A stretch of DNA of 63,222 nt, counting the filler. It is 12 parts of 12 records of this genome, joined end to end, with 100 filler letters (N's around TTAATTAATTAA, not from the genome) between each part and the next. Parts side by side here need not be neighbours in the genome. Positions count along the whole stretch, not along the records: positions 14,260 to 21,751 come from SRR7504441_2919; 11 more parts are not named here. The stretch is one strand, 5' to 3'. A model generated the notes under the pieces. It ran no database searches. It had not been told where the DNA came from and saw only the letters and a list, made by a program, of their open reading frames with translations. Each line of letters begins with the position of its first letter. The stretch's first letter is position 1. This document shows, piece by piece, positions 1-63,222 of this stretch. The translations under genes and the position numbers were made by a program.

Positions 1-304
1 GTCGGGGCCCTAGGGCTCACATAACCTAACCTTAGGGTGGTTATATGCAGTGACTTGTATTAATTATGTACGAGTACTACCGATCTATACGTACTCGTAC
101 AGTACAATCATGTACTCGATCGCACGAGTAGTTACGAGTAATGACCAATAAAGGTAGTGGATCTCCCCGGCTATCTAGACGCGTGCACACCTTGCACCTT
201 CAAGTTTATGACAAGCAGTTTTAATAGTTTATACGGCATGCACATCAATTAATGCCAACGATTCATTCGCGTAGGGCCCGCACTTGCTCAGCAGCCTTTA
301 CATC

Positions 305-1420
305 CTAGAACTGCACCCGAGCCGCTGTCTTTTGCTCCACTTCCCGAAGCACCATCTCTCCGAAGCTCTCAGCGGCTGGACCCGCCATCACCGGCCAGCT
401 CTCGCTAGCCCCATCCAGCTGCCGCAGATCCGTCAGCGCCGGCGGACCGTGCATAAGCTTGGCCGGGCCAACCAGCCCTCCAGGCGTGACGAGACCCGGG
501 GGCAGCATCACGCAGGCCACGTTACTCAGACTGGCCTCAGCCGCTGTGTGTCCGCCCAGCAACAACTTGGCCACACGCCCGGCCCACTTGCCCATGAGCC
601 CCGTGCCGGTTGCCATCCCCGGGTGGCTGAGCGTGAACAGCACTCTATCGGTCTTGACAGCAAGAGCCCTGACCCAGCCAGCATTGGCCACCATTGCGGC
701 CATCGGGTCGGCGTGCCCATCGCCCGCCTTCCCGATCGTCCGGCCCTCAAACTCTCCCTCAGCCTCCAGCCACTTGGCCACGTCGGCCGCGGTCCGGCTG
801 AGCCAGCTCATGAGCCACCCGCTTGTGCTCACCACGCGCGCCGGGCTCCCTTGGCTGCCAGATTCAGCCAGCCGCTTTGCGAGCAGGCTGGTCAGCAAGT
901 GCCCGGCGGCCACCCGCTGGGTGTAGTGCCACTCGAGCCCGCCGTCCACCCCTTCGGCCGGGTGGCTGCTCGGGGCTTCGCCCGCGTTGAGCACCAGGGC
1001 GTCCAGTCGATCAAACCGGCCAAGCACTTGCTCTGCCAGCCTCCGCACCGACTCGAGCGAGCTGACATCCAGCTCCATCCCGACCGCTGCCGCCGGGTCG
1101 GGCACTGCCGCCGGAAGCCCAGGCTGGTCGCTCAGGGCTTGGGTCAGGGTGCGGGCGGTCGCCTCGGCGCGGCTCCGGCTCCGACTGGTGATGATCACGC
1201 GGCAGCCTTGGCTGGCCAGAGCTGCAGCAGTCGCATACCCGACGCCGCTGGTGCCGCCAGTGACCAGCGCGACCTTGCCTCGCATCGAGCCGGGCGGCAG
1301 CGTGGCCAGGGCCTCGCCCAGCTGGCGGGGCGGCGGTGGCCGGCGGCGGAGCAGCAGCCAGGCGGCAGCGGCGAGGGCGACGAGGGTTGCCAGGAGAGCG
1401 ATCATCTGTGTGGAGTCCAT
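305..1420 (-). CDS. Membrane-anchored short-chain dehydrogenase/reductase (retinol-DH-like), atypical active site
   Basis: N-terminal hydrophobic anchor; ALVTGGTSGVG Rossmann motif; MELDVSSLESVR; LDALVLNAG; RVVSTS; HPG. No YxxxK visible. Confidence 0.85.
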   Translation of the reverse strand: MDSTQMIALLATLVALAAAAWLLLRRRPPPPRQLGEALATLPPGSMRGKVALVTGGTSGVGYATAAALASQGCRVIITSRSRSRAEATARTLTQALSDQPGLPAAVPDPAAAVGMELDVSSLESVRRLAEQVLGRFDRLDALVLNAGEAPSSHPAEGVDGGLEWHYTQRVAAGHLLTSLLAKRLAESGSQGSPARVVSTSGWLMSWLSRTAADVAKWLEAEGEFEGRTIGKAGDGHADPMAAMVANAGWVRALAVKTDRVLFTLSHPGMATGTGLMGKWAGRVAKLLLGGHTAAEASLSNVACVMLPPGLVTPGGLVGPAKLMHGPPALTDLRQLDGASESWPVMAGPAAESFGEMVLREVEQKTAARVQF

Positions 1421-1598
1421 GTTCCGTGTGGAGTTCCGCCGATCCAGCGGCCTCTTGGAGAGCCGGTTGCTTTATCGGGGACGCGCTTCAGTTCCCGCGC
1501 TCTGAACGGATTTCTACAGTAGTGAAGATTGGCGAAGTCAAAATTAGAACATCGATCGATTAAATTCGGAAGCCCAGGCAGTGGAGAAGGCAGCAGCG

Positions 1599-4500
1599 AT
1601 GGCCGGCGAGCCGCGGCTGCAGATCTTCTTCAACCAGAATGACGAGATCGAGCGGTGCCCCCGCCCTCCCCGCGGGCCGAGCCGGCCGGCAGGGTGGAGC
1701 TGGACGGGGAGCAGCTCGAGTTCCAGGAGGTGGACGACCTTCCGGGGATCGCCCCGCCAGCCCCCGGGGTGGCCGTCATCGCCTGGAATGAGGACAACAT
1801 CAGCCGGTGCGTGGTGCACGACGGCGAGGTCTCCCCCCCTGCTGGGCCCGCCCACCGGTGGCAGGTTCCGTTCGAGGAGCTTGACCCTACCGCCCGGCCG
1901 GCCGAGGCAACTTCGCCCAGCAAGCCTCAGCCGCCGGTGCAGAGCATCTCTCTGGACGCGATGCAGCAGCAGGACGAGGTGGGCCGGGCGACTGGGCTGG
2001 CTCCAGCCCCTGTGCAGAAGGAGCTGGTCAACGCGTTCGAGCTGCTGGCCACTGACGGGGGGGTCGATTGGCACGGCTTCCGCATCATCGTGAGCTTCTA
2101 TTTCCAGGCCGCCGGACACGAGCTGCGGGACGAGCTGGGTAGGCCACCGGCTGGACCAGGCCTCTGACAGCGGGCGGACAGGCTCGGAGGTGCGAAACTG
2201 GTTTGACAGCAAGGTGCGGGACCGAATCGACTTTGGATCGCTCCAGAGCTTCATCCAGAGCCACGCCCCGGCCCGCGAGGTCCTCCCCGCAAAGCTGCTG
2301 CTCGCTCGGCTGCGCGAGCGGGACCCGAACGGCCGAGGGCTGGTCACCGGGGCTGCGCTGGCCGAGCAGCTGAGTCTGGTCGGGCTTTCCGGGAGTGAAC
2401 AGGTCAGTTGAGCGGTGAGGGGCAGCGGCTGAGCGGGCGCAGGCCGATCTGATGGCCAAGACGGCCACACAAGGCGAGAACGGGCTGGTGGATTACGCTG
2501 GATTTGCCCGGTGAGCCCAGCGGCTGGCCAGAGCGCTGAGGCCTGGTGGCAGAGGGTGCAGCCGGCTGACTGCTGACAAGACTGTGAAGAAGCTCGGCTG
2601 GCTGCTGGCCCGGGCGGCCACCGATTCGGTACTCCGGTTCACAATGGCCGCTGCAGTAATGCCTCGCTGCGCGCGTGCCTCGATGCTCGCCACTCGGCTG
2701 ACAGCGGGGCACAACCTCCCGTCGAGCGCAGTGTATCCGCGGCTTGACTCCAACTGCACCCCGCTGGCCAATTTGGGGCTCACTCGGGAGCGGTTGCTGG
2801 TGTCTCAGCCAGGCCGGGCTCTCCAGTTGACGTTGGACCACGCGGTTGGGATCCCGTTCCCTGACTCGTCGTTCACTGTCCTCTCCAGGCAGGCTCAAAT
2901 CTGCCTGGCCACTGATCGGTTGGTTCTCGGCCCTGTGCACACCGCCAGCGCCAGCCTGGGCGAAAACGGCGGCCATTGGCTCTTCCCGGAGCTGCCGGCG
3001 CACAACCCTGTGCTAGCCCGGCTCCCAGAGCTTGGGATGCCGGTGAAGAGGTCGGAATCGAGCGATCCGCTCAAGAAGCTAATGCTGCTGATCGAGCTGT
3101 CTGTGACCGTCCGTCGGCGGCATGTGGAGACCAGCGACACCTCCTCGGTCGGACTCAAGCGCGGGCCCACCTTGGCATCGGACCTGATGAAGAGGAATTC
3201 AACGGTTGGGTACAGGACGCGGTTTGTCACCTGGGACTGGGGCAAGGGCTTGTCGGTGTTCGAGGACAGCGACGCCGCGGCTGCTGGAGTGCTCAAGTCG
3301 TTTGTGCCTATCGGGGAGGTCACGAGCGCGGCCACTTCACAATGGCGAGATGCCAGCTTTGCAATCAATACCAGCGCACGGCGGTGGGAGTTTGCAGCCG
3401 AGAACCCACAGGATGCAGAGCACTGGCTGAAGACGATCCAGGCAGACGTCGCGATACAACAGTCCCAGGCCCGAGGCTCGGAGGCCCGCAGCTTCAGCTT
3501 GGGCTGGATCACAATCCCCGTGGCCAGCACACCAGAGTTTGGCGAGTTCGAGTACCCTCTCAACGCTGGCAGCATGATCTCACCCGATGCGTACGCTCCT
3601 TCTGACCTTAGCATCAAGAACTCGGGCATTTTTGACTCAGGCTTTGTCCGACCGACTGTCAAGTTGAGCCTGGCCCCACTTGACCCACAGGGCGTGCCTG
3701 CTCGATGGCAGGGCACCATCCCGGCGATGAGTGTCTTTTCAGAGGGCATGGTACCATTCGTCGGAATGTTCCGCCAGGCGATGGCAGACAAGCTGCTCGC
3801 TGACACGGCCGGGGCGCACTGGTCGCTGCTGCATGCATGCGATGACCCGGCGATAACTTGGTTCCCTGCAATCATGGACAGCGTGGACACGCTCGAGGCC
3901 TTCCTCTCGCTCTGGGACAAGCACGGGATCACGCCTGCCCAGATGCGCGGATCACGCGACCGTAGCGACCTCGACTACTTGCTCGAGCAGTGGCGGGCCT
4001 CGGTGCTCCAGCTCTACCCGGCGCTTGTCGACTGCCCACCGCCCCGCGCAGAGGACAGCCTCGCGCTCGAGCAGCGGGCTGAGAAGCTGGCTTGGTTTGT
4101 GGCCAACCCGGTGATTAGGGCCATGGGCGGCGACAAGCTGTTCACCAAGCCGTTCCACACGTCTGAGCTTGTGAGCGACCCAGTGCACGCGCTGCTAGCC
4201 CCAACAGAAGGCCCGGCGCACTTTGGGGACATGGCGGCTGCGGACGTGACCATATTTGTGCAGAGGCTAGCGATGCTGCTGGAGCAGGGCATGGTGAGCC
4301 GGCCGGGGGAGTGGCCGACTGAGCCGATTGACAGGGCGCGCAGCGGCCGGGGGCATCATTCTGCGTGTTCTTCGAGGCCGCGCTCTCGCACGCCGACCTG
4401 CAAGATCTGGGGAGGTATGGCTACCGGAGCCTCGAGGAGCTGGATGCGGCGTTCAGAGAGACGCCGTGTGGGCTCAACCACAGCCCCGAAGAGGTGCAGG

Positions 4501-4733
4501 CCCTGTTCCGTGAGATATTGCAAGGGCACAGCAAAGTGGACTGCATTGATCCATTCAACTTGGCCATGGCAGTGCCAGGCTTCAACAAGTCTTCAAGTGG
4601 TGGCGGCTCAGCCCACCCAATGTCTGGCGCCTCGCTCGGTGAGACGCTCTTCTTTGCTGCAAGCGCCACCGACCCAAGGAACTGGAAGCTGTCGGCAGAT
4701 TTTTTCTTCAGCTTGTCTCCCATCGCAGCGTGA
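1599..4733 (+). CDS. Nephrocystin-1 (NPHP1)-like protein with inserted PH domain and degenerate EF-hand-like regions; multi-exon
   Basis: Short GT-AG introns join ORF pieces 1581, 1655, 2190, 2584 and 4365. Motifs IPFPDSSFTVLSRQAQICL, VLGPVHT, SFSLGW, FRQAMADKLL, DPAITWFPAIMD..W and KPFHTSE parallel the NPHP1 C-terminal domain. PH-like segment ends WEFAAENPQDAEHWLKTIQ. Confidence 0.7.
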
Positions 4734-4922
4734 ACACTTCAAGTTTGACTTGTGCTCACTGTACAAGTTATCACTTACTTGTTTCTAGATGACGGTTATT
4801 AATTTTATAAAAAGCGGGCTTCCTCGTCGAGCTACTGTATCACCGTGCATACATCCGCAACATTGACATGTACTGTATGAGTGACAATCTCTACAACTAT
4901 CTAATTCTTGCTACGAGATCGA

Positions 4923-5510
4923 TCATAGTTGCCCTGCGTGTCCGTCATGCTCGTCCCTTTCCATGGCCTGTACCAGCTTAAGCTGGGATGGCTTGATGCC
5001 CTTGTTCATGAATTCTACCTCTGTTGCATCGAGTTCGCCATCCCCGTCGACGTCGAATTGCGCAAACGTGCCATTCACATGCTTGGCCGAGTCCCGCTCA
5101 AACTCTGCCCTACTTATGGTGCCGTCGTGATCCGTGTCCATTGCTTGCATTGCCGCTTTGGTAGCCTGCCCCTCCCTATCGGTTGGTGAAAGCATATTCT
5201 CATCCTCGTTGAAAAACCGACGCGACGTTGTGAATTGGCCACGCAGTGACGCAAATAAGCATTGCTCGGTAGAACACAGCATTGCCGTCGTGTTAAACAT
5301 ATCAACTCGGCCAGTGAAGGGATTCGATAGCAATCGGATCACATCAAATGCAACCATGAAAGCAAATGAGATCAGAAATACACCAAAAACAGTGGTGTAC
5401 TGAAACGAGAGAAGGATCAAGGAATCGCCACCGTCACACAGGCTCGTGGTACTGAAGGCCAGACCCCGGAATGGCAGCCCAACTGTTTCGAGAATTAAAA
5501 AGATATCGAT
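4923..5510 (-). CDS. 3' fragment of a bestrophin-like channel with a C-terminal EF-hand pair (5' truncated)
   Basis: Frame open from the contig edge; hydrophobic hairpin then LLSNPFTGRVD; EF loops DTDHDGTISRAEF and DVDGDGELDATEV. Confidence 0.6.
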   Translation of the reverse strand: MDIFLILETVGLPFRGLAFSTTSLCDGGDSLILLSFQYTTVFGVFLISFAFMVAFDVIRLLSNPFTGRVDMFNTTAMLCSTEQCLFASLRGQFTTSRRFFNEDENMLSPTDREGQATKAAMQAMDTDHDGTISRAEFERDSAKHVNGTFAQFDVDGDGELDATEVEFMNKGIKPSQLKLVQAMERDEHDGHAGQL

Positions 5511-5610
5511 NNNNNNNNNNNNNNNNNNNNNNNNNNNNNNNNNNNNNNNNNNNNTTAATTAATTAANNNNNNNNNNNNNNNNNNNNNNNNNNNNNNNNNN
5601 NNNNNNNNNN
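5511..5610. other. Artificial contig linker (N44-TTAATTAATTAA-N44); same linker at 14160-14259, 21752-21851, 25038-25137, 31604-31703, 36248-36347, 41179-41278, 44598-44697, 52401-52500, 55594-55693, 59444-59543
   Basis: Identical 100-nt spacer with stops in all six frames, 11 copies; genes are cut at these points, so adjacency across linkers means nothing. Confidence 0.99.
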
Positions 5611-6710
5611 ATCCCTGGAATAGAACAAACATGAGGTTACTTCGCCTTCTTCAACAAGACTATTTTCGCTTGAATCGCTATCTATGTTCTCGACCCGCAC
5701 TCCGCCTTCCCAAACCGTATGCTTGCCACCTCTGAGAGGGTAGTTGCTGGTAGCAGTGCCAGTGCAGTAGGAGAGAGGCGGGCAGCTGGTGCCAGGCCCC
5801 TGATCACACGGACCACCTGCCCGCCGTTGTTAGCAACGGTTATCCCTGGTACCTGCCCACCGTTGTCTGTTGTCACAAGCCAGAGCGTATCGTTGAGCAT
5901 CCCTCGCGCCTCAAGCGCCTCGCTCACATTAGCGAGTGCCTGGTCAACGGCAGTCAGCATGCCTGCGAATGTGCGCCGCTTGCTGTCAGCGATCCTGCCT
6001 ATGTAGGGCCGCTCATACTGTGCCGGCACTTGCTCGGGTGCATGCACCGCCTGGAAAGCTAGGTAGATATACAGTGCTTGGTCCGTGTTATGCTGCTGCA
6101 CCACCTCCACAGCTCGCGCCCCAAACAACTCAGTGCTGTAGCCTCCATTTGCAGATTTGAGCGCCACCGAGCAATTGGCCCCGCATTGGCTGCGCCGGTC
6201 CCACCTGAAATCAAACCCGCTGCCCAGCTGCGGGCCCGGCGACTCGGAGCCCGCCCCGGCCCGGTGCGTGTAGTAGTCCTCCCCGCCTCCGTAGAAGCCA
6301 TAGAATGATTGAAATCCCCGAAAGGTCGGCGTGTGCGCCCAGCTGTAGTAGCCCATGTGCCACTTGCCGATTGCGTGGCTGGAGTAGTTGTGCAGGTACT
6401 GTGGGATCATCCGTTCTCCCAGCGGCACCCCGGCCGCGGCCCCAGCCCAGATCACCTGGTGCTGCAGCCCGAACCGCATCGGGTATTTGCCGGTCATCAT
6501 GCTCGACCGGGAGGGCGAGCAGACCGGCATGGTGTACAGGCTGCCCAGCACTACCCCGTCATGGGCCAACGAGTCTATGAATGGCGTATCGATCTGGTGG
6601 GATCTGAACCCGAGATCGTCCCATCCGAGGTCGTCAACCACCACGTGCATGATCACACCCGCCCCCGCGAATGACAGTCTGCAAAGCGCGACCCACCACA
6701 CCGTCTGCAT
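5611..6710 (-). CDS. Arylsulfatase B-like sulfatase (formylglycine type), probably secreted; 3' truncated
   Basis: VVVDDLGWDD, CSPSRSSMMTG (CxPxR), GKWHMG, YLAFQAVHAP, TDNGG; signal-like start MQTVWWVALC at 6710. Confidence 0.92.
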
Positions 6711-7004
6711 CTCCAGCAACACACGCAGCAACGGAAAGCCTGGGTACTTGTACATGTACCAGGTGCAGTACTGATCATGATATCGATACACTGAATGTAC
6801 CAGGTATGACTGTATTTTTGACATCACTTCTAAAATTATTGCACGCAGCATGCATGCACAAGCACGAACAATTGCAAGAAGACCACAATGTCATTGATTT
6901 GGGCAACAACCAATCTGGTGCAATACGTACACGTCATTACAATGTCATGTCATTGAAAAGGGTGGGGTCCTTTACGGGTGCTTAATTAGGCAATCATGAA
7001 TCAA

Positions 7005-10000
7005 TCAGCTCCCACGGCAACAGGCTTGGCAGAACACTCCACAGCATGCCGCACAATGATGCCCACCAACGCTACCACTGCACAATACGCACCGATGTTC
7101 CTCATCACTCACAGTCGAATTGATCAATCGTCCGATCCGTTGGCTGTAAGATGGTACCTCCGGAAGCTTGTAGTGGGTTGGCTCCTGGGGAGAACTGAGG
7201 TTCAATGCTCGCTCAAACTCATCTCGGTCAATCACGCCGTCCTTATTAGTATCAATTGCATCAAACGCCACTTCGCTTAAACCTTCCAGCACCAGTGCTG
7301 GAGTTGGCACCTGAGGTCTATCCACGGGCTGCACCAGGGGACTATCCAGCTTATCTAAAAGTTTCCGCACTTCGCCTGAGTAGTCCCGGCCATTTGGGTC
7401 TTCTTGAGACGGATTCCATGAGCTGGCTGGGGTTGAAGAGGCAGCCTTCACTGCACGCGGCCCAAGTTGCGGGCCTAGCCAAGAGAGCACGGACTGAGTA
7501 TCTCGTTTCTCTGCCCGTGATGGCTTTTTAGCAACCCTCTGGTCAGTGGACTTTGCAAGTGCCTCCATGGCCACAGCCATACTATGCACTTCAGCACTGG
7601 TCGTTCTTGCATCATCACGCAGCAACACTGCCGTCAGATGTGCGAATGACGCCACCAGAGCTAGATCCAGCTGGACTGCGCTCGACGCGCCATGTGTTGC
7701 CAGCTGCAGCGCAAGTCTTACTCCCAGGGCCTCGAGATCGGCCCCCTCGGTCAACAGTCGCCCAACTTCTGTGAGAAGCATATGAACCCGCTCTGGTGTG
7801 TCCACAGTTGTTGATCTCATTACCACCCGCGATATTAGCCGGGCCTTTACTTTGGCAAAGCTGGACGATGTCTCGAGCCACAGGCGTGGGCTCTGAGCTC
7901 CATAGAACCTATTGAGTGCCGAAAACTCGCCTGCTGCTGCCACCTGGACAAGAATGAATATCAAGAAATTGCCCAAAGCGTTATGACTAATACTAGCAAG
8001 TACCTGCTCAAGCGGCTTAACCATCGTTCTCAAAGCCAGCAAATCTTGCAAAACCTGGCTCTTCGCCTCGTATCGCACCGCTTGCTCGAGCACATTGAGA
8101 TGCTTAGACATGTCATTCACCAACTGGTCCATGGTGCTGGCCACTATCAGCATGCACTGCCTACAGCAGGCCAGCACTCGCTCCCCCAGATCACCCCCCT
8201 CTTGCTGGGACATTCCCAATCTACTGCCCAAAGACATGACTGACAGCTCGCTTGCCTTCTCAAGCGTGTGTATCTCATTTAGCCGACGGTGCATGATCTG
8301 TTCTCCCTCTTTTAACATGACAAGCTCATTAGTTGCCTGCTCCCTTGCGATCTCACCCAACACCAGCCCACCCTGTTCCGCATGCAATGCAATCCTAGCT
8401 GCACTCTGGTGAACCCCCAACAACTCCCCTTCCAGCCGCGCCACCACACCCTCTAGCTCAGCCTTGTATCGTTCCTCTGTCACCTGTCTCAATTCCTGTC
8501 GAAGCTCAGATAGCCCTTCTACCCGTGTCATTAGATCTACGCGCATTGTATCCACAACTGCTCGTAGCTGAGGCAATGATAGCTTATCAAGCGTCGACTT
8601 TGGCACCTCCTGACCGCTCTTCAGCAGCTCAGTCACTAGTGTGTTGATCTGAACTTCCGGTCCCACCTGATTTCGCTCAATCGTGCCCGGCCCCAAGGCC
8701 ACTTCCACAAGCCAAGATGGTATGAAAAATCCACCTGGGTAGACTGGGGTTCTGAGCAGCGCCAACAGCTTGGACTCTGCCATGGCCATTTCCACTCCAA
8801 TTGTTGTGATTCCTAGCTGACACTGGAGCCTGCTCAGTTTGTAGCGTCGGATTGAAACCTCAGCCTCGGCCACGGACCGGAGCTGCCCGAGCTCAACAGA
8901 GCCCCAGCCACGCACTTGTGGTGCCACGAGCATGTCTGAATCAATCACCGTCATCAATACACTCACCCAGTAACCACCAAGAACCTGCGGGATGCCCCCT
9001 TCGGCAGTAATTGACGAGATGCTATCCACCAACACAGCGCAAACCGCATCAACAGAGTGTCCCACAGGCTGCTTGGTTAGCCCCAGAGAAGGTAGCGCCT
9101 TCGGGGAGGTCGGCTGTGGAGTGGATTTGACCGGTAAGCGATTGCGCCCCTGCCCGATTGCAGCCACAGCTGCCTGCTGCTTGAGCGCTTTGGCTGCATC
9201 TGCAGCCTGCTGCCGAATACTTTTGGCCTCACTCTCCACCTTCAGCTTGAATGTCTGCGCCTCCTCCTTGGCCCTTTGCTTGAGGGCCGCCACCTTCTCA
9301 GCCCTGTGCTGTTCTTCCTTTTTCTTGGCGTCACGCAGCCTGGCCTGGGCACTGGTCTTCTCTGCCAGATCATGTGCATTCTTCCGGATTGCCGCCGCCT
9401 CTTGCTCTGCGGTCTCTCTCATGATCTGAGCGTCGGTCTGCGCCTGTTTCTTGAGCCGTGAGACTTCCAGCAGCATCTGCTCCCTCTCCTGCTGGAGCTC
9501 GTGCAGTTGCCTTCTGCTGGCAGACTCCACCTGCTCCAAGGCATCGGTCCGAAGCTTGTGCTGGCGGTCTTCTTCCTGAGCCTTCGCCAGCAAGTCTGCT
9601 TCCATTTTCATCTCCGCCTGCATGTTCGATACCTTGATTGCAGCCAGCCGCTCGATTGCTGCTGCGTCCTGCTCAGCAAGGTTCCGGGCAAGCTGGGCGT
9701 CCTGTTCGGCCTCCTCCTGCACAGCTTTAATCTCGGCCACGACCGATGCCTTCAGCTGCTCAGCTTCAGCTTGCTGGGTGGCGACTTGTTGCTCTACTAG
9801 CCGTCGAGCAAGCTGGGCCCGTCTTTGTGCTGCAAGCTCACCACATTTAGCCCTGATCGATTCAGAGTTGAATTCAGCTTGCTGCCTCATACTATCTGAG
9901 TCGGCCTTGGCCTTGAGAATCAGCACGGCAGCCTCCTCCTCGGCGTTGTGCTGCAGCATAATCGCCTGCTGCTCCGCTTTCTTCTTGGCAGAAATCAGCT

Positions 10001-10922
10001 GCTTTGCCCGTTCGGAGGCTAGTGCTGAGTTCTTGAGCTGCTGCTCCTTCTCTCGCAGCGCGGACGCAGCCTCTGTCAATCGAGTTGGCTGGATGTCGCC
10101 ATCCTCCAGCTCCTTCAGTTGCCTCCTGGCCGCAATCTCCATCTGTGCTGCCGCCTCCAGCGCCTCATCACGCATCTTGCCCGCCTGGTCATGTGCGCTC
10201 TTCTTTATCCTTGCAGCTGTCCTCTCAGCCTGCTGCAATCGGTCCAACGCCTGCTTGGCCAGTGCACGGGCCTCGCCCTCCTCTTCCAACTCCTCATCCC
10301 TCGCTGCACTGTTCCTGAGTCGTGCCTTGGCATTAGCCCACTCCGACGAATCTATCCTACCGTCGTGGTTCAAGTCAATCGCATCAAACAGCAGCTCTCC
10401 GAGTGACTCGCCCCCTGCAGATGGGCTCCTCGATCGGGCTCGCAGGGCGCTGAGCTGCTCCCTGGCCGCTGCGATCCGATCGGGTGCGCCGCCATCCGAC
10501 GCTGGGGACAGCCCGGACGCAGCCTGTCGGAAGCGAGGCGGCGAGTAAGCCCGCTCCGGCGACATGGGAGAGCTTTTGCGGCCCACGGGCGACAGTGAGG
10601 CCGGCGGCGGGCGGCTGGAGGCTGGGGACGGCCTGACGCCCTCGGCAAGCTTCCGCGCTTGGACTGCCTTGCGGACTTCGGCCTTGAGGTCTACCGGCGG
10701 TCCCGGCGACAGCCGCTGGTGGCTCTGCCGGGACAGTGCCAGTGCGCGACCTAGTGGCATTCTGTCGCTCTTCTGCCCACCGCTGGGCCGCTCTGCCCGC
10801 AGGGCGCGCAGTTTGGCGTCGCGGTCAGCTCGGAGCGCGGCTGCGGCCTGAGCGCGGGCTCCGGCGCCAGAGGCGGCAGCTCGGGCTCGAGCCTGCTGCG
10901 CCAGCAGCTCTGCCCCGCCCAT
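7005..10922 (-). CDS. Large coiled-coil protein with two isolated EF-hand loops and a C-terminal Cys-rich zinc finger
   Basis: About 1300-aa open frame; long E/K/Q/A heptads; DLNHDGRIDSSEW and DTNKDGVIDRDEF; CVLC..HHCAACCGVFCQAC; likely ATG at 10922 (MGGAELLAQQ). Confidence 0.8.
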   Translation of the reverse strand: MGGAELLAQQARARAAASGAGARAQAAAALRADRDAKLRALRAERPSGGQKSDRMPLGRALALSRQSHQRLSPGPPVDLKAEVRKAVQARKLAEGVRPSPASSRPPPASLSPVGRKSSPMSPERAYSPPRFRQAASGLSPASDGGAPDRIAAAREQLSALRARSRSPSAGGESLGELLFDAIDLNHDGRIDSSEWANAKARLRNSAARDEELEEEGEARALAKQALDRLQQAERTAARIKKSAHDQAGKMRDEALEAAAQMEIAARRQLKELEDGDIQPTRLTEAASALREKEQQLKNSALASERAKQLISAKKKAEQQAIMLQHNAEEEAAVLILKAKADSDSMRQQAEFNSESIRAKCGELAAQRRAQLARRLVEQQVATQQAEAEQLKASVVAEIKAVQEEAEQDAQLARNLAEQDAAAIERLAAIKVSNMQAEMKMEADLLAKAQEEDRQHKLRTDALEQVESASRRQLHELQQEREQMLLEVSRLKKQAQTDAQIMRETAEQEAAAIRKNAHDLAEKTSAQARLRDAKKKEEQHRAEKVAALKQRAKEEAQTFKLKVESEAKSIRQQAADAAKALKQQAAVAAIGQGRNRLPVKSTPQPTSPKALPSLGLTKQPVGHSVDAVCAVLVDSISSITAEGGIPQVLGGYWVSVLMTVIDSDMLVAPQVRGWGSVELGQLRSVAEAEVSIRRYKLSRLQCQLGITTIGVEMAMAESKLLALLRTPVYPGGFFIPSWLVEVALGPGTIERNQVGPEVQINTLVTELLKSGQEVPKSTLDKLSLPQLRAVVDTMRVDLMTRVEGLSELRQELRQVTEERYKAELEGVVARLEGELLGVHQSAARIALHAEQGGLVLGEIAREQATNELVMLKEGEQIMHRRLNEIHTLEKASELSVMSLGSRLGMSQQEGGDLGERVLACCRQCMLIVASTMDQLVNDMSKHLNVLEQAVRYEAKSQVLQDLLALRTMVKPLEQVLASISHNALGNFLIFILVQVAAAGEFSALNRFYGAQSPRLWLETSSSFAKVKARLISRVVMRSTTVDTPERVHMLLTEVGRLLTEGADLEALGVRLALQLATHGASSAVQLDLALVASFAHLTAVLLRDDARTTSAEVHSMAVAMEALAKSTDQRVAKKPSRAEKRDTQSVLSWLGPQLGPRAVKAASSTPASSWNPSQEDPNGRDYSGEVRKLLDKLDSPLVQPVDRPQVPTPALVLEGLSEVAFDAIDTNKDGVIDRDEFERALNLSSPQEPTHYKLPEVPSYSQRIGRLINSTVSDEEHRCVLCSGSVGGHHCAACCGVFCQACCRGS

Positions 10923-10942
10923 CTTTGGTGCGGACTGCTGCT
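10849..10942. repeat. Copy A of a local direct repeat (5' end and start codon of the 7005-10922 gene)
   Basis: 46/48 nt match to 11888-11935, then 30/33 nt match to 11932-11964 after a 17-nt deletion in copy B. Confidence 0.9.
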
Positions 10943-11043
10943 CACTCTTGTTGGGCCATAGATCTACGCTTTTTGTGTTCGGATCGACTTCCAACGGCTG
11001 AACGGCTGGGCGGCGGGCGCTGGACAGGCCGAGGCCCTCCGAG

Positions 11044-11845
11044 ATGGGCAATTGCTTCTGCGGGGACTATGGCAGCGAAAACGAGCTCGCGCTGGTGGAG
11101 CTGAACGGCCGAGCCGGGATCACTGCCGAGAGGAGGAAGGTGCTGCTGGCCCAGCTCTTTGCTGCTTATGATGCCGACAAATCTGGAGCACTGGATTCAA
11201 TAGAGCTGCAGCTTATGCTGGTAGCGCAGCGATTGAGAGCTGAGGCCGAGTTGTCCGGTGTGGGGGCAGGTCGACTGTATCGGTGCCACCGTACTCCAGC
11301 TCCGTGCAGACAAGGCCGAGGCCCAAGCAAACCTGGCCAGGGAGAAGGCCAAGGCCCAGGAGGAGGTATGCTCACCCGTGCTGCCTCACAGCAGCGTGGC
11401 TTGGTGCAGGTGCAGAAGGCCGGCGGCGGGTTTTTGGGGGCGGCTCTAGCTGGCGGGGTGGTGTCGCAAGTGTTTGACCCATGTGCCAAGCGTGTCTGCA
11501 AGGCTGAGTATGTGTGGGCTGCAGCGGAATCGTTTGATGCTGTGATTAAAGTACTCGATGACCAAAAAGCACAAATGAGCAAGGCACCGCATGACGAGGT
11601 GGCAAAGGATTTCCTCGCTTCGTTCTCTACACAAACAGCTGGCCAGGTGCTCGTAGAGGGCAGCAACGGGCATTGAAACCGGTGGGTTTTAGGTGGATGG
11701 CAATGAAATGGCGACGGGGCTGGATACGCTGCTGCCGAATCTGCGAACCCAAGCTCATAAGGATGTGTTCTGTGACCACGGGAATCAGATGCTCGGCAAG
11801 GCAAACAGCATGGCCAGCCTAATGCAAAATAGCAACAATATATAA
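11044..11845 (+). CDS. N-myristoylated/palmitoylated EF-hand protein; about 4 short introns
   Basis: Starts MGNCFC (dual acylation motif); EF loop YDADKSGALDSIEL; spliced frame ends at TAA 11843-11845. Confidence 0.75.
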
Positions 11846-11887
11846 AATTAAGGCACACGTAAGTACTGATCGTAGAAAATGATCGAA

Positions 11888-11964
11888 TGAGCGCGGGCTC
11901 CGGGGCCAGAGGCGGCAGCTCGGGCTCGGGCCTGCCCCGCCCATCATTGGTGTGGACTGTTGCT
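11888..11964. repeat. Copy B: degenerate intergenic duplicate of 10849-10942
   Basis: tgagcgcgggctccggggccagaggcggcagctcgggctcgggcctgccccgcccatcattggtgtggactgttgct; non-coding context. Confidence 0.9.
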
Positions 11965-12137
11965 AGTGGCACTCGTGTACGAGCTCTGTACAACTCTACA
12001 GTACGAGCTCTAGGAGCTGTGCGGGAATCTTCAATCTTGGCCTTTTGCGGTTGGATCCGGGCTCTGCGGCAGTGGCTGGCCCAAGGCGCCAGTACGTGGG
12101 TCGCGTAATGGAGGGACTCCTCCGTAGGGGGGATACG

Positions 12138-13936
12138 ATGGGCAGCCAAGATGGGAACCAACCGGGCGACGGCGAAAAGGTGTTGTGGTACCAGGTGTTC
12201 CTGTCGGTCTGGATTGCGTACGCCATAGTGGTGGCTGGGCTCTGCGTGGTCAGTGCCGCCCCCGGTGCCTGCCGACGGGCCGGCCAGCGGATGGTATTCA
12301 ACCACAACGATCGACCCTGGAAGCTCTCCCACCGGAATGGGATCCTCTGGGGGCTCACCGCCTACCTAATCCGTGCCCACCGCTCCCGCGTTCGGCTCAC
12401 GCTGTTTACAGTTCGGGCCTTCTTCTACATTCTATACCTGAACGACGCCGAGAAGTCGATGGGCCAGTTCATGTACGCCCGCCTGATCTACTGGGCCTGC
12501 CTGATCCCGTCACAGGTACGTGGTGCTGATCGACGTGCCGACCATGATCTTCTTCGTGGTCTACACGCAGCTCGTCCTTTACTGGTGCGGCCGGTGGGGA
12601 GGCCAGAGATCAGTCCAGGCTGTCAGGGCTAACATGGCTGATAGAAATGCGCTGGAGGAGCACCGATGGAAGTATGGCTACTGGGGACTGGTGACTGCGG
12701 GCTTGGCCAGGCCGGAGCTGGCTGCAGTTGGGATTGCTGTTGGTGCTGACAGTGATAAACCTTGTGCCTGGTTTAACACGAGCATCGTGACAGAGTCTGG
12801 GCAGGTTTACCGAGTAACCAACTACAGCAAGCACACCGACGACGATACCATGCGCTACGTGCGCCACCCTGCTAGCTCCAGGGCCTGAGCCAGCCACAGG
12901 TTTATGGGCTTTTCCTCGGGATGCTCACATTGCTTCTAGCTGCTGGCTTTTTGGTCTATGGTAATCTCCGTACCAGGCTGCCCGGCCGAGCCCCTGGCAG
13001 GCTACTTCTTCCGTCGAAAGCTGCTCTCGTTCCCGGAGGGCGATGTTCGCCGGCGCTATTTACCCCGAGTGATTGGCCTGGGCCCCAACTCCTCAGGCAG
13101 GGTGCAGATCTTGCTGGCCATGGGTCTGTTTTCTGTTGGTTTCATCGTCTATGGCGTCTTCCTCATAGTGGTGCGCCATTTCAGTCCTGGTGCTGGCTGA
13201 GATGGGGCTCAGGGGTACTCGCTAAACGAGGAGTACCTTCCCGGTGACGGTTTGCATGGGGCGGGAGCTGAATGTGCCACAGGGATGGACCATAGCGGAC
13301 TCAATCACTCTGAGCAGAGTGCGGTCATCTTCCGGGCGATGGATTGGTGTGCCGGTTACCGATCAAGGCCTGAGTGCATCTGTGCCCAGGTACCTGGCTT
13401 CATTGATAGTGTACATCGTGCTCGCCCCGGCCAAGGACCAACCGAAGATAGGGGTAGCCATTCGACTCGCTCCGGCCGCTCACTCGCATTTGGCAGGGGA
13501 AATCCATGGCCGAGCCTCTGCTTGAGACCTCCATTGAGGAGACGCCAGGATCTCCAAACGCCACAATGCTCGGCATGAGCCCGACTGCAAGTCCACACTC
13601 CCCAAATCCAGTCGTCTCGGCACAGACGGCTCATGAGCTGCAGGTTTGGCTAGGACTGACGCGGTGTGCTGACTTGTTGTGCCAGGAACGATACAACAGC
13701 TATGGCAAGCCCATGTCATCATACAAAGAGCCAGGTGGCAGAGAGGAGGCTGCTGGTGAGGAGTTCCCATACAAAAACCGGGTAATGCAGGTGCGGGCGT
13801 GGTCTTGGGATGGGTGTGATCTTGGGATTGGCAGCACTACCGATCCAAATATGGCAATCGGTCTTTCGCAGAGGGAGTCTCTGGTAGCTACACTCCGCCC
13901 ACATCATCGCAAGGCAGCACGCCCGAGACGATTTGA
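12138..13936 (+). CDS. THH1/TOM1/TOM3-like multi-pass membrane protein; many short introns
   Basis: Spliced segments VLIDVPTMIFFVVYTQLVLYWANM and LLLAAGFLVYG resemble the TOM1 family motifs LDLPxLxFFSTYxLLVLFWA and GFLxYG. Start may be 12108; end is approximate. Confidence 0.65.
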
Positions 13937-14259
13937 AGGGCAGCTGTGCACTGTCTTTGACTGCTGCAAACCAGCCGAGCATCACCGCACATGATCAGTC
14001 CAAGTGGTGTGTTTTCGTCTGTACTATTGATAATGACATTGTAATCAATTAATTGTGAGCCATCGATATGCGCAAATGATCCTCCTGAAAATTATTACAA
14101 GTACGACGAATGTAATCAAACAACGGCGGCGATATATCGATCTGCGGCAATGATTGCATNNNNNNNNNNNNNNNNNNNNNNNNNNNNNNNNNNNNNNNNN
14201 NNNTTAATTAATTAANNNNNNNNNNNNNNNNNNNNNNNNNNNNNNNNNNNNNNNNNNNN

Positions 14260-14991
14260 GCTGGCGGCTGGCAGCCGGGGAACGTGGCCGACGATGCGAG
14301 GTGGCCGGCGGGTGGGCGGTGGGCTGAAGGCGGTGGCAGGTCTAGTGCGGCCAGTTGCAGCTCGTACACCTGTCCCGACCCGGGGATCCCGGCCGCCCAG
14401 CCAGCCGAAGCCGGGGACTGGACCCAGCGCAACCTGCCCAAAGCTAAGCGGCTGAAGACGACCAGCACCCGGGGCAACTTGAAGAAGGCCGAGCTCCAAT
14501 CCGAATGCCAGCGCCTGGGGATCAAGGCGTACGGGAATCTTGAGCAGCTAATCCAGCGGTTGGAGTACCATGACGAGCATGGCTTCGAGAGGTCGCAGGG
14601 CATGGCTAGGCTCAAGCAGGAGTGCAGGAACAGGGGAATGACGGTGGGTGGGAATCTCGGGCAGATATTCGCGCGGCTGGAGCAACACCACCGGTGTGGC
14701 TTTGAGCAGTCGCAAACGTCACCCTGGCTGAAGGCGGAGTGTGAGAGGAGGGGCCTCGCGGTGGGGGGCAACGTCGGTGAACTGCTCCAAAGGCTGGAAC
14801 GGCACCAGGCGTTTGGCTTTGAGCGGTCTCTGGGGCAGCGTCTGCTGAAGGAGGAGTGCAGGAAGAGGGGCCTTGAGGTGGGAGGGAGCGTCGGTGTCTT
14901 AATGGATAGGCTGGTGCTCAACTATTGTGTTGATCCGATGCGATCACCGCAGGAGAAAGCCCTCGCACTCCAACTGCTGCAAGAGAATTAG
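14260..14991 (+). CDS. Protein with four tandem SAP-like DNA-binding repeats (5' truncated)
   Basis: 39-aa unit LKxECxxRGLxVGGNxGxLxxRLExHxxxGFERS repeated 4 times; probable intron 14301-14339. Confidence 0.75.
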   Translation, partial: AGGWQPGNVADDARWPAGGRWAEGGGRSSAASCSSYTCPDPGIPAAQPAEAGDWTQRNLPKAKRLKTTSTRGNLKKAELQSECQRLGIKAYGNLEQLIQRLEYHDEHGFERSQGMARLKQECRNRGMTVGGNLGQIFARLEQHHRCGFEQSQTSPWLKAECERRGLAVGGNVGELLQRLERHQAFGFERSLGQRLLKEECRKRGLEVGGSVGVLMDRLVLNYCVDPMRSPQEKALALQLLQEN

Positions 14992-15172
14992 ATATTTAGG
15001 GAGCTCGTCGCTCCTTTAGCGAGTTCATGCTGCTAGATGTTTAGTATGGATGACTCAAAACAATGCAATTGTATTCGTGTCACGTGATTAAATCATTTAC
15101 GTACAGTATGTACATGTAAACTTTTCGTACAAGTACATTATTACGAAGTTTTTTATGTGAAATCTTCGACGT

Positions 15173-18100
15173 TTAAGCATGTTTGTGCTTCTTTGCATGA
15201 TTCACCCTATGGCGTTTCCGCTTCTCGCCTTTCATCACCTTCTTGTGCGCAAACTTTTCCGGGTTGACCACCGCCTCAACTGCTGAGGTGGCCTTTCGCT
15301 TGCGCCTGTTCTCATCCATGTGGTTCCGCACAGAATTGTACGCTGCAGTGAACTCGTTGGCACCGACCCTTTTCTCGACTAGCGCCAGCACCTCGTGTGC
15401 AAGCGGCTCGAGCTGTGCGGCATCGTACCCGACCTCGCGCTGTGTGGAAACTCTAAACAGTGGCGCCACTATTCGAGCAAGGTTGGCTACCACCACCTCT
15501 AGCTCAAGCTTCAGACTGAGCGCCGCCAGGCACCGAAACACACACTGCCGCTTGATCAGACCCCGCGTCCGGCCAAGATAGGCCAGCCTCCGGAACAACC
15601 AACCGGCAGGGGCCGCGCCGGACGCCTCCTCCTCGTTGTGCTCGGCTGGCTCGTCGGTGTTATCGTGTGCGTCGCCACTCGAAGGGCTGGCGAGGTATGC
15701 AGTGGCCACAAACACAATGTTCTTTGCGACCTGCTCGCCGAGCTGTTGATCCAACAGCTCGCTGGTCAGCTGGTTACACAGCTTGTTCCCAATCCGGCGT
15801 AGCACAGTCGCATCAGCCAGCCAGACCGACCCGCCATTCGCCCAGAGCCCAGCCGGCCCGCCTACCAAGCTGAAGCTCAGCCCGAGCAGTCGACATGAGG
15901 CTGAGCGGATCCAGCTATGGTTATGCAAGAGGAGCTCGGTTACCGCTGGCCACACGGCCTTCGACTCAAACAACCCCTGCGCCTGCTTCGAGGCCCCTTC
16001 CAAAACTTTCTCCGCAGTCCCGAGAGCATAGTACACCAGCCGCCAGGTTTGATCAGCGTCATCGGAGGGCTCTGCAGAAACCTGGGCTGCAATCAGCTCG
16101 GCCACTGGTGTGATGGCTTTCTCAAGAAGGGCCGGCGACACCACAGTCGGCCCGAGCTCACATAATAGCCCGATGACCTGTGCTGCGGCAGCGCACAGCG
16201 CAGTCTTTGAGCCGGCCAGCCAGTCGAGACTCTGTCGAATCACTTGCTCAATCTGAGATGAGCCCAGCCTATGGAACATCGCTTGCATTGCGTGGGCCGC
16301 CGCCTTGCAGCATGAAGGCTCGTCGTCGTTCACCAGACGAAGCACCAGCGGGAGCAGGATGAGCTGGTAGTGCTCGCGGATCAGAACTTCTGGGAACTGG
16401 TCGACAACCTGGTGCACCATTTGGAGTGCAGACAACCGGCCACTCGAGTACTCGTAGCCCAGGTGCGACAGAATGAACTCCAGGTGCCGATGCAGTCGCT
16501 TTGGTGAGAGTGGGTAATGAGCTAAAAAGTGCAGGAACAGCTCCCTGCAGGTCTTTCGCGAGGCTTCGAAATTGGCTTGAATTGCCAGTTTGGCCACCTC
16601 TTCCATCACATCGTAAATCTCGGCGATCACGACTTTGTGCATGATTACCCCCTTTATAATGCCAAAGCACACAGACTGGCGTTCTGGATCATCCATGTTG
16701 ACACTGGCCAGACCGAGCATCACCTCCAGCTGCTCGTTCGAGAACTTGAACTGGGGCAAGTCCCGCGACAGCGTGGCTAATAATCGGAAAGAAGCTTTCA
16801 CAACCTCTCCAAGGTCGTTCCCTGCATCCTGTAGAAGTGCGAGGATGTCCCGCGCTAGTATCTCAGTGTGCGTGGAGAAGGCTGGTAATTCTACCTTCAT
16901 CTGAATCATCCGTTCGGCACACTTAAGGATACAGGTCCGTGTGGTGTCGGCTGTGGAAGCCTTGAGAAGCCCCGTGCAGAGCTCAAACATCTTGTTCAGC
17001 TCGGTGACACACTCCTCGGTCCATTGCTTTTGCTTCAGACCAGCAAGTAGCAGGCCGAGACCAAAGTCTATCAACACGTGGCTATGCCTGCATGAGAACA
17101 TCAAGCAAGGCTCTCAGAAGGACGGACCTCTGGATGTTGCTCATGGTTGTCGACCTCCGTTTCTCGTCGATGCTAACCAGATGCCTTCGACGCTGCAAAG
17201 CAGGAATTTAGAGCAGACTTCAGGCAGGTGATCAAGGCCTAGTGTGGGTAGCATGTCAGCAAAATTGGAACTAAAATATTTCACTGGAGACGTAAGATAC
17301 GCCTGCTCACTAGTAGGTCTAATCCTCCATGCATGCACCCAACACGCCCAGGATCCAGGGAGGAGATCACCTTGGCTGGTGAAGGCTTCTCTTGATCATC
17401 TGCATCGGCTGGAGCAGAGTATTTTGCCACTAGATCTGCCAACACAGGGATGTTAAATTCTGGAAAGCTGCTAGATGCACACCTGTAATAAAAGCTAGAG
17501 CCGACTGGCCGGTGAAACCAGGATTAGACGAGAGTCCGGAACCAAAGCGCATCAGCGCCTGCTGAATGCGTGAAACTAACGCGATCCGCTCTGATGCATC
17601 AAGTGCCTCACAGAGGGGGTTCATGACTTCTTGGATTGCGTCGGGGAATCCAAGCAAACGGCCAAGCAGCTCGAACGAGTCGAACGACTTGGTGCCGCGA
17701 GTCTCTTTGCCTTTCTGAGCAATTGCTTGAACATCTTTCTCCTTTGCAATCTCGCCAAAGACGTCATCACAAAGAACCTCGAGCAATGGCTCTGCGCAGT
17801 AGTCCAGATCGCCTGGGTGTGCCGACCCAGCATGATTGGGTTTAGCCATCTCCACAAGCAGCGAGTGGACAGTATAACCCAGCACATGCGCTTCAAACCC
17901 CCTTCGTAGAGCGAACTGTAGCTGACTGAGAACATAACCAAAGTATCCAGGCCCTAGCACGCCAATACAACGAACAAGCGAAGTCCGTGCCCCATCACGA
18001 ATCTGTTGCATCCGAGATTTCAGCTTGCCGCACAGTGGAATAATGATTCTGGGAAGCGCTGCTTGACGAACAGCCGTTGGGAGCATCTTACAGACTTGCA

Positions 18101-21100
18101 CAGCTGCAACAGCAACATGCACCTTGTGGATCTCAAAATTGTCTCCAGAGCGCATGTATCCTTGAAGCATCGGCAGAATGCTATTAATCAGAATACCCTG
18201 GATCTTTTGCCCAAGCGTGGCGGCTTTCTCCTGCGCCTGCTGTTGATCATACAGTGACTCTTCACCCTCCTCCTCCTCCTCGTCGTCCTCGTCAAGGTCG
18301 GCATCCTCTGCGTCGATATCCTCGTCTTCCTCTCCATCTTTGGCAGCACCCTGATCTTCAGAAATCACAAAGGTCCGCTGGCTCTCCGTGGCATAGAGCA
18401 CCTCTTCTTCGCCATTTTTGTTCTCAGTACCATCGCCTTCCTCGTTACCTTCATCATCAATCTCAGCTGCGAGATCCTGCTTCTGAGTTTGTGCAATCTC
18501 GGCCACCACTGCTGAAGCCTGCTTCTGTAAAGTTGTCGTGGCCTGTTGAGCGATATCAAAGTGGAAGCTGTCCAGCATCTCGGTCACAGCCCGCACCATC
18601 AGCCTCTCTAGCTCTGGCTTCGAAGCAACCATCCGCAGAAAGCTGGTCAGAAGCGCGTAGTACTGCCTCCAGTCCATTCGCGCAGCAACCCCTCCAAGCG
18701 TCCGGATCGCCTGCGCCGTGGTGTTGTGGCTGTCTCCCTTGGCAGACTTCTGTAGAATTGCCAGCGTCTCTTCCTTCTTGGCATTGGCTTCAGTAATAAA
18801 CGGATTGATCAGCGGCACAAGCACATCTGATAATACATTCTGTGGGAACATGAGCGCCTCGTCGCGCACAGACTTGTTCAACTGCTGCAGGGCCCGTGTC
18901 CTGCGGTGCACCTGCAAGTGTGTCAGATTAGTGAAGAAATCCTTCTCGCCATCATCCGAGCAAAGCACGGCAAGCGATTCATGTTCGGAAGGCGTTGCTG
19001 CTACAACCGCACCGAGGAGTCGAATGAATACAGCCCGCTGGCTCTCTTTCTTGTGGTGGAGCCCTCGACGAGCTGCAGGGTAAACAACGTTCCTCACCAG
19101 CTCAGTCACCCATCGCTCCGGGTTCTGCTCAGGGGTTGACTTGGAGACTAATGTCTCGATGGCACGAGCTGAGACGTTGCGGATCGACAATTCGTCTTGA
19201 GACATATCGTGTATCAGCTGCCAAACCACCGGCAGCGCTCCAACCCGACCAAGCTCGATGATGCCTCCGTCCACAAGGGGTGCAGCTGCCGCGGCCCTAG
19301 TGTCGTAATCAAACTCCTCAGCCACGCCATCAAGATAAGCATTGAGCTGTTGCAGAAGCTTTGCAGTCGGTGCGAGGTCGGGCGTCTTGCCAGCAATCTG
19401 GTTAAACAGTTCAACCAGTGCTGTGCGTCCACGGCTGTCAGCAGTCTGTCCAAACTGCCCAGACAGAAACGACAGGTGTTGCTCACAGACCACGTTGCCA
19501 GCCAGAGGGAAGAGCTGACCCAGAATAGTGAGCACACGGTGCCTTGCTGCACCAGCCATCTTCTTATCGTAGCGTAAAAACTTGATCAACAGGTTGGAGA
19601 GCGATTCAGCCTGCTCGGCGCTGTCAGCATAGACCGCAAGCTCCGACAGGAGCGCCAGCTCATGCTGTATAGCCCCAGCACGGGCGACAGTAGTAACCAT
19701 CGCGTGCAGCTGCTCCAGGAGCATCGAAATCCTGGACTTGATTATCTCTTCAGAAATCGCAGCCACCTCAGTGCCAGTGCTCTCACGGTGCCTCAGAAGC
19801 GACTGTACTGCTGCAAATGCCGCCTTGCGCAGGTCGTGTGACATGCCACGAGTGACCTGTCCGATGCAGCTGACAACCCCGTCCCAAAGGGTAGGCTCGC
19901 TGCCAAACATTAAGAGTAGAGGCTCATGAGCAGCAATGGTACTGGCGATCCTCATCAGCTTAGGCCTATGGGGTGCAGTGTTGTCCTCAAGTTGTGCAAA
20001 CAATGGTGCCAGCGGCGCTCGCAGCTTGTCAAAGTGTCCAGTCTCCGATGGAAACGCCTCCATGATTTCACACACTCGAGATAGTGCCTCGACTTGGCAG
20101 GCTGCATGCCCTGACCGCAGCCTGGCATCGTCCTCTTCTTGGCTCGGCTTGATCTTAGCCACAGCTGTATTGCTTTCAATGGCACCCACAATCACTTGAA
20201 TTAGCCTGCCCAGGTGTGCCAGCATGTGCGTGCGCATGGATTTCAGCATGTCTACAAGAAGGTGCAGGAAGCCTGAATAATGCCCAACTGGTACTTTCGC
20301 ATTGCCCGACTCGAATGGGCTCAGCAGCATGCTGAAGAATGGACCAGACTCTTCTGGTGTCATGTGACCCACATACGACAGCCAAAGCGCCCTCCTGGAG
20401 GAGTGGGCATCTTTGCCTCCTCCGCGCTTGATTGTGCGATCCATCAACCGACCAACTGCAATCCGCGAAACCATCTCGAGAGCAGCAGGCCGATGCTCCA
20501 GAGCGATTGATGAGTTATGAGGATCGAGCGAGAATACTACCATGAGATCACGAGCCTTGTGGCCCTTGTTTGTCAATTGCAGCAGCTGCTGCTTGTATGC
20601 GTTGAGGCCCTTTATTTTCCAGGCCAGAACGCTTCGAACTGCATTCTCCTGCAATTCAGAATCGGACTGCGAGCAGAGCTGCTGCAAGAGGTCTTTGAGC
20701 TCTTGAGCACGGAACAGTGCTGCAGGTGCTCTGAAGAGGGCGAACAGCTTGAGATAGTCCAATAGCCGCTGCTTCAACACCTTGCGGTTGCCGACTACAC
20801 CTTCGCCTGTGAGCAAAGAACTGGCCCCACGGATGCTACTTGCTGGGCCATTAATAAAGCCGAAGAAGGTGTCCAGCCAGTGGCGGCTCCGCTTCTCTAG
20901 CAAATCCGGCACACGCTGAAGTATCTTCCAGAGCTCCGTGTGCAGCAGACTCGCTGAAGTAGGCGCAACCCCCTTGGCAAAGTGTGCAGCCACCCAACTG
21001 GCAAGTTCGTTCTCATCTGAATCAGGCTCGGCGACATCCTCGGCCTCCGCATCCAACTCCTTGTCTGCCTCGTTAGAAGCCATCTTCATCGCCCCAAGAA

Positions 21101-21751
21101 GCGCGTTCCACACAGGCTCGCTGGCATCGGAAGCAATCTTCTCGATCAGCTCTCCCACTGCGGCCCACACAAAGCTGGCCCTCACGTTGAGCAAAGAGAG
21201 CGCGCAGATGCACGCATGCTCGGGTTTACTGGTGGGCAACCGGAGAATCTGCAGACGAATGTTGCGGGAAGCCGCCAAGGTCGGTTTAGTGACTGTGAGT
21301 TCCAGTGCCTTGGACCACAGTTCGTTATCAGGGTCGACAGCTGCAAGCATTTGTAGTGCGGCAGAGCGGCGGGTGGCCTCTCTCGAGTTTCTCAGCATTT
21401 GAATCATTTCATCCTGGACTCTTGCTCTAAGATCATCAGGGAGGACGCCTGCTGTTGAGTTCTTCAGCCACGTTGCAGCTGCTTCGACCAGGATGTTGCT
21501 ACCGCAGTGCGCGAGGGCTGTGCTGACAACTTTTTCGGGGGCTAGATCAACATCAGATCTGCATGCAGCGAGTGCTGCTGAATACAACAGTTGGCTCACG
21601 GGCGAGGCTTTGCACTGAAGCCTAGTACTAGCAATGGATAACGCCTGCGATCCAGCATTAGTGCTACCAGAGAGGAGTGCACCTGGCGAATGACTGCTTG
21701 CAGGGGCCCCGTGTCCAGTTGGGCTGCAGCGATTGCTTGTAGCATAGCAGC
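15173..21751 (-). CDS. UTP20: U3 snoRNP-associated protein 20 (SSU processome HEAT protein), 5' truncated
   Basis: LRRGFEAHVLGYTVHSLL, HSHVLIDFGL, LGYEYSSGRLSAL, HSWIRSASCRLLG, basic C-terminus; introns, including 17193-17370, restore one frame. Confidence 0.92.
17242..17345 (-). ncRNA. Candidate intronic box C/D snoRNA (possible U6 snRNA guide)
   Basis: Lies in an oversized 178-nt intron. Terminal stem gtgttgggtgcatg / catgctacccacac; D box CTGA next to the stem; non-canonical C-like ATGGAGGA; GTTCCAATTTTG before the D box is antisense to conserved U6 AAAAUUGGAAC. Confidence 0.6.
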
Positions 21752-21851
21752 NNNNNNNNNNNNNNNNNNNNNNNNNNNNNNNNNNNNNNNNNNNNTTAAT
21801 TAATTAANNNNNNNNNNNNNNNNNNNNNNNNNNNNNNNNNNNNNNNNNNNN

Positions 21852-22219
21852 GAGACTAAAATCAGTTTTGACGATCCTGTCAAGGAGGACGAGTACAAGA
21901 CAGGTGACTGGCGCCGCACTGTGAGGGCTGGATGGTGTTGTTGCTAGGCGAACAGTTGGCCATGGCGCCACAAGCTGCAGATCGGGCGCTGCAGACGCTG
22001 GAGGAGCTCGAAGTAGAGGTGCGACACAAGCTAGCTCTAGGTAGACTGACCTCGGGCCTACAGATTCGTAACCTGTTGTTCCATCAGCAGCAACAGCAAT
22101 CCGATATATTGAGGAGTTGTGACGACATTATGACTTGGACCTCACAATTCTCACGGCGCCCATCGAGAAAAAGCTTGAAGCAACTCTCCGGAAAGGATGT
22201 AGTTCTGAGGGAAATCTAG
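21852..22219 (+). CDS. 3' fragment of a hypothetical protein
   Basis: Intron gtgact..ctag followed by an open frame to TAG; AT-rich 3' region follows. Confidence 0.5.
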
Positions 22220-22530
22220 TTATTAAAATTGGCCAATGATGCGCCGTCAACTTTACATGTAGCCATAATACGTACATGTAGCGCTATCGAAATCATATCG
22301 AAATCATCGGTCGAAATACATTAATGTTAGTACAGACGTGAGTCCCGTAAAGCTAAGCGTGTACAATTAATCAATGCCACTGTTACGCTTACGTCCTGTT
22401 TTGACTATGAGAGCTATTGTTGGAAGGACCAGATGTCCTGAATAGTCGGGTCGACTTGTCATCGATCACAGACTGTCCCAGGCAATCTGTAGAGATACTG
22501 TAGAGAGTGTGGCTGCAAAGTTTCCCAGAT

Positions 22531-24042
22531 TCAGCTAGTATAGAACATCAGCATAGCTAGAATCCCAGTGAAACCAAACATCACCACACAGAGTGCTCTG
22601 TCTACTGCAGTCGCCCGCTTGGACCTTCGAGGCCGAATCTGCACCATCGGGCTCTTTGTCCTGGGTGCCTTGACCTTCACTCTTCCAGCTTGGGCCACAA
22701 CCATCTCGTGCGACACACTAGCCACACTGCCGCGACTCTGCAAGGCTTCACTGTTTTCTCTGGCAGCCTTCCTCGATTTGACAGTAGGCAGCTTCCTTGT
22801 CGCACTACTTTCACGTGCAGGTGCTCGCGTGAGCTCTGGCTTCCTTCGACTCTGCTGCTGCTCCATCTGGTCAAGCGCTATCCGCATGGGCAGCGGGTTG
22901 TCGTAAGTTCCAGCCACGTCCAGATCTTCATCGGAACTCAGGCTGCGTCGGTGCTCGCGAAGAGATTCACGCCCACTGTTAGCGGTAGGCTTAGCCTGCC
23001 GCTTCTTGGCAGGTACGATGTTTGCAGTAGGCTTTGGTTGTTTGGTGATGGACGCTGGTGCTGGTGCCTTCCTCGGCTTCTGCACGGGGATCTCTTTTAC
23101 GCTGAGTGGACAGCTGGCGCTGTGCTGTATCCAATCTGCTCCCCGGCACGCTGCACAACCTGGCGTCTTAGTGATCCGAGGCGCAACTGGAGAGCTGCTC
23201 GTTTCAGCAGGGCGGTGCTCCAAAGCCTCAAACTTCACTGTCGATTGTGTCAGCTGGGCACACGCCTGCTCAAGCTTCGCCGCCAGGCAGCTCTGCTGCT
23301 CGAGCACGCGGTCTAGTTTGTCCGCCACCGCTCCGTCCCTCCGGGTCGCCATCGATTCCACTCGATTCAAGTCGTCGCACAGGGCCTGCTCGCTTGCAGT
23401 CTGCATCGCCAGCGCCGGACTGTGGCGCGGCAGGGGCCATCTGGGCTCGGGCCAGCCTGGGAACCCCCACGGCGCCCAGCACTGGGGCGGCCACGGCCAT
23501 GTCGGTGGCTCCATGCTCGGGTAGCCGGGCCGCCGAGACTTGTACTCGTTGCATTCTGCCTGGGGTGCCGGCTCACAAGCCGCTGCCTGGGGCGGGTAGG
23601 CCGTCGGCTGGGGCTCTGGCTCGGGTTGTGGGGCGGGTTTGGCGTCGATGGCCTCCCTCAGCATCGCCTTGAGCTCACTCAGCTCGGCTCTCTCGGGCGC
23701 GGGCTCGGGCGACACTGCGGCCGTCGACTGCTGGCTGGCCGGCGGGTTGGTGGGCCGCGGCTTGGCGACCACAGCCGGCGTGTTCTGGTTGACCTCACCG
23801 AGCGCCGGCCGAGGCAGACTGGCGGCGGTCGGCGGGCTGGCCGGCCCGGAGATGGCCAGCGGGGAGAGGAAGGGGAGCGCGTGCGGCTTGGTGGGGGTGG
23901 CCTGGGGCCGGTTCTCGATCACGGCCAAGTCGGACTTGATCGAGGCCATCATCCGCTCCAGATCGCCCCCGGCCTTGACCGTGGCCGCCTGGGCCTCCTT
24001 GAGGTACGCGAAGAAGTCGTCGCCCAAGATGTTCTCGTCCAT
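22531..24042 (-). CDS. Pro-rich/coiled-coil tail-anchored protein
   Basis: Likely start MDENILGDD (24042); short coiled coil; CAAC..H..C knuckle; C-terminal TM ALCVVMFGFTGILAMLMFY. Confidence 0.7.
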   Translation of the reverse strand: MDENILGDDFFAYLKEAQAATVKAGGDLERMMASIKSDLAVIENRPQATPTKPHALPFLSPLAISGPASPPTAASLPRPALGEVNQNTPAVVAKPRPTNPPASQQSTAAVSPEPAPERAELSELKAMLREAIDAKPAPQPEPEPQPTAYPPQAAACEPAPQAECNEYKSRRPGYPSMEPPTWPWPPQCWAPWGFPGWPEPRWPLPRHSPALAMQTASEQALCDDLNRVESMATRRDGAVADKLDRVLEQQSCLAAKLEQACAQLTQSTVKFEALEHRPAETSSSPVAPRITKTPGCAACRGADWIQHSASCPLSVKEIPVQKPRKAPAPASITKQPKPTANIVPAKKRQAKPTANSGRESLREHRRSLSSDEDLDVAGTYDNPLPMRIALDQMEQQQSRRKPELTRAPARESSATRKLPTVKSRKAARENSEALQSRGSVASVSHEMVVAQAGRVKVKAPRTKSPMVQIRPRRSKRATAVDRALCVVMFGFTGILAMLMFYTS

Positions 24043-24147
24043 TTCGCCGCACCGAGTTTGCTCACTTTGCTGATTGAATTCGTATCGGATTCTGACGGTT
24101 GACCGATCGCGAGGCTCGAATAAGAAAGGGAGCCCCGGCAGCACACG

Positions 24148-25037
24148 ATGCAGGCGGCAAGCGAGCAGGCCCTGTCTGCCGGGCAGCAGCTGGAGCGGCA
24201 GGAACTGGAGGCCGCGACAGTGTCGGTGGAGGGTCTCTCCCCGGAGCTCGTCGGGCAGCTCAGGTTGCGGCTGGGCGGGCCATCCGGCGGCGCCAAGACG
24301 AGCCCCGCGGGGCACCCGGCCGCCAACTTCATCTTCCCGAGCAAGCAGCGCGCCCCCGCCGATCAAGCGTCACCAACCGGCCGCCCCCGCCGCCGCGCCG
24401 GCCGCAGCGCTGGCCCGCCGCAGCACGGGATCGTCCTGCCGCAGGCGCCCCGGCTGCCGGGCTGGCCGCCAGCCCCGGGCAGATGCGGGCGGTGATGGAC
24501 CACCTCGGGCAGCACCGGAACAGCTGGCGGCCCGAGATCTCTCGGTTCGCCCGGCCCCAATCGGCCAAGCCCCGGCCCCGCTCTGCAAAGCCCCGCGCAA
24601 GCAAGCCAGCTGCCCCGCGCCGCCCGAGCAGCGCTTGCTGTGCTGGGCCGGGAGTGGACGAAGAAATCGAGCGGCTGAGCAGCATGATCGTGGCCATGGG
24701 CGGGCAGCACCACAAGCTGGCAAGGCCGGTGCCTCGCCCTCGAGCATCCTCCGGGCTGTGCAGGCCGCCCTCCCGGTCGCGTGCCCAGCAGCAGTCCGAG
24801 CGGTCCGGCCACTGGTCGGCGGGGCGAGCAGCCAGGGCAGGCTGCAACACCGGAGTCTGCTCGGGCGGGGGGTGGCGGCTGTGCTGGGGGGTGGCGGCAG
24901 ACGGTGCGCCTTGCTCCTGCCGGCTGCCCGATCCACAGTGCAGGCCCCACATGCAGTCTCTGCGTGCTCAAGGAGCTAGGGATGGACGGCGGAGAGAGCA
25001 TCACGCGTGACCAACTTATGATGCGTATCTTCGAGAG
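24148..25037 (+). CDS. Hypothetical protein, multi-exon, 3' truncated
   Basis: MQAASEQ.. start divergent from the 24042 gene; GC-rich intron-like segments; exon structure uncertain. Confidence 0.5.
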
Positions 25038-25137
25038 NNNNNNNNNNNNNNNNNNNNNNNNNNNNNNNNNNNNNNNNNNNNTTAATTAATTAANNNNNNN
25101 NNNNNNNNNNNNNNNNNNNNNNNNNNNNNNNNNNNNN

Positions 25138-26237
25138 TTCCTCTCCCACCCTCCCATCCCGAGGAGGTGTGCCGGTGTTGCGACTGGGTGTTGAGTAACA
25201 AAGAGAAGCGGGCGCACTGGAGGCATGCAGTTGAACCGAGGGCATGGAGGCAAGGGGTTAACGATCCCTGGCTCTTCAGGTATAGGCACCCACTCCTGAA
25301 GGAGTTGCGTGCCCCTTCGGAAAACCCCGGGTCCATGAAGAATGCCGGCAACTACAGCCGTCTTGAGTCTGGCACCCTTCTCCGCAGAGCGGGCCTGATG
25401 GAAGTTGGCACGACTGTGAACTTCGTCGACGTAGATGGCGACGACATCGAATTTAGGCTTCAAGACCGGGCGATCCATACCATCGTCGCCGGGAAGGCAG
25501 AGTGGGAGGTGAGCACGATGTACTGGGACGCGTGCACTGGCAGACTTGAAGATATAGCTGGGACGAGCGTTGTCTCAGAAGAAGAACGGGAGGGGGTCAC
25601 GGAGCAGCTGATGGCGCTGTTTGCAAAGGCGGAGCGGTCACAGCTCGTTCTGGGTACATGGCCAGGTGCAAAAGATAGCGCCACTGTCGCAGCAGGTCTA
25701 CCAGTGGCCAAACCGACGTCGTGCTCACTTGGGAGGTACGAACCGGATCCAGATGATGACACGTGCCTCCGAGATGCCTACGCCGCAACTGGATGTTTCA
25801 ACTGGTGCGACATCACGAGGTGCGAACACTGCAAGCTGTTTAAGCAAGATCACCCATCCAGCGCTCGCTGCAAGCACTGCGGCAAGGTCGCCGAGCAGCA
25901 CGAGTTGCTCCGTTTCCGCGTTGACCCTCCTTGTGGCGTAAAGGCCTTTGTGGGCGAGTGGTTCAAGTTGGAAGAACAGGGGTACGACGGTTCGCCCCAA
26001 TACAGGAGGGTAGGCGACGGAGCGGGGCAAACACTGATTTGGTTTTGGGTCGGCAGCCCTGGGTCTGGCAGGTGGTATATGTCGTTCGGCGTGGTGCCAG
26101 GCTGTTCTTCGGTCCCTTTAAACAAGTACCTCGCGAGGGGCAGCATGCGCGCGCCGCCCACAACTGGGTGGACGTTGTGCGACCAAGAGCCTGAGGATGG
26201 TGGTACACTGCCCGTCCCGGCGCTGACACATCTATGA
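25138..26237 (+). CDS. Hypothetical Cys/His-rich protein, intronless over this span, 5' truncated
   Basis: Over 350-aa open frame; CEHC..H..CKHC..H; Trp-rich C-terminal domain ending PPTTGW. Confidence 0.65.
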
Positions 26238-26816
26238 TGCATGCAAGCATCACGTAAGGCGAGAACCCAATGTCTGCTGGACAACCCGTGCGACTGCGCG
26301 AAACTTCCGGTGGGCCAAGCTCAAGGTGCCTAACGCTGACTGGGCGCGCCCTGAGCTGGCCATACACGGGCACGGTGAAAGCACTAGCACCAAGGGCACT
26401 GCATGAGGTGAGGGCCCTGCGTAAGGCGCATTTTCATGCAGGTGCACGTACATGGCGCTGGCATGCGCATATCCGCAGCTGCCCATGGCACATGCATATA
26501 TATGCGACGCGCGCAACGCGCATGCGCATGCACGTACCCGCACGCACATGCCATAACGTACATGCGCGGGGCGTTCAAATGGCCCGGCAGGCCACACAGC
26601 GCCAGGCCTGGCTACTCTATGAACATTATTGAGTTCCACTAATTACAAGTTTGAATTATGAAAATATAATTGCGGAAGTACTTTGCTAGCTAGTTTGGTT
26701 CCAACTCCGTGGCGTGTCTAAGCAAAAAGCACAATCAAAATCAGCAGAAAGTCAGACCAGTGAGAGTAGCAGCCAGCTCGGTCATCGAGAGCTCGTATTT
26801 CACTGGTTACATGTAT

Positions 26817-28131
26817 TCACTGGCGCTCGCGGTGGGGTGGCAACGGTTTTTGGGAGACTCGTTGGTTCCAGTTGAGTTGAGCTACGATGCTGTCGAGCCA
26901 CTCCTCCTGGTTTGGCTTCATGCTGATCGTGGGGATGCTTGATGCTGAGGCGCACACTTGGACCGAGTCGCCCCGGTGCAGCGTGCTCGGGTGTCGCCCA
27001 TCGAACTTGACTCGGGCCTCGGTCCGGGCTCCGGCCGGCACCACCACCTTGATCACAGTCGTGTCTGGCAGCACCAGCGGCCGGAATGAGAGCGTGTGCG
27101 GGCAGATCGGGGTGATCACGAAGGCCCGTGTCATCGGGGACATCATCGGGCCGCCGGCGCTCATCGAGTATGCTGTGCTGCCTGTCGGGGTCGAGATGAT
27201 CAATCCGTCCGCCTGCACGATGGTGACCAGCTCGCCCTCCACGTGCAGCTCGAGCGCGGACAGCCCGAACTCGGGCCCCCGCTCTATGATCATCTCGTTC
27301 AGCGCTAAAAAGCTCCGGGGCTCCGGCTGGCTCTGGCCTGCCCTCCAGATCTGGCCCTCCAGCCGCATCCTGGGCGTGACCAGCAGCGGCGAGGCGTGCC
27401 CAGCCGTGAGTTTTGAGAGCACCGCCTCCCGGTCCTCCCAGAGCACCGGAGTCAGGAAGCCCAGCGAGCCCTCCGCGAAGCAGATCACTGGGGGTACCGA
27501 CCCGCTGCCGTCAAACATGTGCGCAAAGTGGAGCAGCGTGCCGTCGCCCCCGAGCACCACCGCAAAGTCTATCACCGCGCCCGGGTCCTCGGTGCAGCAC
27601 GGGAGCATCCCCGGGAGCTCATCCAGGGCCGACGGCTCGCAGAACACTTTGATCCCGCGCTCGGCCAGCCAACGGCCGACCATAGCGGCGTGCTCGGTCA
27701 CCAGAGGGTCCTGCCACTTCTTGACCACCAGGCAGGTCTGCGGCGGCCGGCTGAACTTAATCTGCTTCTGCGGCCGCGCCTGCCCGAGGTCCGGCCCCGC
27801 CCGACCAGCCGGCACCTTCATATCCTTGCGGATCCCCAGGGGCCCTAGCGGGGTCGGGGCGCTGCAGTTGTCCGCGTTGCACTCGATCAGCAGCAGCTGC
27901 CCGGCGCTCAGCCCCGCCCGGCGGCGCCCGCACCTCGGCCCGCTGCAGGTCGAGCGGTGGGCAGCCGTTCCGCGGCCGCTTGCGCGGGATATCCACCTCT
28001 CGCGGGGATCGGACCACTGATGGATCCAGCCGAGCGCCGGGCGAGCCGGGGAGCGCATCCAGCCGAGGGGAGGGGATGTCGATGTCCCGGCAGCCGGCCG
28101 AGCGGGGCGAGCTCATCAGCTCGTCCAGCAT
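26817..28131 (-). CDS. NADK: NAD kinase
   Basis: VLGGDGTLL, GSLGFL, ALNE, ADGLIISTPTGSTAYSMSAGGP, TPICPHTLSFRP; two short 5' introns; start MLDELMSS. Confidence 0.95.
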
Positions 28132-28372
28132 CGAGTTAAAGGCCACGGCAGCAAGAGTTAAGGCACCCGCATTCCAAACTGCACCGTCCGCATCTACAGC
28201 GACCTTTGTTGGTTGCCAAAATGCCAAACCTGAACAATGCACAACCTGAAAGATCCATAGAAAGATCAGGAGCTCGTGCTCCAGCGTAATAGATGTACTC
28301 GTATACGTACCAATAGTAAAGTTCTAGGTTGTAAATGTACAATCCCAATATAGATAGGTTAGAAAATACATC

Positions 28373-29735
28373 TCAGCCACAATCTGGGAGCTTCATGAGA
28401 TCTAGAAAAGCCTTCCGCTTGCTGTCGCTCTTGATGGTGAAGACAGCCCCGAAGCCCTCTACAACAACGGCAGGTCAGGCGGGGCGGGCCAACGGGGCAC
28501 CGTCGCAACTCGGGTAGTTGCGGGCGAGCGCCTGGTGCCAGCTTGTGACCACCTTCAGGTTCTTCTCCGAGATAAAGTGGTCCTCGCGTTGCTTGACGCT
28601 GCACCAGCTCACAAGCCAGCCGGCTGGGCCCACACCGCTCTATGCACACATCCAGCGGGGTGTTGAGCACCGCCACTGCCCACCCCGTCAGTCGGCCGGG
28701 CCGCTCGGCACCGGCCACAGCCGAGTCATCCACTCCCTCCGGCCGGCACACCCTCTTGAGCCAATTCAGCCGCTGGAACGGCTCGCAGTTGGCCCTGTCC
28801 ACCACCACGTGCCGGCCCTGCTGGATCCCGTCCCGGAGCCGCTCCTCGAACAGCTGCAGGATCGGCATCCCCAGCCGCTCCCTGTTCCCCTTGGCCGCGG
28901 CCTTTGCCGTCTCGTCATTCACATTCAGCCAGCCGTTGGCCTCTAGTTCGTCAGAGAAGTGGCTCTTGCCCGAGCCTTGCACCCCGGCCAGCAAAATCAC
29001 CCGCGGCCGGCCCAGCCCAGCCCAGCTCGGATCGGCCACCTGGTCGCTCTTGAACACGTCGGGCAGCACGACAGGGGCCTGCCCGCTGGCCGCCTGCCGC
29101 ATCTGCCGCTCTCTGGCCTGTCCCCGCTCTATCCGGGCCTGCTCCTCGGCCTTCTGCTGCTCGATCTTCCGCCGGGCAGCCTGGTCGGCCAGTTGGTACG
29201 CGGCCTCCTCCGCCTCGGTCCGGGCACGGTGCTCCGGGTTGCCCGCGTTGGCCGGGTGGGCCAGATGGGCCGTCAGCTTGGCCAGATCCCGGAACGGCAG
29301 CCCACAGATGCAGCTCCAGCTGCTCCGCGCCACAGCTTCCCCAGCGGCAGGCTCGTGCACCGCCGCAGCCGCCTCGGGCTCGGATGCCGCCGCCTCGTGC
29401 GCCTCCCCAGCCGGCTCGGGCTCGGATGCAGCCGGCTCGGGCTCGGATGCAGCTGGCTCGGGGTCGGCTGGGGTGGGCTCAGGCTGGAAGAGCGGGAATT
29501 GATCGGCCTGGGCGGCTGGGTGCACACGGAGCCGGTTGCCGTGCCTGCCCAGCCCGGCGGCCCGCAGCGTGCAGTCATCGGGGAGTCGCCGGCCGCCCAG
29601 CGTGAAGAACTGGCCGGGCCCGAGCCCCAGCCGGACGGCAAGCTTGCCCGCCCGCGAGTCCGGCTCCACAGAACCTTTCTTGGTGCTCCCATCGGGCAGC
29701 TCCACCAGCACCCTCACTGGAACTGGCAGCGACAT
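28373..29735 (-). CDS. Ubiquitin-like + C2H2 zinc finger + AAA_33-type P-loop kinase
   Basis: Ubl-like VRVLVELPDG..LPDDCTLRAAGL; CICGLPF..LTAH; GVQGSGKS Walker A; VVVDRAN; after splicing CIERVKQREDH and PSCDEGF. Confidence 0.75.
29366..29470. repeat. Coding 21-bp repeat (PEPAASE), about 4 copies
   Basis: cagccggctcgggctcggatg-like units at 29366, 29408, 29429 and 29450. Confidence 0.85.
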
Positions 29736-29778
29736 CGATTCCGTTACTCTGGAGCAGGTGCTTGCGCTCGAGCACACG

Positions 29779-31532
29779 ATGAGCTCAGCAGACCTGGAGG
29801 CGGACGAGGGTATAGTCGATCACGCCCGGGCCCACCTGCTGCCGGAGCCCCAACCGGGCCAGTGGGGCTGGCTGGTGGGTCTGGCCCGCACCCGCGACTC
29901 GGACGGCTGCAAGCTGGTCTCTGCAATCCGGGCAGTCCCGCACCCAGCCGGCACCGGCCCGGGCCCGGCGCTCCGGCAGCTGCTACCTTGCGGGCTGGTG
30001 CTCTGCGGCGTCTACGCCGGGCAGGACGAGCCGGTCGATTGGCCCTCCGCTGAGCTGGCCGCTGAGCAGGCCGCCGGCATCGGGTGCGTGCGCTGCCACC
30101 CGGGGACTGAGCCGCGGGCAGCTGGCCAGTGGGGCTGCTGCTTCGGATCGGGCCGGACGGGGCCGCCAGCTGGAAATCGGGCCCAATCGACCGTATGCCC
30201 ACCGCACCGGTCGAGCCCGGCCAGCTGTCCGATTGGGTTGGGCGGTTGGGCTTGCTGAGCGTTGAGTTCGGTGTGGGTCCTGGGGCCGAGGAGCCGGAGC
30301 TGGCTGACAGCCTGGTCTACTGCCCGGAGCAGCGGCTGGTGCTGGCCGAGGGCACTCTGGCGCAGCTGCCCCGAGGCCTGGTCAGTTGCCAGCTGTGCGC
30401 CGACATGAGTGCTCACCAGCCGGCTGCGGCCCCGGCCGTCCGTGTGAGCCTCGAAAGCCCAGCCGGGCCGGCCGGCAACTTCGGCGTGCTCTGCCTGCTC
30501 CCTCCGGAGACCAGTGTGAGCGCGCTGCGCAGCGCGGTGCTGCACGCCGGCCGGGCGCAGATGTGCTCGGCTGGAGAGAACACGTGAGCGGCTGGCCGGC
30601 GGTTGGCTCAGGATGGGCAGGCTGCACTTTGCGCCGGCACAGCTGCCGCACCCGGTGTCTCTCCGGCCGGCCGCCGATCCCGAGCTGGCCAAGGAGGAGC
30701 GGCTGTGGGTGCACCGGCTGTTTGGTTTGCCCACCGACCGTGAGTGCCGCCTAAGCCAGCAGCTCACAGAGCGCAGGCCCACTCTTCCGCCCCGGATTCG
30801 CGCTGTCGGCCGATGCGCCCGAGCTGGCCGACCAGGGCCGCGGGGGCGTGGGCGGGCCGAGGCTGCGCAACACGCACCTGGGGCTGGCGAGCCCTGGGGT
30901 GGCGGACGGAGTGCAGTGCCTGGTGGACGGTGCGGGCTGGTCGGGCCGGCCGAGTGAGTGCAGGCGAGTACGACTACTACCACTACATGCAGGACGGGTT
31001 TGACGACAACGGCTGGGGATGCGCCTACCGGTCGCTCCAGACCATATGGTCCTGGTACCTGCGGCAGGGGTATGTCCAGAGGCCAGTGCCCTCCCATCGC
31101 GAAATCCAGCAAGCGCTAGTCACGGCCGAGGAGAAGCCGCCAAAGTTCGTTGGGAGCCGCGAGTGGATCGGGGCGATAGAGGTGGCCCGGGTGCTCGAGG
31201 TGCTCTCGGAGGGCGAGATCGTGTGCAACATTGAGTTCCTGAACCAAGGCGCCGAGCTGGAGGACAAGGGCAACTTGCTGGCCAAACACTTCAACTCGGC
31301 CGGCACTCCAATCATGATGGGCGGCGGGGTGCTCGCCTTCACCATGATCGGGATCGAGTACAACCGGGAGCAGGGCCAGATCCGGTTCCTGATCCTGGAC
31401 CCGCACTACACCGGTAAGGACTCGATCAAGTCGATCCAGGGCCGCTGGTGCGGCTGGAAGGATATCGACTTCTTTGACAAGTTCGCCTTCTACAACCTAT
31501 GCTGCCCCCAGCGGATGGCCGGTCAGGTTTAG
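29779..31532 (+). CDS. UFSP2: UFM1-specific protease 2 (peptidase C78)
   Basis: [52 protein letters not shown]; spliced [12 protein letters not shown] and LRNTH; long N-terminal domain; 4 short introns. Confidence 0.93.
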
Positions 31533-31812
31533 CTCGGTTATATCTGGCTTATCAACAATCTCAGACCATTGTTCTTACTGTGTTTTTACTTCGCTCGAGC
31601 ACANNNNNNNNNNNNNNNNNNNNNNNNNNNNNNNNNNNNNNNNNNNNTTAATTAATTAANNNNNNNNNNNNNNNNNNNNNNNNNNNNNNNNNNNNNNNNN
31701 NNNGTAGCGCAAGCCGCGCAACGGATAACGGTCTTTTTTTAACGGACGAATTCACAAGCCAACACAATCCAAAGCCTCCACTCGTGGCGACGGGTCGAAC
31801 GGCCGCCGGGGC

Positions 31813-34800
31813 ATGGCTACGGAGGAGACCGCCGCGCTGCGCGAGCGGCTGGCTGGCCAGAAGCAGAGCACCCAGGCGCTCATGCAAAAGGCCCAGCTCA
31901 TGGTCGCCGCCTACCGCGCCGGCCAGCCGGAGCCGGCCAGCCTGCCGCTGTTCGAGGCGCTGGATACCAACAAGGACGGCGTGATCGACCGATCTGTGCG
32001 CCCCGGCGCCTGCCGGCCCCGAGCTGGCGCAGGAACTCGCGGCTGCCCTCCAGCCCCCGCCCTCCACCCAGCAGCTCACTAACGACCTGAGTGCGCAGAT
32101 GGCAGTGGCTGAGAAGGTCCGCCGGCCCGGACGCCCGGCCGGTGAGCGGGGCCGGGCAGGTCAAGGCGGACGCGGTCCGGATGCTCGCGGCCGCCCGGCA
32201 GATCGGTGCCCCGGCCTGCCCGGCCCAGCTGAGCTGTGCCAGCGCTGCCGGCAGCCGCAGAGCAGCTGAACACCGCCCGGATTCCGTCGACGCGGTCACC
32301 GTCGGAGCGGCAAGCCTCGCACAGCCGGGGGCGGGTGGCCAGCCCGGACTCATCCGAGTCCGTTGAAGTCGACGAGAATCTGCCGCCGGAGGTACGAGGC
32401 GTACATCAAGCCCGCGGTGAGCCCGTCTGCAGGTCGACTCTGCAGCAAACGGCCAGCTGCCAGAGCCGCAACCGGCCAAACCGAGCCACGCGCTGGCCAA
32501 GCGCCGGCGGAGCAAGCAGGCTGCCCCCAAGGCCGTGCCTCGCGCGCCCGCAAGCACGGTGGCTCCTGGTGGGGCCAAATACAGCGCGAGAGCGGCCGCA
32601 CGCGAGGCGGCCAAGCGATGGCGCGAGAGCGAGCAGAACGCTGTGGCGCTGCAGGAGTCGGCTCAGCACGAGAAGCAGAAAGCGGAGCACAGACAGGCTC
32701 TGGACAGGAAGCTCGGGCTGCTGTGCAGTATGGCCAAGCAGGCGGGTGAGTCGATGCGGGCCTCAGTCAAGCTGAGCAAGGTGATTCGAGTTAAGATCGA
32801 AAAGCACAGGGCCGCGGCGGCCGACCATCTGAGTCAGCTGCACCAGAGCACGGTCGGCCGGCTCAGCACTGGACGGCACGAGCTCAAATTAAACCTTCAG
32901 CGATTGACGGAGCTCCGAGCGTCTGAGCTGAGGCTCATGGCCGATCGGAAGCGGCTGTGCGACGAGTCGATGCCGGTGCTCCGGTCGCACGCGGAGCAGG
33001 TCGCTCTGCTCGACTTTCAGCTGCAAGAAGGCTCGTCGCACACGGCAGCAGCGCTCGCTGAGGCCACCTCAGCGCTGGAGGCTAGAGAACAAGAAGCCTC
33101 AGCGGTGCTCAAGGCCAAGCAAGACATGGAGGCGGCGCTGGCCGTGCCGATCTCGCCCATTCAGGACAAGCGGGCTGTCAGGCAGGAGCTTGAGCGAGTG
33201 TCGGGCTTGCTAGCTCAGAGCTCAGTCCCTGCTGGCTCGATGAACGCTGGGCAAGTTCACCAAGCCAAGGCAGCGGTGGCAGGCGCTGTGCAGACTACCG
33301 AGGGGCACTTGGCGCAGGCTGCGGGTGCGGCTAATGAGATACGTATAGCCAGAGGTCAGCTGCAGGCAGCTCAGCGCGACTGTCAGCAGGCTGGAGCTAT
33401 GCAGAAGGAACTCTGCGAGAAAGTGACAAGCATGACCGGCCAGCTGAAGCAGATCGAAGGTCGGCAGCTCTCCAGCCGGCAGATCGAGCTGTCGAGTAAG
33501 GAGCTGATGCTCAGACTTGATCAGGAGCGAAGCATGCTCAATCACGAGCTTGCCGCCCGCACGGAGGAGCATGCCGCAATGTGCCAAACGTTCGCTCAAG
33601 CAGTGGATGCGGAGAGCGCGCGGCAAGTCGAGGCGGACAAGCTGTCACAGAGCTTGCAGCAGCAGACGGCTGTCGCCACGGAGCAACTGGATAAGTTGCG
33701 CCAGTCGCATTTGCACTCGCGGCAGGCCAAGCTGGATTGTGCTGCGGAGATGCGAGTACACAAGCGAATGCTGGAGGTCCAATCTGAACTGATGCTCAAG
33801 GAACAGCAGGCGCTGGAGGCCGGGGGCAGGCGAGGCGAGGAGGCGGTGGCTAGAGTGGCAGCTGTGAGTGCATGGCTGGCCCAGACCGGTGAACAGATAT
33901 CCCAGCTTGAGATGTCATTTGTGGACAGCGAGCGGGCGCTGCAGGCGCAGATGCAGCACCATGCCTCGCTCGAGGCCGAATACGAGGCGATGGCGGTGCA
34001 AGCCTCCGCCAGGTACAACGGTCACAGCAGTGAAGCCGAGCTTGCCGCGTCCAAGTGGCGCGAAAAGGATCAAAGCGAGCGCAAGCGACGACTCGTCTTT
34101 GACCAGTACAAGGGAGCTATCCAGAGCAAGCTGGCTGCCAAGGACGCCGAAGCGGCCGCCATCGGCAGAGAGGGCGGGATGGCCGAGAGCGACAGCGAGG
34201 GAGCGCTGCGGCGGCAGGCCGACCAGCTGCGCCCAGCAATCGCTGAGGCGCAGGCAGAGGAGCGAGAGTGGCACAGGCGCGAGCTGGAGGCGCGCCAGCG
34301 GGAAGTGGAGCTGGCTCGGCTGATCGGGGCTCGGCAAGCTGAGGCGGACGGACATACAGGTGAGCTCGAGAAGGCGCTGGAGGCCGAGCACCGGCTGCGG
34401 ATGCACGCAGAAGAGCTGGAGTCTCGGGCTGCCAACGTTCAGTGGAAGGACGCGCTTCAGGCTGAGCAGCAGCTGCAGGAGCACAAGGTGCAGCTTGAGA
34501 AAGCGATCGAGCACATTGCGCTCAAAGAGCAGTTTGCGCAGGAGCGTGTGGCGGTGCAGGGCCAGCTGGAGCGGACCTTGGGCGAGATGCGTCAGCTGGA
34601 GCTTCAGTGCTCACAGCAGCAGCAGCTGGTAGCCCGACTGCAGGATCAAGCACGGTATGAGACTGAGCCAGTCGAGAAGCAGCTCAAGGCACATGTGAGT
34701 CAGCTGGACATGGCACAGAACGCGTTTGAAAGCAATAGAAGCCGGATAGATGGGATGGTCGAAGCGATGCACAAGGAGATGAATGCAGTCAACGAGCGCA

Positions 34801-36073
34801 TCGGGCGACAGGAGACAGAGATCGAAGGCATGGCGCAGAGTCTGCGGGAGGGAATGCTGTTATATAAACCAGCAGCCAGGGCGCTGCCTGACGAGACCGA
34901 CAAGCTTTACAAGGCTTGGCGCAAGGCCCAAGCGCTTGTAGGTGTGGCCAGCGGGGCAGGTGGTGGCGAGGGCTTAGACTGGTCGGCCAGGTGAGGCAGA
35001 CAAGCTTCACGAAGAGCTCAAGGCGGCCACAGACTTGTCGGACGAAGCATACCAGGAGGTGGCGAGCTTGAGCCCAAATCACACTGATTGGACTGGGCAG
35101 GTGGAACAGGCCATGAGGCCACTGGCCGCGCTCGCTTCAGTAGAGCTAGAAGTGAATATGGCGCTGCAAGTGGTGAATGCAAGCGGCTCCGCCACCCCTC
35201 AGACCGCGGTGCATCGGCGTACTGATGCTTGTAGGCTGATAATTTCTCGCGGTTCAGGCAATCGTGTGCCATATCGAGAGCGAACTTCAGGTACTAGACG
35301 AGGAGATGGCCACTTGCAAGATCCACAGCCTGCGCGATGCCGGGAAACACAAGCTCGAGCAGCCAGGTGACTGTGGCGCCTCTGGGTTCGGACTAACCCA
35401 GATGGCGACGGGTGCAGGGCCTCCAAAGTCCCAGAGGTCCGGCAGCGTTGGACGGAAGGCGCTGCCTGCCCCCAGAGTAACCCTGGAGCTCGGGTCCAAG
35501 GAGACCAAGGAGGCCTGCCAGCGACTGGCGCTGCTGAAGCGAGGCACTAAGGCGCCGAGTTGTCGAGGCGGCGCTGAGTGTTGACTGGCCAGGTCAAAAA
35601 GAAGCCGACCAACGCCAAGACACGGAGGGACGCGAATCTAGTGGAACGAATGCTGCTGCTGGCCCCGGACCTGACCCGGCTCTTGCTAAGAGACCCCGCC
35701 AAGCCGAAGGTGGTGCGCTGTGAGGCTGTGAGGCTCACAGTCGGGCAGTTGACTGAATCGTTCGTTCGAGTCGAGCACATTGTCGAGGTGAGAGAAGGTG
35801 GCGTGGGAAGCGACCTTCGGTGAGAGTCGGCTGGACTCGGCGTTTATCTTTGGGTGTGGCTAGGCCTGCTTCACTCGTAGTCGGCCTGCTGATGCAAAAG
35901 AACATCACACTCAATCTCTTGTTTGACAATGCGCTCTCGAGGTGAGCTGCCGCTTGTGTGGCTGCATCTAGCCTCACTGCGTCTTCAGGCAGCAATGGCT
36001 CGACGGGCTCGGATTCTTAATTGAGCAACGAAACAACTTGGTACTCCTCTGCGAGGCTGTATCGAACTTCTGA
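31813..36073 (+). CDS. EF-hand / long coiled-coil / C-terminal PH-domain protein; many short introns
   Basis: Spliced EF loop DTNKDGVIDRSEL; about 800-aa coiled coil; spliced tail LKRGTKVKKK..RMLLLAPDLTRL..LNLLFDNALSRQQWLDGLGFLI; includes GC-AG intron 35552-35592. Confidence 0.7.
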
Positions 36074-36347
36074 TTGTAATAACATCTTTAAGCTTCATTA
36101 TTGCCTCTTCTTGTTTAAAATCCAAGATTTACTGGCTAAGTGCTTAAAATGGGCCCAAGCTCTTCCCGATGTACTCGTGAGTACTACGTGAGCACGACGT
36201 TCGAATCGAAACATGAATCGATAATTATAATGAATCCGGTCCTACTANNNNNNNNNNNNNNNNNNNNNNNNNNNNNNNNNNNNNNNNNNNNTTAATTAAT
36301 TAANNNNNNNNNNNNNNNNNNNNNNNNNNNNNNNNNNNNNNNNNNNN

Positions 36348-36470
36348 CCGGAGCCAGAACCGGAGCTAGCGCAATCCGATGTTCCAACACTTGGATCTCA
36401 CCTAGATGAGGACTTATTTTCGACTGACAAAGATGCTGCGTTTGGGGCCTCTGGGAATCCATTCGATTGA
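36348..36470 (+). CDS. 3' fragment of a protein ending in an NPF motif
   Basis: Frame PEPEPELAQ...GASGNPFD* open from the contig edge. Confidence 0.4.
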   Translation, partial: PEPEPELAQSDVPTLGSHLDEDLFSTDKDAAFGASGNPFD

Positions 36471-36636
36471 TTCCTGCCAGTCTGCAGACTACCACGCTAC
36501 CCGTCCAGTATAAGTCTAGTACTCAAATGTACCAGATTTTGCTGCACGTGTACGCTGTAATGCTAGATGGATTCATGATACTAACCCTATGAATAAAAAC
36601 ACAACTGTTTACTAAACTTGTTCTTTTCAAGTACTT

Positions 36637-39600
36637 TCAAGTGTGTAGATGAAGTGCAGTACCGGCAAAGCCACTCTCCAATGCCGGAGAGGACCCAATC
36701 TGCTCCAAGCCATTTTCTTGCTTTCGCTTGGAGGACTCATACACCTCGATCTGCGAGTCTGCATGAAGAGGGATTTCCCGCAGTGGAGTATTCCAGTCTT
36801 TCTCAGTTATCTCTTCCCTCGCTGACAGCCCAGGCCTGTGGTGCCAGAGCCTCTGGTTTTCATTCGGAATCTGAAGCGCTACATATATTCTGCCACGTAG
36901 ATCCGTCAGCCTTTTATCTGCGTTAACTTGAATGTCATGAGTATTGGAACCCCGAACGCTTCGCCTGGAGCTTACATTCGAGTGGGTGAGCATTGGTGAT
37001 TCTTGCTTGGGTACATGCGTGAGCTTAATCACAGATAATGACTCGAACTCGCTATCGCTTCGCTGCTTTGCAGCCATGCAGTTCGCACACACCTCTGGGT
37101 CCTGGCCATCAGCCTTCGAGTACCTGACATTGACATATCAATATAGGAACTAGGATCACTCTCACGGCCTACCTGAATTCTTTTGGCTCTACTTTGTTGT
37201 CAAATTCTTCAAGAAGTAGCTTCCACTTATCTGAAGGCATCGCCATGATTGGGGCATCCTCCCGCGATATGATTGACAAATCGTCGGTCACACTGTAAAG
37301 CGCCTTGCCGCATTTGCACAAAAGTCTGCTGTTATCGATGCAATCTGGCTTTTTGCATTCAAAATTCATGATGTATTCCCTGCCACACAGCTTAGATCCA
37401 CCAGAGTGTCAAAGGAAGATGCGGTACTGACCTGTATGTTTCAAACCATTTTCGACAGACGAGGTAATATTGGTCCTTCTTCAGACCGGAGGACGAAATT
37501 TGCACGTTCGAGTGGGAAATTGCGTGAAGCAGCTTTTTTCCTTTGCGCATTACGGTGGTCTCATGCAGCTGCCGCCTCTCGGCCCGCTCCTGCAGGTCAG
37601 CCCTCTTCAGCCCAATTGCCCACCACCCAACGCACCGAGTCAATTGCGGCGCATTTAGAGCAGTGTGAATCCGCTTTCATCAAGGCGTAAGCATGGTTTT
37701 TAGACCGCTTTTGGGGCGACTTCATATTTTCCAGAACCCTCAACGAATGCTCGTCCGAAATGTGATCAGTCAACTCATCCCATGTCTCTTTAGAAACAAC
37801 GTGCGTCTTGGAGAATGGAACATCCACTCTCAAATTACGATGAGCTTCGCACACCTGCAGGTGGCATGCAAAACTCAGATTCCCGAGTACCAGGCTGCGT
37901 TTACTCCTAAACCTAACCCAGCCGAAATGTACCAAGTCTGAGTTCAGCATATCTGTCATCTCAGCTGTCTCGCTCTTCCGCCATCTACTGACCCAAGCTT
38001 TGCTGACCAAGAAGCCGTCTGTCACTGCACACAGAGCCAATGAGCCGTGCGGCTGAGAATGCTTTCAAGAGAAGATTAGTGTGACCTGACTGTTGCGTGA
38101 TCTGCTCTAGTAATCTCTGCTTCTTCTGTGCCGTTTTGTGGTTATCTAGTCGATCCACGATCTGGGTCTGCACCAGGACAGGTAACGCAGTCTCTGTGAG
38201 CAGAAACACTCACCTGGAGACATTTTTGGCACACTTCAGCTTCAAATGCCAGAAACTTCGATTCACCCCCAGTGTATCCAGCCTTGTCCAGCAAATTCCA
38301 GAAGCTGCGATTTACCTGTGCAGCCCCATCGCACCAGCACGGCGATGATCTACAGACCAGCTTCATTTGGTTGAACTTCGTTGGATCGATCTTGCCTTCA
38401 TCTGTTAGGAGGCTTTTGTTGATGTCTGTTTTGCGGATTTCACGATGCACGTGTAGCTCTTCTAGAAACTTGCTCTCGATCCAGCATGTGCTATCCCCAA
38501 AATATGATTTTAGCGGCTCAGCAGGGCACCTATCGCTCCGCGGTTGTGCCAAATCCTGGCACAAAGTCTTGCGCAGCTCCAGCTGATCCCGATGGGCCTG
38601 AAGTCCAGCCAGGTGAGTGCATAAGCTGCATGCACTGCTCACCTGTTTGGCAGTCTTCCAGGCTTCCAAGCGTTCATTGAGCTCCTTATTTTGTTCATCA
38701 TATTTCGTTCTGATTTTGTCGAGATGTCCAAAGTGACTGGGATCTTCAAACGTCTTGCGGCCCACTTTAGTGTAAAATAGCATGTAGGCGCTGGTCGAGG
38801 AGTGCATCCCATCTTGCAGATTGTCAGCAGCCTCCGCTTGACTGCCTTCAGACGGGTCGCCTGGCTGCTTCCGCTTGGGGTTGCGTTTGGGTTTGGCCAT
38901 ATGCTCATTGCTCCAATCTGCCACCTTGCCCACATTGCTTAATGCAACTTCTTCTACATCATCGTCATCGCACAGCGCCCACTTGTCGCCATCCTTCACC
39001 TGCAACCCAATGAACAAAGCGGTCTAAATCAGGCCTGCCTGCACTACATAGTGTCCTGAGAAAGCACTTGGACCCTTGTGCATTAGGACCGCACTCAGCT
39101 CATACATACAATGGCTGCTTTCTTCGGCGCAGGCTATGTATGATGACATGTCCAAAGTATCTGGGAAAGATATCGCATCGCGCACCTAAAGAGAACGTCT
39201 TCAGCTGGGTGTGTCCATTGCCTTTGGCCGGGAACCACCTTTTTCTTGCTCAGTGTCTTGAGATCAAATACAAATCTCATCAGTTGAATCCCGAGGACCT
39301 ACCTCCGCCGGTCAGAGCACAATGGCTCTACACATTCACCTCGGGGATCTTTTCGAGCTTCGTGTAGATCAAGGCATCTTGCTTTGAGTTGCACTTTTCA
39401 CAGAGATACTGATTATCTCCATCCAGCTTGTCTTTCTTTACATACTGATCAAGTGCAGCCACCACTGAAGCATTGCCCTGCAAATCACGTCTGCTCAGCC
39501 AGGACCCCCGGGTGGAGTAGTGCCTTCACTGGAAGCTCCAGCTGGTAGAAGTGCGACGAGCGTGTGGAGACCTTCTTGCACTTAGTGCACTCAACACAGT

Positions 39601-40903
39601 GGCTGCAGTCAATTCTAAACTGAGTATCCACCTGGACCATCTCAGCCGCGGGGAAGTGCGGGGAAAGGCACCAGTTCCCTTATGGGCGCCTGCTCCGACC
39701 GCTGGAAGCATTCGTTCAGAAGCGACATGAGCAACTGATTGAACTCATTCAGATCCTGCTGCTCTCCTGCGACCAAATCTCAACAGCCAGTAACGGAAAT
39801 CCACTCACCCCTAGGAACCTCGAGTGCCTCGGTCAGCGCCTTAGGAGTTGCACGTCTCTCATAGCTGCTTTCCATCATAAACAGGCACTCTTGCAGCTCC
39901 TTGCAAACTCGGGTCCGGCTCGCTGCCTTGGCCAGAGCTGCCTCAGTCACGTCACTCGCTCCGGCCTGCTTCTCGCCGTCCTGGCCATCCGATTGAGCAT
40001 GCGCAGCCAGCATTGTGGTGGCCACTGACCTGGCCATTCCAGCTCTTGAGCCCGCGGCGGAAATTGTCATTTGAGAGCAACACCTGCGGGCATTAGCGCC
40101 ACGCCATCAGCCGGATAGGAGCACCTGGAGCAGACTGTTCATGTAGCAGGTGGCGCCCTGATTGATCAGGCCCATGATTGGCCGCAGCCTGCCCTGCGCG
40201 TCCGGCTGTCGGATTGGTGGCTGGTCCTCGTCCGGCATGTCCTTATTCTGCTCGCAAGCGGTCAGCTCATCCTCTAGGCAGAGTCCACCGGAGGCCAGAT
40301 GCCGTCTTCATCGTCATTCCAATCCTGCAGCCAGGCTAGTTAGCCTACACAGCGCCATGTCGGCCCGGGACCTTGGGTCTAACGGTGTAGCCATACAGGC
40401 AATGTGGATTGTGCGCACAGTTGGTCCGTCGGGCGTGGTTGTTCGCGTCACACTTCCCCAGATGCACCCTGGCCGACTCTCAAAGCGCAGTCCCACTAAA
40501 CCCGGCGGGATCGCACCCTTGCAGCTTCCGAAGCAGTGCATCTGTCACAGGCGGGTCGCCTCGCCAGTTGTTCCCCAGTTTCTCCGCGAGTTGCTGGTCG
40601 GTGACGCAGTCCTGGGTCTGCGGACGCTTTACAGTGCCCTGGACTGCTGGACACACCTGCAGGTTGACTGGCTCCGCGCGGAGACGCTTTTTGGAGGAGC
40701 GGGACGCCCTGGCCGCAGCGATCAGTCGCGGGCCCGGGCGGTACGGACTTGGCGCTCTTGAGTTCAGACGCGACCCCCTGAGCCTTGGAACCAGTCCCCT
40801 GCAGGCACCTCGTCCAGTGCGCAGGCGGAGGGCCTACCTTCTCCTGTGCGCTCCGTACTGTAGCTGGTGTGGCGGGCGGCGCTCCATCGTCCCCCATCGT
40901 CAC
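36637..40903 (-). CDS. USP48: Ubiquitin-specific protease USP48/UBP26 orthologue; many short introns
   Basis: Spliced NCAHNPHCLYG, Cys box GLINQGATCYMNSLLQ, QQDLNEF, His box VLMHKGPSAFSGHY, SAYMLFY, DUSP-like segments, C-terminal Ubl and ESGFAGTAL. Start approximate. Confidence 0.88.
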
Positions 40904-41278
40904 TGGTCGACGACGATTGGCACTGTGGTCGAGTCCCTGGTCGCTGGTCGAGCTGCTGGGTTATCCCGCGGGGCTCGGGACCAAGCTTGTGCCAGAGAGC
41001 TGCTCTCCCAGGGAGCTCGAGGGTAAGGAGGTGATCACGCCTGTCCCGGTCGTTCGTTCGAATTCACTGCAGGGCAGGGTCGTCGTCCGACAAGAGAAAA
41101 GTGGCATCTTGGCATCTTTCGAGGGTTTGAAGAACCCCATATTCGGGCGTGCGGTGCAAGCCAGCTACACCGGCGTGTNNNNNNNNNNNNNNNNNNNNNN
41201 NNNNNNNNNNNNNNNNNNNNNNTTAATTAATTAANNNNNNNNNNNNNNNNNNNNNNNNNNNNNNNNNNNNNNNNNNNN

Positions 41279-43526
41279 AAGAAGGAGGAGCCGGAGCGGT
41301 TCAAGTGGTGGCTCCCGGAGAACCAGGTCGAGTACGCGCCTGGGGTCAAGTGGAACTACCTGGCGCACAACGTGAGGCTCACACCAGGTCCAAGGCTGAG
41401 CCGGGGCAGGGGATGCTCTTCCCTCCAGCGTACGAGCCTCACGGGGTCAAGATGCTCTACCAGGGCGAGCCGGTCGATCTGGAGCCCGAGGCGGTCCGCC
41501 GCCGGCCCCAGAGCCAGCCCGAGCCGGTGTGCAGGAGGAAGCAGCAACTTTCTGGGCTCAGAAGCTCGAGACGGACTATGTGAAGAGGAAAGTGTTCAGG
41601 ACAAACTTCTGGAAGGACTGGAAGGAGCTGCTGGTGGCCCGGCCGGTCGGTGGGGCGTTAATGGCGAGGGCAGGGCAAGGGGCACACAATCAAGGGCTTG
41701 GGTGAGTGCGATTTCCGGCCAATCTTCGATCACCTTCAGAAGCTCAAGGAGGAGAAGAAGAGCATGTCCAAGGAGGCCAAGCAGAAGCTCAAGGAGGAGA
41801 AGGAGGCGATCGAGAAGCACTACGGCTGGGCCACGATCGACAACCACAAGGAGAAGATCGGCAACTTCAGAGTCGAAATCCCTGGGCTGTTCATGGGCCG
41901 GGGCGAGCACCCAAAGCAAGGCAAGATCAAGAAGCGCACCGTGCCCGAGGACGTCATCCTCAACATAGCCGCGGAAGCCCCTGAAGTCCCAGTGCCCGCC
42001 AACATGGCTGGCCACAAATGGGGCGGGATCAGGCACGACAACAAGGTGGTTTGTTGCACTGGCACGGCTCAGCTGGTGGGCTCAGGTGACCTGGCTGGCC
42101 ATGTACAAGGACTCGATATGCGGCGAGACAAAGTACGTCTTCCTCAACGCCAACTCGACCTACAAAGGCCAGTCCGACCTGGCCAAGTTTGAGAAAGCGC
42201 GAGAGCTCAAGAAGCACGTCACGAGGATCAGAGAGGTGAGCCACCGCAGCGCACACAACCCAACTGGTGTGCATGCAGGCCTACACCAAAGAGCTCACAA
42301 ACGAAGATTCGCTGATAAGGCAACGATCTACTGCGTTGTATCTGATAGACTTTTTGGCGTTGCGCGCTGGTGGGGAGAAAGACACAGAAGAGGAGGCAGA
42401 TACGGTGCGATCATACTCGAGAGATCCAAGATGAGACGAGTGCCCGCAGGTGGGCTGCTGCTCGCTGCGGGAGGAGCATGTCAAATTCTACACCGAGGAA
42501 GAGCCCAAAAGGCACCCGGAGACCAACCAGATTGTGAAGGACGAGGACGGGAATGACAAGATGGTCACCAAATACATCTGCCACTTTGACTTCCTGGGCA
42601 AGGCACTCGAGTGCTCGGTGCACCCTCTCAGTGTGTCCGCAGGATTCGATCCGTTACGACCAGCGACACAAGATCAAGAGGCAGCCTTGGAAGAATCTAC
42701 AGATGTTTGCCAATGAAGCCCAGAAGAGGGTTAAGAGAGACCGTGATGACAAGAATGCACCAAACCTTTTCTATAACCTTAATCCATCCGTTCTGAACAA
42801 ATATCTGATCAGTTTCATGCCGGGTGGGGCGTGTTTGGGTGTGGGTTGGTCATGCTGCGGGCGCAGGGCTGACTGCCAAGGTGTTCCGGACCTACAACGC
42901 CTCAATCACGCTCGACAGGCTCTGCCAGAGCACTGAGGCAGCCCACTCACGCCTCGCGCCGGGGCCGAGCTCGTCGCTGGCAGGTGAAGGAGAACATGCC
43001 GGTGGCTGAGAAGCTCGTTTTCTACAACAAGTGGAACGTGGAAGTGGCGATCCTGTGTAACCACCAGAAGGCCAAGGCCAAGAACTTTGATGAGTCTATG
43101 GCCAAATTCAAGTCGAAGATCGACGACGTCAAGGCAATTTAGTTGTGCTGGCCCCGCGCGAAGCGGCTGTGCTGTTCAGGAGAAATTGAAATTAGCCAAG
43201 GAAGCGAAGAAGGAAGCTAAAAAGGAAGGCGACGACAAGGCGAAGGCCAAGTGAGTGCTTGCACACATGGGAGATGATCCTGTGGCAGGCATCAGAAGAA
43301 CATTGACACACTCACTACTCGGATAGAAACGTTGGAGCATCAGGCTCAGTCAAAGGAGGATCTGGCGGAGGTGTCGCTCGGCACCTCCAAGATCAACTAC
43401 CTCGATCCGCGGATTACCGTGGCCTGGTGCAGCCGGAACGATGTGCCACTCACCAAAATATTTCCCAAGACCTTGATTCAGAAGTTTGAGTGGGCCACCG
43501 ATGTCGAGGACAACTGGCGATTCTAA
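41279..43526 (+). CDS. TOP1: DNA topoisomerase IB (5' truncated), 11 introns
   Basis: [54 protein letters not shown]; all five catalytic residues present after splicing. Confidence 0.98.
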
Positions 43527-43713
43527 ATACGATTCTAGGCCTCGCTAGGACGCACTCTGCAGGAGTTCGTGAGTGTGCGCTGCACCTGATCGACTCTGTG
43601 TAGCACAGCGATTTGATGATATCAATTCGTTCGTCTTTAGTGCGCTTCTACGTACATGTACAGTAGCGCCCGACATCTATTCTGACACAAATTTTCTCAA
43701 ATTTAAATAGTTT

Positions 43714-44573
43714 TTATAAATCTTTTATCGCTCTGCTTCGGCACTCTTTCTGATCACTACTGCTACTACTACTAGTGGGTTTAAAACCGTACAATGCCGA
43801 CCCGGAGCCGAAGATGATCATGCCGTCGTAGGCCACGCAGGCCGAGCTGCCCACCTCGTGCCCGGTCTCGAGCTCCCATTCTAGCTTGCCTTCCTGAGTG
43901 CTCAGCCCAAAAACCCGCCGGTTGTTGCACCCAAACACCACAAACCCGGTGCACTTGGACAGGGTGAGCGACGACTCGACGGGGGCGCCGGCCCGGAACT
44001 TCCATTTGACCTCTGGGGTGGGCGGCTGTGCCGGATCCTCAGAGAGCAGGTTCCGGATCCGGACTCCGTAAACGTACCCGCCCTGGGTGGCCAGGTACAG
44101 GTCGCCGTTCGGGGCCAGGCACGGCATCCCGTTCACGGCTGAAGACAGCTGGAGCTTCCATCGCACCCGCCCGTCATAGTAGAGCGCATATAGCCACCCG
44201 TCGGCGCTCCCAAAGTAGACCGCGCCCATGCTCCCGCCCAGGTGCCGGACCGAGGGCGAGCCGGTGATCTCGCCTCCAGTCTCAAACTTCCAACGGATCT
44301 TGCCGTCCTGCGGGCACCCTCTCATGTTCAGCCACAAGCCCAGGGCACACTCATGTTCAGAGCATAAAGCTTGCCGTCGCAGCAGCCCACGAACAGCTTG
44401 CCGCCTATGCTGGGCGCCGGGCTCGAGTAGACCTGTCCGCCGCACCGGGTCCGCCAGATTTGAGTCCCCTTGAGTGCATCCACGCAGTACACGTGCGAGT
44501 CGTTCGAGCCCACGAACACGCACTTGCTGTCCTTGCTCAGCCGCGGCGACGACCAGATCTGACCCCCCTCTCG
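43714..44573 (-). CDS. PQQ/BamB-like beta-propeller repeat protein (5' truncated)
   Basis: Repeats VFVGSNDSHVYCVDA, WKFETGGEITGSP, VYFGSADGWLYAL, WKFRAGAPVESS. Confidence 0.8.
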
Positions 44574-44697
44574 CCCCCCCCCCCCCCCCCCCCCCCCNNN
44601 NNNNNNNNNNNNNNNNNNNNNNNNNNNNNNNNNNNNNNNNNTTAATTAATTAANNNNNNNNNNNNNNNNNNNNNNNNNNNNNNNNNNNNNNNNNNNN

Positions 44698-44826
44698 GGC
44701 AGAGGAGCGAAGGCAGCCAAGGCGGCAATGCCGCAGCTCGCTCGGCAGTACAAGCTGCGCGGGTCGGATCTGAAGGCGCTCACTCGGCTGCAGGACCGGA
44801 TGAGCAGCCCTCTGCCCTCACGGTAG
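44698..44826 (+). CDS. 3' fragment of a hypothetical protein
   Basis: Open frame from the contig edge to TAG, followed by AT-rich sequence. Confidence 0.4.
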   Translation, partial: GRGAKAAKAAMPQLARQYKLRGSDLKALTRLQDRMSSPLPSR

Positions 44827-44926
44827 CTTTCCCTTTTACATGGATGGTACTTTATTTATGCTTTATTCGTACGGTAGCTCCTGCCTGGATAAACGCCTCC
44901 TTTATAATAAATACGTAGCACTGGGG

Positions 44927-46566
44927 TTAGTCGCCCTCAGTCAACGCCCTTTCGAGCGAATTCTTGATCGCATCCAATCGGGCTAACAGCTCCCCCGGGT
45001 TAGCAGCTGGTTCGCTCTGCTTCGAGTCTTCCCACGGCTCGGGCTCGGTGGCTTGGACACACTTCCTGCCTCCTAACGTATTTTCATGCCAGGCGTCAAG
45101 CCTGGCCTCAATCTGGCCTTGCCAGTACGCCTCAATTGAATTGCTCATAGAGAGCATCAGACTCCAATACGCCCGGCCAGTGAGCAGCCCGCTGTTTAGA
45201 TCGATCTTGAAATTGGCCATGTTCCTGTGCCAGCTGTGCACCGCTACCCACAGACTGCCGTAGACCAGGTGCTTGAGCACCAGCTTGAGATGCTTCATCG
45301 CCGCTGTCTTGAACCGTTGCTTGTGCGTAGCAAGCCGCTCGTTGAGCCGGCGCCTGTCACTGTACAGCTTATCGCTGAGCCGCTCCTGAGAGTCACACGC
45401 CTCCTCCTTCTCGGCCATCAGTTCACTGGTCACCGCCTTTGTCTTCTCCAGAAAATTAAACATTTTGATTCGTTCCGAGAACAGCGCTTTGCCTGCTGAT
45501 CGGGTCTTTGCCTCCGGTCGTTGGGGAGATTTAGGGGATGTCGACCGGGATAGCGTCTCGCGTACGTAATCCAGCCCGTAGTTGCGGTCCCGAGGGTCGG
45601 GCGATGCTGCCCGGTCGTGGGCTTCGCGCCGACAGGTCCAACAATTCCAGGCCCTTCTGAGCAGCCTGGAGCTGTTGCCCCCTCGGACCCAGCCGTCCAA
45701 TGCCTCGCTGCTCAGGCTGCTCGGCTCACCCGCGACTGCCTCAGAGCCCACCGGCGGTTGGCCGGGCTCGGTGTCGCAGGGCGCCGCCTGCTCAGCCTCC
45801 AAATCGACCCGGAGAAAACTCCGGTGCCACTGCCACTGCCAGCTGTGAACAGCGGCGCTTTGCTGGCGCAGCATGAGTCCCTTCAGCACCAGCTTTATCT
45901 GTGCCATTGCCGCCTTGTGCGCTATCGCCTTAGCCCGCTGCTCTGCCTTGCCCAAATCTCTTGCCTTCGCCTCAGTCTGCGCACGAACCGTGTCCAGCTC
46001 CTGACCCTTCTCTGCATTCTCACTCAACAGCTGGAGCTTCTCATTCCGCTGGCCGCTATACGCGATCTTCCATTTATGCTTGACTGCATCCAGCTCCTCC
46101 TGCAAGCTACTAGCCCTGGCCTCTGCTTGGCTGCACTCATTAGCTAGCTTGCCTATAGTGGCATCCCGCTCTGCTAGCTGCGCCTAAGCCCAGCCACACT
46201 CACCAGGTTAGGCGGCGCAGGCACCTCGATCTGCGTGGCTGCCTGCGCTGCCTCGTCGCTCCCCGGTGGCGGGGCCCGCCGCTCCTCGTCACTCGCTGGC
46301 GCAGCTTCAAGGGGCGCAATCTGCTGCAACCGTCCTCGGAACCAGCCAGACCCGTTCGCCGGCTTTGCGTCTCCAGAGGCCACAGCTTGGTCACCGCGTC
46401 CAGCCTTACTCGTAGGCCGCGCCCCAAACGTCGCGCCTGCCTCTCCAGCGGATTTGCCTGGCTCTTCTTCCACCACGACGGCTCCCTGTGTGAGCAGGTG
46501 GAGCTCCTGCAGCTTCCTGTCGTGCGCCTCTCTGCTGCACCGCCACCTCGCGTCTTGCGGGTCCAT
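44927..46566 (-). CDS. Coiled-coil protein with Sfi1-like Trp repeats
   Basis: One intron joins ORFs 46174-46566 and 44927-46105; repeats AAVHSWQW, LRRAWNCW, VAVHSWHR, ARLDAWHE. Confidence 0.6.
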
Positions 46567-46698
46567 TGGTCCGCGTCTTGCGTGCCAACTCAGTGCCTGC
46601 GGCTCGCCATCAACTCACCAACAGTGCGGTCGCCATCGCCCCAACGGCTGAACGGCAGCCCAGCTCCGGACTCAGTTTCTAACCCAGCTCCCGCAATC

Positions 46699-49197
46699 AT
46701 GGTCAGCAGCATGTTTACCTTGCTAGTGCTTAGCATGGCGCTCGGGCTCGCGGGCTGCACACAGCCGGCCCTGGATGTGGACTGGGCCGGCTTCCTATCC
46801 CGGCACGATCTCCAATGGAGCTTTGACTACTCGCCGCACTCCGAGCTCATCCCGGTCTTCTGGTGGGAAGCGGGTTACATCGGGAACGGGATGATGGGTG
46901 CAACCGTCCGAGTGGACAACAGTACCTGGCCCAACCCGGGCACCGCCAAGCTCATCATCGCCGTCAACCGGGTGGACGCCTGGGTCGGGAGTACCCCGCC
47001 TTCCTCCGACAAAAGCGGCTATCGCCGCACCCCGATCGGCTCGCTCTGGCTCGATACGGGGCTGCCGTGGGACGGGCAGGGCCGGATCGAGATGTCGGTG
47101 CGGCTGCACGACGCTGAGCTCCAGGGGCGGGTCCTACTCCAAGAAGCCCCCGCGCTCAGCTTTCGCTGCCTGATCAGCGCCGCCCGTCTGGCCGAGTCGA
47201 CGCTTGTTCTTGACATGAACAGCTCGGGAGCGCTGCCGGCGCCGGTGGTTGAGTGGAAGCCGTGCGCGGTGCAGCGAGGCCCGCGAGGGCCCGGGCAGGT
47301 GTGTGACCAATTCGCGCCGACCAATTGCTCTTGCGTAGAGACTGTCAAGGTCTCAGAAGAAAATCACAGCCCAAGCGTGTTCTACCAGCCCACCAACGGA
47401 TCCCGTCCAGGATTTGGGGGCGTTGCGGTTGCTGTGGCCACCCTGCCTCAGCAGGGCAACCGAAGCACAGTGTGGCTATCCACCAGCCAGAGTCTGTTTG
47501 ACCCGACACCGAGCAACGCTTCGATTCTGCGAGCATCGACTGAGCTGCAGGACAGGCTGGCGGCCGGGCTGGACGAGCTCGTCACTGAGCACAGGGCCTG
47601 GTGGCACGCTTGGTGGCCGGCGTCCTTCCTGTCGATCCCGGACACGCGGCTTGAAGGTTTTTATTACGCCAATGTTTACCGGTTTGCTGCAATAAGTCGC
47701 CATGGAGTGCACGACCTGGAGGCTGGGCTTGGTCCAGAAGGAGTGACCTGGCACTGGGGCGATTATATGTGGGATATGAACCCCGAGGTGACTTACTTTA
47801 TGACACATGCCTCCAATCGGCTCGACCTCATCAAGACGCTGATCGATGCATTTGACGACATAGATCAGTCATCTCACAAGTGGATTCGTTATGGCGGTAC
47901 TACTCCGTCTGAGCGCTATCTTCTCTGGATGTTGCGCAGTTACCACAAGTATACTCTGTACACAGGCGACGTGACGAGGCAAAGGGAAACACTCTATCGG
48001 CTGCTCGGGCTTGGTCTGTCTCAGATACCAATCTACCGGCTTCCAGACAGGCCGGCTGATGATTTCCGAAGCTCATCGCTGCTGGACGACGGAATTCACT
48101 ATCATGTAGTGGGTGTCACTAGTCCAGAGTACGGTGCAGACTGGAATTCAGACTGCAACTTCACTGCTTTGACGCATAATTGCACTAACACCAACTTCGG
48201 GATTGCTATTGTGAGCTGGGCGGTTAATTTGGTCCTCGAGCTCATCACAAAGTTCCAGATCCCAGACAACAAGACAGCCCTGTACCGTGATATCAGCCGC
48301 CGGCTTTATCCTCTGTCCTATGACGAGACGGGCTATATGGTCGATTGGGTACACCGATTTGAGAAGCCCCATCGGCACTGGAGCCATCTACTCGCACTGT
48401 ACGATCTCGAGATTGTGCCTATCACCAGGGAGCTGGCCGAAAAATCAGTCGATCGCTGGACCGGTCTGACCTGTAACGATTCGGTGCCATGCCCCACACA
48501 CTGCCGTGGCTTCACAAGAGGCATAGCGGGCATAATGAGCGCAAAGCTTGGCCGGGGTGCAGCTGCAGCGGGCAATTTATCCAAGTTGATTGATCCCGTG
48601 GTCGGAGTAATAACGCCCAATGGCATTTATGGCGAAGGCGTGACAGCGGCAGGACCGTATGAACTGTCGCCCTGCACCGAAAGCGCGTACGTCGGGTCAG
48701 CGGTTCTCCACGAAATGTTTGTCCAGGCGAATGCAGAGAATGTCACAGTTTTCCCTGCGGCACATTGGCCCGATTCTGTGTTTTACCACCTGCGTGCACT
48801 CAACGGTCTACTGGTCAGCGCAGTTCGCAAGAGTGGGCACACGCTGTTCGTGAGTCTCGAGGCCGTCGTGGCGGGCATGTTCAGGCTGTCCGTACCAGAT
48901 TGGACATCGCAACAGCCATCGGTGATCCCAACATCTGTACCGCACAAGCACAACGCAGACGGCAGCATCTCGATCCAGCTTGCTCAGGGAGACTCAGTCA
49001 CAGTTTACACTGGCTCGACTGTGCCGGATCTTCGAATTCAGCCCATCCAGAGCGATCCTTCGGGAGAGAACTACTTTGGCATGAAACGAACGCCAACGTG
49101 CATGTCGTTGGGGTGTTCGCCAGGGCCCATTTGGCCAACGTTTCAGAGCCAGGAGCAATGCAACTACGACTATTATTGCGACACTCATACGTGCTGA
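46699..49197 (+). CDS. Secreted GH95-like glycoside hydrolase (alpha-L-fucosidase-like), intronless
   Basis: Signal peptide MVSSMFTLLVLSMALG; YIGNGMMGA, HRAWWHAWW..SFLSIPD, WDMN, SPEYG, PHRHWSHLLALY. Confidence 0.8.
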   Translation: MVSSMFTLLVLSMALGLAGCTQPALDVDWAGFLSRHDLQWSFDYSPHSELIPVFWWEAGYIGNGMMGATVRVDNSTWPNPGTAKLIIAVNRVDAWVGSTPPSSDKSGYRRTPIGSLWLDTGLPWDGQGRIEMSVRLHDAELQGRVLLQEAPALSFRCLISAARLAESTLVLDMNSSGALPAPVVEWKPCAVQRGPRGPGQVCDQFAPTNCSCVETVKVSEENHSPSVFYQPTNGSRPGFGGVAVAVATLPQQGNRSTVWLSTSQSLFDPTPSNASILRASTELQDRLAAGLDELVTEHRAWWHAWWPASFLSIPDTRLEGFYYANVYRFAAISRHGVHDLEAGLGPEGVTWHWGDYMWDMNPEVTYFMTHASNRLDLIKTLIDAFDDIDQSSHKWIRYGGTTPSERYLLWMLRSYHKYTLYTGDVTRQRETLYRLLGLGLSQIPIYRLPDRPADDFRSSSLLDDGIHYHVVGVTSPEYGADWNSDCNFTALTHNCTNTNFGIAIVSWAVNLVLELITKFQIPDNKTALYRDISRRLYPLSYDETGYMVDWVHRFEKPHRHWSHLLALYDLEIVPITRELAEKSVDRWTGLTCNDSVPCPTHCRGFTRGIAGIMSAKLGRGAAAAGNLSKLIDPVVGVITPNGIYGEGVTAAGPYELSPCTESAYVGSAVLHEMFVQANAENVTVFPAAHWPDSVFYHLRALNGLLVSAVRKSGHTLFVSLEAVVAGMFRLSVPDWTSQQPSVIPTSVPHKHNADGSISIQLAQGDSVTVYTGSTVPDLRIQPIQSDPSGENYFGMKRTPTCMSLGCSPGPIWPTFQSQEQCNYDYYCDTHTC

Positions 49198-49392
49198 ACT
49201 TCATTACTCAATACTGCGTAGTTGGCCTGGACAAGATTTCGTAGGGCCCAATCGCAGCGCAATTTATCCAATGATACCAATGATGCCTGGACAATCGTAG
49301 GACATCGTAGGTAATTCAATGATGCCATTCGTAGCCATTCGGATATATGGAATTACGTTCTTATTACATTTTTATACTGCGTACTCGTGAAA

Positions 49393-50916
49393 TCAAGTAG
49401 CAAACATTGAATCCTCTAGCTCGTCCGTGTGCATTTGGAGTTTATCTATCTTAGCTTGCAGCGCTTCCTTTTTCTCTTTGCTCGCACCAGTAGCCTCAAG
49501 CCTGCTCATCTTGCCACGCAATGACTCCACCCGCTCCTCACACATGGCTAGCTCGGCTAGGACGGCCTTGCGTCTATGAGATTCTCCGACGACAGGGTCC
49601 CCGGCCTGCTCACCCGCGTGCGTTTTGGCCTCGTCAGCTCGCCTCCACTTGAGCCTATTAGCAGCACTCGCCGGCTCAGGCCCATCAACTTGAGCCAACC
49701 GCCCAGCCGCCTTAAACTCCGCTTCAGCTTTAGCGATCAGGGCCTCGTCCCCAGTGCTCAGCGCCGCCAACAGCTGCTGCTCGGCGTGGCGCTGCTGTTC
49801 CGAACAGCTAGCCTGTAGCACAGCTGGGGCGCTGGGCGGCTCCGAGTGGCCGGCCGTGGCATCGTAGTGCTTGAGGCACCCGTAGCGCTGCTGGTTCAGA
49901 GCGTCTCGGTTGAGGTCAATCACTGGCGACACTTGATCTATCGTACGGTCCAGAACATTCATCGCCTCTCTCAGCTCATTCAGCTCGGCGCTCTCTTCTG
50001 GTCCAGACGCCGCCTGTTCGGGCTCTAGTTCCGGGGTTCGCTGATCTGGTTCCGTCCTTGAGCAGGCCTCCGGTTCGAAGAAGGACGTGTACTGCTCATC
50101 TTGTACACTCGGTCGTCGGCTTCTGAAAATCATCATGTCAAAGTTTTGGGGCTGCGACTCTGCTGGCAGCCGAGGCTCGGGACTGCCCTCAGTGGCCTTG
50201 TCTTCGGGTCCGGCCTTGGCAGCCGAAGGCCCCCGTGTGGGCTCCTTGCCCTTTCTAGTTTTAGCAGTACCTTCAGAACCATCCGAGTGTCTTTCTAACG
50301 GAGTTGCCTTCTCTGCTTCGGCAGCTTCGACGTTGAACAGCTGCAGTACAGAATCCGTATTGGTTGCAATGTCGTTCAGTGCTGCGTTCTTGGCCTCTGC
50401 GATGCCATTAAGCGCCGCCGTTTTCACCGCCTCAAGCGATCTCCGCTTCTTCTCGGGCTTGGAATCTTTCGCGGCTTGCTTTTGCTTGGCCTTCTTATTG
50501 ATCACCGATCGCTCCGTCTCGATCATATCGTATACAGACCGGTGCGGCGACTCAGTTTTAATCGCGGTGCCTCCGCACAGGGCGTCGAGTGCGTTCAGGG
50601 CGTCTGTCAACTCATCCAGCCGCGCGCGCTCTTCTCGTTCGGATTCGGCCGCGTTCTCCTGCGCCAGCTGCAGCGCTCGCTCGATCGCCGCGTCCGTTGC
50701 TATCTGGGGCAATGCCTCCGCAGTGCTGCTCGGCTCTGCTGTGCTCCCCGCGCACGGTCCGATCATGTCCTCTGGTCGGCCGCCGGCCTCGCATGGGGGA
50801 GCTTTCTGCGGCTGATCCGGGGACAGGCTCTGCCCGGCCAGGAGCCGGATGCGGCGCTTGAAGGCAATCCGCGCGGCGGTGTCGGGCGATCCCACCACAG
50901 CCACGGGGCTCGCCAT
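49393..50916 (-). CDS. Hypothetical low-complexity/coiled-coil protein
   Basis: About 507-aa open frame, ATG at 50916, C-terminal heptads. Confidence 0.7.
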   Translation of the reverse strand: MASPVAVVGSPDTAARIAFKRRIRLLAGQSLSPDQPQKAPPCEAGGRPEDMIGPCAGSTAEPSSTAEALPQIATDAAIERALQLAQENAAESEREERARLDELTDALNALDALCGGTAIKTESPHRSVYDMIETERSVINKKAKQKQAAKDSKPEKKRRSLEAVKTAALNGIAEAKNAALNDIATNTDSVLQLFNVEAAEAEKATPLERHSDGSEGTAKTRKGKEPTRGPSAAKAGPEDKATEGSPEPRLPAESQPQNFDMMIFRSRRPSVQDEQYTSFFEPEACSRTEPDQRTPELEPEQAASGPEESAELNELREAMNVLDRTIDQVSPVIDLNRDALNQQRYGCLKHYDATAGHSEPPSAPAVLQASCSEQQRHAEQQLLAALSTGDEALIAKAEAEFKAAGRLAQVDGPEPASAANRLKWRRADEAKTHAGEQAGDPVVGESHRRKAVLAELAMCEERVESLRGKMSRLEATGASKEKKEALQAKIDKLQMHTDELEDSMFAT

Positions 50917-50963
50917 GTGCACCCAACGGCTACCACAACGGCCGGCCCCGCGAATCGGGTAGG

Positions 50964-51531
50964 ATGGCGTTGTTGATGAGTATTGCCCGACGGGGGGCTC
51001 TGGCCGCAGCGATGGCTGTACTCCCTTGCGGGGTCGCGGAGCAGCATTGCCAGGTCCCGTGTGGCATCTTTGACGACAAGGGCCGAGTGGCTGCCCTCAA
51101 GGAGGACGCCCAGACCATCCGGAAAGCCATGACCCAGGTCATCCCGGGACAAGCATCAGCGCCGACCTGATAAAGGCTGGCAGATCCGGCAGGACAGCGA
51201 GGGGCCCGTGGACGGCTCGACCCAAGCGCACCGGCTCAACCAGTCCACTCGTTGGGTCATGACCAAGGAGGAGCACGCCAGCAAGATCATCGCGCTGGTG
51301 GCCGAGTACTGCCTCTGCCAGCGCGTCAAGAGCGAGTGCCACCTCGGCGAGCGGCAGGCGCTCACCCGGGGCAGGGCGTTTGGCAGCCGGGAGAGTTACC
51401 TGAGTGCGCTGGAGCTGCACCACGCGCTGATGGTGGCTGCAATGAAATCCAAGCAAACAGTGGACCTGGCGGCTTGCGATAGGTTGGAGAAGGCCATCGC
51501 CGACGTGGCAGCGCTCTACTCGGATCACTGA
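50964..51531 (+). CDS. sodN: Nickel superoxide dismutase with a 27-aa leader; introns 51138-51183 and 51336-51374
   Basis: Ni-hook HCQVPCGIFDD at 51045; RWVMTKEEHA, YCLCQRVK, AAMKSKQTVD. Confidence 0.92.
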
Positions 51532-51841
51532 TGCCGTACGCATACCCGCATGAAGATAGGGGATTAGACTCTAGCAGTACCGTAGTACGGGTATACGTAC
51601 TAAGTACCTATCTGATCTGATACTCATGGGTGGACAGCACCTGAAGCACATGAAGCACAAGCTCCAGCAGCAGGATGTCACAGAGTCGCGGATCAAGGCG
51701 GTCAAACAGGCACAAGAAGCACTGTGGGGCTGTTCTCGCGTTGTAGTATGATGATGCAAACCAATATGAAGATGCAAAAGAACACACAAACCAAATCAAC
51801 TGCTAATCGCTATAAAATTGAGCTTTATTTCACATCTTAGC

Positions 51842-52223
51842 ACGCGTTCCAACAATGCGATATGGCAAGGGTCAGCCTCTCGGCTTCAAAGATGCCCACA
51901 CCCGCGACCACTCCGTACCCCTTCTGGCGAGCGGCATTTAGCGCGGTCTGGGTGCACTGTCTCGGTGGGCCGTGCGACTCGCAGGGTGGCGGTGCGCTGG
52001 TGTGTCCCCAATTGCCGTGCTTCTCGACTGTTCCATACAGCCACACATGCATATGTCTGTGACTTCAGAGCAGCTGCAGGCACGATTGGATAAGATTAGC
52101 ATATGCTTGCATGACGAAGAGGCCGAGGAGCTAGCATATGTGTTTGACTTGGATGCTACTGGGCGTCTCGATGTCAGTGAATTTGTGGAATCAGTTTCTG
52201 CCTACAAAGATGGTGAAATTTGA
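51842..52223 (+). CDS. Small or fragmentary EF-hand coding segment
   Basis: FDLDATGRLDVSEFV; upstream exons unclear; may be a pseudogene fragment. Confidence 0.4.
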
Positions 52224-52679
52224 TGCACTTAGATTTATGGCATTAATAAGAGCGCCACCAACACTGCTTGTAGATAGCTATATAGAAAGCGCACTCACAG
52301 GTCGGTCTGGACTATCGGGCACATTGCGCTGTGCCATATCATTCGTTGAGGAACAACATAAGGCACTACTTTAGAGTAGGGCATAACTTTAGAGAGTAGA
52401 NNNNNNNNNNNNNNNNNNNNNNNNNNNNNNNNNNNNNNNNNNNNTTAATTAATTAANNNNNNNNNNNNNNNNNNNNNNNNNNNNNNNNNNNNNNNNNNNN
52501 CGCGCACTATGGCCGATAGCACTGCAATCGTAAATCTAGAGCGTAAGCTAGTACCTTGTATAGAGGCGATTTAGTCACAGCGTGGATATAAAGACCGTGA
52601 TTGACATGATTGTCATTAGACTGTCATGTACCGAAATACCACTAAGAGACTCCGGCTAAACTACGAATCTAAATACGTA

Positions 52680-53942
52680 TTATATTTGCTTGCCGGTGGT
52701 TAGATCCCAGTTGTGCACAACCGAGGGCGCGCCGCCAGGCTCGTGTTTGAGCACTGCGAACTTGCCGGCCGACCAGCCGTGCACTAGCAAGTACAACGTC
52801 CGGTTGCCCCGCTCATCTTGCACATAGTGCGGCCAGACGTGATGCAGGTGCTTGAGCACAGGGATCCCGAGCTCACCCGGCTCAATTGTGGACAGCAGCC
52901 GCTCGCCGGAGTGGGCGTAGATCTGAGCGGTTCGGGCCGGGGTGTGCTGGATTGGCTCGAGCGCATTCATCACAAAGTAGTCATCGGCCCTCGCTATATT
53001 GCAGATCCTAGCGGTCTCTGGCAAGTCAGGCATGGCTCTGATCAGATCCCCATCCTTACTGAACTCGAGCACCTCGTGCGCTTCCCGGTTGGCTACAAAG
53101 ATGTTGCCATCGTGAGCGAAGACGCCGTGCGCAGTGTTGAACTTTCCTGGGCTGTCGCCTTTGCCGCCCCACGCGATTGGGCCCCACTCCCACTGACCCT
53201 GCTTGCGTTCTGCTGTCAGCACGAAGTCGCCATCGCAGTAGCCTGTAACCACATACAGCCTTCCGTCGAGGAAGGTGACATCGGTGCATGCGAATGCCGG
53301 CGAAGCGGGTGTGCCCCACGGGCACTGTTTGATCTGCTTCCGCGAGTAATAGTGGTTAGCCTCGTCGAAATTAAACTCGCCGCCTTTGGGCATGTCCATC
53401 TGCTGGAGCACCGTGCCGTCTATCCCGACTACAAGCACCCGCTGGTCGTCGTTCTGGGCCACAGCAATGCACGTGTCGCCCTCATGCTCGAACACTACTA
53501 TCCCGTGGATATTCCCCTTGAGCCGTTCGTCTGACCCGACCCGCAGCCAGGTGCGCAGGTCCGGACTGATCGCGCACAACCCGTAGCCGGGCACGCCGGT
53601 GTAGACGATCCCGGTGTTAGCGTCCTCGTTGAACCCGCCGTGCATGTCTCGCTCGAACGGCTTGGCCTCAGCCGGGAACGCCGCGGTGAGTTCTCGGTCC
53701 CACGAGAAGACGGCGTCGCCCTGGCCAGTGGTCAGGCTGACCGCATGCGTCTCTTGGAGCATCCCGGTCAGCTGAGCCACCTGGGCTTCCAGCCGGGCTA
53801 TCCGATCGCCGTCGGGCGAGTGGCTGCCGTGCGCCCGGGCCGGGCAGACGGCCATGCCCACCAGCGAGCCGGCCACAGCGCATCGGCTCCACCTGCAGCC
53901 CAGCGCAGAGCCCCGAGTGAGAAAGCTGGAGAATGCCCGCAT
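52680..53942 (-). CDS. NHL-repeat (PAL-like) beta-propeller protein with an N-terminal leader, intronless
   Basis: GGKGDSPGKFNTAHGV, IFVANREAHEV, CTDV..YVVTGYC; leader MRAFSSFLTR..VCPARA followed by a short coiled coil. Confidence 0.75.
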   Translation of the reverse strand: MRAFSSFLTRGSALGCRWSRCAVAGSLVGMAVCPARAHGSHSPDGDRIARLEAQVAQLTGMLQETHAVSLTTGQGDAVFSWDRELTAAFPAEAKPFERDMHGGFNEDANTGIVYTGVPGYGLCAISPDLRTWLRVGSDERLKGNIHGIVVFEHEGDTCIAVAQNDDQRVLVVGIDGTVLQQMDMPKGGEFNFDEANHYYSRKQIKQCPWGTPASPAFACTDVTFLDGRLYVVTGYCDGDFVLTAERKQGQWEWGPIAWGGKGDSPGKFNTAHGVFAHDGNIFVANREAHEVLEFSKDGDLIRAMPDLPETARICNIARADDYFVMNALEPIQHTPARTAQIYAHSGERLLSTIEPGELGIPVLKHLHHVWPHYVQDERGNRTLYLLVHGWSAGKFAVLKHEPGGAPSVVHNWDLTTGKQI

Positions 53943-54055
53943 CTTGCTTGATGATCGACCTGGAGTTCCAGCGGGACACCGTGGTCGGGCCGGCCCCGGA
54001 ACTTAGTAACGACCTGCAGCGTCCGTTTGGCAAATCTGCGCCGCGACCGTCCAAC

Positions 54056-55593
54056 ATGGCTGACGAGGAGAACAGCAAGCGCGAGGAAGACGAGGAGGCT
54101 AGCTGCAGGTCTAGAGCCACGAGGATGGCAGCGCCGCTGTTGCGGGAGGAGCCGGAAGGTCTGCCGACCGAGGAGCTCACGTTGCTCTTCGGGCGGTACG
54201 CATTCGCGCACAGCTGGAGCTTCTGGCGGGGGATGTGCTGGTCGGCGGCCTGGGGGGCGGCGCTCGGGCTTGTGGCGCTCGGGTACATGCAGCTGATCAC
54301 CTGGCTGCCTCAGCGCTGGCAGGGCGAGCACTACGCCAGCGACGCCGCCCAGGTGTGCCTGGGGTGCGGTAAGCCGTGGTGGGTTGGGCTCTGCGCGGGC
54401 GGCGGGCTGCTGGTGGGGCTGATCCGGTTCCGGTGCATGCCGGCCAAGCCGGAGGGAATGGTGCAAGAGATCGCCAGGCAGCGGGTGGATCCGGGGCACG
54501 CCCCGTGGGTGGCCGTCCTGTGCGTGCTCTCGCTCGGCTGCGGGGCCAGCGTGGGCCCTGAGGCCGGGCTGTGCTCGCTGGGCGGGGCGGTGGCTGCTGT
54601 TTGTGCCCGGCTCAGGAACCGGCTGCGGGAGCGGTGCTGCCCGGCATTGGGCCGGATGACCGAGAGAGAGGAGCGGATGAACACCATCACAGGCATTTGC
54701 GCGATGCTCGGGTCGCTGCTGCCGTCGCCCTTCCTTGCTGTGAGCCTGATCTCCGAGCTTGGCGGGCCCCAGATCTTCCAGCACTACCTCGAGTCGACAG
54801 CCCATGCCGCCGTGGCTGCCACGGCCTCCTTCGCAACATACCAGGCAGTAGTGGACAAGACCACGCTTCGGACGCTCCGGCTGCCTCTGAGCGTGAACGA
54901 TCTGGAGGACATTCAGCACTTCAAACCGGAATACTACCTTTACGCTATGTTGCTCGGGCTGGTCGGCGCGGGCGTGGCCATGCTCATTCTGGCGCTGTTT
55001 GCCATCTGTGGCAAGATCTTCCAGCGGGTCACCGCTAGATCGCGCTACGCGATTGTCTTGCTCTGCACGCTCACTGGAGCTCTCGTTGGGGTATCCGGTT
55101 ACCTGCTGCCTCTCACATTCGGGGATGGCTCCGAGCAGCTGGGTTCGCTGGTCGGTCCACTGTCAAACTGCGGCCCCGATTGCTACAGCGAGCCTCGTGC
55201 CTGCGGCCAGGCCCGGCACCAGGCACCGCTCTGCCACCACTTGATCAGCACCGAGCTTCTGATCGGGACAGCACTGCTCAAAATTGTGACTTTTGCGCTC
55301 AGCAGCAACCTCGGGTTCGTTGGCGGGATCATCTTGCCTAACGTATTCATTGGAGTGGCCGGCGGAGTGCTGGCTCACCGGGTGGCGCCGCAGTCGCTCC
55401 CAATTTGGTTATCCGTGTCCTGCATGGCCGCCGCAGTGCCTGGCAGCCTCGCCCCTGCGCCAGTCACGATGACGATCCTGCCAACACTGATGTTTGTATT
55501 CAACGGGCAGCAGATTGCGCCGGTCTTTCTTTCGGTGGTGGTCGGGTACTGCACAATGCACCTGATCCTGCTTGGCCCAGTAGTCAAGATGGC
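54056..55593 (+). CDS. Bacterial-type (YfeO/EriC-like) ClC chloride channel, intronless, 3' truncated
   Basis: Many TM helices; GASVGPEAG, GFVGGIILP, FGDG; likely start MADEENSK. Confidence 0.8.
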
Positions 55594-55693
55594 NNNNNNN
55601 NNNNNNNNNNNNNNNNNNNNNNNNNNNNNNNNNNNNNTTAATTAATTAANNNNNNNNNNNNNNNNNNNNNNNNNNNNNNNNNNNNNNNNNNNN

Positions 55694-56204
55694 CGGGACT
55701 GGTTCGTGATGCTGCTAGGAGTGGCCGCGATCGGCGTCGGGGTGCACGGCGGTGCCACCGGGGCTGGCGGCGCCTGAGTGGTGGGCAGCATTGCGGAGCG
55801 ACCCGTCGACCATCCGGATCTACGCGTACTGCATGATGGTGTTCGCATTCGTGGTCGGACTCTCGTGCGTGCTGACTGCGCTCGAGATCCCGGTGGCAGC
55901 AGGTGGCGGGGGGGGCTCACAAGGTGGCAGATCTTGCACGACGCCCAGGACGCCAATCAGGCCGAGCTGAGCGTCAACCAGCAGTGCCGGGAGACGGTGG
56001 AAAGCATGATCAGCTACACGTACCGGCACGCGATCCTGTACGGTACAAGCGACCGTGTGAGGGGGCGGCTGAGTGATTGCAGGCGTCAACTGCGGGCTCG
56101 AGATCGCCGGGGCGTGGTTCGCGATGCGGACCAACGTGTATTTCGATTACGAGCAAGTCAAGCTGGACCACGAGAAAGCGACCAAGTATGGAACGGGGCT
56201 ATAG
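55694..56204 (+). CDS. 3' part of a small multi-pass membrane protein
   Basis: Three short introns join hydrophobic exons (IYAYCMMVFAFVVGL; GVNCGLEIAGAWF) to TAG at 56204. Confidence 0.55.
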
Positions 56205-56319
56205 TGAGTGATCGATTGATCAATGCTTGATCAATGAACTCGAATCAAGCTTCGGACAGTAGCTTGTGCACGCACAATATACAACATTAAAGTCTTTAAT
56301 AAATGTGAGATATCGCCGG

Positions 56320-57956
56320 CTAGGACCGTTTCGAGTCCCGCAGCTCGTCAGCGAGTAGCTTCTTATGCTTGTCGCCGTCCACGACTGACGCCTTGGCTTT
56401 CCACCAAGCCAAATTGTGCTCCATCATCTCCATCCGCGAGCTCTGTCCCAACCGTCACCCGCCGGCTCGTTGCAGGCCCCACCTGCTCGAACAGCACGCT
56501 CCCTAGTCTTGTCACCTCATTCGTCGACATCTCGAGCGCCTACCGGCCGCTCGCCTGGGCCCCCTGCACCAGCGCACGACCTCGGTCACTTCGGCCAGCT
56601 GCTTGACAAGCTTTGACTGGTTGGCCTCGTGTCCCACCACCGTCGCCTGCAGCTGTTCGCTCCTCTCTGCCGCCTCGACCGCCGCGCGCGACCCGCTGTG
56701 CTCGGCCCGGCCCAGCTGCTCCTCCAGCTTGAGCTTCTCCTCACGCACCTGCCGCACGTTGCGGATTCGGCCCCGGGCCGCGCGCCTGGCGAATTTTCGC
56801 GCTGGCCTGGGTGCATCGGTCCTCCAAGGTGTCTCGCTCGTCATGCCAGCCTTGCCGCTCCCGCTGGCCCCCCTCCTCAGCAGCGGCTAGCCATGCGCAC
56901 ACACCGCCAACTGCTCGCGCTCGCGCTGCTGCTGGGCGGCCTTCTCGCGCAGCTGGAGCTGGAGGGTCTCTATCCGGCCCCAAGCCTCTTCGAGCTGTTC
57001 GACTTGGCTCTCCCAGCCCTTCTCCGACCGATTCACCCACCCGGGCTCACCCGCCGGCTCCGGGCCGGGCCCCATCTTCCCGATCATCACCAGCTGCCGG
57101 TTGTGCGCCTCCAGCTCCGCGTATCTGCCCCCAATCAGCCGCGGCTCCACCCACCGCCGCACCGGCCGTTTGCCGCTTCCCTCTGCGCCTGCAGCGCCGC
57201 CTGATGCTCCCGCTCTTGATCGAACGCGCGCTCTTTGAGAGTCTCCAGCTGCTCCCGGAACTGGCAGCTGCCCTCCAGGCAGCTCCGGGGCTGGTCGGCC
57301 CGTCGCCGCTCCTCGGCGAGCGCGGCGTCGTATTTAGCGATTAATTGCTCCCGATGTTGGACCTCGGCGTCTAGCTGGGCCTTGGCCTGGCTGGCGGCAA
57401 GCTGATGCTCCCGGCTCATGGCCTGGGCCGCCGCCAGCCGGGTGCTGTACTGCTTGACCTCCTGCTCGGCCGCCAGCACCGCGTCGCTCGCAAACTGGGA
57501 GCCCACCGACGCCTCGGCCGGCCCCTCCGCGTTGCTGTGCAGCTGGCTCTGGAGCGCGGACAGTTGACTCTCCAGCCGCAGGTTCTCCTGCCGCAGCCGG
57601 TCGCACTCGCTCCGGTGATCGGCCCCGGCCCGTGCAGCCTCGGCCCGCAGCTGGGCTATGTCCCGCTCAAGCTGAGCCACAATCCCGTTGTGGATGTTCT
57701 CCTCCTCGGCCTTGGCCTCCCGCGCCTGGGCCAGCCAGTCCTCGGTCAGCTCGCGCACCTCCCGCTCGTGCGCGGCCGACCGCTCGGCCCGGGTCAGTCT
57801 GTCCTGGAGGCCGGCCTCCTCGACCACATCGCTCACTGGCCGCGGGGCGCTGTGCGTGCCGTCGGAGGCGGGCAGAGGGCCGGTGGGCGGCATCCAGGCG
57901 CTGCTCGGGTCGGAGGGCGGGGGCAAGTCGCCCCCACCGGGAAAGAAGGCCGTCAT
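56320..57956 (-). CDS. Coiled-coil protein, multi-exon
   Basis: MTAFFPGG start; heptad-rich exons; last exon HNLAWWKAK..RS*. Confidence 0.65.
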
Positions 57957-58069
57957 GAGACCCAGAGGCCGGCGCGACCGCAGCTGAGCTGAGGGGCCAT
58001 AACTGCTGCGTTTGCGCCGCGGCCGGCCGTTGTGGAAGTAGGCGTTGCCCCGACAGAGAGGAAGGCAGC

Positions 58070-59223
58070 ATGGCTGAGATCGACAGCCCGATCATGCCTG
58101 AGGGCGAGCCCGTCAAAAAGGGGGTCTCGACCGACGGCACCAAGCACTGGAAGGAGTACGCCGACGGGACCCGGGTCCAGGAGGACCCGGACGGCACCAA
58201 GCACTACGCGTACCCGGACTCTGCGGAGCACGGGATCAAGCAGTACAGTGCCGGGCCGGCCGGGGCCGGGCGAACCGGGTGGGCAGGCGTGCTCCAGAAC
58301 GGGACCAGCATGATTGTGTTCCGGGACGGGAAGCGGATCCAGAAGTGCACCAACGGCACCAAGCTCGAGGTCTACCCAGACGGGGTCAAAATACAGACCA
58401 ACCCGGACGGCGTCAAGATCGAGAACCGGCCCGACGGCACCACCCTGCAGACCAACCCGAACGGGGTGACCGTTGAGAGCTTCCCGGTGGGCCTGCCCCA
58501 GGCGGGCTGCCGATGCGGCGCAGGACGGGCTCAAGATACAGAAGAATCCCGAGACTGGTATCGAGCACCACTTGTATCCGGACGGCCGGGACGTTCAAGT
58601 GAACCCGGTCCGGGCCGGCGGCCGGCGACCGGCTGATTGGGGTGCGGAAGGATGGCACCAAGATTGAGCATTTCGCTGATGGGACCACCAAGCAGATCAC
58701 CGCCGATGGCTCAGAGAAGGAACTAAGGAAAGTGGTGCGTGGGCGGCGAGGGCCGGCCGGCTGACCCGGCTGGCAGGGCGAGGAGGAGACTGCTGCAGGC
58801 AAGAAGAGCACAGTGTACGAAGTGGACAACTCACAGGCTGAGGCCGAGGCCGCGGCTGCTGAGGCACTGCGGAAGAAACAGGCGGAGGAAGCAGAGCAAA
58901 AAGCCAAGATGCAGCGGGACTTGGAGGAAATCCGAAAGAAGCAGGAGGCTGAGGAAGCAGCCCGGAAGAAGGCTGAGGCTGATGCCGCCAAGGCCGAGAT
59001 GGCTGAGGCAAAGCGATTGAAGGAGGAAGAGGAGCTGAAGAGGCAGCTGGAGCTTGAAAAGTCCAAAGTGCCGCCGGCGCCCAAGGGGATGAGCTTTATC
59101 GCGATGAAGATGCACCTCAAGAAGAACGGGGTCGACCGGAACAGGGTGGATAACTGCCTCGGTAAGTACGAGCTCGAAAAGCTGGCAGCTGAGTGTGGGA
59201 TCGAATTCCCTGCGGCCAAATGA
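58070..59223 (+). CDS. TCP10/CENPJ G-box-like repeat protein with coiled coil and helical C-terminal motif; 4 introns
   Basis: Many xPDG/xxNG beta-hairpin repeats (EVYPDGVKIQTNPDG); E/K/A coil; KMHLKKNGVD..CLGKYEL. Confidence 0.7.
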
Positions 59224-59612
59224 GAGGGCGACGGCGCTCCACCAGGCACTAGCACAGGAATGCAACTGGACATCGACGGACATGTGATCGCTTTCGAGAC
59301 TAGCTAGTTGACTTGTGCAATACTAGACTAACCTAAGACTACGTAGCCGGTGCAGTGACTGAATCTTGACTACTTAGTCAAGTCTTGTACCGGTAGAGCT
59401 CTAGTTTGTCCGGAGATGAGTTTAGGAACTAGCATTAGATACTNNNNNNNNNNNNNNNNNNNNNNNNNNNNNNNNNNNNNNNNNNNNTTAATTAATTAAN
59501 NNNNNNNNNNNNNNNNNNNNNNNNNNNNNNNNNNNNNNNNNNNAATGCTTTATTTTCACCAAACGTATTTCACATACGTGCATTTTTACAGAGCTAATCA
59601 CACAAAATTGAA

Positions 59613-62010
59613 TCAATCCGTAGTCACTGCTTTGGCAAGATTCCTTGGTTTGTCAGGATTAATGCCTTTGGCTAGTGCCAGTTCATATGCAATCAGTTGC
59701 ATCGGTATCACCGCCAATAGTCCGCTCAGCATCCCATTGTTTGGAATAACAATCACATCGTCTGCCACACCTTTTGCCAATGACCTTTTGTCGGTGATCA
59801 CGATCGTGTGTGCACCGCGAGCCCTCACCTGCATTAAGCAATCATTTTCAGGCTGCTGGGCCTGCTTGCCTCCTCTGCAGCAGTGCGCATCAGTGGCGAG
59901 TGCTGATCATCTAAGATCAGCATAATAATTGGTGTGCCCTTCTCAATCAGAGCGAAAGGCCCATGTTTGAGAGCGCCACCAGAGTAGCCCTCAGCGTGTG
60001 CATAGGTGATCTCTTTAATTTTGAGCGCACCTTCGAGTGCAATTGGCTCAGCGAACCCTTTGCCAAGCACAAAGATGGTGTGTTTATCCACAAGCTTCTG
60101 AGCCACCTACCAACAGCCGAATCAGAGCCGAGCCAGCCGGCTGAGCAGTCCACCTCCTGGCATGCTTGCCGTGCCTTGGGCTGAAGAGTCATTCCAATAT
60201 AAGAGGGCAGCCTGTGTAGGGACTCGATCAATCGCTCGCGCTTCTGTTTCTGATCTCCGGGTAAAAAAAAGTTCGGTGCTCGATGCTCCGAGAACCAGGC
60301 AGCGATCATCGCCAGGCAGGTGACCTGTGTGATGAAGGCTTTGGTCGACGCCACCGCTTGTTCTCGCCCTGGGCCACAGAAGCAGCTCTCATACGCCAGA
60401 AATGTAGAAAGGGCCGACCTGCGTGCGAGTAGACACCGCATCCTGTGGTGCGAGCAACCATCGAACCGACCGCGTTGACAATCGAGAACTTTGGGACCCC
60501 GTACTGCTCAGCCAAGTCGAGCACTTTGAGCACGTCCCGGGTCTCGCCCGACTGCGAAATCACCAGCAGCCCTGGGTCCCGGCCCGGGAAGGTCTCCGGG
60601 AGCACCTCGGCCGCGTCCACGTTCTGCACCTGGATCAGTCGCATCAGTCGGCACTGTGGCTGGGCTGCTGTCCACCGTGCCGAAGGAGCCAATTGCCCGC
60701 ATCAGCCGAGCGCCGTAAAGCCCCGCAAAGTGTGAGGTGCCGCACGCAGCCACGAGCAGGTTGTTGACCGGGATTAAACTATCCTGGTTGGCATCTAGCC
60801 CGCCCAACTTGATGCTCCCCTGCCCCAACTGATCAACCGGCCAGCTGCTGCCCACCTCGGCATTGAATCTACCGCCATACCCAAGCGCTCTTGAGGCCGC
60901 TATTGGCTGCTCCATGATCTCCTTTATTGTCCAGTGCGGATACGGCGCCGGGCTTGTTTCCACCGCCTCGCCCTGCCCCGGCCGCTCGGCTGAGCTCGCT
61001 CGGCTGCGCACCTGAGCCGTCTCGATCCGCGCATCGACCGAGTCCTCCAGCATGATCCCATCCGCATTGATGAGCGCGATCTCCCGGTCCTTGAGCGAGA
61101 CGAACTTCTTGGTGTGGCGCATGAAGGCGCTGGTCTCTGAGGCTACGTAGGTGCACCCCTCCCCCAGCCCGACTACGATGGGCGAGCCATTCCTCGCCAC
61201 TAGCATCTCACCTGGGTTGGACTCGGCAATCACCACCAGGCCCCAGGTGCCCTCCAGCTGGCCAATTGCGTACTTGACTGCGTCCATCAGCACCTTGCCC
61301 TGATCGAGCCCCTGGCCAATCAGCTGCACGATGACCTCTGTGTCGGTCTGACTCTTGAACGTGTAGCCTTCGCTCCTGAGCTGCTCCTTGAGTTCCTGCG
61401 AGTTCTCGATGGTCCCATTGTGCACCAGCGCCACACGGCCCTTCTCGTCCATGTGCGGGTGCGCGTTCTCGTCGGTCCGCGCTCCGTGAGTGGCCCATCG
61501 GGTGTGCGCAATCCCGAGCACGTCGCCCTTGTGTGCCGTGAAGGCTTCCTTCTGCAGCAGCTGGATCGAGTCGCTGGTGCTGCCCTTACTGCCCGCCCAC
61601 AGTCTGTCACACTGGCTGGCACTCTGGCGCGGCTACCTTGCGTATTTTGTGGTCACGATCTTACCGTTTGGGTCGACAGTGGCCAGCCCAGCCGAGTCGT
61701 ACCCTCGGTTCTGCAGGATGACCAGCCCTTCCATCAAAACATCCACCGCGCTGTCGCTCTCGGGATTGCTCCCGACGAATCCGACAATCCCGCAGGCCTC
61801 GGCCGGCCTGAGCCCCAGCAGCTGCACGCCGAGCAGCCCAGCCGCAGCCGCCGCCGCAGACAACGCCGCAGTCCGGCTGTTCTCGGACTCGGCCCTGGGC
61901 TCGGCCGCTACCAGGCTCCTGAGTGTCCTGTTGATCATACATCGGCCCGGCAGACGCGGCTGGCGACCACGGAATGCGCTCCGAACAGCACCCGCAGCGC
62001 GCTGCCACAT
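59613..62010 (-). CDS. glmS: Glutamine:fructose-6-phosphate amidotransferase (GFAT) with a 72-aa N-terminal leader; several short introns
   Basis: CGIVG at residue 73, [58 protein letters not shown]. Confidence 0.96.
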
Positions 62011-62235
62011 TGCGGAAAGCAGTGGAACGTTGTGAGCCGTTCACGAGGTGAGTACTTGGTAGAGTCTACAGCTGCTGTCCAGGTGTAAGCTGATAGGAGC
62101 CGCTAAGGAGCCGTTACAGCGGCCTAGAGCTCGTCGGAATGTGTGCTTTACGTAAAGGGTCTACGTAGCTAATGTTACACTTAATTAAATCATGAATCTT
62201 GATTACAGTCATTACCGTACACACTGCTCAAATTA

Positions 62236-63222
62236 TTAATCGATCGCTTGCACATAGCTAAGTCCAACTGTTGCTAGGGTCCACGCACAATCTCGGTGCC
62301 GCAGCTGTAGAGTTCGGTCTGGTAGCAGGTGCTTTTGGGTAATCGGCAGCCGGCCTTGCTGTGGAACCTGCTGATCACGGCTAGACTGCCCATCCCTTCC
62401 TCAATATCAAACTGTAACTGCCGATCCGACCGGTTGTAGTGAATCCTGGCCGGCCGCTCACACTACTGGCTTGCGAACAGAGGCTTTGCTCACCCGCCCG
62501 GCACTTTATACGAGCTGTGGCTGGCTCGGCAGACAACTTTGCCAAACTTTGGCGGAGCAGCCTCAAAGCTCCAGCTGCCACCCGTGTACGCCTCGGTCGC
62601 TGCAGCCGATCAGCTGCGACCCAAACGGCGGGCGCACATTCTTGCCCGTGCTGACACCAGCCGAATTCGTAACGGAAGCTGCCGTCCTCCTGCAGCTGCA
62701 GATATTCCTTGTTGCCGGCCTCCTGCCAACCAATCGGCCCGCCATGAGGACTGGGGCGGCCACCTCGTGGTAGCCGTACGAGCCACATATCGAGGCTCGA
62801 GTGATGATGCTCTGGTGCGGCGCCTGGCCCGGCTCCCCCAGGCTGGCGGACTGGTGAGCCAACCTTGTGGGTCAGGGCGGCCAGCGTGTGCTTCCTGCGT
62901 AGCGGAGTGCTCGGTGGGGGGAGCCGGTGCCCACGGTTGGTGGCCAAGTGACTAAAGCCCCCACCGTCGGCCGATACTGGCACTAGCCGACCCACCGGGC
63001 GTCGCTAACATAGTCCAAGTGCTGCCCAATCCCCACGTGCGCTGCCTGGCTATAACAGCCTGTCCGAGCGCTCGCAGCCGCGCCGGCCCGCCACAGGACC
63101 AGCAGGAGCAGTGTAGCTCCCTTTGCCCAGCCATCCGAGCGTCAGGTCTGCCCCAGGGGTCAATCCGAGAGCGAGATGCGTGAGACAGCGGCACCTGCCA
63201 TTGAGGTAACGAACTCTGAAGG
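62236..63222 (-). CDS. Hypothetical multi-exon protein (5' truncated, ends uncertain)
   Basis: Coding-like exons (EYLQLQEDGSFRYEFGW) separated by intron-sized segments. Confidence 0.4.

Follow-up and report, generated by a model that had tools for sequence, protein, structure and literature searches.

A possible box C/D-type RNA antisense to U6 snRNA in a long UTP20 intron of a telonemid protist

The 3′ part of a UTP20 gene lies on the minus strand of the window, the whole 63-kb stretch of DNA analysed here (63,222 nucleotides, filler included), whose source organism is an uncultured marine protist and a relative of Telonema. The gene is identified by matches to the Pfam families UTP20_N, UTP20 and UTP20_C, and its model is 59-65% identical to P0037, a transcript-derived protein of Telonema subtile (EP00656). 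The window is intron-poor, with a Pfam search of ten long ORFs returning mostly single-exon domains, and no rRNA was found within its 63 kb. A search of sequencing runs found three metagenomes that carry low-depth DNA pieces from the source species. The part of the gene considered here is organised as follows:

15173..21751, minus strand: UTP20 gene, 3′ part (stop codon at 15173-15175; truncated at 21751 by a contig join)
17482..17436, minus strand: neighbouring GT-AG intron of 47 nt (spliced alignment with P0037)
17371..17435, minus strand: micro-exon of 65 nt (spliced UTP20 model)
17370..17193, minus strand: GT-AG intron of 178 nt (GT at 17370, AG at 17193; exon end AAG followed by GUGAUC, 3′ end UUUGCAG followed by C)
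17365..17370, minus strand: 5′ splice site hexamer GUGAUC, paired with GAUCAC in the predicted fold
17228..17233, minus strand: GAUCAC, partner of the 5′ splice site hexamer in the predicted fold
17128..17192, minus strand: micro-exon of 65 nt (spliced UTP20 model)
17127..17088, minus strand: neighbouring GT-AG intron of 40 nt (spliced alignment with P0037)

Excision of the 178-nt intron joins ..PSPAK to RRRHL.. and so restores the UTP20 frame, as the original prediction had proposed, and the intron is real both by frame and by the alignment of Telonema subtile P0037 straight across the junction. The concern that an exon might be hidden here is removed, as far as protein length allows, by two alignments: at the junction P0037 is 5 residues shorter than the spliced model, and the chytrid UTP20 protein P0002 aligns across it with a single 1-residue gap. 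The description of the intron as about four times the usual size holds against its neighbours of 47 and 40 nt, but "usual" here refers to only those two introns of the same gene. A census of intron sizes by ORF bridging was too noisy in GC-rich sequence and gave no size distribution, and, among the papers listed by a literature search, none dealt with telonemid nuclear introns. In one polyA metatranscriptome four 151-nt pieces match the gene, all of them exonic, with no junction and no cover of the intron, and these pieces are uninformative on splicing or a stable RNA. DNA contigs from one of the metagenomes carry intron variants at 17309 and 17360 and a one-base difference at 17245, which at a depth of 2-3 are too few to interpret.

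On the sense strand relative to UTP20, the intron holds a set of elements with the arrangement of a box C/D RNA, listed here from 5′ to 3′:

17332..17345, minus strand: terminal stem, 5′ strand (intron nt 26-39)
17320..17330, minus strand: C-like region, read either as AUGGAGGA at 17330..17323 (reading 1) or as AGGAUUA at 17326..17320 (reading 2)
17260..17271, minus strand: antisense element GUUCCAAUUUUG, directly 5′ of CUGA, complement of U6 nt 26-37
17259..17256, minus strand: box D, CUGA, perfect, abutting the 3′ stem strand
17242..17255, minus strand: terminal stem, 3′ strand (intron nt 116-129), beginning right after box D

The terminal stem is as originally reported, pairing 17345..17332 with 17255..17242 over 13 bp with two single-base bulges, and is also present in the predicted fold; next to box D it consists of 5 perfect pairs, from which it extends to the 13. 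The perfect D box likewise abuts the stem, just as described, and 63 nt separate it from the 3′ splice site, which leaves space for a branch site downstream. The C-like box had been called deviant, and rightly so, since RUGAUGA is not found in the intron and neither reading is canonical: AUGGAGGA keeps the GA.GA core with one extra base, and AGGAUUA agrees with box C at 5 of 7 positions. Between the boxes the intron sequence contains no second CUGA, and the only candidates for boxes D′ and C′ are the degenerate CUUA and GUGAAAU. Degenerate internal boxes also occur in many genuine snoRNAs.

A kink-turn has a 3-nt bulge with a flipped-out U, followed by tandem sheared G.A pairs, a U.U pair and then a G-C pair. 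Two putative registers for such a motif were worked out by reading the sequence. The first has the stem G35-G39/C116-C120, a 4-nt bulge, G44.A115, A45.G114, G46.U113 and G47-C112, so that G.U replaces U.U; the second has the stem G39-G43/C116-C120, a 3-nt bulge, G47.A115, A48.G114 and U49.U113, retaining U.U without the closing G-C pair. Both registers form tandem G.A pairs with box D, and in neither is there a U at the flipped-out position. The GA-containing C-like box appears to be placed where a kink-turn would require it, and on the snoRNA reading the deviant box would be bound by the core proteins, which in box C/D snoRNAs are fibrillarin, Nop56, Nop58 and Snu13.

The antisense element is the feature that points to U6. 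With human U6 as the reference, GUUCCAAUUUUG forms 11 Watson-Crick pairs and one G-U pair over 12 contiguous positions, in line with the earlier count, and the element, longer than the 10 nt required of a C/D guide, ends 1 nt upstream of box D. The U6 numbering used in the original prediction is correct, since in human U6 nt 7-65 as printed in PMC3936739 AAAAUUGGAAC occupies nt 27-37 and is preceded by U26. The register with respect to box D is perfect, and, counted upstream from box D, the guide base at position five is paired to the equivalent of human A30, the nucleotide to which the D+5 rule had been said to lead. It had also been suggested that A30 is no familiar 2′-O-methyl site, and indeed A30 is absent from the human U6 sites named in the passages cited here from a review (PMC5855946); a literature search for methylation or a guide at U6 A30 found none, one unrelated paper aside. 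The 11-mer of the guide occurs once in the window. The ensemble computed for the naked RNA leaves little of the guide's 3′ half unpaired (unpaired probability 0.04-0.11 at intron nt 106-110), which counts against a role as a guide. A U6-like gene on the plus strand was considered and rejected, as only the 12-mer matches and the Rfam U6 model has no match there.

It is plausible, if unproven, that the long UTP20 intron hosts a box C/D-type RNA that guides modification of U6. The presence of a snoRNA is suggested by the length of the intron compared with its 47- and 40-nt neighbours, by its sense-strand position and by its ribosome-biogenesis host gene, as well as by the combination of CUGA, an immediately adjoining helix and a C-like box, a layout that is rare in shuffles of the intron; U6 as the target is suggested by the 12 contiguous pairs that end right before box D. 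The candidate snoRNA may be ~90-105 nt long, extending roughly over 17345..17242. Once the intron has been spliced out and debranched, exonucleases would digest it down to an RNP nucleated on a kink-turn-like motif, to which the C-like box, box D (CUGA) and the terminal stem next to it would contribute. A stable RNA would be expected to accumulate, as box C/D snoRNAs do at 70-120 nt. The 12 nt before box D would then pair with the single-stranded part of U6 just 5′ of ACAGAGA (the equivalent of human nt 26-37), a motif that the U6 of this organism presumably shares, and fibrillarin would 2′-O-methylate the nucleotide opposite the fifth base of the guide, the equivalent of human A30.

Guide RNAs for U6 have been described in several systems. 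In vertebrates, according to the passages cited from PMC5855946, mgU6-47, mgU6-53, mgU6-77 and MBII-166 target U6 at A47, A53, C77 and C60, respectively, and these C/D guides resemble the candidate in being RNAs of host introns whose antisense element immediately precedes box D and in directing methylation by D+5, which for the candidate is a prediction. In contrast to the candidate, with its deviant C box and the A30 equivalent as its predicted target, the vertebrate guides have canonical C boxes and targets in or near ACAGAGA or the ISL; by Rfam no sequence similarity between them and the candidate was detected. Closer in target site is Arabidopsis U6, for which Table 3 of PMC8053127 lists Nm at U27 with the C/D RNA SnoR167 as the assigned guide. 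With an offset of −5, taken from the pairs At A48/C57/A65 and human A53/C62/A70 in the parts of PMC8053127 and PMC5855946 cited here, Arabidopsis U27 probably corresponds to human U31/U32, one or other U of this U6 motif. SnoR167 would be a C/D snoRNA for the same 5′ single-stranded stretch of U6, whereas it acts on a U that lies 1-2 nt to the 3′ side of the candidate's predicted A; most plant snoRNAs are reported to be non-intronic (PMC5122169). Human U6 is pseudouridylated at U31 in the account of PMC5855946, and the H/ACA RNA ACA65 is named in PMC3884663 as the presumed guide for U6 pseudouridines 31 and 86. In this case a guide RNP reaches the nucleotide next to the predicted A30 site, but it belongs to the H/ACA class and uses another chemistry. 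With modification at human U31 and at Arabidopsis U27, as these sources present them, guide RNPs are established to act on this stretch of U6, which speaks for the candidate.

Searches for related RNAs returned little. Rfam (release 15) gave no matches at the gathering score in the whole window and none at E<=10 in 17100-17480, thus no known family, rRNA-guiding or other; this silence carries little weight, since a chance candidate with canonical boxes, taken as a control region, also has no C/D match. A metagenome scan for telonemid UTP20 loci produced 71 pattern matches, none of which was confirmed. Metagenomes were also scanned for C/D RNAs of canonical type that carry the guide (TGATGA, 38-68 nt, TTCCAATTTTNCTGA), which returned at least 124 matches at at least 120 loci. 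Among the matches listed, the longest flank pairing is 5 bp including G-U (8 of 124), G precedes TTCC in 17 of 124 and A or G precedes TGATGA in 59 of 124; no family is apparent among them and many resemble prokaryote coding sequence. This null result is weak, because the collection is mostly prokaryotic.

Almost as likely as a snoRNA is that this is an ordinary long intron which gives rise to no stable RNA, the boxes, the stem and the complementarity to U6 being a coincidence. Across the window the box and stem layout shows no enrichment: defined loosely as a ..GA.GA box and CTGA, with at least 5 adjoining Watson-Crick pairs and 40-110 nt apart, it was observed twice in the whole window, both strands taken together, compared with a mean of 2.41 (sd 1.5) in 200 dinucleotide shuffles. 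The second instance, at 48248..48151, has a canonical GUGAUGA, CUGA and a 6-bp stem and was rejected as a C/D RNA because it is antisense to an ORF of 1012 aa, which shows that chance look-alikes do occur, even canonical-looking ones. In addition to this false positive, the non-canonical C box and the absence of D′ and C′ boxes favour an ordinary intron, as do a fold energy that is unexceptional (z-scores of -0.77 over the whole intron and -1.22 over its 117-nt core), polyA pieces that are exonic only and the scan for telonemid UTP20 loci, in which nothing was confirmed. Against coincidence stands the small joint chance of the layout and the match in the D+5 register. In shuffles of the intron itself the layout arose in 35 of 20000, and under looser definitions in 435, 440 and 6232 of 20000, while a 12-bp antisense match in this register has an analytic chance of ~5e-5 when U6 is the sole target and of ~0.004 when rRNA and snRNA, taken as 7500 nt in all, are the targets; taken together, a layout expected in 0.2-2% of shuffled introns coincides with a match expected at ~0.4%. 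This must be taken with caution, as the candidate was picked from a very large scan, in which a rare coincidence is possible.

An ordinary intron could also have made use of its secondary structure, if the structure is relevant at all. The arms at intron nt 15-58 and 97-142 can form an imperfect 35-bp helix of -36.6 kcal/mol, with many bulges and three G-U pairs, which leaves ~55 nt outside, close to the sizes of the neighbouring introns, and might shorten the distance from the 5′ splice site to the branch for a spliceosome tuned to introns of ~40-50 nt. Long yeast introns contain "zipper" stems that shorten the path from the 5′ splice site to the branch region; like the helix here they are long-range, and the ~55 nt would stay outside in a similar manner. 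Unlike the candidate snoRNA, they are not known to yield a stable RNA product and have no need of boxes. Such a role is weakened by the observations that the helix is only mildly unusual, being matched by 30 of 1000 shuffles, and that the 5′ splice site is itself paired in the predicted fold, which would be unhelpful to splicing.

That the intron contains a real C/D-type RNA with another target, be it rRNA or a different RNA, or one that is orphan or decaying, with a fortuitous match to U6, is unlikely. Most C/D snoRNAs guide rRNA, which speaks for such a target; on the other hand, 12 contiguous pairs with U6 exceed any rRNA match that we can name, and a 12-bp match to U6 alone has the very low chance given above. 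In 18S rRNA the alternatives presumably amount to ~7-9 pairs with mismatches and are not known to fall on a methylated site, and the 18S stretch offered originally as a weaker target, AAUUGGAAU, presumably forms a duplex shorter than the U6 match. Placement of the D+5 base of the guide on the conserved 18S site corresponding to yeast Am541 was rejected, a re-count putting the base 4 nt away from it. Less probable still, and by a clear step, is that the intron has at its core a long, imperfect hairpin, the footprint of an inverted-repeat element or the precursor of another small RNA not of the C/D type: the 35-bp pairing of the arms, with its energy and its rarity among shuffles, would suit such an element and an insertion would account for the extra length, but no part longer than 12 nt has a second copy in the 63-kb window, the helix is interrupted by its bulges and G-U pairs, and the overall fold energy is ordinary. 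Finally, it is highly improbable that part of the 178 nt is coding, through an in-phase donor GUGAGC at intron nt 61 (adding 20 residues) or a small internal exon. In favour of it are the low conservation of the linker in which the junction falls, the in-frame first 60 nt with their exon-like GC-richness, and the polyA pieces, none of whose four spans the junction. Against it, the Telonema protein is shorter rather than longer there, the chytrid protein aligns with its single gap, the donor lacks the AG/GU exon end common to all three introns, and the downstream frame has a stop codon 16-18 nt before the acceptor, which means that the acceptor is not further upstream.

With regard to the original prediction, the observation is partly confirmed, its sequence facts being present in the intron, and the interpretation is partly supported. 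The full form of the U6-guide reading, that a telonemid intronic C/D-type RNA without UGAUGA and with a variant kink-turn guides 2′-O-methylation at the A30 equivalent, is tentative and better regarded as a possibility than as an expectation. If the RNA is not real, the locus is a useful illustration of how one intron can by coincidence combine a D box and a stem with a 12-nt antisense match. If it is real, Telonemia, which branches deeply beside the SAR supergroup and is almost undescribed at the genome level, would gain its first proposed snoRNA, and UGAUGA would prove dispensable for a working core-protein binding site. The predicted target would also be a new ribose-methylation site in U6, in the stretch beside the ACAGAGA box, which contacts the 5′ splice site region of introns. 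Seen alongside plant Um27, such a site would point to tuning of this part of U6 by guide RNAs across several lineages, and, should the A30-guide reading be true, modification of the U6 stretch 5′ of ACAGAGA would be old and recurrent, with different guides in each lineage.

The 63,222-base window is made up of 12 short contigs and is not one chromosome stretch; the UTP20 intron candidate lies on the contig at 14260..21751. The 11 joins (5511-5610, 14160-14259, 21752-21851 and eight others) each consist of 44 N, TTAATTAATTAA and 44 N and act as six-frame stop spacers, so that adjacency across a join need not mean genomic adjacency. One contig ends at 44570-44597, directly before a join, in a run of C's that may have arisen artificially during assembly or amplification. 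The closest full-length UTP20 relatives in the protein collection share only 28% identity; a transcript-derived protein of 1075 residues from Telonema subtile (EukProt EP00656) reaches 59% identity in the last exon and 65% near the junction of the long intron, a match that identifies the source as a telonemid-like protist. Three aquatic/marine metagenomes contain nearly identical DNA at low depth, and one marine polyA metatranscriptome yields a few reads of the UTP20 gene, in pieces comprising exons only.

The host gene, its introns as placed by frame restoration and other long single ORFs of the window are as follows.

Contig 14260..21751, minus strand: 3' two-thirds of UTP20, truncated at 21751 by the contig end, stop at 15173 (Pfam UTP20_N, UTP20, UTP20_C)
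17482..17436, minus strand: intron 1, 47 nt, GT-AG
17370..17193, minus strand: intron 2, 178 nt, GT-AG
17127..17088, minus strand: intron 3, 40 nt, GT-AG
5685-6890, minus strand: sulfatase-domain ORF
26820-28112, minus strand: NAD kinase-domain ORF
53921-55593, plus strand: CLC chloride-channel-domain ORF

The minus-strand frame of UTP20 is broken three times in 400 nt and mended by three GT-AG introns, which are all the introns seen in ~6.5 kb of its coding sequence; outside this cluster (17088-17482) the gene consists of two unbroken ORFs, 1457 and 646 codons long. The introns are separated by two micro-exons, both exactly 65 nt long, and share an AG/GU exon-intron boundary and a GCAG 3' end. 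Introns are scarce in the remainder of the window, and genes of the telonemid-like organism seem to have few of them. The original prediction described the 178-nt intron as about four times the usual size, which holds against its two neighbours (47 and 40 nt) but is a comparison with those two only. An alignment of the spliced model with the chytrid UTP20 protein P0002 is continuous, the only interruption near the junction being a gap of one residue. The model also aligns with the Telonema protein, a product of mature mRNA that has five residues fewer at this intron, so that frame and both alignments agree on the predicted intron. A stop codon in the downstream frame, 16-18 nt upstream of the acceptor, fixes the latter.

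The 5' splice-site hexamer GUGAUC (17365-17370, minus strand) has a perfect complement in GAUCAC (17228-17233), which lies ~35 nt ahead of the 3' splice site; the predicted fold pairs the two. Metagenome DNA from three runs shows intron variants at 17309 and 17360 and a 1-nt deletion at 17245 (depth 2-3), none of them in box D, guide or C-like box. One metagenome contig, ~99% identical to the window over the UTP20 coding region, carries several small indels and three substitutions directly downstream of the UTP20 stop (15099-15148); given the coding identity, these are taken as strain-level differences in the 3' untranslated region.

In intron numbering (window coordinate = 17371 minus position), the candidate RNA comprises the following elements, the first two read from the sequence.

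nt 100-111, minus strand: antisense element GUUCCAAUUUUG, the 12 nt preceding box D
nt 112-115, minus strand: box D, CUGA
nt 116-129, minus strand: 3' stem strand, directly after box D, predicted to pair with nt 26-39

As predicted, a perfect box D abuts a terminal stem (nt 26-39/116-129) of 13 bp with two single-base bulges. The C-like box is as deviant as had been claimed: RUGAUGA does not occur in the 178-nt intron, and the stretch following the 5' stem strand allows two readings, both deduced from base order. In the first, stem G35-G39/C116-C120 would be followed by a 4-nt bulge, G44.A115, A45.G114, G46.U113 and G47-C112; in the second, stem G39-G43/C116-C120 by a 3-nt bulge, G47.A115, A48.G114 and U49.U113, with U50 opposite C112. 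Either register would provide tandem G.A pairs as in a kink-turn, and the bulged U, which Snu13 normally recognises, is absent from both. No convincing D' or C' boxes were found in the candidate RNA. Folded as naked RNA, the guide has most of its 3' half paired in the ensemble (unpaired probability 0.04-0.11 at nt 106-110).

The U6 motif opposite the guide is conserved in animals and plants and altered in yeasts. In human U6, of which PMC3936739 prints nt 7-65 with numbering, AAAAUUGGAAC occupies nt 27-37 and follows U26, so that the duplex would consist of G.U26 plus 11 Watson-Crick pairs and set the D+5 base opposite A30, in agreement with the original prediction. A30 had further been described as lying outside the known vertebrate 2'-O-methyl sites of U6, and it is absent from the human U6 ribose methylations listed in PMC5855946 (A47, A53, G54, C60, C62, C63, A70, C77); the pseudouridines given there are 31, 40 and 86, the neighbouring U31 being modified presumably by the H/ACA RNA ACA65 (PMC3884663). 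A literature search on U6-A30, Am30 or mgU6-30 returned no relevant paper. Arabidopsis RiboMeth-seq data comprise eight Nm in U6, including U27, assigned to the C/D snoRNA SnoR167 (PMC8053127). Shared sites (At A48/C57/A65, human A53/C62/A70; PMC8053127, PMC5855946) are offset by -5, so that At U27 would equal human U32 (U31 if the offset is -4), inside the same motif. SnoR167 thus resembles the candidate as a C/D guide pairing with the same U6 stretch, whereas its site is a U and the candidate's predicted site an A 1-2 nt away, a precedent that raises the plausibility of the candidate and lowers its novelty.

An intronic C/D-type RNA guiding U6 is the explanation we tentatively place first. 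In its favour are the unusual length of the intron and its place in a ribosome-biogenesis gene, the perfect box D adjoining a helix, GA pairs positioned for a kink-turn and a 12-bp antisense in exact register to a U6 stretch known to be reached by guide RNPs, while the missing UGAUGA and bulged U, the lack of internal boxes and ordinary thermodynamics argue against it.

Next in rank, and almost equally probable, is an ordinary long intron with features arisen by chance, perhaps with a helix shortening it for splicing; the evidence against chance is mixed. Fold energies are ordinary for the intron (-49.7 kcal/mol, z -0.77; 41 of 200 shuffles as good), its 117-nt core (z -1.22; 21 of 200) and the opposite strand (z -0.41). 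A scan of both window strands for the layout (..GA.GA box, CTGA, at least five adjoining Watson-Crick pairs, 40-110 nt apart) yielded 2 instances against a mean of 2.41 in 200 dinucleotide shuffles, so the layout alone proves nothing window-wide. Shuffles of the UTP20 intron alone produced it 35 times in 20000, and looser definitions 435, 440 and 6232 times per 20000. The antisense element carries more weight: by analytic estimate, a 12-bp duplex that allows no more than one G-U and stands in exact register before CUGA would arise by chance with a probability of ~5e-5 for U6 as the sole target and ~0.004 if the targets are taken to comprise 7500 nt of rRNA and snRNA. Coincidences of this kind are still expected now and then, since the scan that yielded the candidate was very large. 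The scan's other instance was the following.

48248..48151, minus strand: canonical GUGAUGA, CUGA and a 6-bp flanking helix

This canonical layout is expected 0.075 times per window. Being antisense to an ORF of 1012 aa (46159..49197, plus strand), the instance is almost certainly spurious as a C/D RNA, and it is a useful control for the UTP20-intron candidate.

Rfam gave no match for the candidate, a silence that is uninformative because the control region likewise drew no C/D match. A metagenome scan for canonical C/D RNAs with the same guide gave at least 124 matches at at least 120 loci; among the matches listed, many are plainly prokaryote coding sequence, and the pairing of the flanks looks random, as do the bases that precede the guide and the C box. 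The scan is weak evidence since the collection contains few protist contigs. Telonemid UTP20 peptides had 71 pattern matches in metagenomes, 0 of them confirmed as a relative's genomic locus. A C/D-type RNA with another target, or none, is unlikely, and a hairpin or inverted-repeat element is less probable still; the intron arms (nt 15-58 and 97-142) are predicted to be able to form a 35-bp imperfect helix, and the best long-range duplex between the intron halves (-36.6 kcal/mol) is matched in 30 of 1000 shuffles. A part-coding intron is the most improbable, since with both alignments crossing the junction and the acceptor fixed no hidden exon is needed at the protein level, the Telonema protein being shorter, not longer, there. 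Use of an alternative in-phase donor, at nt 61 of the intron, is formally conceivable, but this donor lacks the AG/GU boundary and would extend a stretch that is shorter in the Telonema relative.

If a C/D-type RNA guiding U6 is indeed encoded here, it would join the known intron-encoded C/D guides for U6, and its novelty would lie in three things: lineage, predicted site and variant C box.
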